A DNA stretch of 64,000 nt from Antechinus flavipes (taxonomy: Eukaryota), in NCBI RefSeq assembly GCF_016432865.1, contig NC_067404.1, forward strand, positions 42,966,001 through 43,030,000. The letters are read 5' to 3'. The notes beneath the pieces were generated by a model that did not search any database, was not told the origin of the DNA, and worked only from the letters and a program-made list of their open reading frames with translations. The translations under genes were made by a program, and so were the position numbers. Below are positions 1-64,000 of the stretch, one piece after another. The stretch's first letter is position 1, and the number at the start of each line of letters is the position of its first letter.

Positions 1-387
1 CCTTCTAATCCATCTTCTACACAAATGGAAATTACCAAGTTACAGCTTGGACCCAGTCTTTTCATACCTAGCCAAGAAGCTTCAGTGGTTCCCCGATTCC
101 TTTAGGAGAAAATTCAAATTCCTAATTGGCAATTACAACTCTTCACAAGTTCTCATTTGAGAGACCCAGAGGGGTGGAAGGGATTTGTCCCAGTATCTAC
201 ACATTGTAAGAGGTAGATGTTTTATCAGGCTGCCTCCCTGGTACCTCACTTTCATCCACTATAAATCCTGGCTCTTGCTAAGTTTGGGCAAGTCATTTCC
301 TCTCTCTGAATCTCATTTTCCTGATCTATAAAATTAAAGATGTGGTTTCTCAATTCATTTTTGTCTAGAATCTATGATCCTATAACC

Positions 388-579
388 CAGGGGTCCTCAA
401 ACTACGGCCCATGGGCCAGATGCGGCAGCTGAGGACGTTTATCCCCTTCACCCAGGACTATGAAGTTGCTTTATTTAAAGGGCCACAAAACAAAGTTTTT
501 GTTTTTACTATAGTCCGGCCCTCCAACAGTCTGAGGGACAGTGAACTGGCCCCCTATTTAAAAAGTTTGAGGACCCCTA
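388..579 (+). mobile_element. Non-autonomous hAT/Charlie MITE, OC1 (OposCharlie1)-like
   Basis: Terminal inverted repeats CAGGGGTCCTCAAACT (388) and AGTTTGAGGACCCCT(a) (ending 579), 192 bp long. The left 8-bp flank CTATAACC has the central TA typical of Charlie targets; the right TSD is degraded. Confidence 0.85.
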
Positions 580-699
580 CAAACCTATTCAGAAAAGAAG
601 CTCAATATTAATCCCAACAGCTCCCAAACGCTCTATGGTTTCATTTTCCATTCTTAGCAGATTTTGACCAAAAGAAGAAAGTTTACAAGATAGATATAT

Positions 700-990
700 A
701 CACAGTTATTTCTTCCACACTGCAGGGACTAGGAGTGTGGCAGAGTTCCCTGCCCCAATTTAGAGAATCCACGTAAAATTTTGACCCTGCCTTCTTACCA
801 TAGAAGTCTGCCTTTTTTTCCTTCGATGGGGTGTTTATAGTACCTTATTATAGGCATTTCTCAGTTTCTAAACTTCTGTGTTGTCTGCTGGCATCGCATA
901 TCATCTGCAGCTTCTGCAAAACTCCCCTCAAATTCCTATTGAAGTTCCTATGTCAACCTGTGATATGTTAGAACTGCGATGGGGGAAAAA
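700..990. mobile_element. TcMar-Tigger-like non-autonomous DNA transposon remnant
   Basis: Starts after a TA run with cagttatttcttcc; contains gaaaatccacgtaaaatttttgacc-like and aaactcccctcaaattcc motifs resembling marsupial Tigger MITEs. Confidence 0.45.
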
Positions 991-1059
991 AAAAAATCAC
1001 AATGAGAAAGAAATAACTGTATAAGATAGTACATGGCCGTGTCAAATGACTGGAAAAGC

Positions 1060-1606
1060 TTATTAAAAAAATCATACTTAAGAAATCCCTATGAGACTCA
1101 CATGAACTGATGCTGAGTGAAATGAACAGGACCAGGAGATCATTGTGTACTTCAACAACAATACTAAATGATGATCAATTCTGATGGACGTGGCCCTCTT
1201 CAACAATGAGATGAGCCAAATCAGTTCCAATAGAGCATTAATGAACTGAACCAGCTACATCCAGGGAAAGAACTCTGGGAGATGACTAGGAACCACTACA
1301 TCGAATTCCCAATTCATCTATTTATGTCCGCCTGCATTTTTGATTACCTTCACAGGCTAATTGTACACTATTTCAAACTCCAACTCTTTTTCTACAGCAA
1401 AAGAACTGTTTGGACATGTATACATATATTGTATTTAACTTATATTTTAACATATTTAACATGTATTGGTTAACTTGAGATCTGGGGGAGGGGGTAGGGG
1501 AAGGAGGGAAAAAGTTGGAACCAAAGGTTTTGCAATTGTCAATGCTGAAAAATTGCTCATGCATATATCTTGTAAATAAAGAGCTATAATAAAAAACAAC
1601 AACAAA
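1060..1606 (+). mobile_element. L1 3' end (ORF2 C-terminus plus 3' UTR)
   Basis: catgaactgatgctgagtgaaatg...gatgatcaattctgatggacgtgg...G-rich tract...aataaa and A-rich tail; homologous to the copies at 28.1, 41.7 and 53.1 kb. Confidence 0.9.
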
Positions 1607-4149
1607 AGAAATCCCTATAAGCTGGAAAACTCAAGGAAGACATCATGTTAGTGATCTGCTCAAGGTCATATTGTTAAGACTCCAAGGCCTCTTTCCAGAA
1701 TACCAGACTTCCCAAAGCTAAGTGGTACAGGTTTTGCTGGGACTTCTGTTTGGACAGAATTGGGTAGATGAAGCCAGACAAGCCACTTAGGGTTGGGTTG
1801 CAGGAGCGAGAATGCCTTTATGACTTTTCTCAAAATTTTCTAAGTCCACTGGTCATCAGTTTTTTTTTTCCCCCATTTGGGGAACACTCAACATTTGAAC
1901 TAAAATCAAAGGCCTAAACTACAGGAATTTAAAACTGAAAGGGACCTCACTCCTTTTACAGGTTATGAAATAATGATTATCAACAAATGTTTGATTGGTA
2001 TCCCTATTTTCTATTCCCATATATGTGCATAAAAATTTCTCAGGTGAAAAGGGGTCTGTCTCCCTGTCAACAGCTTTTTCCATTACAAATCTATTGGAAT
2101 TATTTTGAGTCACCTCATCATTGTCCATCACAGCTGATTCTCAAATAATCTTGTGGTTCTCCTAACCTCACTTAGCATCAGTTCATGCAAGTCTTTCTGA
2201 AATCAGCCTGCTCATCCTAAGAAACCCAGGTCTTGGAGGGAAAAAAAGCATAGAACAAAGAAAGAACTTACCCAAGGTCATAAAGGGAATTAGAAAAGGA
2301 AAGAATATGCAGCCAACTCTTCCCACAAGGGTTGGTTCAAAGGATCCTGGGATTAAAGCTAAAAGAGACTTTAGACATTATCTAATGCAATCCACTTGTT
2401 TTCCAGATGAGGAAAGTGAGGCTTAAATGAGTAAGGTGATTTTCTCCAAGGTCTTACAGGGATGTGAATCCAGGAACTCAAATTCTAAACACAACATGGC
2501 TTCCCTGTGCCAGTGTGACACACTTAAAAGACTACTGATCTTGGACTCAGGAGCTGGAAATATGAATCAAGCTGTGTAACCTGGGATAACTTACTTTCAT
2601 TCTTTTGGCCTCTGTTTCCTTGTCTGGAAAATGAGGCTACTTGGACTGCTTCCTTCATAAGGTTCTTAGGAAGAAAGCACTTTCTAAACCCTAATAAGCC
2701 AGGACTTAGATTCAGCTCATCTGACCGGGAGCTATTTCCTATTAATCCCACAGAGCACATTCTGTAGTGGGGAGTCATATGATAATAGACCTAGAAGTGA
2801 AAGGAACCTCAGAGGTTAGCTAGCCCTACTTCTTCATTTTACATATGAGAAAACTGAGGCCCAGATGGGGAAAGTTTCTTGCACAAGGTCCCATATGGGA
2901 TTTTAGCTCTCTCTAGAACAGATCTCACAGGCCACCTAGTCCCTTATTTTACAGATGAGGAAACTGAGGGTCAGGGAAGGGAAGTTTCTTACCCAAGGTA
3001 GAAGAGCCAGAATTTGAAGTCACGTCCTCTTGTCTCCAAACAGAATACTTATTCCTAGCCAGCTACATTACAAACTACAGTAGCTAATACATAGGCTTTT
3101 TTAGCTTGAGAGTTGGATTGGCTCAGGAAATAAACTCCCCCGGCAACGCAAAGCCATTCTCAACACTGACCTGTACTTGGGAAAAGCCAATTAATTCATA
3201 ACAATTCAGTAAAAAGGAAAATGACAGCAGTCCACAACTCCCATGCCGTGAGGACATCAGCCAGATGGTTGGCCAGGAGATCGCTTGGGGCTCTGCTCCG
3301 GCATCTGTGGACACGTGTTTGTGATTTTGAGATCTTACCCCAGGGTCAGTTCGAGGTCTGGAAAGTAGGGGAGTAATCTTTCTGGAAGTTCCGAGTTCAG
3401 GGACAGCTTTACGAGGGTGTCATTCACCCAATCTTCTGGGCCTCAGCCTCCCCTTCGGCAAAGATGAAGAGTCTGGGAGAAATTTCTTGTAACTCTGTCA
3501 GGAGAGCCAGCTGCTAGTGACTGCTGGGAAATGCAATTCTGATGAGCAGAATCCATCCCTTCATGCGAGAGGATGAGAAGGATAGAAGGAGATCAAAAGC
3601 CAGTTGCAAAACTCTGACCTCTCTCCTCTTCCCTCTTGCCTCGACTTTATTTCATTACCTATTCACAAGAAACATCTGTCAGTAAAGGCCATTTGCAATT
3701 ATTTCACGGGTGTGGTGATTCACAGCTGGAGGGGTTTTCGTAGAACCGACCTGCCCCTTAATGGTGCAGTCCCTTTTAACTCTTTACGGGCTTTCTGGGT
3801 TTCACACTTAATCGTGGTTCTTAACATAATTCTGAATCCACTGGTTCTATTCATATCTCTTATACACTTCTGAGGTCAAAGGACATTTTATGTGCCATTA
3901 GATAGGGGTTAAGGATTGGACCTGTGATTACGCTGACAAAAGAACTCCCAAGTGAGGAAAGTCCCTTTATCACTGCAGATTAGCACCTTCTTTGCCACTT
4001 ACAGTCTTAGTGTTCCTTAAAGCACTAAGTGATTTCCCCAAAATCACATAGTTGTATCAGAGGAAGGACCTGAATCTAGTCCCTCCTAGCTTTAAAACCG
4101 GCTTCACCCTTGCCAGACTGCTTCTCAATATCAATTAGAAATATCTTTT

Positions 4150-4281
4150 GGGGGCATCTAGGCGGCACAGTGGCTAGAGCACCAGCCCTGAAGTCAGGAG
4201 GACTGAGTTCAAATTTGAACTCAGACACATAATACTTCCTGGCTGTATGACCCTGAGCAAGTAACTTCAGCACAATTGCCA
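4150..4281 (+). mobile_element. WSINE1-type tRNA/CORE SINE
   Basis: ggggcatctaggcggcacagtggctagagcaccagccctgaagtcaggaggactgagttcaaat...caattgcc. Confidence 0.9.
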
Positions 4282-4400
4282 AAAGAAGGAAGGAAAGAAG
4301 GTAGGAAGGTAGGAAGAAAAGAAGGAAGGAAGGAGGGAAGGTAGGAAGGAAAGAAGGAAGGAAGGAACAAAAAGAAAGAAAAAGAAAAAAAAAGAAAAAG
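4282..4400 (+). repeat. (GAAG)n/(GAAA)n microsatellite tail of the SINE
   Basis: Directly visible purine tetranucleotide run. Confidence 0.9.
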
Positions 4401-4959
4401 AAATAAAGATTTTTTTTATCCCCGTGTACAAAAAAATTTTAGTAGCTACTTTTATGGTGGGAAAGAAGTAGAAACTAAAGGGAGCACCCATCATCTGGGA
4501 AATGGCAAAACAAATGACAGTATACGAAAGTGATGGGATGCTACTTATGCTGTAAGAAATGAAAGGTGATGGTTTCAGAAAAACTTGGGAAGATATGTAT
4601 GAACTGATTAAGAGGGAAGTGAGCAGAACAAGGAGAACAAAGTAGGCAGCAATCGTATGGACAACAATATTGTAAAGACAACTCCGAAAAACTCAGAATC
4701 CCCAACCAGTGTGACCAACCACCATTCCAGAATATGGACAATGAGCCATGCTACCCACCTCATAACAGAGAGGTGACATTCAAAACATGGACTAAAGCGT
4801 CTGTTTTTGCATGTGGACGATATGAATTTTTTTTTGCTTCACTATGAATATATGAATATTTCAAAGCTTGTTTTTTTTTAAATTGGGGGGAAGTATGGGA
4901 AGAGAGACAGATGCTTGCTGATTGAAAATAAAATAAACGTCATCTGGGTACTTTTAAAG

Positions 4960-5260
4960 GAAGTCGTACAATTTCATTCCACGCTAAAACCAGTCACCAA
5001 GAAACATGTTAAATAAACATGCACGATTTTATCAACACGGACACTCCCTGTGCTCTGAATTAGCCGACAGGCTTTCACGAGTTGCTGGGGCCAGAAGAGT
5101 GTATTACTCAGTATCCATCTTTCTGGTGACAGGCTTTCCAAAGTCATCTAGGCCGGTTCGCAGACGACTGACATTCGATCCATCACCAGGCTCTACTTGA
5201 AGCTTTTCCAGCGTGGGAGAGCACGCCAAACTTTACCCTCCCCTGGCATGGTCTCTGAGC
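4960..5260 (-). mobile_element. Highly degraded CR1/L3 reverse-transcriptase remnant
   Basis: Minus-strand translations KFGVLSHA / LEKLQVEPGDGSNVSRLRTGLDD / LFNMFLGDW resemble, in order, CR1 RT motifs KAFDxVSHD / LxKLExxGLDGxTVRWIxNWL / LFNIFINDL, with frameshifts. Confidence 0.45.
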
Positions 5261-5832
5261 TCCGAGGGGCCCCTCCATGCCACAAGGAGACATTGGCACA
5301 AGGACTTAAACCATTTTAAAATAAACTCCCCCGATGTGGCTTGTGGTCGAACTTATCTAGAGATTTCAGATCATCAGATGTATTCATGATAGCAACCCAC
5401 TTTGGTTTAAAGGCTTCGAATCAGAGGGTTTGTTTCCATAAGCACTGGTTAAGTGCCCACTCTGTGCCAGGCAGAGGAGTCACAAAGACAAAAACCAACA
5501 ATCCCAGGGGCTCAAAGAGATGCCGTCATCTCCCCCCACTCCAGTCCATTCTCAAGTAGGATTTTCCTAAATTGCAAGTCCGTTCATATCCATTTCCCCG
5601 GTTCCTTATCGCCTTCAGGATTAAATATGAAGCCAATTTGTTTGACCCTTAAAGATCTTCATAATCTGGCTCCTTGTCTAACGTGCCAGAATTCTTGCCC
5701 TTTATTCCCCTTCCCATTTTCTATGACCTGGCTAGCCACATTAGTCTAGAACATGACATCTCTCCCACCTCTGTGCCTTTGTAACTTCTGGTCCCCCCCC
5801 TCAGCAGAATGCTTTATCTCCTTATCTCCCCC

Positions 5833-6254
5833 TGTTGGTGAATGGGACCAGGTAAAGATTTCTGGATGGAGTAGATCAGATTTTAGGCCTGCGGCCCTGT
5901 CACGTGGCCCCTATTCCCAGAGGTCTGCAGGGCAAGAAAGGTCAGATCCTAAATCTAAGCTTTAGGAAGTGACAGAAAGTCACGTGATCCACAGGAAGCA
6001 CCACACTGGCCAATAGTTACTTCCTTTCCAGGCCATCCAATGTAAAGACTTGGCGCTTTTGCTATTTAACCAGACTCCATGGTTCCCGCTCAGTAGGCAG
6101 TAGGGAGACTGTCTGCTCAACTGTGCTTGGGCCTGTCCTTGCAAGACCAGAATAAATGCTTCCCCCTTTATACCTGAAGATTAGTCAGTTTAGGCGAAGG
6201 GGTCTAGCACCTGGCCCATATATTGGTTTCTCTGATTTCTAGGCTCCATTCAAC
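5833..6254 (+). mobile_element. Solo LTR of an endogenous retrovirus, inserted in an L2 fragment
   Basis: Starts TGTTGGTGAATGG and ends CCATTCA (terminal inverted repeat). Internal order: E-boxes (5901, 5981), CCAAT, TATTTAA (6063), AATAAA (6151). CTCCC-like flanks. Confidence 0.7.
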
Positions 6255-6911
6255 TCCCTACTTCTGGTCTCTCCTGGCCCTTTGCAGTCTCTCCCTCCCC
6301 CTTTGAGTTTATGTATCATGTATGTGTCCATCTAGTTATTCACGTGCCTCCAATACTAAAGGGTGAGCTCATCCAGCGGGGACTTTTTCCCTTTGTATCC
6401 CCACTGCTTAGCACAGTGCCTGATACACAGAACCGCTTAATCCATGTATGTGTTGATTAACAAACACCTCTCCTAGCATTAAGATACAACCGAAGAACTA
6501 AAATTGGGGGAAAGGACCGGAGACGCTACCTTTTGCTTCCATTCCAAGTAAATCCCAGGAATATAAGGTTCTCCCCTCCTCCATCGATGTCCTTCTCTGG
6601 GGCCTCGATGGGCTCGGGCCAGAAGATCAGCCAACAGGAGATGACCTTTTTTGGTCACGGCAACTGAGAAAAACCATTCGCTAAGGCAGAAGGAGGTGGC
6701 CGTGGGCCAGGGTGAGAGATGCGAAGAAATGAATGACATAGCAAGACAGCTTTAGAATTAGTTAAATGTATGTTTTATATATATTCCATATACATATATA
6801 TTTTTAAAAATAATATAGCTACTTAAAAGGATATACATGCATATATGGATATATGTGTATAAATATATGCACATATATGTATATATATAATTATAGAGAT
6901 TCATAGTTTCA

Positions 6912-7090
6912 TGTTTACCAAAAACATCACTTCTAGCATTTACTAGTATTAGAGGCACTGCCTGCCCGGTAAGTTATGACTTTAACGGCCACGGTATCCT
7001 GACCATGCAAAGGTAGCATAATCACTTGTCTCTTAATTGGAGACTAGTATGAATGGTACAACGACAGTTTAACTGTCTCTTATTCCTAAT
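6912..7090 (+). pseudogene. MT-RNR2: NUMT: nuclear copy of a mitochondrial 16S rRNA fragment
   Basis: tgtttaccaaaaacatcac...agaggcactgcctgccc...ttaacggccacggtatcctgaccatgcaaaggtagcataatcacttg...gtatgaatgg...actgtctcttattcctaat follows the conserved vertebrate mt 16S segment beginning at the 16Sar primer site. Confidence 0.93.
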
Positions 7091-7201
7091 TTTTGGCTCT
7101 TTACATATGAAAACATTCATGTTTGTTGAAATTTGTCATGTTTCAGAATAACAGAAAAACAGTATGTTTTTTTTTTTTTTTTTTTAAGAAATAGGCTTAT
7201 T

Positions 7202-7275
7202 GGGGGCAGCTAGGTGGCAAAGTGGATAGAGGACCAGCCCTGAAGTCAGGAGAACCTGAGTTCAAATCTGGACTC
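7202..7275 (+). mobile_element. WSINE1, truncated by an assembly gap
   Basis: gggggcagctaggtggcaaagtggatagaggaccagccctgaagtcagg. Confidence 0.85.
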
Positions 7276-7604
7276 NNNNNNNNNNNNNNNNNNNNNNNNN
7301 NNNNNNNNNNNNNNNNNNNNNNNNNNNNNNNNNNNNNNNNNNNNNNNNNNNNNNNNNNNNNNNNNNNNNNNNNNNNNNNNNNNNNNNNNNNNNNNNNNNN
7401 NNNNNNNNNNNNNNNNNNNNNNNNNNNNNNNNNNNNNNNNNNNNNNNNNNNNNNNNNNNNNNNNNNNNNNNNNNNNNNNNNNNNNNNNNNNNNNNNNNNN
7501 NNNNNNNNNNNNNNNNNNNNNNNNNNNNNNNNNNNNNNNNNNNNNNNNNNNNNNNNNNNNNNNNNNNNNNNNNNNNNNNNNNNNNNNNNNNNNNNNNNNN
7601 NNNN
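7276..7604. other. Assembly gap (N run)
   Basis: Run of N. Confidence 1.
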
Positions 7605-10214
7605 GACTTCCTTCCAATAGTATTTCCCATCAACTGCTCTGGGAAGCATTGAGTGCCCATTCAATAGGGGGCCTACAAGGTCACTCATTAGGTGTGATGG
7701 ACAGTGAAGGCTGGTTCAGACACACACCTTGGAATAGATGGTTGACCACTAAAGTCCTTTCCAACTCTGAGAGTCTGTGGATGATGTTTTGACTCATAAT
7801 GTCTGTGTATCTAATATGATAGTGTGAATATAGATAATAGTATATTAATAATAGTCATATATTATATATAATCAATAAAATAAGAATAAATAGAAGGGGA
7901 AGTAGAGCATTTCGAGCACTGGAGTTTGTCAGGAAGACCTGAGTTCAAATCCTTCCTCGGGTCCTAACTTCCTGTGAGATCTTTTCAGAGGTCTCAGTTT
8001 TTTTCTCTGTAAAATGTAGCAAGTTGGACTCAAAGACCTTTCTCTAGCAGAGTGGTTGAATACCTTAGCCAAAGTAGATCCTTTGCTTGGGAGCAAATAG
8101 CCTACTTTTCTATAGTTCTTTAAGTTTTGCAATGAGTTAGGTTCTACAATTATACAAATTTTCCATATAAGGAACCCGGGGCTTAGCAAGGGAATGGTCC
8201 AAGGTAAACCAAGGAAGTGGTAATATCAGAATTGGAACGCAGAATTTCTGAGTCCAAGTCAAATTGATCATTCAATTGAATGATCATTCAATCCTCTGCA
8301 CTACAGGATGGAATTTAAGCAAAAGCTGAAATTTCAGGTATCAGCCAATCAGTGGAGAGGTGCTTAGGGATGGGCCCGAAGAATCTCCCAAGTTTCTCTG
8401 GAATCAAAATAGCTTCCCCTTTCATTCGTTCTAAGTGTTTTAAGGATTGGCAAAGCTCTTTCTTTCCACTAACCCTGGTGTGCTAATGTCACAGAGCACA
8501 GAGAATCACAAGGAGCTCAGTTACAATCTTCTTTCTCATTCTTTGTGTATTAAAAGTATTTGTGCCGGTTGCTAATTATGGAGTTTGCAATAAAATGATT
8601 TTTAAATAAAGTAAAAGAATACGGGAGAGGAAAATCTGCTTTAAACTGAACCCAGTTCACGTCTTTGTTTCTTTTTTAAACCAGTTCCTATGGTTTAAGT
8701 GAAAAGGAGAGGAAGAAGAGTTGGACTAAGGGGTTAATTGGGAACTCCCAGGGAGGAAAACCCCTCTCCCAATACAGACATGTCCAGAACATTGAAAGGA
8801 CTTGGATCTAGATCTTTTCTCCAAGGCCAGCTCTGTACCAACTAAACCACATTGTCTTTTGAAGAGAATACAATGTTTAAAAAATTATAATAAAATTACA
8901 ATTTTAAACCAACAACAACTCCCCTGGAGTCTGGGGATCAGTGCATTTTTAGGATTTACTGCCTTTGTGAGGTGGTAAATTACTTCACCTCAATGGGCCT
9001 CCTCAGCTGTTTCATATGAGAAATGAGGGGATTAGATTAAATGATAACTCAAGTTCCTGTCTGCTCTAGCTCCTCTGATATTATGAGAAAAGTGCATGAC
9101 TTGTTATTCCCATTTGACATATGGGGAAACTGAGGTTCCACTTTACCCCAGTCCTTAACAAAGTGTGAGAAATGAGATGACACAGTATTAACATTGGTGA
9201 ATAAACGGATCTGAGAGATACAAATGCTTCCTCCCCACCCCCAAGCCACTTCAAATCTTCATGGAGAACTGGGGACAACTCCACTATAACCTTGGCAGGA
9301 GAGCGTGGGTAAAAAAGGCTACCATTATGTGTCTCCTCCAAGCTGCACCTGAGTGAGATTAGGATGGGTCACGTATGGCTCAGCTCATCCAACTCCTCTT
9401 TGGCTACCGAGAGGCAGCAGCTGTGTGGAGGAGTGAACGGCCTGGGCCCAGCCTGCAGCGGTGGACTGAGCCCTCCCAATGGAAGCTGGGAGGGCGTTCG
9501 GGGTCGAGGGCACAGGGTGTGGGTAGCAGCCAGACCACGGGCCTGGCGGGGCTCGACTGATTATACTCTGGAGCTGTGCTGGCCTTGTGGAGAGAGGGAG
9601 GCTGGCTCAGCACTCTGCCTAATTGGAAGGCTGAATAAAGATGAGGAGCTCAGGAACCCACAGGCTCCTATTGAAAACAGGTGGCCTGGGGTGGGGGTTG
9701 GTGCTATCCTTTAAAGAGACCAAGTCTGGAGCTGAGGAGCTGGCCAGACATGGTACCGGGGTGGTAGGGCTTGGATGGGACGGAACAGAGCAAAGTGGAG
9801 CTCGCTGGATGTGGAGATGGCCTTCTAGGCTGGAAAGAGTTTCAGGCTTGGCTTAGAAAGGATAAGAATGAAAAGGAAGGCTGGTAGTTTGGACCCAGGG
9901 CAGGAGACGGAAAGTCTTGTTCACATTTACCACCAGCTCTTAGTGGGGCAAGCAACGCTCAGAGTCCGGGAATGACAGAGTAGGGAAGGTCTTTGGGTGC
10001 CTTAGGACATAAAAGCTCAGGGCTGAAAGGCCCTCCGAGCTAGGGCAGATCATAGGCTATACAGAATTTCAGAACCGAGAGAGGCCCCAAAAGTGGAGCC
10101 AGAAGGGCCATCATAACAGACTCGTAGAACTCCAAATGAAATGATGGTGAGGCAGCAGGGAACAGAAATCACACAATGGGACAACTAGAAGGGGCCTCCA
10201 TAAATTCCCAATAC

Positions 10215-10442
10215 CTTGTTAGAGGTAGTTGGTAATGGAGAGGCTGGGACCCGAGTAAGGAATATGTGAATTCAAATGTGGCTACAGACACATCCCCAAA
10301 CAAGTCAAGTCACCCTGTTTGCCTCAGTTTGCTCATCTGTAAAATGAGCTGGAGAAGGAAATGGCAAATCCCTGCAGTATTCTGCCAAGGAAATCCCCAA
10401 TGAGGTCATGGACAGTTAGACACAACTCGACAACAACAACAA
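10215..10442 (+). mobile_element. MAR1-type CORE SINE with RTE-derived tail
   Basis: ctgtaaaatgagctggagaaggaaatggcaaa...gccaaggaaatccccaatgaggtcatgg...acaacaacaac. Confidence 0.8.
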
Positions 10443-11542
10443 CTGGAAACTGAGAACTTGGATGGGTAGGTGAGGCAGAAAGGAAAGAGCACTACCAACT
10501 TTAACTCTGCATGTCACAATCAAAAGAATAGTGAATCTGGGAACAAGAGACCTGGGTTCTAGTTCTAGCTCTACCACTTATTAGCTATGAGATGTTGGAG
10601 GTGAGTCTCTTCACCTATTTGGGTCCCAGCGTCCCCCTTTTGGTTTAGCAGAGTTTGAACTCAATTTTCCCATTTTAAGCACAAGGTGGCCACAACCTTT
10701 CAATCTCAGAAGGGAAAAACCCTTCCCTGGCCATATTTTCTAACTGTCATGGAACAGCCTCGCTGCTGCAGTGGGCCAGAAACCAAGGCAGGCATCTCTT
10801 CCCCGAGTCCTAAGCCAACCTGGGAATTGTCCACGTGCGTCTTGAGGCAAGGGCCACGAGTGAGATGTGCTAAGGATGGAGTAGGATCTGGGTATTATCA
10901 AATCTAGTATTCCAGGTATGATCTGACAATGGCAGAGGACAGAGGGAAGGCCACTCATTTTGTTCTTCTGGAAAACATTTCTCGATGCAGACCGAGATGG
11001 CATGAATTCTTTTGGCTATCATATCTCGGCTCCTAGCACAGTGCCTGGCACACGGTAGTCACTTAATACACATTTATCGACTGACCAACTGACATCCCGC
11101 TGTCATCCCACGTTGAGTTTACAAACCATGACGTCTTTTGGTCTTCTGGAGATACTTTGCTGTTTTATCATGACTCTGAAACCTGGAGATCATGATGTTG
11201 ATTGTTTGAACCCCTGTATAAAACATTCACATTTATTATTATTCAATTTCATCTTCTTAAATTCAGCCTAGTCTGTAGCTTGGCAAGATCAGGGCCCGAC
11301 TCCGTCATCCTATGTGCTTGTTATCCCTCCCCAACTTAGCAGTCATGAAGAAACCGTCCTAGGAATTCTGGGAGCTGTCTGCTTTACAACTTTGCCCACC
11401 TGCCCCACACAGAGCTGGCAGATTTCTGCTGGGACTGCCACCCAAATAAACCTGGGTTTCCCTCTGCATATTTATAATAGCCCAATGAAAGGCATTGATT
11501 ATATTGACTCTGCTGTAATCCCTAATGGAGCCAATTCATTAA

Positions 11543-11671
11543 GGGCATGGCAACAAGCCATTGCGGTGAATAGAGCACTGACCCTGGAGTCAGGAGGACC
11601 TAAGTTCAAAGCTGAACTCAGACACATCCTAGTCGCGTGACCCTGGATGAGTCACTTAATCCTAATTGCCT
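11543..11671 (+). mobile_element. WSINE1-type SINE
   Basis: tagagcactgaccctggagtcaggaggacctaagttcaaa...cctaattgcc. Confidence 0.75.
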
Positions 11672-12879
11672 ACAAAAGAATTACATAATGTGTAAGGCAG
11701 AAAAACTGAGTGGAAGAGAAATATCCTATAGATTGCTTTGCAAATCTTAAAGTATTGTATGAATTTACTCATTTCTGATGATGATGATGATGATGATGAT
11801 ACCCGGGTTCAAATCTCTCTTTTGACACAAAGATTGTGTGACCCTAAGTCACTTATACTCAAGAGTTTTGGCCAGCTTTGTGAGGATGTAAGTTGTAGAT
11901 AAAGTGCCAAGTTGTAGCTATAGAAGGTCCAATTTTCTCATCCACAAGTCCCCCATAACAATGAAATTACAGGTCAAGCTCCTATCTCTGTCCCCACAAA
12001 GGCAGTGATTATCAAAGCTACTGAGAGCCCAATTCACACCCTCTCTGGTGTTGTGAGTGTGTAGGAAAGTAAAACTTCAGAGAAGTCCAAGGTAGAAAAG
12101 AAAGGAAAACCTAAGACTGGTGCCCTGTGCTGAGATTTCCATTGTTTTTGCAAGCCACCGATGAAGGAGATGAAAAGCTACATTTCCAAAGCCAAATCAA
12201 GTATCTCGATTTCAGCAAAGGAGAAACTCCTTTTGCTGGCCAGAAGCCAACCCGGTCGCCTGGGAGGCAGAAAGGATTTTTCCAAGTGGAGTATTTTAAG
12301 ACACCATTTTCCATGTAAACCATCAGGCGGTACAGAAGTGTTTTATTGGAGGCCACATTTGTCCCATTATAAACAAGGTGCTGATAAGATGCACGATTCA
12401 AAATATAACCACCTGTTCGGGATGGGAATCCAAGGGATATTTCTGTGTGTCCGTGTGTGTGTGTGTGTGTGTCCATGTGTCCTTAATTCAAGGACTTTTC
12501 CAGATAGGGTGGCCAACCTTCCTGTCTGGTCACTGAAAAGTAGGAGACAGCTATCCAGTTCGATTCAATATTTATTAAGAACCTACTATTTGTCAGATAT
12601 TGTTGGAGGTATCGGGGACACAAAATTGTAACAACGATTCCTGTCCTCAAGTTTATATTCTACTGGGGGACACAATAATACATGCAGACGGTATGAATGA
12701 ATACAACACATATACGAATTCAAGAACTTAGGAGATCAGGAAGAGCTTAATGGAAGAGGCGGTACCCGAGTTGGACATTGGAGAAAGCAGGGGATTCTCT
12801 AAAGCAATGGGAAAGAAGGCTGAAGAAGCAGGTCTGCAAAGGCACAGAGATGGTAGATGGCCCAGGATGGAGAGTGCAT

Positions 12880-13600
12880 CATGAAGAACCATTTGAAATA
12901 AGTTGGAAATGTATAAATATGTATACATATATCATATTTAACATATTTAACATGTATGGGACTACCTGCCATCTAGGGGAGGGGCTGAGGAAAAGTTGGA
13001 ACAGTTTGCAAGCGTCAATGGTGAAAAATTACCCATGTGTATGTTTTGTCAATAAAAAGCTATAAAAAAGAAATAAGGTTGGAAAGATAGATATAGATAT
13101 AGATAGATAGATACATATATATAGGTAACAAAATATAGAAGGCTTTATATTTCAGGCAGAACACAGATAAGCTATATTAAATTGTTGCTTTCTTGGGGAG
13201 AGAAGATGGAGAAAAATTTGGAATTCAAAATCTTTCAATAAATCAATATCAAAAACTGTCTTTACAATTCCAATCGATTTGTGATGGAAAGGCCAGCCGC
13301 ATGAAGAGATTGAATGTGGATCAAAACATTGTATTTTTTACCTTTTGTTATCGTTTGCTTATTTTTTTCCCCTTGTGTTTTTTTCCTTTTTGATCAGATT
13401 TTTTTATACAGCATGACGAATATGGAAATAGGTTTAGAACTGCACATGTTTAACCTATATTGGATTTCTTGCTATCTGGGGGTGGGGGTGGAGGGGGTAG
13501 AAAAATTTAGAACATGAGGTTTTTACAAAGGTGAGTGTTGAAAGCTGTTTTTACATGTACTTGGAAAAACAAAATTTGGAAAAATTAAAAACAGTAAATT
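12880..13600 (+). mobile_element. Two L1 3' UTR fragments
   Basis: tacctgccatctaggggagggg...aattacccatgtgtatg...aataaaaagc, followed by a second, older 3' UTR copy at about 13170-13600. Confidence 0.8.
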
Positions 13601-13914
13601 TAGAGAAGTTGTCTTTAAATGTCATTGGAAAAATAATATTAAATTATTAAAAAAATATTTCAGGCTGAGTAGTTTTAATTTTATGCTAGAAGTAACAAGA
13701 GAACCATGAAAGATTTTTGAGTATATGTGTATTTGGAGGAGAGCTTCACGATATGCTTCCAACATATTTTCCAGACCGAATTCATATCACTCCCCCTCAT
13801 TCACTCTACATTCTGGCCAAACTGGCTCACATAATAATTTTAGTGGTGGTGGTGGTAGTAGTAATAGTAGAAGTAATAGCATTTGTAAACTGCTTTAAGG
13901 TCTTTAAAGCATTT

Positions 13915-14152
13915 TGTTGTTGTTCAGTCATTTTTCAGTTGTGACTCCTTTTAGGGTTTTCTTGGCAAAGATGCCAAAGTGCTTTGCCGTTTCCTTCTCC
14001 AGCTCATTTTACAAAGGAGAAAACTGAGACTAACAGGGTGACGTGCCCTGGGACACCCAGCCAGTAAATGTCTGAGGTCACCTTTGAACTCCCATCTTCC
14101 TAGAGACTCCAGGCCCAGTGCCGTAACCATTGTAGCACCATCTAACTGCCCT
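13915..14152 (-). mobile_element. MAR1 SINE
   Basis: gggttttcttggcaaagatgccaaagtgctttgccgtttccttctccagctcattttac (reverse of the MAR1 tail). Confidence 0.85.
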
Positions 14153-15300
14153 CTCAGCATTTTACTTTATATTATCTTCATGTATACAACATTCTATCTC
14201 CCGCTCTTTTCCAGGCCTGGAATTCTCTCCCTCCTCCTCTTGGCATCCATAGTTGCTTCAAGACTCCGTTCAGTTCCACCTTCCCAACTTCCTAAATTTC
14301 AATGTATTTATCTTGGATCAATTCCACATTTACCCATCTCTTTATATAAGATGAAAGAATCATGGATTTAAACTTTGAAGGAACCTGGGATATCATCAAG
14401 GCCAACTTCCACATTTTACAGAAGAGGAACTGAGACACAGAGAAGTTCAGTGACTTGCCCAGGATCACACAGCTAGCACGTGAGATAAGAATGGAATCTA
14501 AAAGTCCCTGTGCCTAAATTCGGTGTTTGATACACTGGACAGATCTTGTTTCCCAAAAAGAATCTTAGTTCCCCGGGGACAGGAACTGTTCCCTTTTTGG
14601 CTTCCCCGTATAGTACCTGATGACAATAGGCATTTAATAAGTGACTTATCTACTAGATAAGTAATTTCTGTGATTTCTAAGAATTCCTACAGAGTATTAA
14701 TTCCAGCTCTGTAAATATAATGACCACTCTTGGTCCTGGAGAAAAGATGCTGAAGCGAAACACCTACGTTTCACTGGGGAAGTGGAGAACCAGAGGTTTG
14801 GGGATGTCGCATATATTGTTGGGATCGTTGCTTTCGCTTAAACGTTTTTCTTTGTGAAAAGGGGAGGATATCGGGAGAAAGGTCCATCGGGAAAATTATC
14901 GTGATGAAAAAATGAAAGGTCTCTATCAGAAAAAAATATTAGATCAGACATATAACTTACAAGACAGCATTACAGATTTACTCTGATGAACTGTGTGATA
15001 TAACGGAAAGACAACCAGACTGGGATTCAAAAGATCCATTTTCCACTCCCGGGTGGAAAAAGTTACACTCTCTCTCTGGGTCTCAGTTTCCCTATCTGTA
15101 AAATGAGGGCGATTATGCCCAATGACTGCCTTCTAGCACTGAGAGTCCACAGCAGAGGTGTCCAACACGTAGCCAGATGCAGCTCACAAAACGCCCAAAT
15201 GCAGCACAAACCAGATTAAAATTACAATTAAAATTAGGACATATTTTACAAGATAAATAGAAATAAGACAATGTTTTGATTTGTGGGATTTTTTTTTTTT

Positions 15301-15438
15301 GGCTGGGGCAGCTGGAGTTAAGTGACTTGCCCAGCGTCACACAGCCAGGAAGTGTTAAGTGTCTGAGACCAGATTTGAACTCAGGTCCTCCTGACTTCAG
15401 GGCTGGTGCTCTATCCACTGTGCCATCTAGCTGTCCCC
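15301..15438 (-). mobile_element. WSINE1 with TSD
   Basis: Full-length reverse copy flanked on both sides by ATTTGTGGGATTTTT. Confidence 0.92.
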
Positions 15439-16199
15439 CTTTTTCTTTAATTTGTGGGATTTTTAAAAGTCAATCTGCAGTCCAAGGATTTTTCTGTAGG
15501 GTTTAGTGTCCCTCTTTCTATTTTGAGTTTGACTCTACTGGTCTATGGTGACACATCAACCACACAAATAGTTTTTTTTAAATGTGAAAACCAAACAAAA
15601 TTAAAAACAGAATTGAACAAGCTTCCCTACTGTCCCCAAATAGGAGGTAAGACAAAGAATGAGATTATTTCCTAATATCAGAGAAGCCAGGGTAAAGATG
15701 ATGGGAGTAATAAGAAGAGTCGATGTTTCTCTATCCCTTTTAAGTCTGCAAAACATTTTATACACACGATCTCATTGGAGATGTGGGATGGGTGCTCGAG
15801 GTATCATTATTCCAATTCGACAGATGAGGAAACTGAGGCTCTGAGATGTGGACTGTGAGCTGAGAACAAAATTTTCCTAAACAAAAATAGTCTAGGAGGA
15901 AGTATATTGAGTCATCTGGTAGAGGGGAAAGCCAGAAAAGGGGATTTGCTCCCCATGAACCTCTAAAAGATGCCCATTATAAAAATCCAAACAGAGGAGC
16001 AAAGAAACAGTAGCTGATTGGTTTTCCAATTAAGGCACATAGATTTAACTTTTTGTAGATTAATTAAAACGTACTTCCTAAAGTACCAGAAATTCACTGG
16101 AACTTCCAAACATCAATCTTTGGATCCTGTGAAGTTTTCTGGAGCCAGTTCAATCTGGGGCTCAAAATTAACCATTAACCTAGTCTGATCTTTTTCCAA

Positions 16200-16420
16200 A
16201 AGGCCAATTCCAATAGACTTGTGATGGAGAGAGCCATCTACACCCAGAAAGAGGACTGTGGGAACTGAGTGTGGATCACAACATGGGATTTCCAGTCTTT
16301 TTGTTGTTGTTTATTTGCTTGTTTTTTTCTTTATCATTTTTTCTCCTTTTTGAGGTGATTTTTCTTGTGCAGCATGATAAATGTGTATTTTGAAAATAAA
16401 AAGCTATTATTAAAAGTTTA
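16200..16420 (+). mobile_element. L1 3' UTR fragment
   Basis: aggccaattccaatagacttgtgatggagagagccatc...gaaaataaaaagctatt. Confidence 0.8.
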
Positions 16421-16637
16421 CTTAAAATAATATTATAAATAATAATATTAAAATAAAATAAAATTCAGGTCTTCCTAAAAAAATAAGAACTGAAAAAAGA
16501 AAAAAACAAACTAATCTGATCTTATAGTACAAAGCTAAATTTAAACAGTGAAATAATTATCTTTCCTACAACTCTGTACTTAATAATTTCACCTGAAAAT
16601 TAAAAATTATCATTTTACCTCAAGAAGGAATGCAGCA

Positions 16638-16773
16638 GGGGGCAGCTAGGTGGCATAGTGGATACAGCACCAGCCCTGAAGTCAGGAGGACCTGAGTTCA
16701 AATCAAATCTCAGATACTTAACACGTCTTAGCCGTGTGACCCTATGCAAGTCACTTAACCCCAATTGTCTCAG
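16638..16773 (+). mobile_element. WSINE1
   Basis: gggggcagctaggtggcatagtggatacagcaccagccctgaagtcaggaggacctgagttc. Confidence 0.92.
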
Positions 16774-17989
16774 AAAAAAAAGAGAAGGAGGAAGAGGAGG
16801 AATACAGCAAATGAGGGCAGTTTCTAGAATCTGAGGACTTTTGACTTTGACTACCTATGTGTGAGACGTTGTCCAAGTCACATATCTCTAGGCCTTAGTT
16901 TGTTTTTCTCTCTAAAAGGACGAGGTTCTCTTCCAGTCCCAACCAAGACCTAGCATTTTATGGTTCTATAATACAATTATCAGAGTATACTACAACTAAA
17001 ACAATTATCAGAGTATAATACAACTAGGTATCAGAGGTGGGATTTGTGTGAGAAGAACAGGGTTCAAATCCTGCTTGGCTACTTATGATCTTGGGGGAGT
17101 CCCTTTCCCTCCCTGGTTCTTAGTTTCCTTATCAACCTCTTCTGGAGGTTGGACTACATGGCATCTGAGGGCCCTTCAAGCCTATGTCTATGATTCTAAG
17201 TTCAGGAAAAGGATTATGCTGAACATCATCTAACCCATCCCCTTGACCCTGGAGGAGTCTTTTCTTTCTTTCTTTTTTTTAATTTAAAAATGAATTATGT
17301 TATGTAGTCATTTTATTTATCATTTAAATTATGTTTAATTAATGAATTTAATGAATTAAAATAAATATTTTAAAATTGCCCATTTTAATTTCTTTTTTTT
17401 AAATTATAACTTTTTATTGACAGAACCCATGCCTGGATAATTTTTTACAACATCATCCCTTGCACTCACTTCTGTTCCGACTTTTCCCCTCCCTCCCTCC
17501 CTTCACCCCTAGAGGAGTCTTTTCTCTGACATCTCTTTCTGAACACTGTCAGGGAGTTCACCAGCTCATGACATAGCCTATTTTATGATGGAGAATAAAT
17601 TTTTAAAAATACTTGTTTCTAACATCTGCATTTTCCCCCCTTCGCTCGATTTCCACTTTCTGTTATCTCATCTGCAGCAACCCGGAATAAATTCACTTCC
17701 TTTGTCTCATGACAGACTTTCATATCTGGAATCCAGCTACTAATATCTACCCTTAGACTTTTATTCTCCAGCCTCATGGTGATCCAAGCTGGAGGGCACA
17801 TGGCACCATTTTGTTTACAAAATTATGCTGGATCCCCAGAGAGAACTATGGAAACTGAATAGGGAGGGCAGTGTGGTTCTTTCACTTTTTGTTTGTCTGT
17901 TTTCTTTCTCGTATTTTTTTTCCCTTTTGGTCTGATTTTTCTTGTACAACATTAAAAATATGGAAATGTTGAAAAGATTTGTACACGTC

Positions 17990-18350
17990 GATCCTAAAAA
18001 AATCATGCTGGAGGGATTGATCGAAGTCTTGCCAAAATCAAGGTGGATCCATTATGACTATTCCGTTTATATAATCTGCCAAACAACTCTAAAAAGGGGG
18101 GAACGAAGCTGGTTTATGACGCTGGTCTTTTCCTCTCTCTCTGGACGCGTTTCAAAATAGGCTCAACACAGGATTTACAAGCTCTCCATCGCCTCTAGTA
18201 TCTCTTGTAGTTTTAGGCGAATCTGAGGAACACTGGCTGCTGCTGAACCTGCCTTGGCTCCCTGAGATTACCACGTTCTTTTCCCAATGTTTACCTCCCA
18301 CCTGTTTAATAATCTCTTTGAAAATTTTGCCAGCGTGGAGGGCAAGCACA
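17990..18350 (-). mobile_element. CR1/L3 reverse-transcriptase remnant
   Basis: ORF 18152-18349 contains GKIFKEIIKQVGGKHWEKNVVISGSQGRF, resembling CR1 GKILEQIIKQSICKHLEENKVISxSQHGF; downstream LDFGKxFDQSLQHD resembles LDFSKAFDKVSHD. Confidence 0.75.
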
Positions 18351-18860
18351 TAAGGCCGGAGCCTCGGGAATCCATCCGTGTCTGCTGAGGTTTTAGCTCT
18401 GCCATCAGCATATCACACCCCTCACATACTTGGCCAGCTTTGGCCCCAGAGTGCTGCTTTGATCTTTTGGAGAAACTCTGCCTGTGACTCCAACTAACTA
18501 ACTAAATAACCCGTTAACTATAGGCCACAGATTATTCAACCTCTTTCATCTCAACGATGATCTGGCATGCACGTTAGAAGGAATGGGTCATCTCCTCGTC
18601 AACATCTGGGCAGTGAACTGGCTTGAGGATTCCCTGAAGACCAGATACAGTTAGGGGCACGGAAAGGGAGTGAAGAGGCTGGCCCCCGTTTTTCCCTTCT
18701 CCTACTCATCCCCGAGTACCTTTCCACCAATATTTCTTGAAAATATTTAACAAAAAATATTTAATAAAATAACAAAAATAATCATTTATTTTTAATTCCC
18801 TATGATCTTTAGAGAAAACATTTCTTAATTTTTTTTTTGTATCATGGGACCTCACCATCC

Positions 18861-18968
18861 GATGAAGCCCACCGACCCCTCGGAATCCGGTTTTTAAATG
18901 CAAAACAAAAACACTGGATCATAAAGGAAACCAATTATATTGAAAACCAGTTTATACATAGGTGTGTG
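18861..18968 (+). mobile_element. hAT-like MITE fragment, copy 1 of a near-identical local pair
   Basis: gatgaagcccaccgacccctc...tttttaaatgcaaaacaaaa...ggatcataaaggaaaccaattatattg. Confidence 0.6.
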
Positions 18969-19204
18969 TATTTGGATAGAAAGGCAGATATAAATGAAAG
19001 AAAAACAAGGTCACAGACAACTTTCTAGGAGAAAATTGAGGAATTGGTTGGGCAGTAGAGGTCCTTAGCTGATGTGCCTTAATGAATAGCTAAGATCGCT
19101 TTTAAATCAGCATATCCATTTCAGTATGTAAATGTCTACTTTTGCCACTGTTGTGGTTTTGGAGTCCAAATTCATGAGTTAGAACTCATCTTAATCTCAG
19201 ATTA

Positions 19205-19600
19205 ATTAGCTTTTTAAAAATTTTAATTTTAATTAATTTTATTATTTTTATTTATATAGAAATATAATACAATCAATATATTATTATATATGATTATTAA
19301 AATAATTTTATTATATAATTATATAAAATAAAAATTTTAATTTTATTATTTTTATTTCTATATAAATATAATGCATAATTAATATATTATTATATAATTA
19401 TTAAAATAATTTTATGATATAATTATATATTATATAAAATAAAAATTTTAATTTTAATTATTTTTATTCATATATAGAAATATCCTATAATTAATATATC
19501 ACATATAATATTACTATATTATATATTATTGAAATAATTTTATTGTTATTATATCATTATATATTATTATATAAAATAAAATTTAAAATTTTAATTAATC
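19205..19600. repeat. AT-rich minisatellite, about three degenerate ~105-140 bp units
   Basis: The block aattatataaaataaaaattttaattt...tatatagaaatat...aatatattattat...aaataatttta recurs about three times. Confidence 0.7.
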
Positions 19601-19624
19601 AGCTTAATCTTAGCTCTGCCACTG

Positions 19625-19746
19625 AGAGCAATTGAGGTTACGTGACTTGCCCAGAGTCACACAGCCAAGAAGTGTGACCAGATTTGAACTCAGGTCCTCC
19701 TGACTACAGGGTTGCTGCTCTATCCTCTGCACCACCAAGCTGCCCC
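19625..19746 (-). mobile_element. WSINE1
   Basis: gcaattgaggttacgtgacttgcccagagtcacacagcc...gaactcaggtcctcctgact...gctgcccc. Confidence 0.85.
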
Positions 19747-20635
19747 TCTGCCATTGAGTTCTTAAGTGACATTGTCTCACCGAACCTCAGTTTTCCTATC
19801 TGTAAAATGAGGGGCTCTGACTAGTCAGCTTCCAGTTGTAGCCCCGGTTATCCAGGGCACCAGTTGGGAGTGCCAAGGACCCCTCACGTGTCTGTGAGAC
19901 GTGACCTCTGGCAGATAAAGAAGTTGGACTAGATGAGATCTGAGATTCCTCTGAACCTCAGAATCCCCCCTCTCCTGCCTCTGCTCCCAAACACCGAAAG
20001 GTTAGACTGCTCTGATCAGCCTCCACGAGGCTCTGGACCCTTGAACGAGAGTCTGGAAACTTCCTGGTGGTGGTGGCGGATGTGCAGATGAAACTTGTTC
20101 ATTGGGACTTTTTCTCCCACTACACAAAGCTCCCCAGGGCTCTCCCTTTCAGAGGGGGCCCATCAAGGCTGTTACGCAAATGAGCTCATCACGGATCAGG
20201 CTAGGAATTGTGAAAACATTTTGTCAAGTGTTCTGAGGCCTGGGTGCCATTCCTGGTGCTCCTATTTATTAGCTGGGTAACCTCGGAACATTTCCTTCCC
20301 CTTTGGGGACTTCAACTGCCTTAACTATAAAATGAAGGGAATGGACCAGATGACCTCTAAGGTCCATTCTAGCTCAAAATCCTCTCCTTACATGAGATGC
20401 TCCATTTCCTACCTCCAAGGCTTTCTTTCCTCACTTTTAATATATAGAATCTCGAGCACAAATGACCCTTACTACAAGAGACTTTAGCTCGTCTCCCCAT
20501 TGTAAATATTCTTGCCCAGCTCAAAACCACTTTGTGCTTGGGTTCTATCTGGTTAGCATTAAGCTGTCTGTGTCCGTAGGATCCTAGATCTAGAGCTGGG
20601 AGGGACCTCAGAGACCATCGGGGAGCTCGCATTCG

Positions 20636-20743
20636 GATGAAGCCCACCGACCCCTCAGAATCGGGTTTTTAAATGCAAAACAAAAATACTCTGGATCACA
20701 AAGGAAACCGATTATATTGGAAAAGTTTATACATACGTGTGTG
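20636..20743 (+). mobile_element. hAT-like MITE fragment, copy 2 of the local pair
   Basis: Near-identical to 18861-18968. Confidence 0.6.
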
Positions 20744-20759
20744 TGAGTGTGTACACGGA

Positions 20760-21003
20760 CAGAGGAGCAAATCCTGGCCAGCAGTGGAGAGAGTGCTGGG
20801 TGATTCCTCTTCCTGACTTCAAATCTGGCCTCATACACCCACTGGCTGTGTGACCCTGGGCAGGTCACTTGACCCTGTCTGCCTCCGTTTCCTCTTGTAC
20901 CAAATGAGCTGAAGAAGGAAATAGCAAACCAGTCCAGTAAGTCTACCAAGAACACCCCAAATGGAGTCACAGAGAGTCAGAAGGGACGGAACGACAACAA
21001 CAA
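20760..21003 (+). mobile_element. MAR1 SINE
   Basis: gagctgaagaaggaaatagcaaaccagtccagtaagtctaccaagaacaccccaaatggagtcac...acaacaacaa. Confidence 0.8.
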
Positions 21004-22659
21004 ACTGAAGCCTAGCATGGTAAGTGACTGGTTCCGGATCCTATGGGGAAGCTGGAGCTAGAAGGGACCTCAGAAGCCATCCACCAGCCAAAGCTCTCCT
21101 TATTTCCCAGATCAAAGGATTCTGGATTTAGAGCTGGGATATCCCCGGGCCCCCGAGCCCACTTATTTTTACAGCTGAGGAAACTGAGGCAAGAGAGAAG
21201 CGATGTGCTGCAGAATGTGTGTAAGCGGAGGGCCGGGTCTCCAGATTCAACACCCTTTCCATTGAACTCCACTTCCTCTTGGATGCTCCGCAGCCATTTG
21301 GATTGTCTAAGCAGTTTTCTCAGTGCCCTAGCTGTGAGGGATTATTCAGCCCTCATCTAGTCATCCAGAAAGGGGAAGGGGGGAGGGGGGAACCACTCAT
21401 TTCAAAGGAATGCCTGCAGTCCCCGGGGTGGGGCCCTTTGGTGTCAAGGCCTGTAGTCCAAACAATGAACCTGAAGCCTGAGTGACTTGACTGTCTCCCT
21501 CAGGAGTCTTGGAGCTTTAAGAAGACAAAAACCCGTAAGAAAGCTCACACTGACATGAATGCACAGAATCTGAATGGGGCAGTGGCTCTGAACCCATCAC
21601 TCATTAATCAATCATTACTCCCACGGGGGTTTTTGCAGCAAGGCATCCTGGGAAGTGCACTCCACTCCGATGGAGAAGGCCCGAGCTGGCAGTGGGGCTC
21701 TTGTCACTGAGGAGCTGTGTGACCTCAACCGATTCATTTTCCCTCTCTGGGCCTCAGCTCCCTCCTCCACCAACGGAACGGGGGGGGAGGGGTCGCCTCC
21801 GAGGATCTCCGAGGTCCCTCACAACTGCAATAGTCAATGCTTCTATTGTATCCATTGTTATAGCCCAAATAAATAAATAAATCACAGCCTGCTCCAAAGG
21901 CCCATTTTTTGGAAAGACTGATATCAAAGCAGAGGAGAGAGGGCACTTCTCTTGGGAAGAACTGTGAAAAAAGGAGTTTAGAAGCCCACCTCAGGACTAG
22001 TGACCGTGTGACTGTGGACAAGTCACTGAATGCTGCTGTAAAATGAGGGGTTTAGACTCAATTACCTGCAAGGTCCCTTGCAGCTCAAAATCTAGCATGC
22101 AAATGGGCCTGGGTGGATTAGGTGACCTTGAAGGCCCTCTCTAGTTTAAAAGGGACGGCTTCTGGCCGAGCCCCTGTGATTCTCTGGCGACAGCATATGT
22201 CTGCGAAGCTTGGAACACATCTTGGAAGTCTCATGAGTTCAGAAGACCCAGGCCTCTGCCGGCACCGCCTCCGTGGACCTGGAATCCACAGTACAATAAG
22301 GCACTGGGGGAAGACCCGCCGTGTTTTCCCCCAGCATCCTCGTGATGGTGGGAAAAGTCAAGACCGGACTCTAACATCTGGGCTGGGTTCCCTGAGATTC
22401 TTGGGGAGCAGACAAGTCACCTGGGCCAAACGGGCACGGACGGGGTGGGACCCGCGTCCCCGGAAGGAAATCCTCAACAGATGACATCACAGATGGATGC
22501 GAGGCTTTGGATTGAACACGGTCTTGTTCTGTTTCTTTACCGTTCCAAGTACTAAGCAGGCTCCCCAAGGACTCCGAGAAGTGGAAAGCACTTGGGGGCC
22601 TAAATGCCCCCTCCCTGTGTGCTTGGGGGGGTGGTCCTGCCTGTTGGGGGGCTGCTGTT

Positions 22660-22830
22660 CTTCAGTTCTGACTTGTCCCATTTGGAATTTTCTTAACAGG
22701 AATACTAGAGTAGTTTGCCATTTACTTTTCCACATTATTTTACAGATGGGGAAACTGAGGCAAACAGAGTGCCGTGACCCCGGGGTCACCAAGTGAGCAT
22801 CTGAGGCCACATTTGCACTCAGGAAAATGA
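22660..22830 (-). mobile_element. MAR1 SINE
   Basis: ctgttcttcagttctgacttgtcccatttggaattttctt...ggggaaactgaggcaaacagag. Confidence 0.75.
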
Positions 22831-22949
22831 ATCTTTTTGCTATTCTTAGCAATATGATGAGCCACAACTACTCTGAAGGACTTAAACGATGAAAAATCCT
22901 GTCCATAGCCAGAGAAAGAACCGATTATGTCTGAATACAGATTCAAGCA

Positions 22950-23850
22950 CTGTCTCCTTCTCCCCTCCTCCTCTCCCTCTTTCTCTTCCCCCTCCCTCTC
23001 TCCCTCTGTTTCTCTCTCACCTTTCTTTCCTCCTCTCCCTCTCTCATTCTGTCTCTCTCTATGGCTCTGTCTCCCTCTCTCTATCCCTTTCTTTTTCACC
23101 CCCTCCATCTCTGTCTCTCCCTGTCTCCCTCTTCTTCCTCTCTCTCTTCTCCCTCTCTCCCCTTCCTCTCCTCTTCTCCCTCTTTCCCCTTCCCCCTCTC
23201 TCCTGTTTTCCCTCCCCCTTCCCTCTCCATTTCTCTCTCTTCCCCTCCTCTCCTCTCCCTCTCTCTCATTCTGTCTCTCCTTGGCTCTGTCTCCCTGTTT
23301 CTCCCAGTCTCTCTGTCTCTGTCTCTCCCTCCCTGCCTCCCTCTTCTTCCCCCTCCCCCTCCTCTTTCCCACTCCCTTTCCCTCCTCTTTCTCCTGCTTC
23401 TTCTTCTTTACCTCCTCCTCCTCTTCCCTCTCTCTCCCTCCCCAACCCCCTCTCTCCCTCTTTCTCTTCCCCTCCTCTCTCTCTCCCTCCCTCTTTCTCC
23501 TTCTCTCTCCCACTCTCTCTCCCTCCATTCTCATTCTGTCTATAGCTCTGTCTCACTATGTCTCTTTCTCTCCCCCTGCCTCTGTGTGTGTCTCCCTCCC
23601 TCCCCCCACTTCTCTCTCTATCTTCTTCCCCCTCTGTCTTTTTCTTCCTCTCCCCCCTCTCCTCTCAGTCTCCTTTCTCTCTCTCCCTGATTCTGTCTCT
23701 CCCTCCCCCTTTCCCTTTCTTTCCCTTTCCCCTCTCTCTCTTCCCTCTCCTCTCCTCTCCTACTCTCCCTGTCTCTCCCTCTCCCTCCCTTCCCCCCTCT
23801 TTCTCTTCCTCTTTCTTTTCCTCTTTTCCTTACCTTATTTTTCCTCAGGG
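22950..23850. repeat. ~900-bp polypyrimidine (CT-rich) low-complexity tract
   Basis: Almost exclusively C/T on the + strand; accounts for the long S/L/P and E/R/G ORFs. Confidence 0.95.
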
Positions 23851-24929
23851 CTTTCTTTTTAAGAGGAGATCTGTTTTCTTTCACAGTGTTTTGCATCATT
23901 GGATACTGCTTTCTTTAATGGGTGTTGGGAGTGGGAAGAGGAGAGAGAATCTGGAACTCAAAGTTTTAAAAACAAATGTAAAAACATGTTTTAAATGTAA
24001 TTGGGGAAAATTTTTAAAAATATATTGATTTTTTTTAAAGAAAGGAAGATGGGTCTTTCTGACTCTGGGCTGGAGCACTATCCACTGAGCCAGCGGCTCA
24101 CTCATCCCTGCTGGGGAATGGATCCAATTAAAGACAGAGATGATTCATAGATTTGCAAAACAAGACTTGGGGGTGTGTGGCGAAATTCAGAGTTGTCAAA
24201 GGGCATCATCTAGTGAAATCCCCTCATTTGACAGATGAGGAAACCGAGGCTCTACCAGTTATAATCAAATGGCATCCGAGGTGGGATTTGAATCCAAGTC
24301 CTCCTACTCCAGAGCAAATAATCTTTCTACCTTAAATAGCATATCATCCAAGGCCTTCATTTTCCTGCAGAGAAACTGAGGTCCACAAAGGTGAATTACC
24401 TAGGCCAAGGTGCAGGCAGAATTCGGAAACCAGGGATCTCCTGCCTTTAGGCCCAGCACACCTTGCATTTCGCTGCCTGCTGAAGGCCTTGAGGGGACCC
24501 TGGCCCTTTTCAATCCCCCTCAGGATCCAAGGCCCCAAGAGACCATCAGGGTGACCTCTTTTTCAATCCCCTTGTTTTCCTCCCCTTTCCCACAGACCTC
24601 TCTGACTGGAGACCTGGCCCTTCCTCATTGTTGCTGCCCCCACCCCACCCCACCCTGCCTTTTCTCTACCTGGCTGAGCCATCAATGTCAAACTATTAGA
24701 AGGAAAAGAGCCCAAGCTCCCTCCCTTTGGGATTTGCTTGTATATACTTCAAACCCTTTCCTTCTGCTCCCATCCAAATGTGTCTGTCCTGTCTCCCCAG
24801 CCGTGGGGCCCTGCTCTCAGAGGCTCTGATAAGTTAATCCAGGAATACAACATGTCAGAGTTTAGGGGATGGAGCCCCTGCAATCCTCGGAGGCCAATTT
24901 ATCTCCCTAAATGCTTATATTGACAAAAG

Positions 24930-25450
24930 AGAGGAGGGAACTTTAATGAATTGAACGTGCAGTTCCCCACATCAGAAAATCAACAAATGAATAAAGCCCA
25001 AACACGCAAGATGAATGTGGGAAAATTAAAGGAGAAAAAAGTCAGAATAAAAACGAAAATAATAAAGAAAAGATTGTTTCTGAAAGACTCATAAACTTAA
25101 TAAACCATTAGCTAATGAATTTGTAATAAGAGAGGACAACCAAAAAACCAAAATAAAAAATGAGAAGGGAGAAATCCCCAAATGGGGAGGAAATGATCAG
25201 GAACTATCATCCATAGGTACATCCCAGCAAAACTGAACATTTAAATGAAATGGGGGAGTTTTAAAAAAATACCCAAAGGGACAAAACAGTTCCTAGATAA
25301 TGTGACCAATGCAATTTTTAAAAAGAAATAGAATGGTCTGGAAATGAACTGTCATGGGTTGGAGTGAGGAGGAGAGCCTACCAGGTCCAGATAAGGGTTA
25401 CGAATGAATTATTTCCAACATTTAAAAAAATAATGTCTATGCTGTAAAAG
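24930..25450 (+). mobile_element. Degraded L1 ORF2 fragment (region after the endonuclease)
   Basis: ttgtttctgaaagactcataaacttaataaaccattagctaat...aaaaatgagaagggagaaatc resembles the coding sequence of WFFEKINKIDKPLA...IRNEKGDIT. Confidence 0.7.
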
Positions 25451-25490
25451 TTGTTTGCAAGTCACTCTACTTAGTTCTTTTTTTTTCCCC

Positions 25491-25624
25491 TGAGGCAATT
25501 GGAGTTAAATGACTTGCCCAGGGTCACCTAGCTAGGGAGTGTTAAGTGTCTCAGATCGGATTTGAACTCAGGCCATCCTGACTTCAGGGCTGGTGCTCTA
25601 TCCGCCACACCAATTTGCTGCCCC
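25491..25624 (-). mobile_element. WSINE1
   Basis: tgaggcaattggagttaaatgacttgcccagggtcacc...gctgcccc. Confidence 0.9.
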
Positions 25625-25839
25625 TCTACTCAGTTCTCTCTTTTGGAAATACAGGGTGTCCTAAGTCTTAGGGCAATTCTAAGCTTAAAGCTAAAAATCC
25701 AAGCGAGACTTTTGGGACAACCCGGAAATGGTCCAATGAGCAAATCAGAGAAAGATAAAGCAGAGAAAGAGAACTATTGCTCAATATCACTCAATTAACA
25801 TGGACACAAAATTACGAAATAAAAATACTGGCAAATGGA

Positions 25840-26060
25840 GTACAGTATGGCATACTGTTTAGAGTCAGCCTTGGAGCTAGGTCTAAGTTTGACCCCTAAC
25901 ACTTACTGAATGGGTGACTCTGGCCGAGTCTTTCAATCTCATAGCGCTCTTTAAAACTACAAAGTCCTCGAGAAATTGCTAACCTGCATTAGCAGAGGGA
26001 GTTTCCTCCACAGAGAGTTCCCTGTACTAACTCTATCCCTAAATAGAGTACAGGCCAAAA
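25840..26060 (+). mobile_element. Marsupial CORE SINE (Mar3/WALLSI-like)
   Basis: Tail taacctgcattagcagagggagtttcctc...gagttccctgtactaa; a related copy lies reversed at about 3910-4080. Confidence 0.55.
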
Positions 26061-26110
26061 AAATTTCATTATGACCAAGTTGATGTGGGGTTTTTTTGGT
26101 TTGTTGTTAG

Positions 26111-26237
26111 TGAGGCAACTGGGGTTAAGTGACTTGCCCAGGATTACACAGCTCCTTAAGTATCTGAGGCCACATTTGAACACGGGTCCGCCTGATTTCA
26201 GAGCCAGTACTCTATTCACTGTGTCTTCTAGCTGCCC
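26111..26237 (-). mobile_element. WSINE1
   Basis: tgaggcaactggggttaagtgacttgcccagg...ctagctgcccc. Confidence 0.9.
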
Positions 26238-26559
26238 CAATTGGGACCAAGTTGATAGATTGGTTTAGTAATTAGAAGGCTTACTCTAACGTCAAAAAAA
26301 TAAAACCTGGAATAAGTTCTGCCTCTTACACATGCTCTGTGACCAGGAGAAAGCGACTGAAACACTCAAGGCCAACAGACAGTTCTCTAAGACTATTTGT
26401 AGCAGATGAGTCACCAAATCTACACTGATATTGGGAGTTTCCATATACTCTGCTACACTAATGAAATCATAGGCCCCGACGATCCAAGAGACAAAAGTAA
26501 GGAGGGAGGGCATCCCAGGCAACCTCTGCAAAGGCACGGAGGTGGAAGATGGCAAATAG

Positions 26560-27400
26560 CAAGTAAACCGCTTTGACTGAAAAGTAGAGTGTGTGAAGGG
26601 AATGAATGTGCAGTAGATCTGGAAATGTAAGCTGGGGCTAGAGAGTGAAGGACTTTGTAGGGGAATTTGTATTTGACCTGACAGGCAATGGGACGCTTAC
26701 TGAGCAGGAGTGATCCAATCAGACTTGGACTTTAGGAATATAATTCGGCAGCTGGGTGGAGGAGGGATCAGAGGCAAAGAGACACTGGATGTAGAGATAT
26801 CAACAAGGAGGAGGATGTAGAGATCATTGAAGAGGATGTAGAGATATTAACGAGGAGGATGTAGAGATATCAACGAGGAGAAGGAGGAAGATGTAGGGAT
26901 AGCAGTGAGAAGGCTATTTGAATAGCCCAAGAGAGAGCCTCCAGGAGGGTGGTTGGGGGATGAGTAGTGAGAAGAGATTTTGCGATCGGTATGGGGGAGG
27001 AGTGAGAGGAAAGAATCTGGGAGGTATTCTAGCTGGCAGAGTGGTCTGCTCAAGGATACCAGGGGATGTGAAAGGAGGCATGGGTGTGGCAAATTTTGTG
27101 TTGAATATGCTGCTATGCAGGGACCTGTGGGACATCCAGGTAGGGATGGGTATCCAACAGGAAGTTGGACAAGCAGAGAGAGAACTCAGGAGAGAGATGG
27201 AGGCCACGCAGCAAAATTTGGAAGTCATGTGTCTAAAGATCTAATGTGATCCCTAAGAGAAGGAAGAGGGCCTGGGGGCCATCCATCCATAAAGGCTGAG
27301 GAGAGGGATGATGGGCTTCCCAAGGAGATGGAGGAGTATCATTCAGACAGGTAGGCAGTAGGACAGGAAAAGTCCATGGAAAGGGCAGAAGTAGGAAGAG
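26560..27400 (-). mobile_element. L2 LINE fragment
   Basis: gactttaggaatataattcggcagctgggtggagg...ggacctgtgggacatccaggtagggatgg...gaactcaggagagagatggagg matches the reverse-strand L2 3' consensus as I recall it. Confidence 0.75.
26788..26900 (+). repeat. ~24-bp minisatellite (GAGGAGGATGTAGAGATATCAAC) x4-5 inside the L2
   Basis: ggatgtagagat recurs at 26788, 26814, 26834 and 26857, plus a degenerate fifth copy. Confidence 0.85.
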
Positions 27401-28059
27401 AGCAGCCTGCCAAAGGTCCAACCAAGGCCCTGTGGCCTGGTTCCGGCCCTCCAGGAGGAGAGACATTCAACTGCCAAAAACCAGAGCCGAATTCTTCCAA
27501 GACTGGAGCCGTGCCTGAGAAAACACGGGGAGAGCCCTTGACTGACATGTAGGTCTTTACATTTCTTAACATGTCTTGACCGGAGCTCGCTCTCTTTCCT
27601 CATCCACTTCCTCTTCTCTCTGCCTTTCTGCCTTTCTGATAGCTGTCTGGGGCACTGCCGGGTCTCCCAGGATCATAGCCTCGTGGTTTTTTGGCCGTTT
27701 TCCCTCTCCCTCACGTTTGCTAGCCAATCAATGACCAAGGCTCATCCTTGCCTCTCCCGACGGGCAACACTGTAATTCAATCCCTCATTACAATCTTTTC
27801 GAACTATTTATTGTAATAGTCTCCTGCCAGGTTTCCCCATATCCATTGTCTCTCCCTACCCCGAGGCACCTTTTCTACCCTCCCTTCCCCCACTTTCTTC
27901 ACACAGCTGTCAGAATTAAGCAACTGAAAGATGAGCCAGGTCACTCCTCTGCTCAAACATTTTCCCTGGCTCCCACCTGAACCAAGGTCAAACTCATGAT
28001 ATCCAAAGCTCTACCCCACCTCCCTCAGACCTTACTTGTCAACTTAATTTCATATTCCC

Positions 28060-28690
28060 ACATGTGAAAAATGTTTGTGGCAGCCCTTTTCGTAGTGGCA
28101 AGGAATTAGAAACTGAGTGGATCCCATCAGGTGGAGAATGGCTGAATAAGTAATGGTATATGAATGTGATGGAATATTATGTTGTGTAAGAAACGATCAG
28201 CAGGAGGATTTCAGAAAGGCCCGGAGAGACTTACAGGAACCGATGCTGAGTGAAGTGAACAGAACCAGGAGATCACTGGACACGGCAACAAGATTGTGAT
28301 GATTCACTCTGACTGACGGGGCTCTTTTAAACAATGTGATGATTCAAGGCTATTCCAACAGACTTGGGATGGAGAGAGCCGTCTGCATCCAGAGAGAGAC
28401 TGTGGGGACTGAGTGTGGACCGCAACATAGGATTCTTACCTTTTTTGTTCTTTGCTTGCTTTTTTTTTTCTTTCTCATTTTTGTTCTGGTTTTTCTTGTG
28501 CAGCACCATCAATGTGGAAACATGTATAGAAGAACTGCACATGTTTAACTTACCTTGGATCGCTTGCTATCTAGAGGAGGGGGTTGGGAGAAGGGAGGAG
28601 AAAAACGCGGAACCCGAGGTTTTGCAAGGGTGAATGTTGAACTCCAGCTTTGCATGGATTTTGAAAATAAGAAGCTATGATTAATTTTTT
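28060..28690 (+). mobile_element. L1 3' end
   Basis: aaaaatgtttgtggcagccctttt...ggagaatggctgaataag...gaaaataagaagctatg. Confidence 0.9.
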
Positions 28691-29999
28691 TAATCTCCTC
28701 TTACTATCCCCCATGCAGTATATCTTCCAGACAAAACGTACTGCTTCTACACTCCCAAACATTCTAAAATTTCTGTATTTGCCCCCATGCCTTTATTCAA
28801 GTTTTTCTCTAGGCCCGAAACGGCATTTCTCTCCCTCTTAGAATTTCTGCCCAGCCATTCTTGCCTAAGTTAAAAGCTACCTCTTCCAAAAAATCTTCCA
28901 GAGACGAGGATGTACAGTTACAGGGAACCAGGAAAGTCAATGGAAAGAGATGAAAAAATGGATCTCCTTCCCTTCTTTGCAGAGGGTGGGGAGCTATGGC
29001 TTTGGAACACTACATAGGCTGTCAGATTCAACTGATGTATTGGTTGGTTTTGGTAAATTGTTTTTTTTCCTTTCCTTTTTATTCTTTATTACAGAGGATG
29101 GCTCCCTGGGTAGGAGAGTTGGTATATATTTGGAGATGAAGACAATGCTAAAAATAAAAAGATATCAATTAAACTCTCAAAGAAATTAATTATATGCTTT
29201 AAAAAAAGTCTTCCCTGATGCCCTCAAGATCTCATGTAGCACTTAGTTTTCTACCTCTCTAGTTTCAGGATGTTGGGTATTTTAGTTGGCTGTGTACACA
29301 TTATCCCCAACTAGATTATAAACTGTATGAGGACAGGACCTAGGCTTTACCTAGACTTTGTATTGTCCCCAGGTCCTAGAACAGGACTCAGCACATGGAA
29401 GGCACTGTTCTTGCACGGAACAGTTCTTCGGGGGCTCTGGATTTGGGCAGAGCCCAATGGAATCTTGCTTTTTAGATGAAGGTTAATCATAATAACGACT
29501 CACACTGATGGAGTGCTTCCGAGGTGCCAGGCACCCTGCTAAGTGCTTTATAATTATTAACTCATTTGATCTTCACGGCAGCCATGGGATGGAAGTGCTA
29601 TCATCATCCTCGGTTTACAGATGAGGAAACTGAGGCAGTTATGTGACGTGCCCGGGGATACAGCTACTAAGCGTCAGAGGCTGACTCCAGGCCCCTGTGC
29701 TCTAATCGCGGAACTCTCTAGCTGCCTACTGTGTGCTCAATACCGTGCTAAGCCACAGAAGAGCACAACATAAGGGAAAAACCATAATGAAGACACGATC
29801 GAGCTGCTACAGTTTCCTCCTTTCCTCCCTCCCTTCTCTGCCAACATCTGCTCTGACGGGGGAATGGAAACTTAAAAGGAAAATGCTAAAAGCACTGAAT
29901 GATTGGGTCTGTGGAACGTGGGTCCAAAACCAGGAAGAGTTTGAAAGAGAAATCCACAGTTTCTCCCAATAAGAACCATTTCTTAATTATCTATCATGT

Positions 30000-31030
30000 C
30001 CCATCCCCGTCATTCTCATGAACCCCACCTGTGTGGTCTTGCCCGGGCAGCTGCCCTCCCACAGGCCTCCCTGAACAGGCCCTCGTCTCTTGTCCCCTGG
30101 ACTATGGGGGCAGCTGGCCAACGGAGTGCCAGTTTCCTATCTCTGGCTTCAGCCTGGACCTCCGTCCCTTCCGATCCACCTTCTATCGGTGCAATCAGTA
30201 ATTGTAATGCACTGGTGACATGCCAGCCTCTCTCCTCGAAAGCCTTTAGGTCTCCCAGGTGCCTGGAGATTAAAATACAAACTCCTCAGCCTGGGCCCTC
30301 ACAACTTGGCTTGAAAATATTTCTTCACCTGTGCTCCCCTTAGCTTAACTCATCTTTCCTTGAAGATGCCTCCCGGGCCTATTACCCAGCTCTTATCGGG
30401 CATTTAGCACGGGTCGTCCCAGAGACATCTCAGAGTCAGCCAGGCCAGAGCAGAATCCATTCTCTTTCCCTTCAATCCTTCCGAGTCTCCCAGGCTATGA
30501 AGCCTCGATTATGTAAAAGGACTGCTAAGTTTTCCTCATTCCATGTAGCCAATGGGTCACCAAATCTTCCCGGTCCTACCTTTATCATATTGCTCAAAGC
30601 CAATCCTTTCTCCTCACACGACTATTTCCTCTGGTGAGCCAGGCCTCAGGGCCTTCCGATCAGGACGGTGTGGCAGCCCCCTAATTCATTTCTCTGCCCA
30701 GGTTCCCCTACCCGCTGCTGCAAAAGTCATTATTTTTAAGCCCAGAGCTGATCAGGTCACTCATCAATCCACTTCTGTTTAGCTTTTAAAACCCTCCCCA
30801 AGTTGGGTCCAACCTACCTTTCCAACCTCATTAGACATGTGCCCCCTTGCACATTTTATAATCCAGCCATCCCAGCCTTTGCCTCACTTCTGACACACCA
30901 TCTCTCATCTCTGGAACTTTGTATTGGCTGTACCCCGTGCCTGGAAGGCACCCCCACCTAAATTTACCATGTAGAGTCAGTCTTTCTTTACAACGCAGCA
31001 TTTCCTGCCTTCTCCCCAAATGTGAGTGTC
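30000..31030 (+). mobile_element. L2 3' fragments
   Basis: caaaagtcattatttttaagcccagagctgatcaggtcactc...ccaacctacctttccaacctcattagac...tggctgtaccccgtgcctggaagg. Confidence 0.55.
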
Positions 31031-31072
31031 CTTCTTTTAAAATTACCTTGTATTTAACTATTTGGTGTCCGT

Positions 31073-31074
<2 letters not shown>

Positions 31075-31116
<42 letters not shown>
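31075..31116. repeat. (CA)n microsatellite
   Basis: Directly visible. Confidence 0.95.
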
Positions 31117-31119
<3 letters not shown>

Positions 31120-31279
31120 TACACACAACTTTATATTTATGCTTCAAATATTTGCCTTTATTCATATATATATACATACACACACACATATATTTTTATA
31201 TATTTTGTTCTCCCACTATAATATAAGCTCATTAGAATAGGGTTTGTTTCTTTCTTTAAGGCTGTCTCCCCATTGCCTC

Positions 31280-31975
31280 CTATTGAGTAGTTGTAGTAGC
31301 AACGGTGGTGGTGGTGATAATAGTACTGGTGGGGGTAGTCGTAGTAGTTGCGGCAGCCATCCTAATTGTAGTAGCAGTGGTGGTAGCAGCAGCAGCAGCC
31401 GTAGTAATAGTGGCAGTGGTTGTTGTTGTAATAGCAGCAGCAGCAGAAGTAGTAGTGCTGGTGGTGGCAGTGGTGGCAGTAATGGTTGTTGTAATAGTAG
31501 CCACCTAAGTCGTAGTAGCGCTGGTGGCGCTGGTGAGGGTGGTGGCGCTGGTGAGGGTGGTAGCGGTAGCGGCGGCGGCGGCGATGGCGGCGGTGGCGGT
31601 GATGGTCGTTGTAGCAGCAGCAGCCGCCGCCGAAGAAGTAGCAGTGGTGGTGGTGGTAGTAACAGAAACAGTGGTTGTTGTAGTAATGGCAGCAGCAGTG
31701 GCGGCAGCAGCAGCAGCAGTGGCAGCAGCGGCACCAGCGGTAGCGGCGGAAAAAGAAAAAAAAGAAGAAAAGAAAGAAGAAGAAGAAAAAGAAGAATAAG
31801 TAGTGATAGCAGTAGCAGACGCAGCAGTAGTAAAAGAAGAAGGAATAATAATAATAATAACTATTATAGTAAATGCTGTAGAAGAAGTAACAGTAACAAT
31901 AATAGTAATATAAATAGCAGCAATAATAATAGAAGAAGTAGCAGTAGTAAGAGGAGTTATAAGAGTTAGCATTTA
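31280..31975. repeat. Compound trinucleotide repeat mosaic (TAG/TGG/CAG/CGG/AAG/AAT)
   Basis: Directly visible; explains the poly-Ser/Gly/Ala/Thr/Tyr ORFs. Confidence 0.9.
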
Positions 31976-32200
31976 TACAGTCATCCTTCAGAGATGTTGT
32001 GGGTTTGGATCCAGAATACTGCAAAAGAACAACAAAAACAAACAAAAAAAAGAGCCACACAAATTTTTTGGTTTCCAAATGCACGTAAAACTTACATCTA
32101 TACTCTATTGTGGTTTATTAAGTGTGCAATCGTGTTATGTCTAAAAACAACATACACATCTTAATTTGAAAAGATTTTGTTGCTCAGAAAAAATTCTCAC

Positions 32201-32304
32201 CATATTCCGAGTCTTCATTTTGCCGACGGGAGGTCTTGGCTCGATGTCGACGGGGGCCGACCCATGGTGGAGGTTGCTGGAGATTGGGGTCGTGGTGGCG
32301 GTTT
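32201..32304 (-). other. Candidate internal exon (104 nt) of an unidentified minus-strand transcript
   Basis: Minus-strand acceptor ttattttaag|AAACCG at 32304/5 and donor AATATG|GTGAGA at 32201/0. Roughly nine CpGs in 104 nt against a CpG-poor background; not a recognisable repeat. Confidence 0.5.
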
Positions 32305-32351
32305 CTTAAAATAATGAATAATGAATAATGAAAACAATGAAGTTTGTTCCA

Positions 32352-32836
32352 CTGTGTGACTTTTCCTCTCACTTGAACACTTAGAGGTCATTGGAGGGTT
32401 ATTTACTGGCCCAACTTCAATATTGTTTTTTTGATCTCAGAGAATAGGGAGGCCAGAGGAGAAGGAAGGAGATGAGGGAAAGGCCCGTCATGGAGCAGTC
32501 AGAACGACCTACGTTCATCAATTAAGTTCACCATCTTACACGGGCATCATTCATGGATCCCCCCAAAACAATTACAATGGAAACATCAAAGATCACTGCT
32601 CACAAAATCACCATCAGAGAGATGTTGTTGTTGAAATATTATATTAATATATTATATATCACATATGTAATAAATAGATATAGTAATAAAAAAGTTGAAA
32701 ACACCGTGATAATTACCAAAATATGACAGAGAGGCAATGTTGAGCACACGCTGTTGGAAAACGATAGCCTTGCTGGACACAGGGTTGTCACAAACCTTCA
32801 ATTTATAAAATAAAGAAAGAATCAAGCAAAGAATAA
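32352..32836 (+). mobile_element. Tigger1-like DNA transposon 3' portion
   Basis: cacttgaacacttagagg...ccccaaaacaattacaat...cagggttgtcacaaaccttcaattt...gtatacctgTA, i.e. the Tigger1 right TIR followed by TA. Confidence 0.85.
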
Positions 32837-33909
32837 TAAAACAAAGTATACCTGTATAGTGCCGACCGCACGCTTAGAGCTATGCTAAGCATGTTACAAA
32901 TAGCTCATTTGATCCTCATAAGATTCCTAGGAGAAGGCGCTATTATTTCCCCTATTTTACAGATGAGGAAACAAAGGCGGACGAAGACTAAGTGACTTGC
33001 TTGGACAAGCAAGCTAGTAACTGAGGTAGAATTTAAACTCAGGTCTTCCTAACTCCAGGTCCAGCTCTCTATTCACTGCAGGGACACCTAGATGCCCCTT
33101 ACAATAGGAACTCAATATTTCTTCACTGATTGACACTCCTAGTCTCTTCCATTAGAATGGAAACTCCTGGAGGGCAGGGAATATTTCACTTTTATCTCTG
33201 TATCCCAATCATCATGTGCTTGGCACGAGGCAGGTGTTTATTAACTGTTTGTTGATTGCCCTATTCCTGGACTGCTAGCTATTCCCAGGGATCTTCCTGT
33301 CCTCCTACTGCCACATACAGTTGATCACAGCCATCTCCACTTAGGGAGATCCTTCTAGTTCTTTCATTCTCGAGTAGGTGCAGGTGCTAACTTTTCCCTA
33401 AAAGCTTTCCTAACCTGTCAACTGAAAGTAATCTCTCCTTCTTTCAGCAGTCCTAAAATATTTTGTCTGGGATTTTCTTTTGCCTCATCCCATCCCATCT
33501 TGCATTGGACTATCCTGTTTATTTAATGGACTATCCTCCCGGAGGGGAGGAGTCATTTTTCATCTCAGTAGCCAGGATGTAGGGCACAGGGGCTCTAAAT
33601 CTAGTGGGAGTCTAAATGCATGCCCCATACCTCCATGAAGAGTAGTACAAAAAAGACATGTTCTCTGTTCCCGAGGGATATAGGGACCAGTAAAGCAGAA
33701 ACGTTATACACGAGGCCTGAGTCCCTGCACCAGAACTAGTTTCAAATATAATTGGGAAATATTTAACCAAACAAATAAAAATAGAATTCAATATAGAGAG
33801 ATGACGTTACATTTTAAAACTAAAGCAAGATGTAGTCTGCAAGGATCCTTATTTTCTGTTGGCTGAGATGTGGACACAAATAGTTATAACAAGAGGTAGG
33901 ATGCCATGG

Positions 33910-34240
33910 GGAATGGGAAGGAGAGAAAGAGAAAAAGAGAGACAGAGATAGAGAAAAAGAGAGAGATACAGAGAGACAGAGAAAGGAGAAAGGGGGAGAA
34001 GAAAAAAGAAGGGAGAGGGAAGATGGGAAGGAGAAAAAGAGAGGTAGATAGAGACATACATAGAGACAGACAGAAGAGGGAAAAGGAAAGAAGAAAAAGA
34101 GAAGAGAGAGGGGAGGAGGAAGGAAAAAAGAGGGAGGGAGATAGAGAGACAGAGATACACAGAGAAAGAGATAGAAACAGAAGGGAGAAAGGGAAAGAAG
34201 GAAAAGAAAGGAGAGGGAAGGAGGGAGGAAGAAAAAATGT
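33910..34240. repeat. GA-rich polypurine tract
   Basis: Directly visible. Confidence 0.9.
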
Positions 34241-34819
34241 AAGGGGGAGCTTGGGGATGTTTTTTTTTAAATACGTTTTTAAGAGGAGATCCCCTGCTAT
34301 GGTAACTGGAGTTCTGCCTACGCCACTGAAGAAGCCCCCTTTCCCTCATCCATATAATGGGAGGGGGTCTGCACATTAGATACCCTCTGTGCTCTAAGGT
34401 TATTTCCAGCTCTTACACTTGTAATCCTATGCTCCAAACCTGCCCTCCCACCCCCCAGAGATTCTTTCCTGGGGTAGGAGCTGGAATATCCCTGGGATGT
34501 TGAAGTTATACTTGGGATTCCCAAGGGCCTCTAAGCTCCTACACCATTCTCTAATAACTCCAGGATCAAAGCAGATTTCCAAATGCTACCTTTCTAGAAC
34601 AGGAGCACGGAGTCATTGAAGAATAATGCCTTCGATATTTGCAAGGCACTTTCCTCACCCACAGCACAGTTGTTTTTTTTTTAATCTTCATTTCACAAAG
34701 CATTAAATTAAGACTCAGCAGTTAAATAACTTGCCTAAGATCACACGTCAATAAATGTTAGAAGCTGACTCCAAGCTCCTGGAGCTTGGGAAGATGTCAG
34801 AGCCAATGGGATGCTCAGA

Positions 34820-34995
34820 GATCATGTAACTTGGGGCATCTTAAACTTTTTCTACCCTTGACTCATTTTTGCCTGAGAAGTTTTTACACAACCCTTGGTA
34901 TATAAAATAGGTTTGCAAATTAAACATTTGCCTTTTAAAAAAATCATCATTTCACGACCCCCACATTCAGACCGCAACCCACGATTTAAAAAGCT
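34820..34995 (+). mobile_element. hAT-like MITE
   Basis: cttaaactttttctacccttgactc...gcctgagaagtttttacacaacc...caacccacgatttaaaaagct; a homologous reversed fragment lies at about 1960-2060. Confidence 0.55.
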
Positions 34996-35459
34996 TTTAA
35001 CTCCCTTTATTTTATGATGTGCAGAAGGGTGCAGAGATTTGGCTTAATTTTCAAGGGGTGTGCTGGAGCCAGTGCATGGCAGCTCAGAAGAGCAGACTTC
35101 AATTTTTCGCGTGATCTTTCACCTCTCAGAAATCCTCTAATACTTGAATCATTGTTTTGCCTTCCAGTGTTAAGAAAGTGATAGAGAAAGTATTCGGGCT
35201 GAATATGGAAATATGTTTAGAACAACTGCCCATGTCTAACCTGTATTGGATTGCTTGCTGTTTGGGGTGATGGTGTTAAAGGAGGGAGAAAAATTTGGAA
35301 CCCAAGGTTTTTCTTTTTTTTTTGTTTTAATTCACATTCCAATATTTTAATATTTGCCAAAATGACCCCTTTGGAGTTAATTGTAGGTAGAACAACTGGA
35401 GGAAATTCTTGGTAAGACTCAAAATAAATCAATCTATACTTGGATATTTTGAGTTCAGC

Positions 35460-36647
35460 ATACATATATATATATATATAATATATATATATAGATTCAA
35501 TATATAGATATGTATATCAATATACCTATATATCAATATATATTCAATATATCTATCTATATCAATATGTCTATATATCAATATATTCAATATATCTATA
35601 TAGCAATATATCTATATATATATATATCAATATATATTCCATATATCTATAAACCAATATATATCTATATATCAATATATATTCAATCAATCTATCTATA
35701 TATATTGATATATACATATATATCTATATATATTCAATATATCTATACATCAATATATACCTATATATCAATATATATATTCAATATATCTATCTATATA
35801 TAATCAATATATCTATTCAACATCTATATATCAATATATATTCTATATATATAGATAACAATATATCTATATATTCAATATATATGTATATATATAAATA
35901 TCAATATATCTATATATCAATATATAGCTATATATCAATAAATATTCAATATATCTATATATATAAATATATCTATTCAATATGTCTATCTATCTATATC
36001 TATATATATTCAATATATCTATAAATCTACACACTATATATATTCAACATATATTCAATTTATCTTTCTATCTATCTATCTATATATATCTCAATATATA
36101 TTCAACATATCTATCTATATATAAATATATATTCAATGATCTATATTGATATCAATCTATCTATATCAATGTATCTATTCAATATATCTATATATCAATA
36201 TATTTATCTATATCTATCTATCTATATATATCCAATATACCTATACATCAATATATATCTATATCTATATATCAATATATATTCAATCTATCTATCTACA
36301 TATCTATATCAATATATGTATCTATATCTATTATTCAATATATTCAATATATCTATACATCAATATATATCTATATAACAATATATATTGAATATATCTA
36401 TCTATCTATATATCAATATATTCAATATATATCAATATATAATATATATTCAATATATATCAATATATCTATATCTATATATATCAATACATATTCAATA
36501 CATCTATACATCAATCTATATCTATATCTATATCATATCTATTCAATATATCTATCTATATATATCAATATATATTCAATATATCAATATATATCAACAT
36601 ATCTATTCAATATATCTATATATCAATATATCTATCTATCTATATAT

Positions 36648-36686
<39 letters not shown>

Positions 36687-39130
36687 ACATCTCTACATAT
36701 ATCACTCTATCTATATATCTATATATCTATATATCTATTCAACATATCTATACATCAATATATATCTATATATCAATATATATTCAATCTATCTATCTAA
36801 ATATATATCTATATAGTCAATATATCTATAAATCAATATATATCTATATAACAATATATATTCAAAATATCTATCTATATATATCAATTCAACATTTATA
36901 TATCTATATATATTCAATATATCTATATATATATATCAATATATCTATTCAATATATCTATATATCAATATATCTATCTCTCTATATATCAATATATATA
37001 TTCAATAAGTCTATACATCTATATCTATATGTATATATATATATATATCAATATATATTCAGTATATCTATACATCTATACAATATATATATTCAATATA
37101 TATTCAATCTATCTTTCTATCTATCTATATATGTGCATATATATCAATATATCTATATCTATCTTATCAATATATATTCAATACATCTATCTATATATCA
37201 ATATATTTATATTTATATATATCCAATATATCTATACATCAATACATATCTATATATGTATATATAGAGATATCAATATATTCAAAATATTTATCTNNNN
37301 NNNNNNNNNNNNNNNNNNNNNNNNNNNNNNNNNNNNNNNNNNNNNNNNNNNNNNNNNNNNNNNNNNNNNNNNNNNNNNNNNNNNNNNNNNNNNNNNNNNN
37401 NNNNNNNNNNNNNNNNNNNNNNNNNNNNNNNNNNNNNNNNNNNNNNNNNNNNNNNNNNNNNATATATCAATCTATATTCAATATATATATTTTTCAATAT
37501 ATATCTATATATATATCAATATCAATCTATCTATCTATATATCAATAGATATTCAACACATCTATACATCAATATATATTTATATCTATATATATCATAG
37601 CTATTCANNNNNNNNNNNNNNNNNNNNNNNNNNNNNNNNNNNNNNNNNNNNNNNNNNNNNNNNNNNNNNNNNNNNNNNNNNNNNNNNNNNNNNNNNNNNN
37701 NNNNNNNNNNNNNNNNNNNNNNNNNNNNNNNNNNNNNNNNNNNNNACATATCTATACATCAATATATCTATATAACAATATATATTCAATATATCTATGT
37801 ATCTATATCTATATCTATATCTACCTATCTATATACCAACTCAACATCTATATATCAATCTATATTAAATATATATTTTTTCAATATCTATATATCAATA
37901 TATCTATCTATATCCATATATATATTCAATACATCTATACATCTATATATATCAATATATCCATTCAATCTATATATCTATATCTATATCTATATCTATA
38001 TCTATATATATATATTCAACATATCTATACATCTATATATCTATATATCTATATATCAGTATATCTATTCAACATCTATATATCAATATATATTCAATAT
38101 ATGTCTATATATATCAATATATAGATATATTCAATATATCTATACAGCAATATATGTATATGTATTCAATATATCTATATATCAATATATATTCAATATA
38201 TATATCTATATATCAATATATATTCAATCTATCTATCTAAATATCTAGCTACATAAATATACATCTATATATTCAATATATCTATACATCAATATATATC
38301 TATATAACAATATATATTCAATCTATCTATCTATATCAATTCAACATCTATATATCTATATATATATATTCAACATATATATTCAATATATATCAATATA
38401 TCTATTCAATATGTCTATATATATATATCAATATATCTCTCTATCTATATATATTCAATATATCTATACATCAATACATATCTATATATCAGTATATCTA
38501 TTCAATATATCTATATATCTATATATTCAATTTATCTATCTATATCAATATATCTATATATCAATATATCTATATTCAATACATATAACTATATATCAAT
38601 ATATCTATACATCAATATCTATATCTATATCTATATATATTCAATCTATCTATATATATCAATATATATTCAATATATATCTATATATCAATATGTCTAT
38701 CTATATCAATATATGTATTCAATATATCTATATATCAATATATCAATACATATCTATATATATATATCAATATATCTATTTATGTTTATATATCAATATT
38801 TATATCCTATATATATCTGTATATCAATGTATATATATATCAACATATCTAGCAATATATCTATATAGCAATATATCTATTCTATATATCTATATACCAA
38901 TATATATTCAATATACCTATCTGTATATATCAATATATCTATATCAATATATATTCAATATATGTATACATCAATATATATCTATATATATCAACGTATC
39001 TATATATCACTATCTATATTCAATATATATCACTATATTCAATATCTATATATCTATATCTATCTATATATCTATATAGTCCCAAAGACTATGGAAATAT
39101 ATACGGATCTAAATAGATCATATCTCTATA
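35460..39130. repeat. ~3.7-kb degenerate AT-rich satellite (ATATATTCAATATATCTATATATC-like units) with two N gaps
   Basis: Directly visible; G is almost absent from the + strand. Gaps at about 37297-37461 and 37608-37745. Confidence 0.95.
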
Positions 39131-39949
39131 TATGTAAATACATACATACATACATACATATATATGTCTTAAGCTACTTCAGTAGCTCCCTATTATTTCT
39201 GTGTTCAAATAAATATTTTTCTGACAATATAATCCCCTTTCAATTTTTTAGTCATTTGACACTTTCTTTCCTTTTTATATACTACAGTCCAATCATAATA
39301 GTTTAGTAGCGAACACAAGGTTTTTCAACGGTGAATTTTGAAAATTATCTTTGCATGTGTTTGGAAAAATAAAAAGCTATTGTGAAAAATATAAGCATAA
39401 AATGTCCACGCAGAAAAAGCTTAAAAGAGTGTCGAGAGTGGTCTCCTAGGTTTGCTTATTAAATATATACCAGGGCACCTTAATCCTTGATCATACTATT
39501 AGTAAAGGTCTACAACCCCAAATCCACTGTCATTTAATAGAATAATTTGGAGTGTAACTATGAAATAAGTTCACACCAGACTCTATAGCAATTTAGCGCC
39601 TTGCACCACAAATACTAGGGGGGAGGTGGCAGAGAAAAGCGGGAAGGGGGAGGGGTGGCCGTGATGGCAGGTGGCGGCCTCGAATTCGACGGGCCCAGAG
39701 CTGTCCCAGGAAGGAGCCTTCTCCTCTCGGTGCCCCGACTTCAAGCACACACCATAAACTGCCCTAAACCTACGGACAGGGTCGATGCCAGACGTTTATG
39801 AGAAATAATATTAAATCCAACCACTTCAATTCTTTAACCATATTTAAAAACAACATAAGCGAAAGTGAGGCTGGGGTGAGGGATGGAAGCCCACGGCTCT
39901 GTGGGGAGCACCCAAACAGTCCCTAAAATAAAACCCTTAAAAAACTTAC

Positions 39950-40129
39950 CTCTTTACTTGTTTATTCAAATGGCTGTCACCCCTGAGGGTCTCACAGAAA
40001 GGAATCTCAGGTACAATGGCTACCAGTCGCTGTTCTGAACTCCGTCTTCAACGGTAGTACCACAGTAGCCTGTGACAGGAAGTGCTCCACAAGCACGCTT
40101 CTTCTGGAGGCGTGATCTCGTGATAGTTC
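39950..40129 (-). other. Candidate non-coding first exon of a minus-strand transcript
   Basis: Consensus donor GAG|GTAAGT at 39950/49 and no ATG in the exon. An ETS core (CAGGAAGTG at ~40076 on +) and raised CpG density from 39600 to 40130 lie just downstream of the E-box array. The 5' boundary is unknown. Confidence 0.5.
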
Positions 40130-40449
40130 CACGTGACCCTGTGGCAAGTTCTGGAAACCTACAGGGGAAGAATCACGTGACCCTGTGGCAAGTTCTGGAA
40201 CCCTACAGGGGAAGAATCACGTGACCCTGTGGTGGTCTGGAACCCTACAGGAGAAGAATCACGTGACCCTGTGGCATTCTGGAACACTACAGGGGAAGAA
40301 ATCATGTGACTCTGTGGCGGTCTGTTACAGGGGAAGAATCATGTGACCCTGTGGCATTCTGGAACACTACAGGGGAAGAAATCATGTGACCCTGTGGCAT
40401 TCTGTTACAGGGGAAGAATCACGTGACCCTGTGGGATTCTGGAACCTAC
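40060..40449 (-). promoter_or_regulatory. Putative promoter/enhancer: homotypic USF/MiT-TFE/SREBP-type E-box cluster plus ETS site
   Basis: The minus strand reads GGTCACGTGA (USF-type) in most units; seven of eight units match TCAYGTGA (MiT/TFE-type). Function is inferred from motifs only. Confidence 0.5.
40130..40449. repeat. Minisatellite of 8 units (37-44 bp), each carrying one E-box
   Basis: CACGTGAC at 40130, 40174, 40218, 40260, 40420 and CATGTGAC at 40303, 40340, 40383. Unit approximately (T)CACGTGACCCTGTGGCATTCTGGAACCCTACAGGGGAAGAA. Confidence 0.95.
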
Positions 40450-40472
40450 TAATCTTTTTTTTTTTTTTTTCC

Positions 40473-40600
40473 TGAGGCATTTGGAGTTAAGTGACTTGCC
40501 CAGGATCACACAGCCAGGAAGTGTTAAGAGTCTGAGGCCACATTTGACCTCAGGTCATCCTGACTTCAGGGCTGGTGCTCTATCCGCTGTGCTACCTTAC
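40473..40600 (-). mobile_element. WSINE1 abutting the E-box array
   Basis: Reverse WSINE1 with poly-T at 40455-40470; CTACTA(A)TCTTT flanks suggest a TSD. Confidence 0.9.
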
Positions 40601-41384
40601 TGTGCTACCCTACTATCTTTTGCCAGAGGTTGTCAATAATGGGGTTATATATTTAGGGGGCCCTCAGAGACCGGCCATATTATTTTACTGAAGGGAATGA
40701 GGAGAGCCAAGTTGCTGAAGAAGTTGCTTAAGGACACGTGATTGGTTAGTCTCAGGCAAGATTTGCATCCAGAGCTTCCTGACTCTTAAGTCCAGTATTT
40801 TGATGTACTGTGGCTGTGTGGCAGGCACAGTAAAAATTGAAGACTGTGTCAAGGGCACTGGACCTGTACCAATAAGTCCTCCATGTCTGCATCACAGTTT
40901 GCAGAAAGACTCTCCAATTCAGTATAATGGGTTCTTTATTTAGAATAAGAAAAACCTGGGTTCAAATCCCACCACAGAGGCTTACTAGTTGTGTGACGAG
41001 GGGTAAATCATTTAATCTCCCTAAACTCCAATATCCTCAACTGTAAAATGTGGCTCAAACAGAGAATACATTCCAAGCATTTGGAAGATTTTTAAGTATT
41101 ATGTAAAAAAATAAAAAATAAAATAGAAATAGAAATAGAAAAATAAAATTTAAAAATGTAAATACTTGCTATTAATAGTCAACTTCACCAACCACTGATG
41201 TTTACCTTGGTATCAGGCACTGAGCTAAATTCTGGGGAAACAAAAACATAAAGACAGTCTCTCAAGGAGCTTGCATCTAATGAGGGAAGACAATGCACAA
41301 AAAAGAGCTGGAAAAAAAAGTATGGGGAGTTCAATGCAATTCAACAAACATTTATTAAGCACCTCCTAAAGGTGCTAATATATT

Positions 41385-42690
41385 TTTTTATTGAAGCTTT
41401 TTCATTTTCAAAACACATGCAAGGATAATTTTTCTTCCATTGACCTTTGCAAAACCTTGTGTTCCAATTTCCCCCCTTCCCCCATCCGCTCTCCTAGATG
41501 GCAAGTAATCCAATATACATTAAACATAGTAAAATATATGTTAAATCCAATATGTATCAACATAATTATACAATTCTCTTGCTGCACAAGAAAAATCAGA
41601 TCAAAAAGGAAAAACCTAAGAAAACAAAATGCAAGCGAACAACACTTCAAAGGGGGCTGCCACAAACTTTTTTGCACATATAGGTCTCTTTCCCTTCTTT
41701 AAGATCTTCAGAAACTGGAAACTGAGTGGCTGCCCATCAGTTGGAGAATGGCTGAATAAATTGTGGTATATGAATGTTATGGAATATTATTGTTCTATAA
41801 GAAATGACCAGCAGGAAGATTTCAGAAAGACCTGGAGAGACTTACAGGAACTGATGCTGAGTGAAATGAGCAGGATCAGGAGATCATTATATAATTCAAC
41901 CACAATACTATATGATGATCAATTCTGATGGACGTGGTTCTCTTCAACAATGAGATGAATCAAATCAGTCCCAATAGAGCAGTAATGAACTGAACCCAGC
42001 TATGCCCAGTGAAAGAACTCTGGGAGATGACTATGAACCCACTACATAGAATTCCTAATCCCTCTGTTTTTGTCCACCTGCATTTTTGATTTCCTTCACA
42101 GGTTAATTGGACACTATTTCAAAGTCTGACACTTTTTGTACAGCAAAATAACTGTTAGGACATGTATACATATATTGTATTTAACTTATACTTTAACACA
42201 TTTAACATGTATTGGTCAACCTGCCATCTGGGGGAAGGGGTGGGGGGAAGGAGGGGAAAAGTTGGAACAAAAGGTCTGGCAATTGTCAATGCTGAAAAAT
42301 TACCCATGCATATAACTTGTAAATAAAAAGCTATAATAACAATAATAAGAAGAAGAAAATAAACAAACAAATAAATAATAAAAAATTTGTCTTATTTTCC
42401 CTTAAAAAAATCTTTGGGATATAAACCCAATAATAATACTTCTGGATCAAAGGGTATGCACAGTTTGATAGCCCTTTGGGCATAGTTCCAATTTACTCTC
42501 CAGAATGGCTGCATGGGTTCACAACTCCATCAACAACCATATTAATATCCCAGTTTTCCCATATCTCCTCCAACATCAGTCATTATCTCTTCCTGTGATT
42601 TTAGCCAATCTGAGAGGTGTGTAGTGGTAGGTACCTCAGAGTTGTTTTAATTTGCATTTCTCTGATCGGTAATGATTTAGAGCACTCAAG
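41385..42690. mobile_element. Minus-strand L1 (41385-41710 and 42395-42690) interrupted by a plus-strand L1 3' end (~41710-42340)
   Basis: The reverse ORF2/3' UTR sequence ...tttcccttctttaagatct resumes as tttcccttaaaaaaatctttgggatataaaccc after the plus-strand L1. Confidence 0.8.
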
Positions 42691-42699
42691 GTGCTAATC

Positions 42700-43400
42700 T
42701 TATCTAAATCTAAAGCATGATAAATTTGGGGAATACCAAAAGAGGCAAAAGCTCTCAAGGAGTTTGCAGTGTGTGAGGTGGGGGGAAAAGTAATTGTATA
42801 CAAATTATATACAAAGAAACTATATACAGGATAAATAGAAAATAATTAACAGAGGAAAGGCTCTGGAATTTAGAGGGGTTGAGAAAAGCTTCCAGGAAAA
42901 ACACAGGATTTTTAGTTGGGAGTTAAAGGAAGCCAGAGAGATCATATGGGAATGGTGGAGGGAGAGCATTCCAGGCACGGGGGACCATTAGAGAAAATAC
43001 CCTGAGCCAAGAAAAGGAGTACCTTTTGGGAAAGCCAGGAGGCCAGTATTATTAGCCGTAAGAGTACATGCTGGGAAGAGAGGCATAAAAAGATTGGAAA
43101 GGTTGGACAGGGCAGGGTTATGAAAGGTTTTGAATGTCAAATGGACCATTTGTTCCTGGAGGCAATGGGGAAACTACTTCAGTTTTTCGAGTAGAGTAGA
43201 GGGTGGATGGTGACATGATTGGCTGGTGGAGAGGAACATGGTAGCAAGCCAGAGAGTGGAGCATGGATGATCTGGGTCTTTCCTCAAAAAGGAAGTTTTG
43301 GAGAAACTCATCAGTAGGACAAGGGCACTGCCGGGGCTGATGGAGAAAGCAATTGAAAATGTGGTGATGAAATCCTTCCAATGGAGGATGGCTGATTTGG
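42700..43400 (-). mobile_element. L2 fragment
   Basis: ggagagcattccaggcacgggggacc...ggaaagccaggaggccagt...gggttatgaaaggttttgaatgtcaa. Confidence 0.7.
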
Positions 43401-46289
43401 GCCCTCCGGTTCCATATTTTCATTTCCAAGTCTCATCCTTGGAACCACCTACATAGAAGCATCATAGAACTCTCAGACTGTAAGGGAACTTTAAGAACTC
43501 ATCTTATCCAGCCTTAGTTTTCAGCGTAAGAAATTGAAACCCTGAGGGATTCAGAGATTTGTACAATCATGTCCCGTTTCTAACCCAGTTCTTCTGCTTG
43601 TTTCCAGCCCCAGTGCCAGCTTTCTGGAATCAAGATCTATTCAGGCTCATGCTTCTTGACAATCGCTTCCCACAGGAGACAAAATCCTGCGGTGCTCCAG
43701 GCTTATTCCGAGATACTGCTCCCTTCCAACACTCTGTTTCAGTCCAATCGGCTTTTTTTGTTTTTCCTACCATCCATCTCTGGCCTCTATGCCTGGAGTG
43801 TACTACATCCTTACTTTTGCTTCGCCGAATGCCTCGTTCTGCCCAAGGTAATTTCCTATAGGAGGAAAAACCCCTCCTCTCCCCAGTTGCTCTGATCCTC
43901 CCTGACCCCCCACTGCTACCCCCTTTCCCTGTCCCAAAATCATTTTGTATTTGCTTCTCTGTGTACATGCCCTCTCCCCTCAGAAGACTGGAAGCTCCCT
44001 GAGGACAGGGACTGTTTCACGTTTGCCTTTGTACCAGCATTTGTCACAGCGCCTGTCCCATAGCAGATGCTTAATACATACTTGTTCGGTGGGGGAGAGG
44101 GACTTTTCAATTACAATGAAAATTGATTTGACGAAATTAGGGGGAAAAAATGATCCATCAGTAGTGAGCAAAGCTCAGAGAAGGGAATGGCTTTCCCAAA
44201 CTCACAGAACTGAATGGTGGTAGTTAGAACCACACGTAGTAGAACAAACGTGAGGTTTGTGGACTTTTTGTCTAGAATTTGACCTACTGTACATTATGTA
44301 GAGAAGTGGACTACTTAGCTCTTGGTGTATATATGTGAACCTGTTGCCTTATGAGTGTGTGTGTGTGTGTGTGTATGTGCATGTGCGCATGCGTGTGCAT
44401 CCTTGAACATTAACACACAATCTATAGCTGGAGTTATTTTAGACCTTCACAAAGATTGGAGTCTTTCTGATTAGTTGGCTCTTTCTCCAGATAAACACTA
44501 GGTGGCATGGAGAATTAATAAAGTAGAAAATGAAACTGGCCAGAATCTCCCATTCAGAATCCTCGTGCCCTCTGGACTGCCCCAACTGTTGTGATGATCA
44601 TTTTAAAGGGAAAGTAACCATCTGACCAACAGAGAACACATTTCTCTGGCCAATTGATTCTCAAACTTTTTGGTCTCTTGACAGTCTTAAAAATTACTTA
44701 GGACGCCCCACCAGCATCACCAAGAGGCCTATTAAAGTAAATGAATAATGAGGTAATTAGAATTATTATAAAAATATTTTTGCTGTCATGGGCCTCTTAG
44801 AAGGGTCTCGATGACCCCCCTATCTCTGGATCACACTTTGAGAACCACTGTTCTAATGTTTTTGAGAATCACCTAGCAGCAATTCTTATTCCCATTTTGA
44901 AGGGGTATCAGGTTAAGAGAAGAGCTAGTGTGGATAAGCCCTCTGATTTCTCTAAGCCCATTTCCTCCACTAAAAAAATTGAGACAATAATAACTGTTCT
45001 GTTCTGTGAGTTTGGGAAAGCCATTCCCTTCTCTGAGCCTCAGTTTCCACTTATGTCACCAGACTCAGCTCTGACCCTCTAGGTCAGAATTTCCTTCTAG
45101 AAGGGGTTATTGGGAATCTCCATTGAGATAACAGGTAGGAAGCATTTTATACATTCTACAGCACCATAGCAATTTCAGTTATTGTTAGAATAACATCTTT
45201 TTATCTTAGAACCAGAAAAAAAAGACAAAAAAAAGGAATGGCATCTGTTAGAATCATAGGATGTCGGAACTGGAAAAAGATTACGCATAGAATGAAAAGA
45301 ATTATAAGGAAATTCTGACCTAGAGGGTCAGAGCTGAGTCTGATGAGATAAGTGGAAACTGAGGTTGAGAGAAGGGAATGGCTTTCCCAAACTTACAGAA
45401 CCGAATGGCGGTAATTAGAACCACACGTGAGGTTTGTGGACTTTCTGCCTAGAATTTGACCTATTGTACATTATGTAGAGAAACGAAGGACCAAATCATC
45501 TCAGATCTCTTTCTGAAGGTGGGGCCTATGCTTGAACATATTAGCAGAAGAAGCTCTCTGTGTCTATTTTAGAAGTGATTTCGAGAGAGTTTGAGCCCAT
45601 TCTCTCCAAAGACTGAGGCGACTCCTGGCATATTTTTCATTGCTCTATTTTCTTAGCACATATCCCTTTATAAAAGCTAACTTATGTGAAGTGGTAAAAT
45701 GGTCAGTGATGTTTGATATGAATGAGAATAGTGGCCAGAATGGGACTCAGACTGATTATCACCTGAACAACCCTTAGATTATGGAAGTGGAGATAATTTC
45801 GTGAGGGATCCAATTGCCCATGAGAGTGGGGCACGGCCTAAGCAGCTTCAGAGCTTCACTGGGCCAGGTTTTGGTGGGAGAAACAATATAGGAACAGGCC
45901 ATAGGATCGACCGATTCTAGCCCTAAAGCTGGAAGGGATCTCCAAGGCCATCTAAGCCAACCCCTTCACTGTACAGAAGAAGAAACTGAGGTCCAGGGAG
46001 GGGAAGGGATTTGCCCAGCACCATAGTGACCATCATAGACATAAAGCTGGAAGAGACCTCAGAGTATACATCTAGTTCAATCCTCTCATTTTCCAAATAA
46101 ACTGGGGTACAGTGAGGTTAAATGAGTTATCCAAGCTCATGCAGATAGTAAATGGCAAAGTTGGGATTTGAAATCAGGTCATATTGCTCCAAATTCAACA
46201 CTCTTTCCAAAATAGGTTTTTAAAGTTATGCAATAAATACATAAATAAATACAAAGTATTTTAGAGGATGGCACTAACACTAAAACATG

Positions 46290-46540
46290 GGGGGCAGTTA
46301 GGTGGCACTATAGTGGATAGAGCGCTGAGCTTGGAATCAGGAAGACTCACTTTCCTAAGTTCAAATCTGGCCTCGGCCACTTAGTAACCATGTGATCCCG
46401 AGCAAGCCACTTCACTCTGTTTGCCTCAGTTTCCTCATCTGTAAAATGAGCCGGAGACGGAAATGACCAACCGCTCCGGTATCTTTTCCCACGTAGGATC
46501 ACAAAGACTTGGACGTGACTGAAAAACGACTGGATAACAA
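46290..46540 (+). mobile_element. MAR1 SINE
   Basis: ggggggcagttaggtggcactatagtggatagagcgctgagc...ctgtaaaatgagccggagacggaaatgacc. Confidence 0.85.
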
Positions 46541-48539
46541 AGATCAAGTGAGGGAATCGGGAAATTCCTGTAGGAGGTAGATTTGAACTGAACCTACCGG
46601 AGAACCATCGAGGCAGAGGGGAACACATGTCTTGCATGAGGAATAGTAACTAAAACAGTTTGGCTAGAATTTGGAACTCGTGACACAGATCCTGTCTTTG
46701 TAAAGCTTCTAGCCCAGTCGGGGAGACCCAGACCCTAATCTCCGAGAATCTAAAATCTCAGAATATTTACAGAAATAACTGTGATCCCGGGAAATCAAGA
46801 CCAGTGCAAATGAGAGGACCAGGCAAAATGCTGGGAAAGCATACTAGCAGGAGAGTGCTTTGCAAACTTGAAAACTCCACCAAAATGTGAGCGATGGTTA
46901 TGATTAGTGGTTCTAAGCACCCAATTATTTTTGACTGTGGCAATCAGTGCCAGGGAGCAGCAGGAATAGCTCCCTGTCCCGGCACATACCTTCGGCATTA
47001 CTGCATGACTCAGAGAGATGAGAGGCCGTCGACCACAAAAGCACAAGATGTCAGCCTGGAGTGACTAAAGATCAACTGGGTTGGTTTTGTCTTCTCTTGT
47101 TTAAGGTCAGAAAAGGGGCACGTGCCTGTTTTAGAAAGGCAAATCCTGTGGAGGCTATCCAGAGCCACCGTCTTCTCCACCTCCAGCTGCACCATTCCAG
47201 GCCGGGACCTCGTACTGTCTAATCTCAGGAATCCGCTTTTGCATCTAGAACACCTAGCGGCATAATATTGAGGCAAAACTTTTGGACTTGGACTCAAAAG
47301 GATTTGGATTTGAATCCTGAGCTGGCCAGTTGTTAATCAGGTGATTTTCATAAATCACATAGCTCTCTGAGCCTAAATCTCCTCATCTGTAGAATAATGA
47401 GGTGGCACTAGGTGACCCCAATGGTTCCCTTTAAGCTCTTTGTTCTCAATTTTGTGTGTAGGTCTGGTCAAGTCACTCCGCTACTCAAGAAGGTGCAATT
47501 TCTCCCTGTTTGCCTCAAATATAAGATATAAACTCTTCCATTTCATGTAGCAAGCCCTTCATACTCAGGTTCCAACCTATCTTTCCAGACTAACACTACT
47601 CTTCTTCATACATCGGATGTTACAGTCACACCAGCCTACTTGTTGTTCCCAGTGGATGGAATTGAATCTCCTACCTCTACGCCTTTGCTTGGGCTGTATC
47701 CTGTGACGGGCACACTTTCCTTCTTTCCCTTAATCTCATGGAGTCCTAACTCTCTTCAAGGTCCAATTCCTGTACAATACCTAGCCTGGTCCCTTCCAGT
47801 TGGTAATGTCCCTCCACTCTTCCCTCACTTACTTTTATATTTTGTATAAGTATGTATATATGATACACACATATATGTATATATGTAAACACACACATAT
47901 GTATATACATGTCATAGACTTAGAATCAGGAGGAACTTTGGGGCTTATTTAATCCTATTTTACAGATTTGACAACTAGTATCTGGGAAAAGTTAAGTGAT
48001 ACTGCCAGGGTCATTCACATAGTAAATAGCAGAGCCTCGGCTGAAACTGAGGCCCATTGATTCCAAAGTTGGCACTCTCTTCCACTGTCCTATTCCACCT
48101 CCCACAGGAGTCTCTTTCTTTCTTCTTTCACCATTAAGAAGGTGTCATAGATACCTGCAAACTTCTTCTATCCCCTGGATTAGCAGGGTTCCCATTAGAA
48201 AATGATTGTCATTTTTGTCCTTGTGCTCCCAGAACTGTGCACAATTTCTGGCACATAGTAGCTGCTTAATAAATGTTGAGTTGAATTGAGTGATTCATAT
48301 TTTATGCTGAGATTTGAAGGAACAGTTCAGGGGGCAGCAGTGCATTTGATCATTTTTTTATGACAACTTGGAGGGAAAACCTTCATTTTAAGTTCAGATG
48401 ACTCTCCACTTAGTGTCTTCCTATAAAAAGAAATATAATTCACCAGAATCCCTCAGGATTGACAACCAGGAAAAATTTTTCCCTCCCCGCTTCAGTGCTG
48501 AAAAGTATCTTGAATGAATTTTCCTTGGTCCCTTTCATT

Positions 48540-49110
48540 CGATTCGGTCGACATTTATTAAACACCTATTGTTTACATGGAGAAAATCCAAAGCTTAGAT
48601 CAGGTTACATCGTGGAATTTATAATCAATCAGAATTGAATTAAACTAAATTCATTCCTTCATCACCATTTTAAAGTAACTATTATGTGCCAGGTACTGTG
48701 CTGGGCATTGGATATACAGCCAAAAAACTAAATATTCCTTCCCTCGAGTAGCTTAAATTATGCTGGAAGAAACATTTATTTTTACAGAAAAAGAAATGTA
48801 AAATAGATGCAAACTAAATATAAATTAATTTGGAGAGGTCCTAGTAAGGGGTGTAGATCAGACTAGACTTCTTGTAGGAGGTAACACTGGAGCTTAACTT
48901 TAAAAGAAGCAGGAGATTGTAAGAAGCAGAAGAGGAGGAGGCAGCGTATACCACGAGGGACAGTATATTCAAAGACCTGGAAGCAGTAGATCAAATGCTG
49001 AATTTTTAGGACGGCAAGTTGGCCAGTTTGGCTGGTCTATAGGGTATATGAAAGGAGGAAATGAGCAATAAACCAAAAAAGTCAAATTGGAGTCCCATTT
49101 GAAAGAGCTT
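48540..49110 (-). mobile_element. L2 3' fragments
   Basis: aactattatgtgccaggtactgtgctgggcattggatatacag...ggccagtttggctgg. Confidence 0.6.
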
Positions 49111-49809
49111 TAAATATTCTGTACTTAGTAAATGCTGTCTAGATATTTGTTGAGTTGGCTTTGTTCAGTGTACGCGTTTTAAAGGAAGCACTTTTTTTCT
49201 CTGTGAACCCTGGATCTCCAACGAGTTGCCGATGTTGGCCATAAGCATAGAAGTTGATGTAATATAGCTTCTAGGAGAGACAGCAATGATTTTGAGGTCC
49301 CCCACCTTGGAGTGCTATTGTTCTAACCATCTGTCTGTCAATGATTCTAAAGTTTTCTGGCCTTAAAATAGTCCTGCAAATATTACTGACTGACAATCTG
49401 TTGGGTCAGTGATAACCAAGTTCCTGAGGCAACAGTGAATAAGACCACCCCTCAAACCTACCCAAAAACCATAAAATTAGCAAATAAGTAACATGAAGCT
49501 CTGATCCAACTCTGTCCTAGAAATCTATCTCCTTTCTCTCGGTTCCTTGCTAATCTCTTCCGGAGTTTAGCCCATTTTGATCGGTGTTACAATTCCAATA
49601 AACTTTGCCTCTTGACTAGGAAGTGGGTTCAAGTCTGCAAATTCTTTTGAGACACCTTGCGACCAGTCTGTGATCTCCAACCTTTTGGGGTCCCTTCCCA
49701 ACATCAACAAAGGGAAGCAAAGCATTGTAGAATAGAGAGATAGAGTACCCTTTGATAACATTCATTTAATAAATCATCATCCCATCTCACCACAGTTAAG
49801 TGCCATTAC

Positions 49810-50037
49810 AGTGGATAGAGTGCCAGGTCTAGAGTCAGGAACACTCCTCTTCTTGAGTTCAAATCGATCTCAGATACTTCCCAGTTGTGTGACCCTGAGC
49901 AAGTCACTTAACCCTGTTTGCCTCCATTTTCTCATTTGTAAAATGAGCTGGAGAAAGAAATGGCAAACCGCTCTTTTATCTTTGCCAAGAAAACTCCAAA
50001 ATGTGGTTCTGAAGAGCTAGACATGCCTGAATAACAA
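49810..50037 (+). mobile_element. MAR1 SINE
   Basis: gtaaaatgagctggagaaagaaatggcaaaccgctc...gccaagaaaactccaaaatg. Confidence 0.85.
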
Positions 50038-50437
50038 TAATATATCATAATTTCTCATACTTCAATACAGCTTCAAGGGTTTCAAAGTATATTGAAGAGC
50101 TTAATATACATTAAACTATATACTAATAATAACAATAATAATCATAGTTATCATGTATATAAACTTTTAACCTTTACATTGCTCTAGACCTTGTGCTCAA
50201 GGCTGGACATACAAGGGCAGAGGTTGCCTTATGACACTCAGATGTCTCCATAAATGGATAAGACATGGACAGAGCTGGATATAACATAAGGCAGAATGTG
50301 ATAGCTGCCCAACAGAAGCCCAAACAAAGTGCACAGATAGAGTTGGGGAAAGAGGACTTTCTCTTTCCTGGTGGGATCCTCTATGGCTTCAGAGATGTCA
50401 CTATGGAGCTGGACCCTGAAAGAAAAGGAGCATTTCC

Positions 50438-50921
50438 TTTTCAAGAATGAGGCAATTCAGGCCAATTCCGATTGACTTGTGATGGAGAGATTCATCTGCA
50501 CCCAGAAAGACAACTGCTGGGACTGAGTGTGGAACACAGCATAGTATTTTCACTCTTTTTGTTGTTATTTGCTTGCTTTTTTCTTTCTCATTTTTTCCCT
50601 TTTTGATCTATTTCTCTTGTGAAGCAAGATAAATGTGGAACTATATATAGAAGAATTTTACACGGCAACAACAAAGCTGTATGACGATCAATTCTGATGG
50701 ACGTGGCTCTTTTCAACAATGAGAGGATTTAAACCAATTCCATTTGTACAGTGATAAAGAGAGCCATCCACACCCACAGAGAGAACCGTGGGAACAGAGT
50801 GTGGACCATAGCATAGCATTCTCAGTCTCTCTGTTGTCATTTGCTTGCATTTTGTTTTCTTTCTCAGTTTTTTCTTCCTTCTTGATCTGATTTTTCTTGT
50901 TCAACAAGATAACTATAACTA

Positions 50922-50964
<43 letters not shown>

Positions 50965-51480
50965 TAGATTTAACATATATTTTAACATATTTAACATGTA
51001 TTAGACTACCTGCCATCTAGGGGAGGGGGTGGGGGGAAGGAGGAGAAAATTTGGAAAAGAAGGTTTTGGAAGGATCAATGTTGGAAAAATTACCCATGCA
51101 TATGTTTTGTAAACTTAAAAATAAATTAAAAAAAAGAATTGTACATGTTTAACATATACTGAATTACTTGCCATCTAGGGGGAAGGGATGGGGACAAGTG
51201 AGGGAGAAAAATTTGAAATACAAGGTTTTGCAAGGGTGAACGTTGAAAACTATCTTTGCATATATTTTGAAAATAAAAAGTTCTTATTTTTAAAAGTAAG
51301 TTCTATATAATAGAGATCTATAGTTTAATGATAATTCTTCTATCTATCTTCTATCATAAAGATGATTCTTCTGTTACACTATGTGTATTGAAATAGCCAT
51401 TTTATGTTATGTGTGTTAACTTCTGAATAATAATAATAAAAGAAAAATGTTAAAAAAAAAAAAAGAAAGAAAGAAAGAAA
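50438..51480 (+). mobile_element. L1 3' end containing a nested younger L1 3' end (50663-51133)
   Basis: Outer TSD AGAAAAGGAGCATTTCC (50421-50437 / 51481-51497); inner TSD AAGAATT(T/G)TACA (50651-50662 / 51134-51145). Confidence 0.85.
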
Positions 51481-52459
51481 AGAAAAGGAGCATTTCCCCA
51501 ATGTGGGTGAGAGGAGATCAGATATAAGAAAGAGATGATTTCAATAGCAGAAGTAGCTTGGGGGTGGGAGGTGGGAGGAAAGCCCATACTGCAAGCCAAG
51601 GCACAGAGATTTTAAAGAAAAGCTGGGGGAGGATCAGGTAATGGGAGCAGAGGCCTGAACAGTTTAGTTGAAAACTTAGAGGTCATGAAGGGGAGTAGTG
51701 AGTGCCAACCTTGGAGTCCAGTTTTTATGAAGGAGACAAGGCAACCACAGTCCTCCTAAATGGAGGCAGAATCTCCTGATGAGAATAAAGGGACACAGCA
51801 TATCCTAAGACAAATTGTGTCTTAAAGAGGAGGGAACATGGAAGAAACTGTCTACAACCTAGCCAGAATATGATTATTACATGAAATACTGAGTATATTA
51901 TAGCTATTAGTCTTCAGATATATATACAGAGGAAGGGGTTTTGCATCCAGGAGTTAAGTAAGGTGTCACATATTTAGCTGGATGTTTCCCAGACCCATTT
52001 GGAAGATGACTCACTAACCTGTGTGCACTGATGTCTCTTACACACTTCATCTATTTTCTTTAGTGATTTTGAATTTTTTTAAAACAGAAACAAAGGTTGA
52101 GTCTAAGTGTTACATAAGAGAGCTTGGCCCAAGCCCCAGAAGCATGTAGTGAAGATCATGTTTGCATTGATTCCTCTTCTACTTGGAAGCTTTTCCAGTT
52201 CTCCCCGGGCTGCTCAGCCTCATGGGATTCGGATTCAGAGGACCTGGGATTGAAATTCTGGCTCTGCTATCTATCGGCTGTGTGACCCCAGGCTGGGCAC
52301 ATCCCTTTCCCTGGGCTTCTAGTTTCCCCTCTTCTATCATGGCCTTTCCATCTCTAACATTTTCTGATCCACAACTGATGATCCCGAATCCCGACTTCTT
52401 AGTGTCCTGATGACCTTCAGAATCACAGAAGCAGAAAATCAGAGAGTGGAAAGGAATTC

Positions 52460-54250
52460 GAGTGGGCATCTCATCCAACCCAGAAGTGTTAAAAAAAGTT
52501 CTCACTCCAACACATCTAACAAGTGACCAACTTTGGTCTTAAAACCTCCAGTGATGGAGTTCACTACCTTCCTGAGGCAGCATGTTCCACTTCTGAACAG
52601 TTCTCATGGTCAGGACTCATTCTTCTGATATCAAGCCTAAATTTGCTTTTTTGCAACTTCCTTCTTTCCTTCAGGACAAGTCATGTCTATCCCCTACCTC
52701 CTTAGCCTGCTCTTCTCTGGGCTAAACATTCCCAGTTCCTTCCATTTATCCTCAAATGGCATGGAAGCAAGGCTCTTCATAGCCTGGTGGCCCTCCCTTA
52801 GATGTTCTTTGACATCAATGTCCTCATTAAGCTGTATTTCCCAGAACTAAACACGATACCCCAGATATGGCCTGAGCAGGGCAGAGTACAGCTGTACTTC
52901 TTGATCTTGGAAGGATACGTCTTTTGATGTTACCACTTAGAACTACTGACTGATTGAGCTTGTGATCACAAGCTAAATTCTAAAACTCCAAGATCATCTT
53001 CAGATATACTACTGTCAAGTCAATGCTCTGCATCTTGTGTTTATGAAAATTGATTTCTACTATGGCCACAGGGCTCTCAAACTGGGCATCCCCTTGGATC
53101 CAGCAGTGTTACTACTGGCCTTCTATCCCAAAGAGATCTTAAAGGAGGGAAAGGGACCCCATGAGCAAAAATGTTTGTGGCCGCCCTTTTGGTGGTGGCA
53201 AGGAACTGGAAACTGAGTGGATGCCCATCAGCTGGAGAATGGCTGAATAAGGTATTATGGTATATGAATGTTATGGAATATTATTGTTCCATAAGAAACA
53301 ACCAGGAGGATGATTTCAGAGAAATCTGGAGAAACTTGCATGAACTGATGCTAAGTGAAATGAACAGAACCGGGAGATCATTATACACGGCAACAGCAAG
53401 ATTATCCGATAATCAATTCTGAAGGATGAGGCTCTTTTCAACAATGAGATGATTCAGGCCAGTTTCAATGATCTTGTGGTGAAGACAGCCATTTACATCC
53501 AGAGAGAGGCCCGTGGGAACTGAGTGGGCATCATAACAGCATTTTCACTCTTTTTGTTGTTATTTGCTTACATTTTATTTTCTTTCTCATTTTTTTCCTT
53601 TTTGATCTGATTTTTCTTGTGCAGCAAGAGAATTGTATAAATATGTTTATCCATATTGGATTTAACACATATTTTTTACCATGTTTAACATATATTGGAT
53701 TACTTGCCATCTAGGGGAAGGCATGGGAGGAAAGGGGGAAAAGTTGGAACACAAGGTTTTGCAAGGGTCAATGGTGAAAAATTATCCAGGCATATGTTTT
53801 GAAAATAAAAAGGTTTAATAAAAATGGTTTCCTATTTATCCTAAAAAAGAAAAGCAATTGATTTCTAGACCCATGTAACAGTGTACATTTATCCCTACTG
53901 AATCCCACATTCTTAAATTCAGCACATCTTGTCCTGCATCCCAATATCATACAATGTGTTAAGCGCACCACCCAGCTTTGTTCCAAATGCAAACTCGATA
54001 AGCACGTCAACCGTCCCCTAATGTGAGTCTTTGACAAAAATGGTCAACACCCCAAACCAAAGCACGGATCCCTGGGCCACTCCACCAGAGACCTCTTGCC
54101 GGGTTGCCATCGAACCCTCCGTGACCACTTTTTGAGTCTGGCATTCAAGGTATTCCACATCCATCTAATTTTGCTATTTTGAAACCTACATCCCTCCGTC
54201 TTCTACACAAATATAGTATAGATATTGAGGCTCATCTGGAAAGTAGAAAT
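52460..54250 (-). mobile_element. CR1/L3 LINE (RT to 3' end), split by an L1 insertion
   Basis: Minus translation EVSGGVAQGSVL..IFVKD..LIEFAFGTKLGG..FSRDKCTLLHGSRNQL resembles CR1 RT; it continues below 53059 as HKHKMQ...DDLGV and the L3 3' region. Confidence 0.8.
53060..53855 (+). mobile_element. 5'-truncated L1 with 12-bp TSD
   Basis: ORF 53171-53422 MFVAALLVVARNWKLSGCPSAGEWLNK...YYCS is the L1 ORF2 C-terminus; AATTGATTTCTA at 53048-53059 and 53856-53867. Confidence 0.92.
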
Positions 54251-54569
54251 AGAAATAATATTTAGATGACATATCTCACAGAGTTTGTGTGTTTTAGGAA
54301 AACGCTTTGTAAACCATCAAGTGCCATTAGACAGCAGAGTGGCTTAGTGTATAGAGGACTAGACCAGCAGTCTCAGGAACATGTGAGTTCAAATCCCATC
54401 TCAGATACGTATAAGCAAGTCACTTAATATCTGTTGGTCTCAGTTGTTTTATTTCTAAACCAGGCCTAATAATGGCCCTTACCTTCCAGGGTTGTCATAG
54501 GGATAAAAGGAACTATGGCTATAGTATAAATGAGAGCTATTTCACGAGTTCTATTGCTTTATTATTGCT

Positions 54570-54805
54570 GTTCTGTCATTTCAGTTGTGACTTTTTATGA
54601 CTCTATTTGGGGTTTTCTTGGCAAAGATACTTGAGCGTTTTGCCATTTCCTCCTCCAGCTTATTTTACAGAGGAGTAGACCGAGGTCAAAAAGGTTAAGT
54701 GACTTGCCCAGGGTCACACAGCTAGGAAGTATCTGGGACTGAATTTGAACTCTCGTCTTCCTGAGTCCGGGCCTGGCTTTATCCACTGCAGCGTCACCTA
54801 GATGC
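54570..54805 (-). mobile_element. MAR1 SINE
   Basis: ggggttttcttggcaaagatacttgagcgttttgccatttcctcctccagct. Confidence 0.85.
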
Positions 54806-56001
54806 CGCTTGTTATTACAGCTTGGTATTGTTGTCTAGGACAGGCAGTACAGAGTGTAAAAAAGAGCCCTGCCTTGGAATTCAGAGGACCAGAGTGTAAT
54901 TCCCATTCTGCCACTTCCTACTCGTGTGACCCTACTCAAGTCACCTACACTCTGGTCCTCTGCTCCTTCCTGTGTAAAATGAGACGGCTGGATTATTTGT
55001 TGTTGTTTAGTCATTTTTCAGTTCTTTGTGACTCTGTGGCAATAGGTTAGGCTCTGACCCAATCCATCAGAACCCGTGGGAGACATGAATTCCCTACCTG
55101 AGCTGCAAACCTTCCAGTGGGACAGGGAGATCTTTCTGTCACAGATACTGAATTTGGACTTAGAAGGTACTATCTTTCACCACAGAACTTTCCAAAATGA
55201 TCCCATCCAAGCCGGTGAGTTGGTGCTTCAGTGGATAGAGAGCTGAGCCTAGAATCAAGAAGATCTGAGTTCAAATGTGCCATCAGACACGTACTAGCTG
55301 TGTGACTCTGGGCAAGTAAGTCACTTAACTTCTAGCTGCCTCAGTTTCTTCAGCAGTAATATGGGGATAAATAGTACCTATCTCTCAGGATTGTTACGAA
55401 GCCAAATGAGTGACATCAGTGGAGTATTTTGCAATCCCCGAAGTTCTATCTAAATGCCTCCCATAGTTGCCTCCCCTGTCCCTAGATGACTTTTCGTCCA
55501 CACGACACTTCCTTATGCAATTCAGGAAATCACCCTTCATGTTAGGCTCCGCATTAAGTTACTTCTACAGCTGCCCTGCCTTTCTACTAGCCCTTGAGCT
55601 CTCTGAAGGAAAGGATGGAGGCTAACCCAGCCCAGTTCTCTGTAGCCAGTAGGTGCTGAATTAATGACGTCGGTTTCTTTGAGCCAACGGTGACCGAGAT
55701 ACCTTTTCCAAGTGCGGGTGGAGAAAGCTGCAAGAGCCATCAAATAGCATTAGGTTTCTTTCTACATGAGGTTGTTTCTCTTGGGGTCTCCTAAGCCATG
55801 AGTGGGTGTGGTGGCTGCATGAGCGTGAGCTCAGTCCTGGCTGCCTCCCCAGACAGCACAGGGCAAGCTCATTTGGAACCGGGCAGGGTCTTTGCTTCTA
55901 ATTATTCCAGTATTGTGTAAGCTGAAGCAGTTCCAAAGAGTCACCGGTTCCTCACTCACGTTAACCCCTACCCATCCCTGTGGCCCCTGTTCTGCTTTTG
56001 T

Positions 56002-57274
56002 GGACTCAGGAGAGAGGAAATCCCTCACTGTTCCAACTGGGAGAGAAAACCACAAAACTTCCATAATTTCCAGGAAGGCCCGGAGGGAGGGAGGGAGGTG
56101 AAAGGGAAGTGGATGAAGAAGGCCTTCGTTGCCTCTGTGTCTCTAAACTGGTGGCACTGGGAAGCCAGCCGGAGAGGGTGGCGAACTCGATTCCTTTTAA
56201 GATCCTGGGATTGAAACTGTCCAAGCTGGAAGGGGCCTTGAAGATAAACTAGTATATTTTGCTGAGAAGAAAACTGAGGCCCAGGGAAGTGAGGTAAATT
56301 AGCCAAGATCACACAGTTGGTCAGTGTAAGAATTAGAATTAGAAACTGGGTCTCCTGGTTCCAAACACAGGTTTCTTTCTATTACATCTCAGCTGTCTTT
56401 TCTAGGAGAGGAGCCAATATAGATGTGATACCCTTCCTCCCCCCAAACTCCTGGCCCAGGATTGGAGGGAAGATTGGACTGGAAACTTGAGAGATAATGA
56501 TAAGCATAGATAATGGAAGGAGCAATAGTTCTGAAGTTCTAGGACTCGATTTCCAATCCATCTCATCCTTGGGCCTCAGTTTCTTTCTCAGTAAAATCAA
56601 TGGATTGAACCGAGCCTCTAAAGTCTCCTCCATGGCTAGATCTACGATCCTATGATAAACTAAGGTGCTTGGAGGGAAAGAGTGTCACATCTATCTTGGC
56701 TCCTCTCCTAGAAAGAGCACCTGGACTCTAGTTGAACGAAACCTGTACTTGGAACCGGGAGAAACAGCTTGTAGTTTCTTTCAGGCAAGTTTTAAAAAGG
56801 CAATTGAGGTTGAGTGATTTGCTCAGAATCCCACAGCTAGTAAGTGTTAGTCTGAGGTCAGACTTGAACTCAGGTCCTCCTGACTCCAGGGCCAGTTCTC
56901 TATCCGCCATGGTGCCATTTAGTTGCCCCTCTCATTCTAATTCTTACACTGACCAACTATGCGACCTTTGTTTACTCCACTTCTCTGGGCCTCAGTTTCC
57001 TTTTCTAACAAAATGAAGGATTTGTCCTATGTGATCTTCAAGGCCCCTATTGGCTTGAATAGTCTCAATCCCAAGATCTTAAAAGGAATCGAGTTTACCA
57101 CCCTCTCCGGCTGACTTCCCAGTGCCATGAGGTTAGAGATATAGAGGCAACTGAAGGCCTTCTTCGCCCACTTCCCTTTAACCTCCCTCCCTCCGGGCCT
57201 TCCTGGAAATTATAGCAGTTTTGTGGTTTTCTCTCCCAATTGGAACAGTGAGGGATTTCCTCACTCCTGAGTCC
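56002..57274. repeat. Inverted duplication: arms 56002-56440 and 56671-57274, 230-bp spacer
   Basis: The reverse complement of 57061-57274 aligns to 56002-56218 at high identity. Homology continues inward through a shared MIR fragment and ctaggagaggagccaa(t/g)atagatgtga. Confidence 0.92.
56797..56929 (-). mobile_element. WSINE1 inserted in the right arm of the inverted duplication only
   Basis: aggcaattgaggttgagtgatttgctcagaatc...agttgcccc; absent from the left arm. Confidence 0.88.
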
Positions 57275-58064
57275 TACTGCCACCTCCAGTGCTGTCCTGC
57301 ACACTTTCTACAGAGCACCTCCCGCTACCCTTGTGTTGGCCTGCTGGGGCCTAAACTAAGTTTAAAGGGAAGGTGGGCCCATTCGGATCTGATGTAAAGC
57401 CAAGTTCTCTCATAAAGTTGGCAAGACTTAGTAAGATAGGAGGAGGGGATAGGTTAAGGGAAGCAGAACAAGGAATCTATCCTAGAATGGAGTATATATC
57501 ACAGCTACGAGGTGAGGGACGGCTATTAAGGGGGTTATAGGTGGCAAATTGGCCAGATAAAGTGTTTTTCAATTTTGTTTCATACGAATAAGCACTTATT
57601 TTGTCTTCTTCCCATCTCTCCCCCTCCAGCTGAGGAATAAAAAGAAATCTCTTGTTACAAGTATGCACAATCGAGCAAAACAACTTTCCCCACTGATCGA
57701 GCTCTCAAACGTATGTCTCCATCCTGTATCTCGGGTCCATCACCTCGCAGTCGGGAGATGGGGGGCTTCTCCATCCCTGTGAATCGTGAATAGTTGTTAG
57801 ATTGATCAGAACTCTTCAATCATTCAAAATCATTTGTCTTCCCGCTGTTGTTTTTTATTGTTATTGTAAGGGTGGGGTGCAAACCACTCCACCCCATTTT
57901 TGCCTTGATACTTTGACCAGGCCAGAAGGTATGGCAATTAATCAATCATGGACTTCAGGCCAAGTGCGAAAAGTCTTTGAAAGCCATTGGAAGAAGTGGA
58001 ATGATGCCAAAGAGGAAGTATGTTCCAAGTGGCTGAGAGATTTTGACACACCCGCTGGGTCCTG

Positions 58065-58117
58065 TATAAAAGCACTGACTTAGCTGAAACTGGGAATTTC
58101 CAGAAATCCAAGTAAGA
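58065..58117 (+). promoter_or_regulatory. Candidate TATA promoter with NF-kB site and a micro first exon
   Basis: TATAAAAG 58065-58072, GGGAATTTCC 58092-58101, donor CAA|GTAAGA at 58111/12. Confidence 0.3.
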
Positions 58118-58449
58118 GTGGCTTTCTAGGAAACCCCCTTAGGGGAAGCAACCTCGGGGGCAAAAGGAAGGCAAGTCCTTAGTCACATATCCTCCCATCC
58201 CACCTTTGGCTAGAGGAGTATCTCGGGAGATTCATGAGGCTGGAGGATTTTGTACTTCTCACGTGGATCTCTAGAGAGCACAAACACCTATGTCGGGAGT
58301 GCCTGCCAATGCCCATCCCACTCCGCCCCTGTAAGACCGTCTTGGCACATGGGCTAAATCACTGACGGCTCTCAAAGCTGCCCATGAGACTTCAAAGGGA
58401 GATGTCTATCCCAAGCACGGAAGCACTTTCTCCTGCAGAATGGACGGAT

Positions 58450-58705
58450 GAGAACAATTTGTTCCAATGATCATGAAGACAGCCGAAGGAGGTGTTGCAG
58501 AGCACCCGGAGCCTGGGCAGACACTGAAGATGTCTGACATCATCTACCGCGTCCTGGGCGGTCATCGCCAGTCGTCCCGATTTTTGTCTTGCCTTTGGAC
58601 TTCAGTGAAGCTGACCACTTCGTATGGTCACTTAAATCCACTTGATGAGCAAGTCAAGGTGGCATCTGTAATGTCTTTGGTCTTCTCCAAAAATGAAGGA
58701 TGAAG
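58450..58705 (+). mobile_element. Old marsupial non-LTR retroposon tail (RTE/WALLSI-like; family uncertain)
   Basis: gtcatcgccagtcgtcccgatttttgtcttgcctttggacttc...cacttaaatccac...gcaagtcaag...aaaatgaaggatgaa. Confidence 0.55.
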
Positions 58706-58759
58706 AATCACAATAGCATCTTTCCCCTCAGGACAGAAGTATCTGGTAATGTATCTTTT

Positions 58760-59760
58760 TTTGGAATATTTTATTTTCCCCAATTACATGTAAAAACAGT
58801 TTTTAAACATTCATTTTTTTCCCCCTGAGACAATTGGGTTAAGTGACTTGCCCAGGGTCACACAGGTAGGAAGTGTTAAGTGTCTAAGATCAGATTTGAA
58901 CTCAGGTCCTCCTGACTTCAGGGCTGGTGCTCTATCCACTCCACCTTCTAGGAGTCCCTAAACGTTCAATTTTTTTTTAAAGCTTTTTAATTACAAAGCA
59001 TATGCATGGGTAATTTTTCCAACATTGACCCTTGCATAACCTTTTTAAACATTCATTTTAAACAAATTTTGAGTTCCAAATTTTCTTCCTCCTTCCCTCC
59101 CTCATCTCTCCCCTTTGCAATTTGATATAGATTATACAGATGTAATAACGTAAAAGACATTTCCATATTAGTCGTGTTCTGAAAGAAGAAACAGACCCAA
59201 AGGGAAAAAAAGACAACAGAGAAAGTAAAAAATAGTCTGCTTCCATCTGCATTCAGACTCCCTCAGTTCTTTCTTTGGAGGCAGATCGCATTTTTCATCA
59301 AGAGTCCTTTAGAATCGTCTAAGGCTCTAAGGATCATTGTATTGCTGAGAAGAGCTAAGTCATTCATGGCAATTATCGTACACTATTGCCGTTACTGTGT
59401 ACAATGTTCTTCTGGTTCTGCTCACTCCATTTTGCATCAGTTTGCATAAATCTTTCCAGACCTTTCTCAAATCATCCCGCTCATCATTTCTTATAGCACA
59501 AGAGTACTCTATCGCATTCATATACCATGACTCATTCAGCCATTCCCCAGTCGATGGGCATCCCCTCGATTTCCGATTCTTTGCCACCACAGAAAGAGCT
59601 GCTGGAAATATTTTGGTACATCTAGATCCTCCTCTCCCACTTTTTAAAAATCTCTTTGGGCTACAGACCTAGTGGTATTGATGAATCAAAGGGAATGCAC
59701 CAGTTTTATAGCCCTTTGGGCAGAGTTCCAAATTGCTCTCCGGAATGTTGGCTCAGTTTA
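58760..59760 (-). mobile_element. Old reverse L1 3' end interrupted by WSINE1 (58826-58958) and an L1 stub (~58975-59042)
   Basis: ORF 59360-59590 (SRGCPSTGEWLNESWYMNAIEYSCAIRN) is the L1 ORF2 C-terminus; the target sequence appears three times. Confidence 0.85.
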
Positions 59761-59881
59761 CAACTCACTGGTGGTGTTTCTGCATCCGAAGCCAAGGACA
59801 GACTGGATGCAGACTCGCCACGCTTAAGATGAATTCCTTGAGCAGCCAATAATTGGGGGAAAGGGGGCTTCTAGCAACCAG

Positions 59882-60144
59882 GAGCATGCTCAGGAGCTGG
59901 CTGTTTCCTTTGAGTTGCTTTAAAGCAAGGGGAAATGGTCCTGAGGGTTATATCTCTGGACAAAGCTAGTCTTGAAGGAATTAGAGTTTTCTCTTAAAAA
60001 CTCGACACAGAAAGCAGTGGAAAAGAGGAAAATGGACAAGAAGTCAGAGAAAACTTCCCAACTAGCAGAACTATGTCAAAGTGATATAAGCCACCATGGC
60101 AAGTGATGGGCTCCTCCACATTGGAGTTTTAGGAGCAGGGTCTG
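59882..60144 (+). repeat. Local direct duplication, copy 1 (paralog of 61766-62031)
   Basis: gagca(t/c)gctc...tttaaagcaagggg...gtcagagaaaacttccca...gccaccatggcaagtgatgggctcctccac...gagcagggtctg is present in both copies. Confidence 0.92.
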
Positions 60145-60837
60145 CCTCATATGTTCTCTGGATATGTTCTTGAATCCACTTTCCCCCAGACTTGTGGGAC
60201 AACGTGTTACAGACATTTGGGGGATGTTTTCTAGCAACTACATTGACTATGACTCAGAAAAGATCTTTTTCTGGAAGACTTTGAGATTAGTTGACTAGTT
60301 GAATCTTGACTCCTAATTTCAGGAGGAAGCGTATAGGGTTTGAGCAGAGGGCATTAGATAAATACCCCTGACTCCTCTGGGATAGCTCTAGAACTTGGGG
60401 GCAGAGTTCCAAAGTACTTTCCAGAAAAGCTTCCACTATATGGCTCCACCAACAGTATGTTGATGTGTCTGTTCTCCAGAAGCCTGGATGCAGGTGATTT
60501 CATGTTCTATTCCCTTTGCCACATGAGTCAGAGTTACTCTTGGGGTTCATAGAATGTAATTGGAGAAAACTGATCAATCAAAAAAATCTGATCAGATGCA
60601 TTTAGACACAATTTCCCTCTAAATGAGTGATTTGTGAAGAACAAACCCAAGGGGGAAAAATTAGCCAAGCATATAAAACTTGTGAATCCTGATGAGATTT
60701 GTGGAAGGATATCTTTTGTATCCAAAGGATACAAAGAATACAGAATACATCCAAATGTATTCTGAGAAGTAGCGACAATGATGTTCTTCAAGTATGTGTC
60801 TTTTTGTTTTGTTTTTTGTCTTGTTTTGGTTTTTTTG

Positions 60838-60974
60838 CTGAGGCAATTAGGGTTAAGTGACTTGCCCAGAGTCAAACAGTCAGGAAGTATTAAGTGTCTG
60901 AGATCAGTTTTGAACTCGGGTCCTCCTGATTTTAGGGCTGGTGCTCTATCCACTGCGCCACCTAGCTGCCCCCA
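60838..60974 (-). mobile_element. WSINE1
   Basis: tgaggcaattagggttaagtgacttgcccagagtc...cctagctgcccc. Confidence 0.92.
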
Positions 60975-61765
60975 GGTATATATCTTGAACTGGGTATAGA
61001 CCCTTAAACCACAAAAGCTTGCACTCTTTTGGTTGAGGTAAAAATGGCATCAGTAGGAAAAGAAATTAGCTACTCAAATTTCTACTGGAGATGAAAGTAA
61101 CTGCTAGGAACATCAGGAACAATTATAGGACCAAAGACGGCTTTCTACCAGTCGTCTGGGCAATGCACCTCCCCATACCCTACAATCCTTCCATAGTGCC
61201 TTTCTTACTATTCTTTCTTCACATCATCACATCTGTTTTCTCCATTCTCTTGTCTCCATAACTTTTCACTGGCTGTCCTTCTCACATAGAATGTACTCCA
61301 TCCTCATCTTCCTCTCTTAGAACTCCCCCCCTCCTTTCCTCAGTTTATGGGACACCTTCCCAGCTGCCTCTCAAATGTTTGGTTTTTTCCCTATTTTTTA
61401 TTTTAAAAAATAGAAAATAGGAAAAACAGAAAAGGAAAACAAAACAAAACATGGGATGCTAAGGATGGGGTAGGAGGCTTCAGCGCATTTTATTTCTGTG
61501 GAGGATCCTGGCATCTAGGCTTTCATTCCATTTGAATATAAGCTCCCCGAGGGCAGACTGGTTCATTTTTGCCTCTGTATTCCCAGCTTTGCACTGGTTC
61601 CTTACCTCTACCCCCCCCCCCACTTGTTCACACATAAAAGTTAATAAATTAGTGAATGCCTAATAAAGACTTGTTGACCTCTCGGCAGACTCACTATTCT
61701 ACTTTGTGTGGTCTAAGAAGTGCCTTTTCAAAACTTTGGAAATTGCCTGGGTTAGGAGGAAGACT

Positions 61766-62031
61766 GAGCACGCTCGGGAGCTGGCTGTTGGCTCTGAGTT
61801 GGTTTAAAGCAAGGGGGAATGGTCCTGAGGGTTATCTCTGGACAAAGCTAGTCTTTTCTTGGAGGAATGAGAGTTTTCTCTTGAAAACTCAACATAGAAA
61901 GCAGTGGAAAAGAGGAAAAGTGACAAGAAGTCAGAGAAAACTTCCCAGCCGGCAGAACTGTGGCAAAGTGCTAGAAGCCACCATGGCAAGTGATGGGCTC
62001 CTCCACGTTGGGGTTTCATGAGCAGGGTCTG
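61766..62031 (+). repeat. Local direct duplication, copy 2
   Basis: See 59882-60144. Confidence 0.92.
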
Positions 62032-62194
62032 GTGCTATCTGGAGGGGGTTCCTTTTGAGTATGGTGTGGACCAGATGAAGTCCCTTTGAACTCTCAGATC
62101 ATGTGACTCCATGCACACTGCTCTAGGAAAGGGAAGTGGGGACTTGACAAGAATTCCCATGTTAAGGCTTTAATTTCCCCATTAAACTACCTAT

Positions 62195-62430
62195 CGAGGC
62201 AGCTAGATGGCGCAGTAGATAAAGCACTCATCCTAGAAAGAGAAATAGCTGGGTTTTTGCAGCTTCTCCAGACCCATCCCAACCAGCTCTGTGACTGTGA
62301 GCAAAGTGCTTAGCTTTTCTCAGCCTCAGTTTTCTCATCTGTAAAATGAGTACTTCCTCTTGGGATCGGGAGGATCACATGTGATGTTGTAAAGCTCTTT
62401 GCAAACCTTAAAGCTAACATAAAGGTTAGT
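62195..62430 (+). mobile_element. MIR/CORE SINE
   Basis: gaggcagctagatggcgcagtagataaagcac...cagcctcagttttctcatctgtaaaatgag...aagctctttgcaaaccttaaag. Confidence 0.75.
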
Positions 62431-62689
62431 TCTGAGGATCGCCAGTTCTTTTACACTCACCAAGGAAAGCTGGTGTTTGCAGTTAAGTCCTAAATGGCAA
62501 ACACATCCTTCTAGAGCTTGTTAACAGGGGTACAGAGCCACACAGGCCAGACGTTACGGAAAGCACTGCAGCAGCTCCGCTTCAGTTGGATGGGCCCCAA
62601 CAGGGTAATTAGGAGCTCAGCAAGCACACCTCTGTTTCCCTCTGCCTAGACTCTCTGGGTGGTTGTAGTTTTTTTCTTCTTCCTTTGCC

Positions 62690-63340
62690 GGGTGCTTCTT
62701 GTTCTTTCTCTCTCTTCCTTGTCTGTCTCTGTCTCTCTGTTCTTTCTGTCTCTGTGTCTCTATCTCTCTGTCTCTGTCTCTCACTTCCTCTCTCTCCCTC
62801 CTCTTTCTCTAGCCACATGTCTCTCTCTGTCTGTCTTTCTCTCTGTCTCTCCCTCTCTTTCTCTCTCTCCCTCCCTCCCTTCCCTTTCTCTATCCTCATG
62901 TATCTCTCTGTATCTATCACTTTCTCTGTCTGTCTATCTCTGTGCCTCTGACTCTTTCTCTGTGTCTCTGTCTCTCTTTCCCTCCTCCCTTCTATCTGTC
63001 TATAATCCCCATCTGTCTCTGTCTCTGTCTCTCTCCCTCCTTTCCTCCCTCCCTCCTCTCTTCCTATCTGTCTCTCTCTCTCTGTGTATTTCTCTCCCTC
63101 CCTCCCTTCTCTCTATCCCCATCTGTCTCTCTTTTTGTTTCTTTGTCTCTGTCTTTCTCTCTGTCTCATCTCTGTCTCTGTCTCTCCCTGCCGTGCTCCG
63201 TCCCTTCTTTCTTTTCTAACCCCATCTGTCTCTAGCTCTGTCTCAGCCTGTCTCTTTTTTTTGGTCTTTGTCTCTCTCTTGTTTCTGGCTCTTTCCCTTC
63301 CTTCTCCTTTTCCTTCTGTCTCTTCCTTCTCTCTTTCTCT
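62690..63340. repeat. CT/TCTG-rich polypyrimidine tract
   Basis: Directly visible. Confidence 0.92.
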
Positions 63341-64000
63341 CCACTGCCTACTTCAAGGAAGACCCACTTGTCCCTCCTCCTCCTTGCCCACTCCTGGCCC
63401 TGACTTTATTCCCTCCTTGGTCTTCTGTGATTCTCAGTTTGATTCTCAGTTCTATTTTCCTCCCCTTGGAGGGGCTCAATGCCAGTAAGTATGGCCCATA
63501 TCCTAAGTTTTTAAGGCACTCAATAAGTATTTATTAACTGATTATGAGCCTACTATGTCCCATGAACTACTCAGATTACATGTATGACCTAGAATAAGAC
63601 ACTTCACCTCCCCATGCCTCAGTTTCTGCTTCTGTAAAATGAGGGGGTTGGACTCTGAGACCCCTTCTAGCTTTAGGTCTGTAAGCCCATGATATACAAA
63701 AAATGAACATACAGCAGTCCATGTACTTAAGGAGCTTGTATTCTGATGGGAGACACACACACATATGTATATTACAGACATGTGTACATGTCTGTATACG
63801 TGCAGACATCTTTAGGGGCAGCAGATTAGTGTCCGAGTGGGGTTCCTCGTAAGTCTTTCCTCTACTCCCAGCCTCACCCCCTGACATCCCTCGGGAAGGT
63901 CTGTGCAGAGATCTGCCTGGTGAGAAGAATTCGACCGTCCCACAAGCTTATTGTTGAGCTGGGAGAAAGCCCTCACATGCTGGAGACCCGGATGCTCCTG

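Follow-up and report, generated by a model that had tools for sequence, protein, structure and literature searches.

A minisatellite of E-box-bearing units bordering a weak CpG island in an intergenic region of Antechinus flavipes

A short tandem repeat in which every unit carries an E-box can be read as a promoter enlarged by repetition or as a minisatellite that happens to contain a binding site, and the question raised by this locus is which of these descriptions applies. The first-pass annotation took the repeat for a candidate promoter of an unannotated minus-strand transcript. It lies in a window of 64,000 bp (the whole stretch of DNA analysed; G000:C7:42,966,001-43,030,000), on a contig of 86.6 Mb where the array is at 43.006 Mb; positions given below without a contig name are those of the window. 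The array spans 40126-40445 (320 bases). Splitting at CAYGTG gives exactly eight units, seven full and a cut eighth, each with one E-box, as had been described for eight tandem units of 37-44 bp. The unit lengths are, in order, 44, 44, 42, 43, 37, 43 and 37 bp, followed by the cut unit, and TRF reports a period of 42, 7.6 copies and 83% matches. All eight E-boxes were located at the claimed proportion of five CACGTG (40130, 40174, 40218, 40260 and 40420) to three CATGTG (40303, 40340 and 40383), with gaps of 31-38 bp between neighbours. CAYGTG is thus present in 8/8 units; TCAYGTGA fits in seven of the eight, a count that was reproduced, with TCACGTGA in four units and TCATGTGA, which has C>T at the CpG, in three (40302-40389, plus strand). 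The unit is approximately dyad-symmetric about two centres, TCACGTGA (the E-box) and TTCTGGAA.

The units are related by nested duplications, and pairs of them differ at 1-6 of about 40 bases. A 43+37 bp dimer is duplicated at 40260-40419 (40260-40339 and 40340-40419), the two copies being alike at 76 of 80 bases and the E-box C/T being among the four differences. This duplication, previously assigned to the last four units, does exist but comprises units 4-5 and 6-7. Five of the six E-box columns are invariant among the units, and so are eight of the next nine bases. The tandem repeat itself is far past chance expectation, and the presence of an E-box in every unit is a single event copied eight times, not eight events. 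The three TCATGTGA units would have arisen through two or more C>T events, or through a single one together with conversion.

The array is intergenic, with the GPC4 stop 48 kb away and the HS6ST2 island 287 kb further on. Pfam searches on C7 gave PHF6-like exons in two places (41.63-41.64 Mb and 0.56-0.58 Mb). They also gave two glypican genes, which occupy 42.05-42.34 and 42.92-42.96 Mb, and further along, at 43.57 Mb, an exon of a sulfotransferase; an HS6ST-type coding exon is found inside a true CpG island at 43.293-43.296 Mb. The order PHF6-GPC3-GPC4-HS6ST2 is, we take it, that of the therian X, the names being assigned from family and from known synteny, and by this gene order the array is X-linked, between GPC4 and HS6ST2. 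The two PHF6-like positions are separate genes with paired extended-PHD exons, possibly two PHF6-like X copies. A search of the genome for HPRT1 gave only three unspliced matches, on other contigs. The array locus was not found in the literature (subscription papers and genome-browser annotation being outside the scope of the search), nor were papers joining marsupial, X chromosome, GPC4 and HS6ST2; both gene names are absent from four text supplements of PMC13408496.

The neighbourhood is rich in other repeats. Between GPC4 and HS6ST2 there is an 11-kb tandem array (G000:C7:43,094,304-43,105,553; L041-L042) with about 125 or more copies of units of about 81 bp (69-76% matches). Two near-identical GC-rich segments with the same translation, oppositely oriented and separated by about 73 kb, lie on the upstream side of the HS6ST2 island (L053:1854-2447, minus strand; L060:5601-6155, plus strand), and at L058:962-4804 (plus strand) a LINE-1-type ORF2 runs uninterrupted over 1281 aa, directly preceded by an ORF1-like frame. 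Within the window, positions 35460-39078 are occupied by a 3.6-kb simple repeat of ATATCAAT type with extreme C-over-G skew, a short way left of the CpG island described below.

Mobile elements also border the locus. Where the array ends on the right, a SINE copy has inserted (40449-40607, minus strand; its family has five copies in the window, and a target-site duplication was recognized by eye). On the left the island is bounded by a repeat of very high copy number, presumably of L1 type, of which the 3' end with its A-rich tail is present (39311-39389, plus strand). Could the array itself be the U3 repeats of a solo LTR or part of another mobile element? Repeated enhancer units, a downstream AATAAA and CpG above background would suit a young LTR, and the first-pass annotation had named a full-length match to a known LTR/ERV family as the result that would contradict its reading. 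In the 3.19-Gb genome, however, a search with 39500-40130 (the flank) and another with 40040-40445 gave one candidate apiece, the query itself, an absence of further matches that is not in itself proof of rarity. The spaced unit pattern had all five of its genome-wide matches inside the array, and a 15-mer of the unit had eight matches in the array and 13 scattered singles elsewhere (control, 10). When 39400-40445 was compared by local blastn with the 464 kb and the other loci analysed, no match was better than E 0.038, and the unit had no notable match in its own flanks. By these searches the array is single in the genome and bears no sign of a repeat family, and we consider an origin from a mobile element extremely improbable.

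Genome-wide, arrays of TCAYGTGA (at least three sites, period 23-53 bp) were found at 10 places, one of them an unplaced satellite copy, and the pattern as such had 69 matches, against 67 for its reversed control. Intact TCACGTGA arrays occur at only two of the 10 places. The present array is the first of these; the second, on C2 (L068:1475-1625; G000:C2:51.776 Mb), is of 35 bp x 4.3, has intact GGTCACGTGA sites in units that are 97% alike and lies near GC-rich sequence. It is the natural comparison case for the X array. On C3 (G000:C3:273.35-273.42 Mb) and on C460 a 30-bp satellite extends over tens of kilobases, with TCATGTGA in many of its units.

Variation of the array was followed over 39100-40445 in four (X1, X2, X5 and X6) of six sequencing runs from two studies; the contigs of these four, about 3.1-3.5 billion letters each with even cover, behave as genomic DNA. 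X1 had zero differences from the window in four contigs up to 40372 and may be the source sample. Over 718 flank bases X2, X5 and X6 differ from the window at 9, 12 and 11 positions, respectively; X6 shares its organism label with X1, yet has these 11 differences. X2 has units 1-4 in the order of the window. The X5 contig passes from unit 1 directly into a unit exactly equal to unit 3, so that X5 is without unit 2. In X6 a unit of the unit-3 type precedes one that breaks the order of the window and whose E-box bears three substitutions (a single contig at depth 19); a 37-bp skip, seen in one contig at depth 4.6, is weak. X2 and X6 showed greater summed contig depth over the array, and X1 and X6 showed half depth, values which are proof neither of copy number nor of X-linkage. 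Taken together, the differences in X5 and X6 indicate that unit make-up varies between close lineages. With the nested duplications they bear out the earlier term "repeat-expanded"; "copy-number-variable" holds between close lineages (X5 without unit 2, X6 with a different order). A recombination hot spot with GC-biased conversion was rejected as an account of the locus, the singletons being eight strong-to-weak and six weak-to-strong; the devil PRDM9 is reported, as unconfirmed, to be without KRAB (PMC5519329).

The dyad symmetry of the unit raises the possibility that the plus strand encodes a hairpin or a microRNA-like precursor built of such units. The predicted RNA fold of the array is indeed strong (-153 kcal/mol, z -9.8 for the plus strand; -118 kcal/mol, z -4.8 for the minus strand). 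These z-scores are inflated by tandem structure, since 4-5 of 200 shuffled units repeated head to tail folded as strongly, and the dyad score of the best unit (p about 0.02) was that of a unit chosen after the fact. Units at 40137-40296 (plus strand) resemble the Rfam mir-1299 consensus in sequence and fold. The matches score 28.7 bits (E 0.0038) and 26.5 bits, well under the gathering score of 89, and at gathering score Rfam has zero families in the window. miR-1299 is possibly derived from the human 48-bp CER satellite. The match is a tandem hairpin with some sequence likeness, below family membership, and the dyad symmetry is a modest property that could aid slippage and does not speak for a structured RNA. 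A hairpin transcript is accordingly among the least probable readings, extremely improbable in our estimation.

Left of the array, at 39590-40135, is a single-copy CpG patch of 546 bp with 21 CpG, an o/e of 0.60 and a GC content of 0.51. The flank has 19 CpG in 531 bp, a count reached by 25 of the 870 stretches of this length in 464 kb, which places it in the top 3% locally. The claim of locally raised CpG is therefore correct in direction, but the rise is modest: the patch only just satisfies the lax island rule (200 bp/0.5/0.6), no stretch in it qualifies under the strict rule (500 bp, GC 0.55, o/e 0.65), and it is much weaker than the HS6ST2 island (o/e 0.76, GC 0.67). Its CpGs are being lost in the relatives. 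Among the 18 flank substitution sites (718 bases; X2, X5 and X6), seven are CpG transitions. Relative to other transitions the rate ratio was 4.4 when only CpGs defined by the window were counted (p=0.043; 95% interval of the odds ratio 0.8-18.5), 8.1 for parsimony losses (p=0.001; 2.2-31) and 12.8 when CpGs were counted either way (4.1-51). The numbers are small and were obtained without a true island as control, and the window-defined estimate is the unbiased one. As raised CpG transition is put down largely to methylation (PMC13245866), the excess points to a patch that likely carries methylation in the germ line and is being eroded; the interval of the unbiased estimate (0.8-18.5) makes partial or zero methylation compatible as well. 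The CpGs of the E-boxes are intact in five of the eight units of the window.

Beside the array lie the motifs on which the promoter proposal was built, and the CACGAG variant, the ETS core and the donor reported beside the array are each present. Read along this strand, the array is followed by the CACGAG E-box variant (40117-40122; CTCGTG on the plus strand), an ETS-type site ACAGGAAGTG (40075-40084, plus strand; five such 10-mers and 107 looser ones in 464 kb), a YY1-like AAATGGCTG (39968-39976, plus strand; pattern AAATGGC.G, 22 in 464 kb), a predicted consensus splice donor GAG/GTAAGT (39944-39952, exon side ending at 39950) and a CpG- and GC-rich stretch resembling a first intron. The factors to which sites at this locus would correspond are USF, SREBP, ETS and YY1. 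An AATAAA (39961-39966, minus strand) stands 11 nt ahead of the donor and is compatible with a terminal exon too. In five of the seven full units the minus strand also offers an acceptor (10 of 11 pyrimidines plus TAG, no other AG in 20 nt), so that a predicted exon could be entered at 40158, 40202, 40244, 40286 or 40366. With the TAG/G and pyrimidine tract supplied by a unit and the donor at 39950, a candidate non-coding exon of 209 nt is delimited (39950-40158, minus strand), in which all three frames are closed and no ATG occurs.

These elements would suit an active tissue-specific promoter, in which bHLH-ZIP factors bound to the array, together with an ETS factor, would drive a non-coding RNA from the minus strand; its start would fall near 40050-40130 and its splice donor at 39950, and its level would follow unit number. 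The order of the motifs, the weak CpG island in the top 3% locally, the candidate exon without ATG and the different unit number between lineages speak for it. So do the human TYMS precedent (PMC4184792) and the binding in vitro of MITF to both TCACGTGA and TCATGTGA, with only moderate loss (PMC10539308). The donor, too, is uncommon: 27 perfect donors were found in 464 kb, the chance of meeting one within 400 nt of any chosen point is by arithmetic about 2%, and the one at 39950 is alone in having the ETS site and an upstream CACGTG. Looser ETS sites are, however, expected by chance near 1.9 of 27 donors. CpGs are lost at a rate of the methylated type, the patch fails the strict island rule, the E-box is broken in one relative (X6) and an AATAAA falls within the candidate exon. 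Nor is there a coding exon to feed, as 0 of 283 ORFs passed the Pfam cut-off (those of at least 60 aa among 562 complexity-filtered ones; 665 ORFs of at least 45 aa overall). The candidate exon has 2 substitutions in 180 bases and the rest of the flank 16 in 538, a difference that is not significant (p=0.27) and, at 1.5% divergence, of low power. An internal or terminal exon moreover fits the motifs equally well. The promoter reading is therefore doubtful, but it has a substantial share of the probability.

Given the unit acceptors, the donor at 39950 and the AATAAA 11 nt before it, the candidate can be a first, an internal or a last exon. Were it internal or terminal, part of some longer non-coding transcript of the minus strand, the repeat would amount to a duplicated splice acceptor, with the E-box in the branch-point region by accident. 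That a strong acceptor occurs in five of seven full units, the last of which gives the 209-nt exon, agrees with this, and so does its rarity: YAG/G acceptors of such quality number 97 in 928 kb of strand, which makes them per 43 bp about as rare as the E-box. Pairing of acceptors with donors is at chance level, six of the 27 perfect donors being paired where about 4.5 are expected, and the raised CpG is left unexplained, so that we rate such an exon as decidedly unlikely. Two more strong minus-strand pairs, which would favour it, lie between the array and the HS6ST2 island (G000:C7:43,292,126-43,291,937 and 43,235,736-43,235,616), one of them adjoining the island. They could be exons of a divergent lncRNA as predicted from their splice signals; their number is at chance.

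The position between GPC4 and HS6ST2, and the eight sites within 320 bp, would also be in keeping with a distal enhancer, a homotypic E-box cluster acting on one of these genes at 50-290 kb with the donor incidental. Enhancers are frequently germ-line methylated, which counts for this reading. The sites, on the other hand, have no special conservation, and their 31-38 bp spacing departs from that of clock elements, in which E-boxes are paired at 6 bp (PMC2254435). An enhancer role appears unlikely, though less so than the exon.

The account that we prefer, and to which we give an even chance of being right, is that of a local-duplication minisatellite at the edge of a weak, eroding CpG island, near-neutral today. 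One E-box-bearing piece of about 43 bp at the island edge would have been duplicated locally again and again. Growth probably proceeded by slippage or unequal exchange, perhaps helped by the dyad symmetry of the unit, and with conversion between units; the nested 44-bp pair, the 80-bp dimer and the mosaic unit 7 (from units 5 and 6) would be the traces of repeated duplication. Mutation is known to duplicate binding sites locally (PMC3188502 and PMC8559717). The CpG patch may be fading, or a weak, tissue-limited promoter-like patch. USF- and MiT-TFE-type factors would bind the array where it is unmethylated, to little effect, and since the island is likely germ-line methylated and eroding, the array likely drifts close to neutrally today.

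Several results favour neutral local duplication: the array is unique in the 3.19-Gb genome, its unit pairs have 1-6 differences with nested duplications, and relatives only 9-12 of 718 bases away already differ in it. CpG transitions are in excess, the E-box columns are no better kept than their neighbours, the candidate exon is not significantly better conserved (p=0.27), and TCAYGTGA arrays are as frequent as the reversed control (69 vs 67). Against it count the unbiased CpG interval of 0.8-18.5 and the five of eight E-box CpGs that are intact, the restriction of intact TCACGTGA arrays to two of 10 places, and the donor, which is the sole one of 27 with ETS site and CACGTG and of a kind met so close by in about 2% of cases. 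Germ-line methylation, furthermore, is compatible with activity in somatic tissue.

bHLH-ZIP factors avoid methylated CACGTG. A copy-number-variable array gated by methylation can be envisaged, methylated in sperm and on the active X and open on the hypomethylated inactive X, where bHLH-ZIP factors would bind and drive a non-coding RNA limited to females; its source would be distinct from RSX, and the number of units would set its dose. In the dunnart, X methylation is 13.7% for Xp and 62.0% for Xm (PMC13408496). We regard this combination as very improbable.

If the preferred account holds, the array is a tidy, datable case of one binding site becoming a cluster by local duplication and then eroding through CpG loss. 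For these marsupials it also supplies a usable X-linked length marker. Should transcription start from it, it would be a VNTR-tuned X-linked promoter, and if that were specific to the inactive X, it would add a second RSX-like locus. With RSX the array shares X-linkage, a marsupial host and a repeat-rich neighbourhood, and its transcript would likewise be non-coding. RSX adjoins PHF6/HPRT1 (PMC13408496) and in the koala contains a 13-kb GC-rich repeat (PMC6633197). Identity with RSX was rejected, as 1.36 Mb and two glypican genes separate the array from the nearer PHF6-like gene, and no multi-kilobase GC-rich tandem repeat of RSX type is found among the 73 TRF rows of the window.

Among E-box systems, the clock EE-element has two E-boxes 6-7 bp apart (PMC2254435), whereas the boxes of the array stand 31-38 bp apart. 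CLEAR-box and TYR-enhancer sites of the MiT-TFE type are matched by the candidate sites of the four TCACGTGA and three TCATGTGA units, but the array has no lysosomal or pigment gene nearby. Closer in origin are the homotypic clusters attributed to local duplication by Nourmohammad and Lassig 2011 (PMC3188502) and Kaiser et al. 2021 (PMC8559717), in which sites bound in the germ line are prone to local duplications. As there, a site plus its flanks was copied head to tail with a spacing under 50 bp; those are statistical results on fly and human regulatory DNA, whereas the present array went on to a true minisatellite and its regulatory role is putative. By the features tested the array appears to fit the class of site-bearing VNTRs such as that of TYMS. 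In the human TYMS 5' 28-bp VNTR (2R/3R), unit number and a point change within the unit alter the number of USF E-boxes (PMC4184792). Both are tandem units, each with an E-box and variable in number, but the TYMS repeat sits within a known gene's 5' UTR and its binding by USF-1 is demonstrated, whereas the present array, with putative sites in its eight units, lies 48 kb from the nearest gene end and is losing CpGs.
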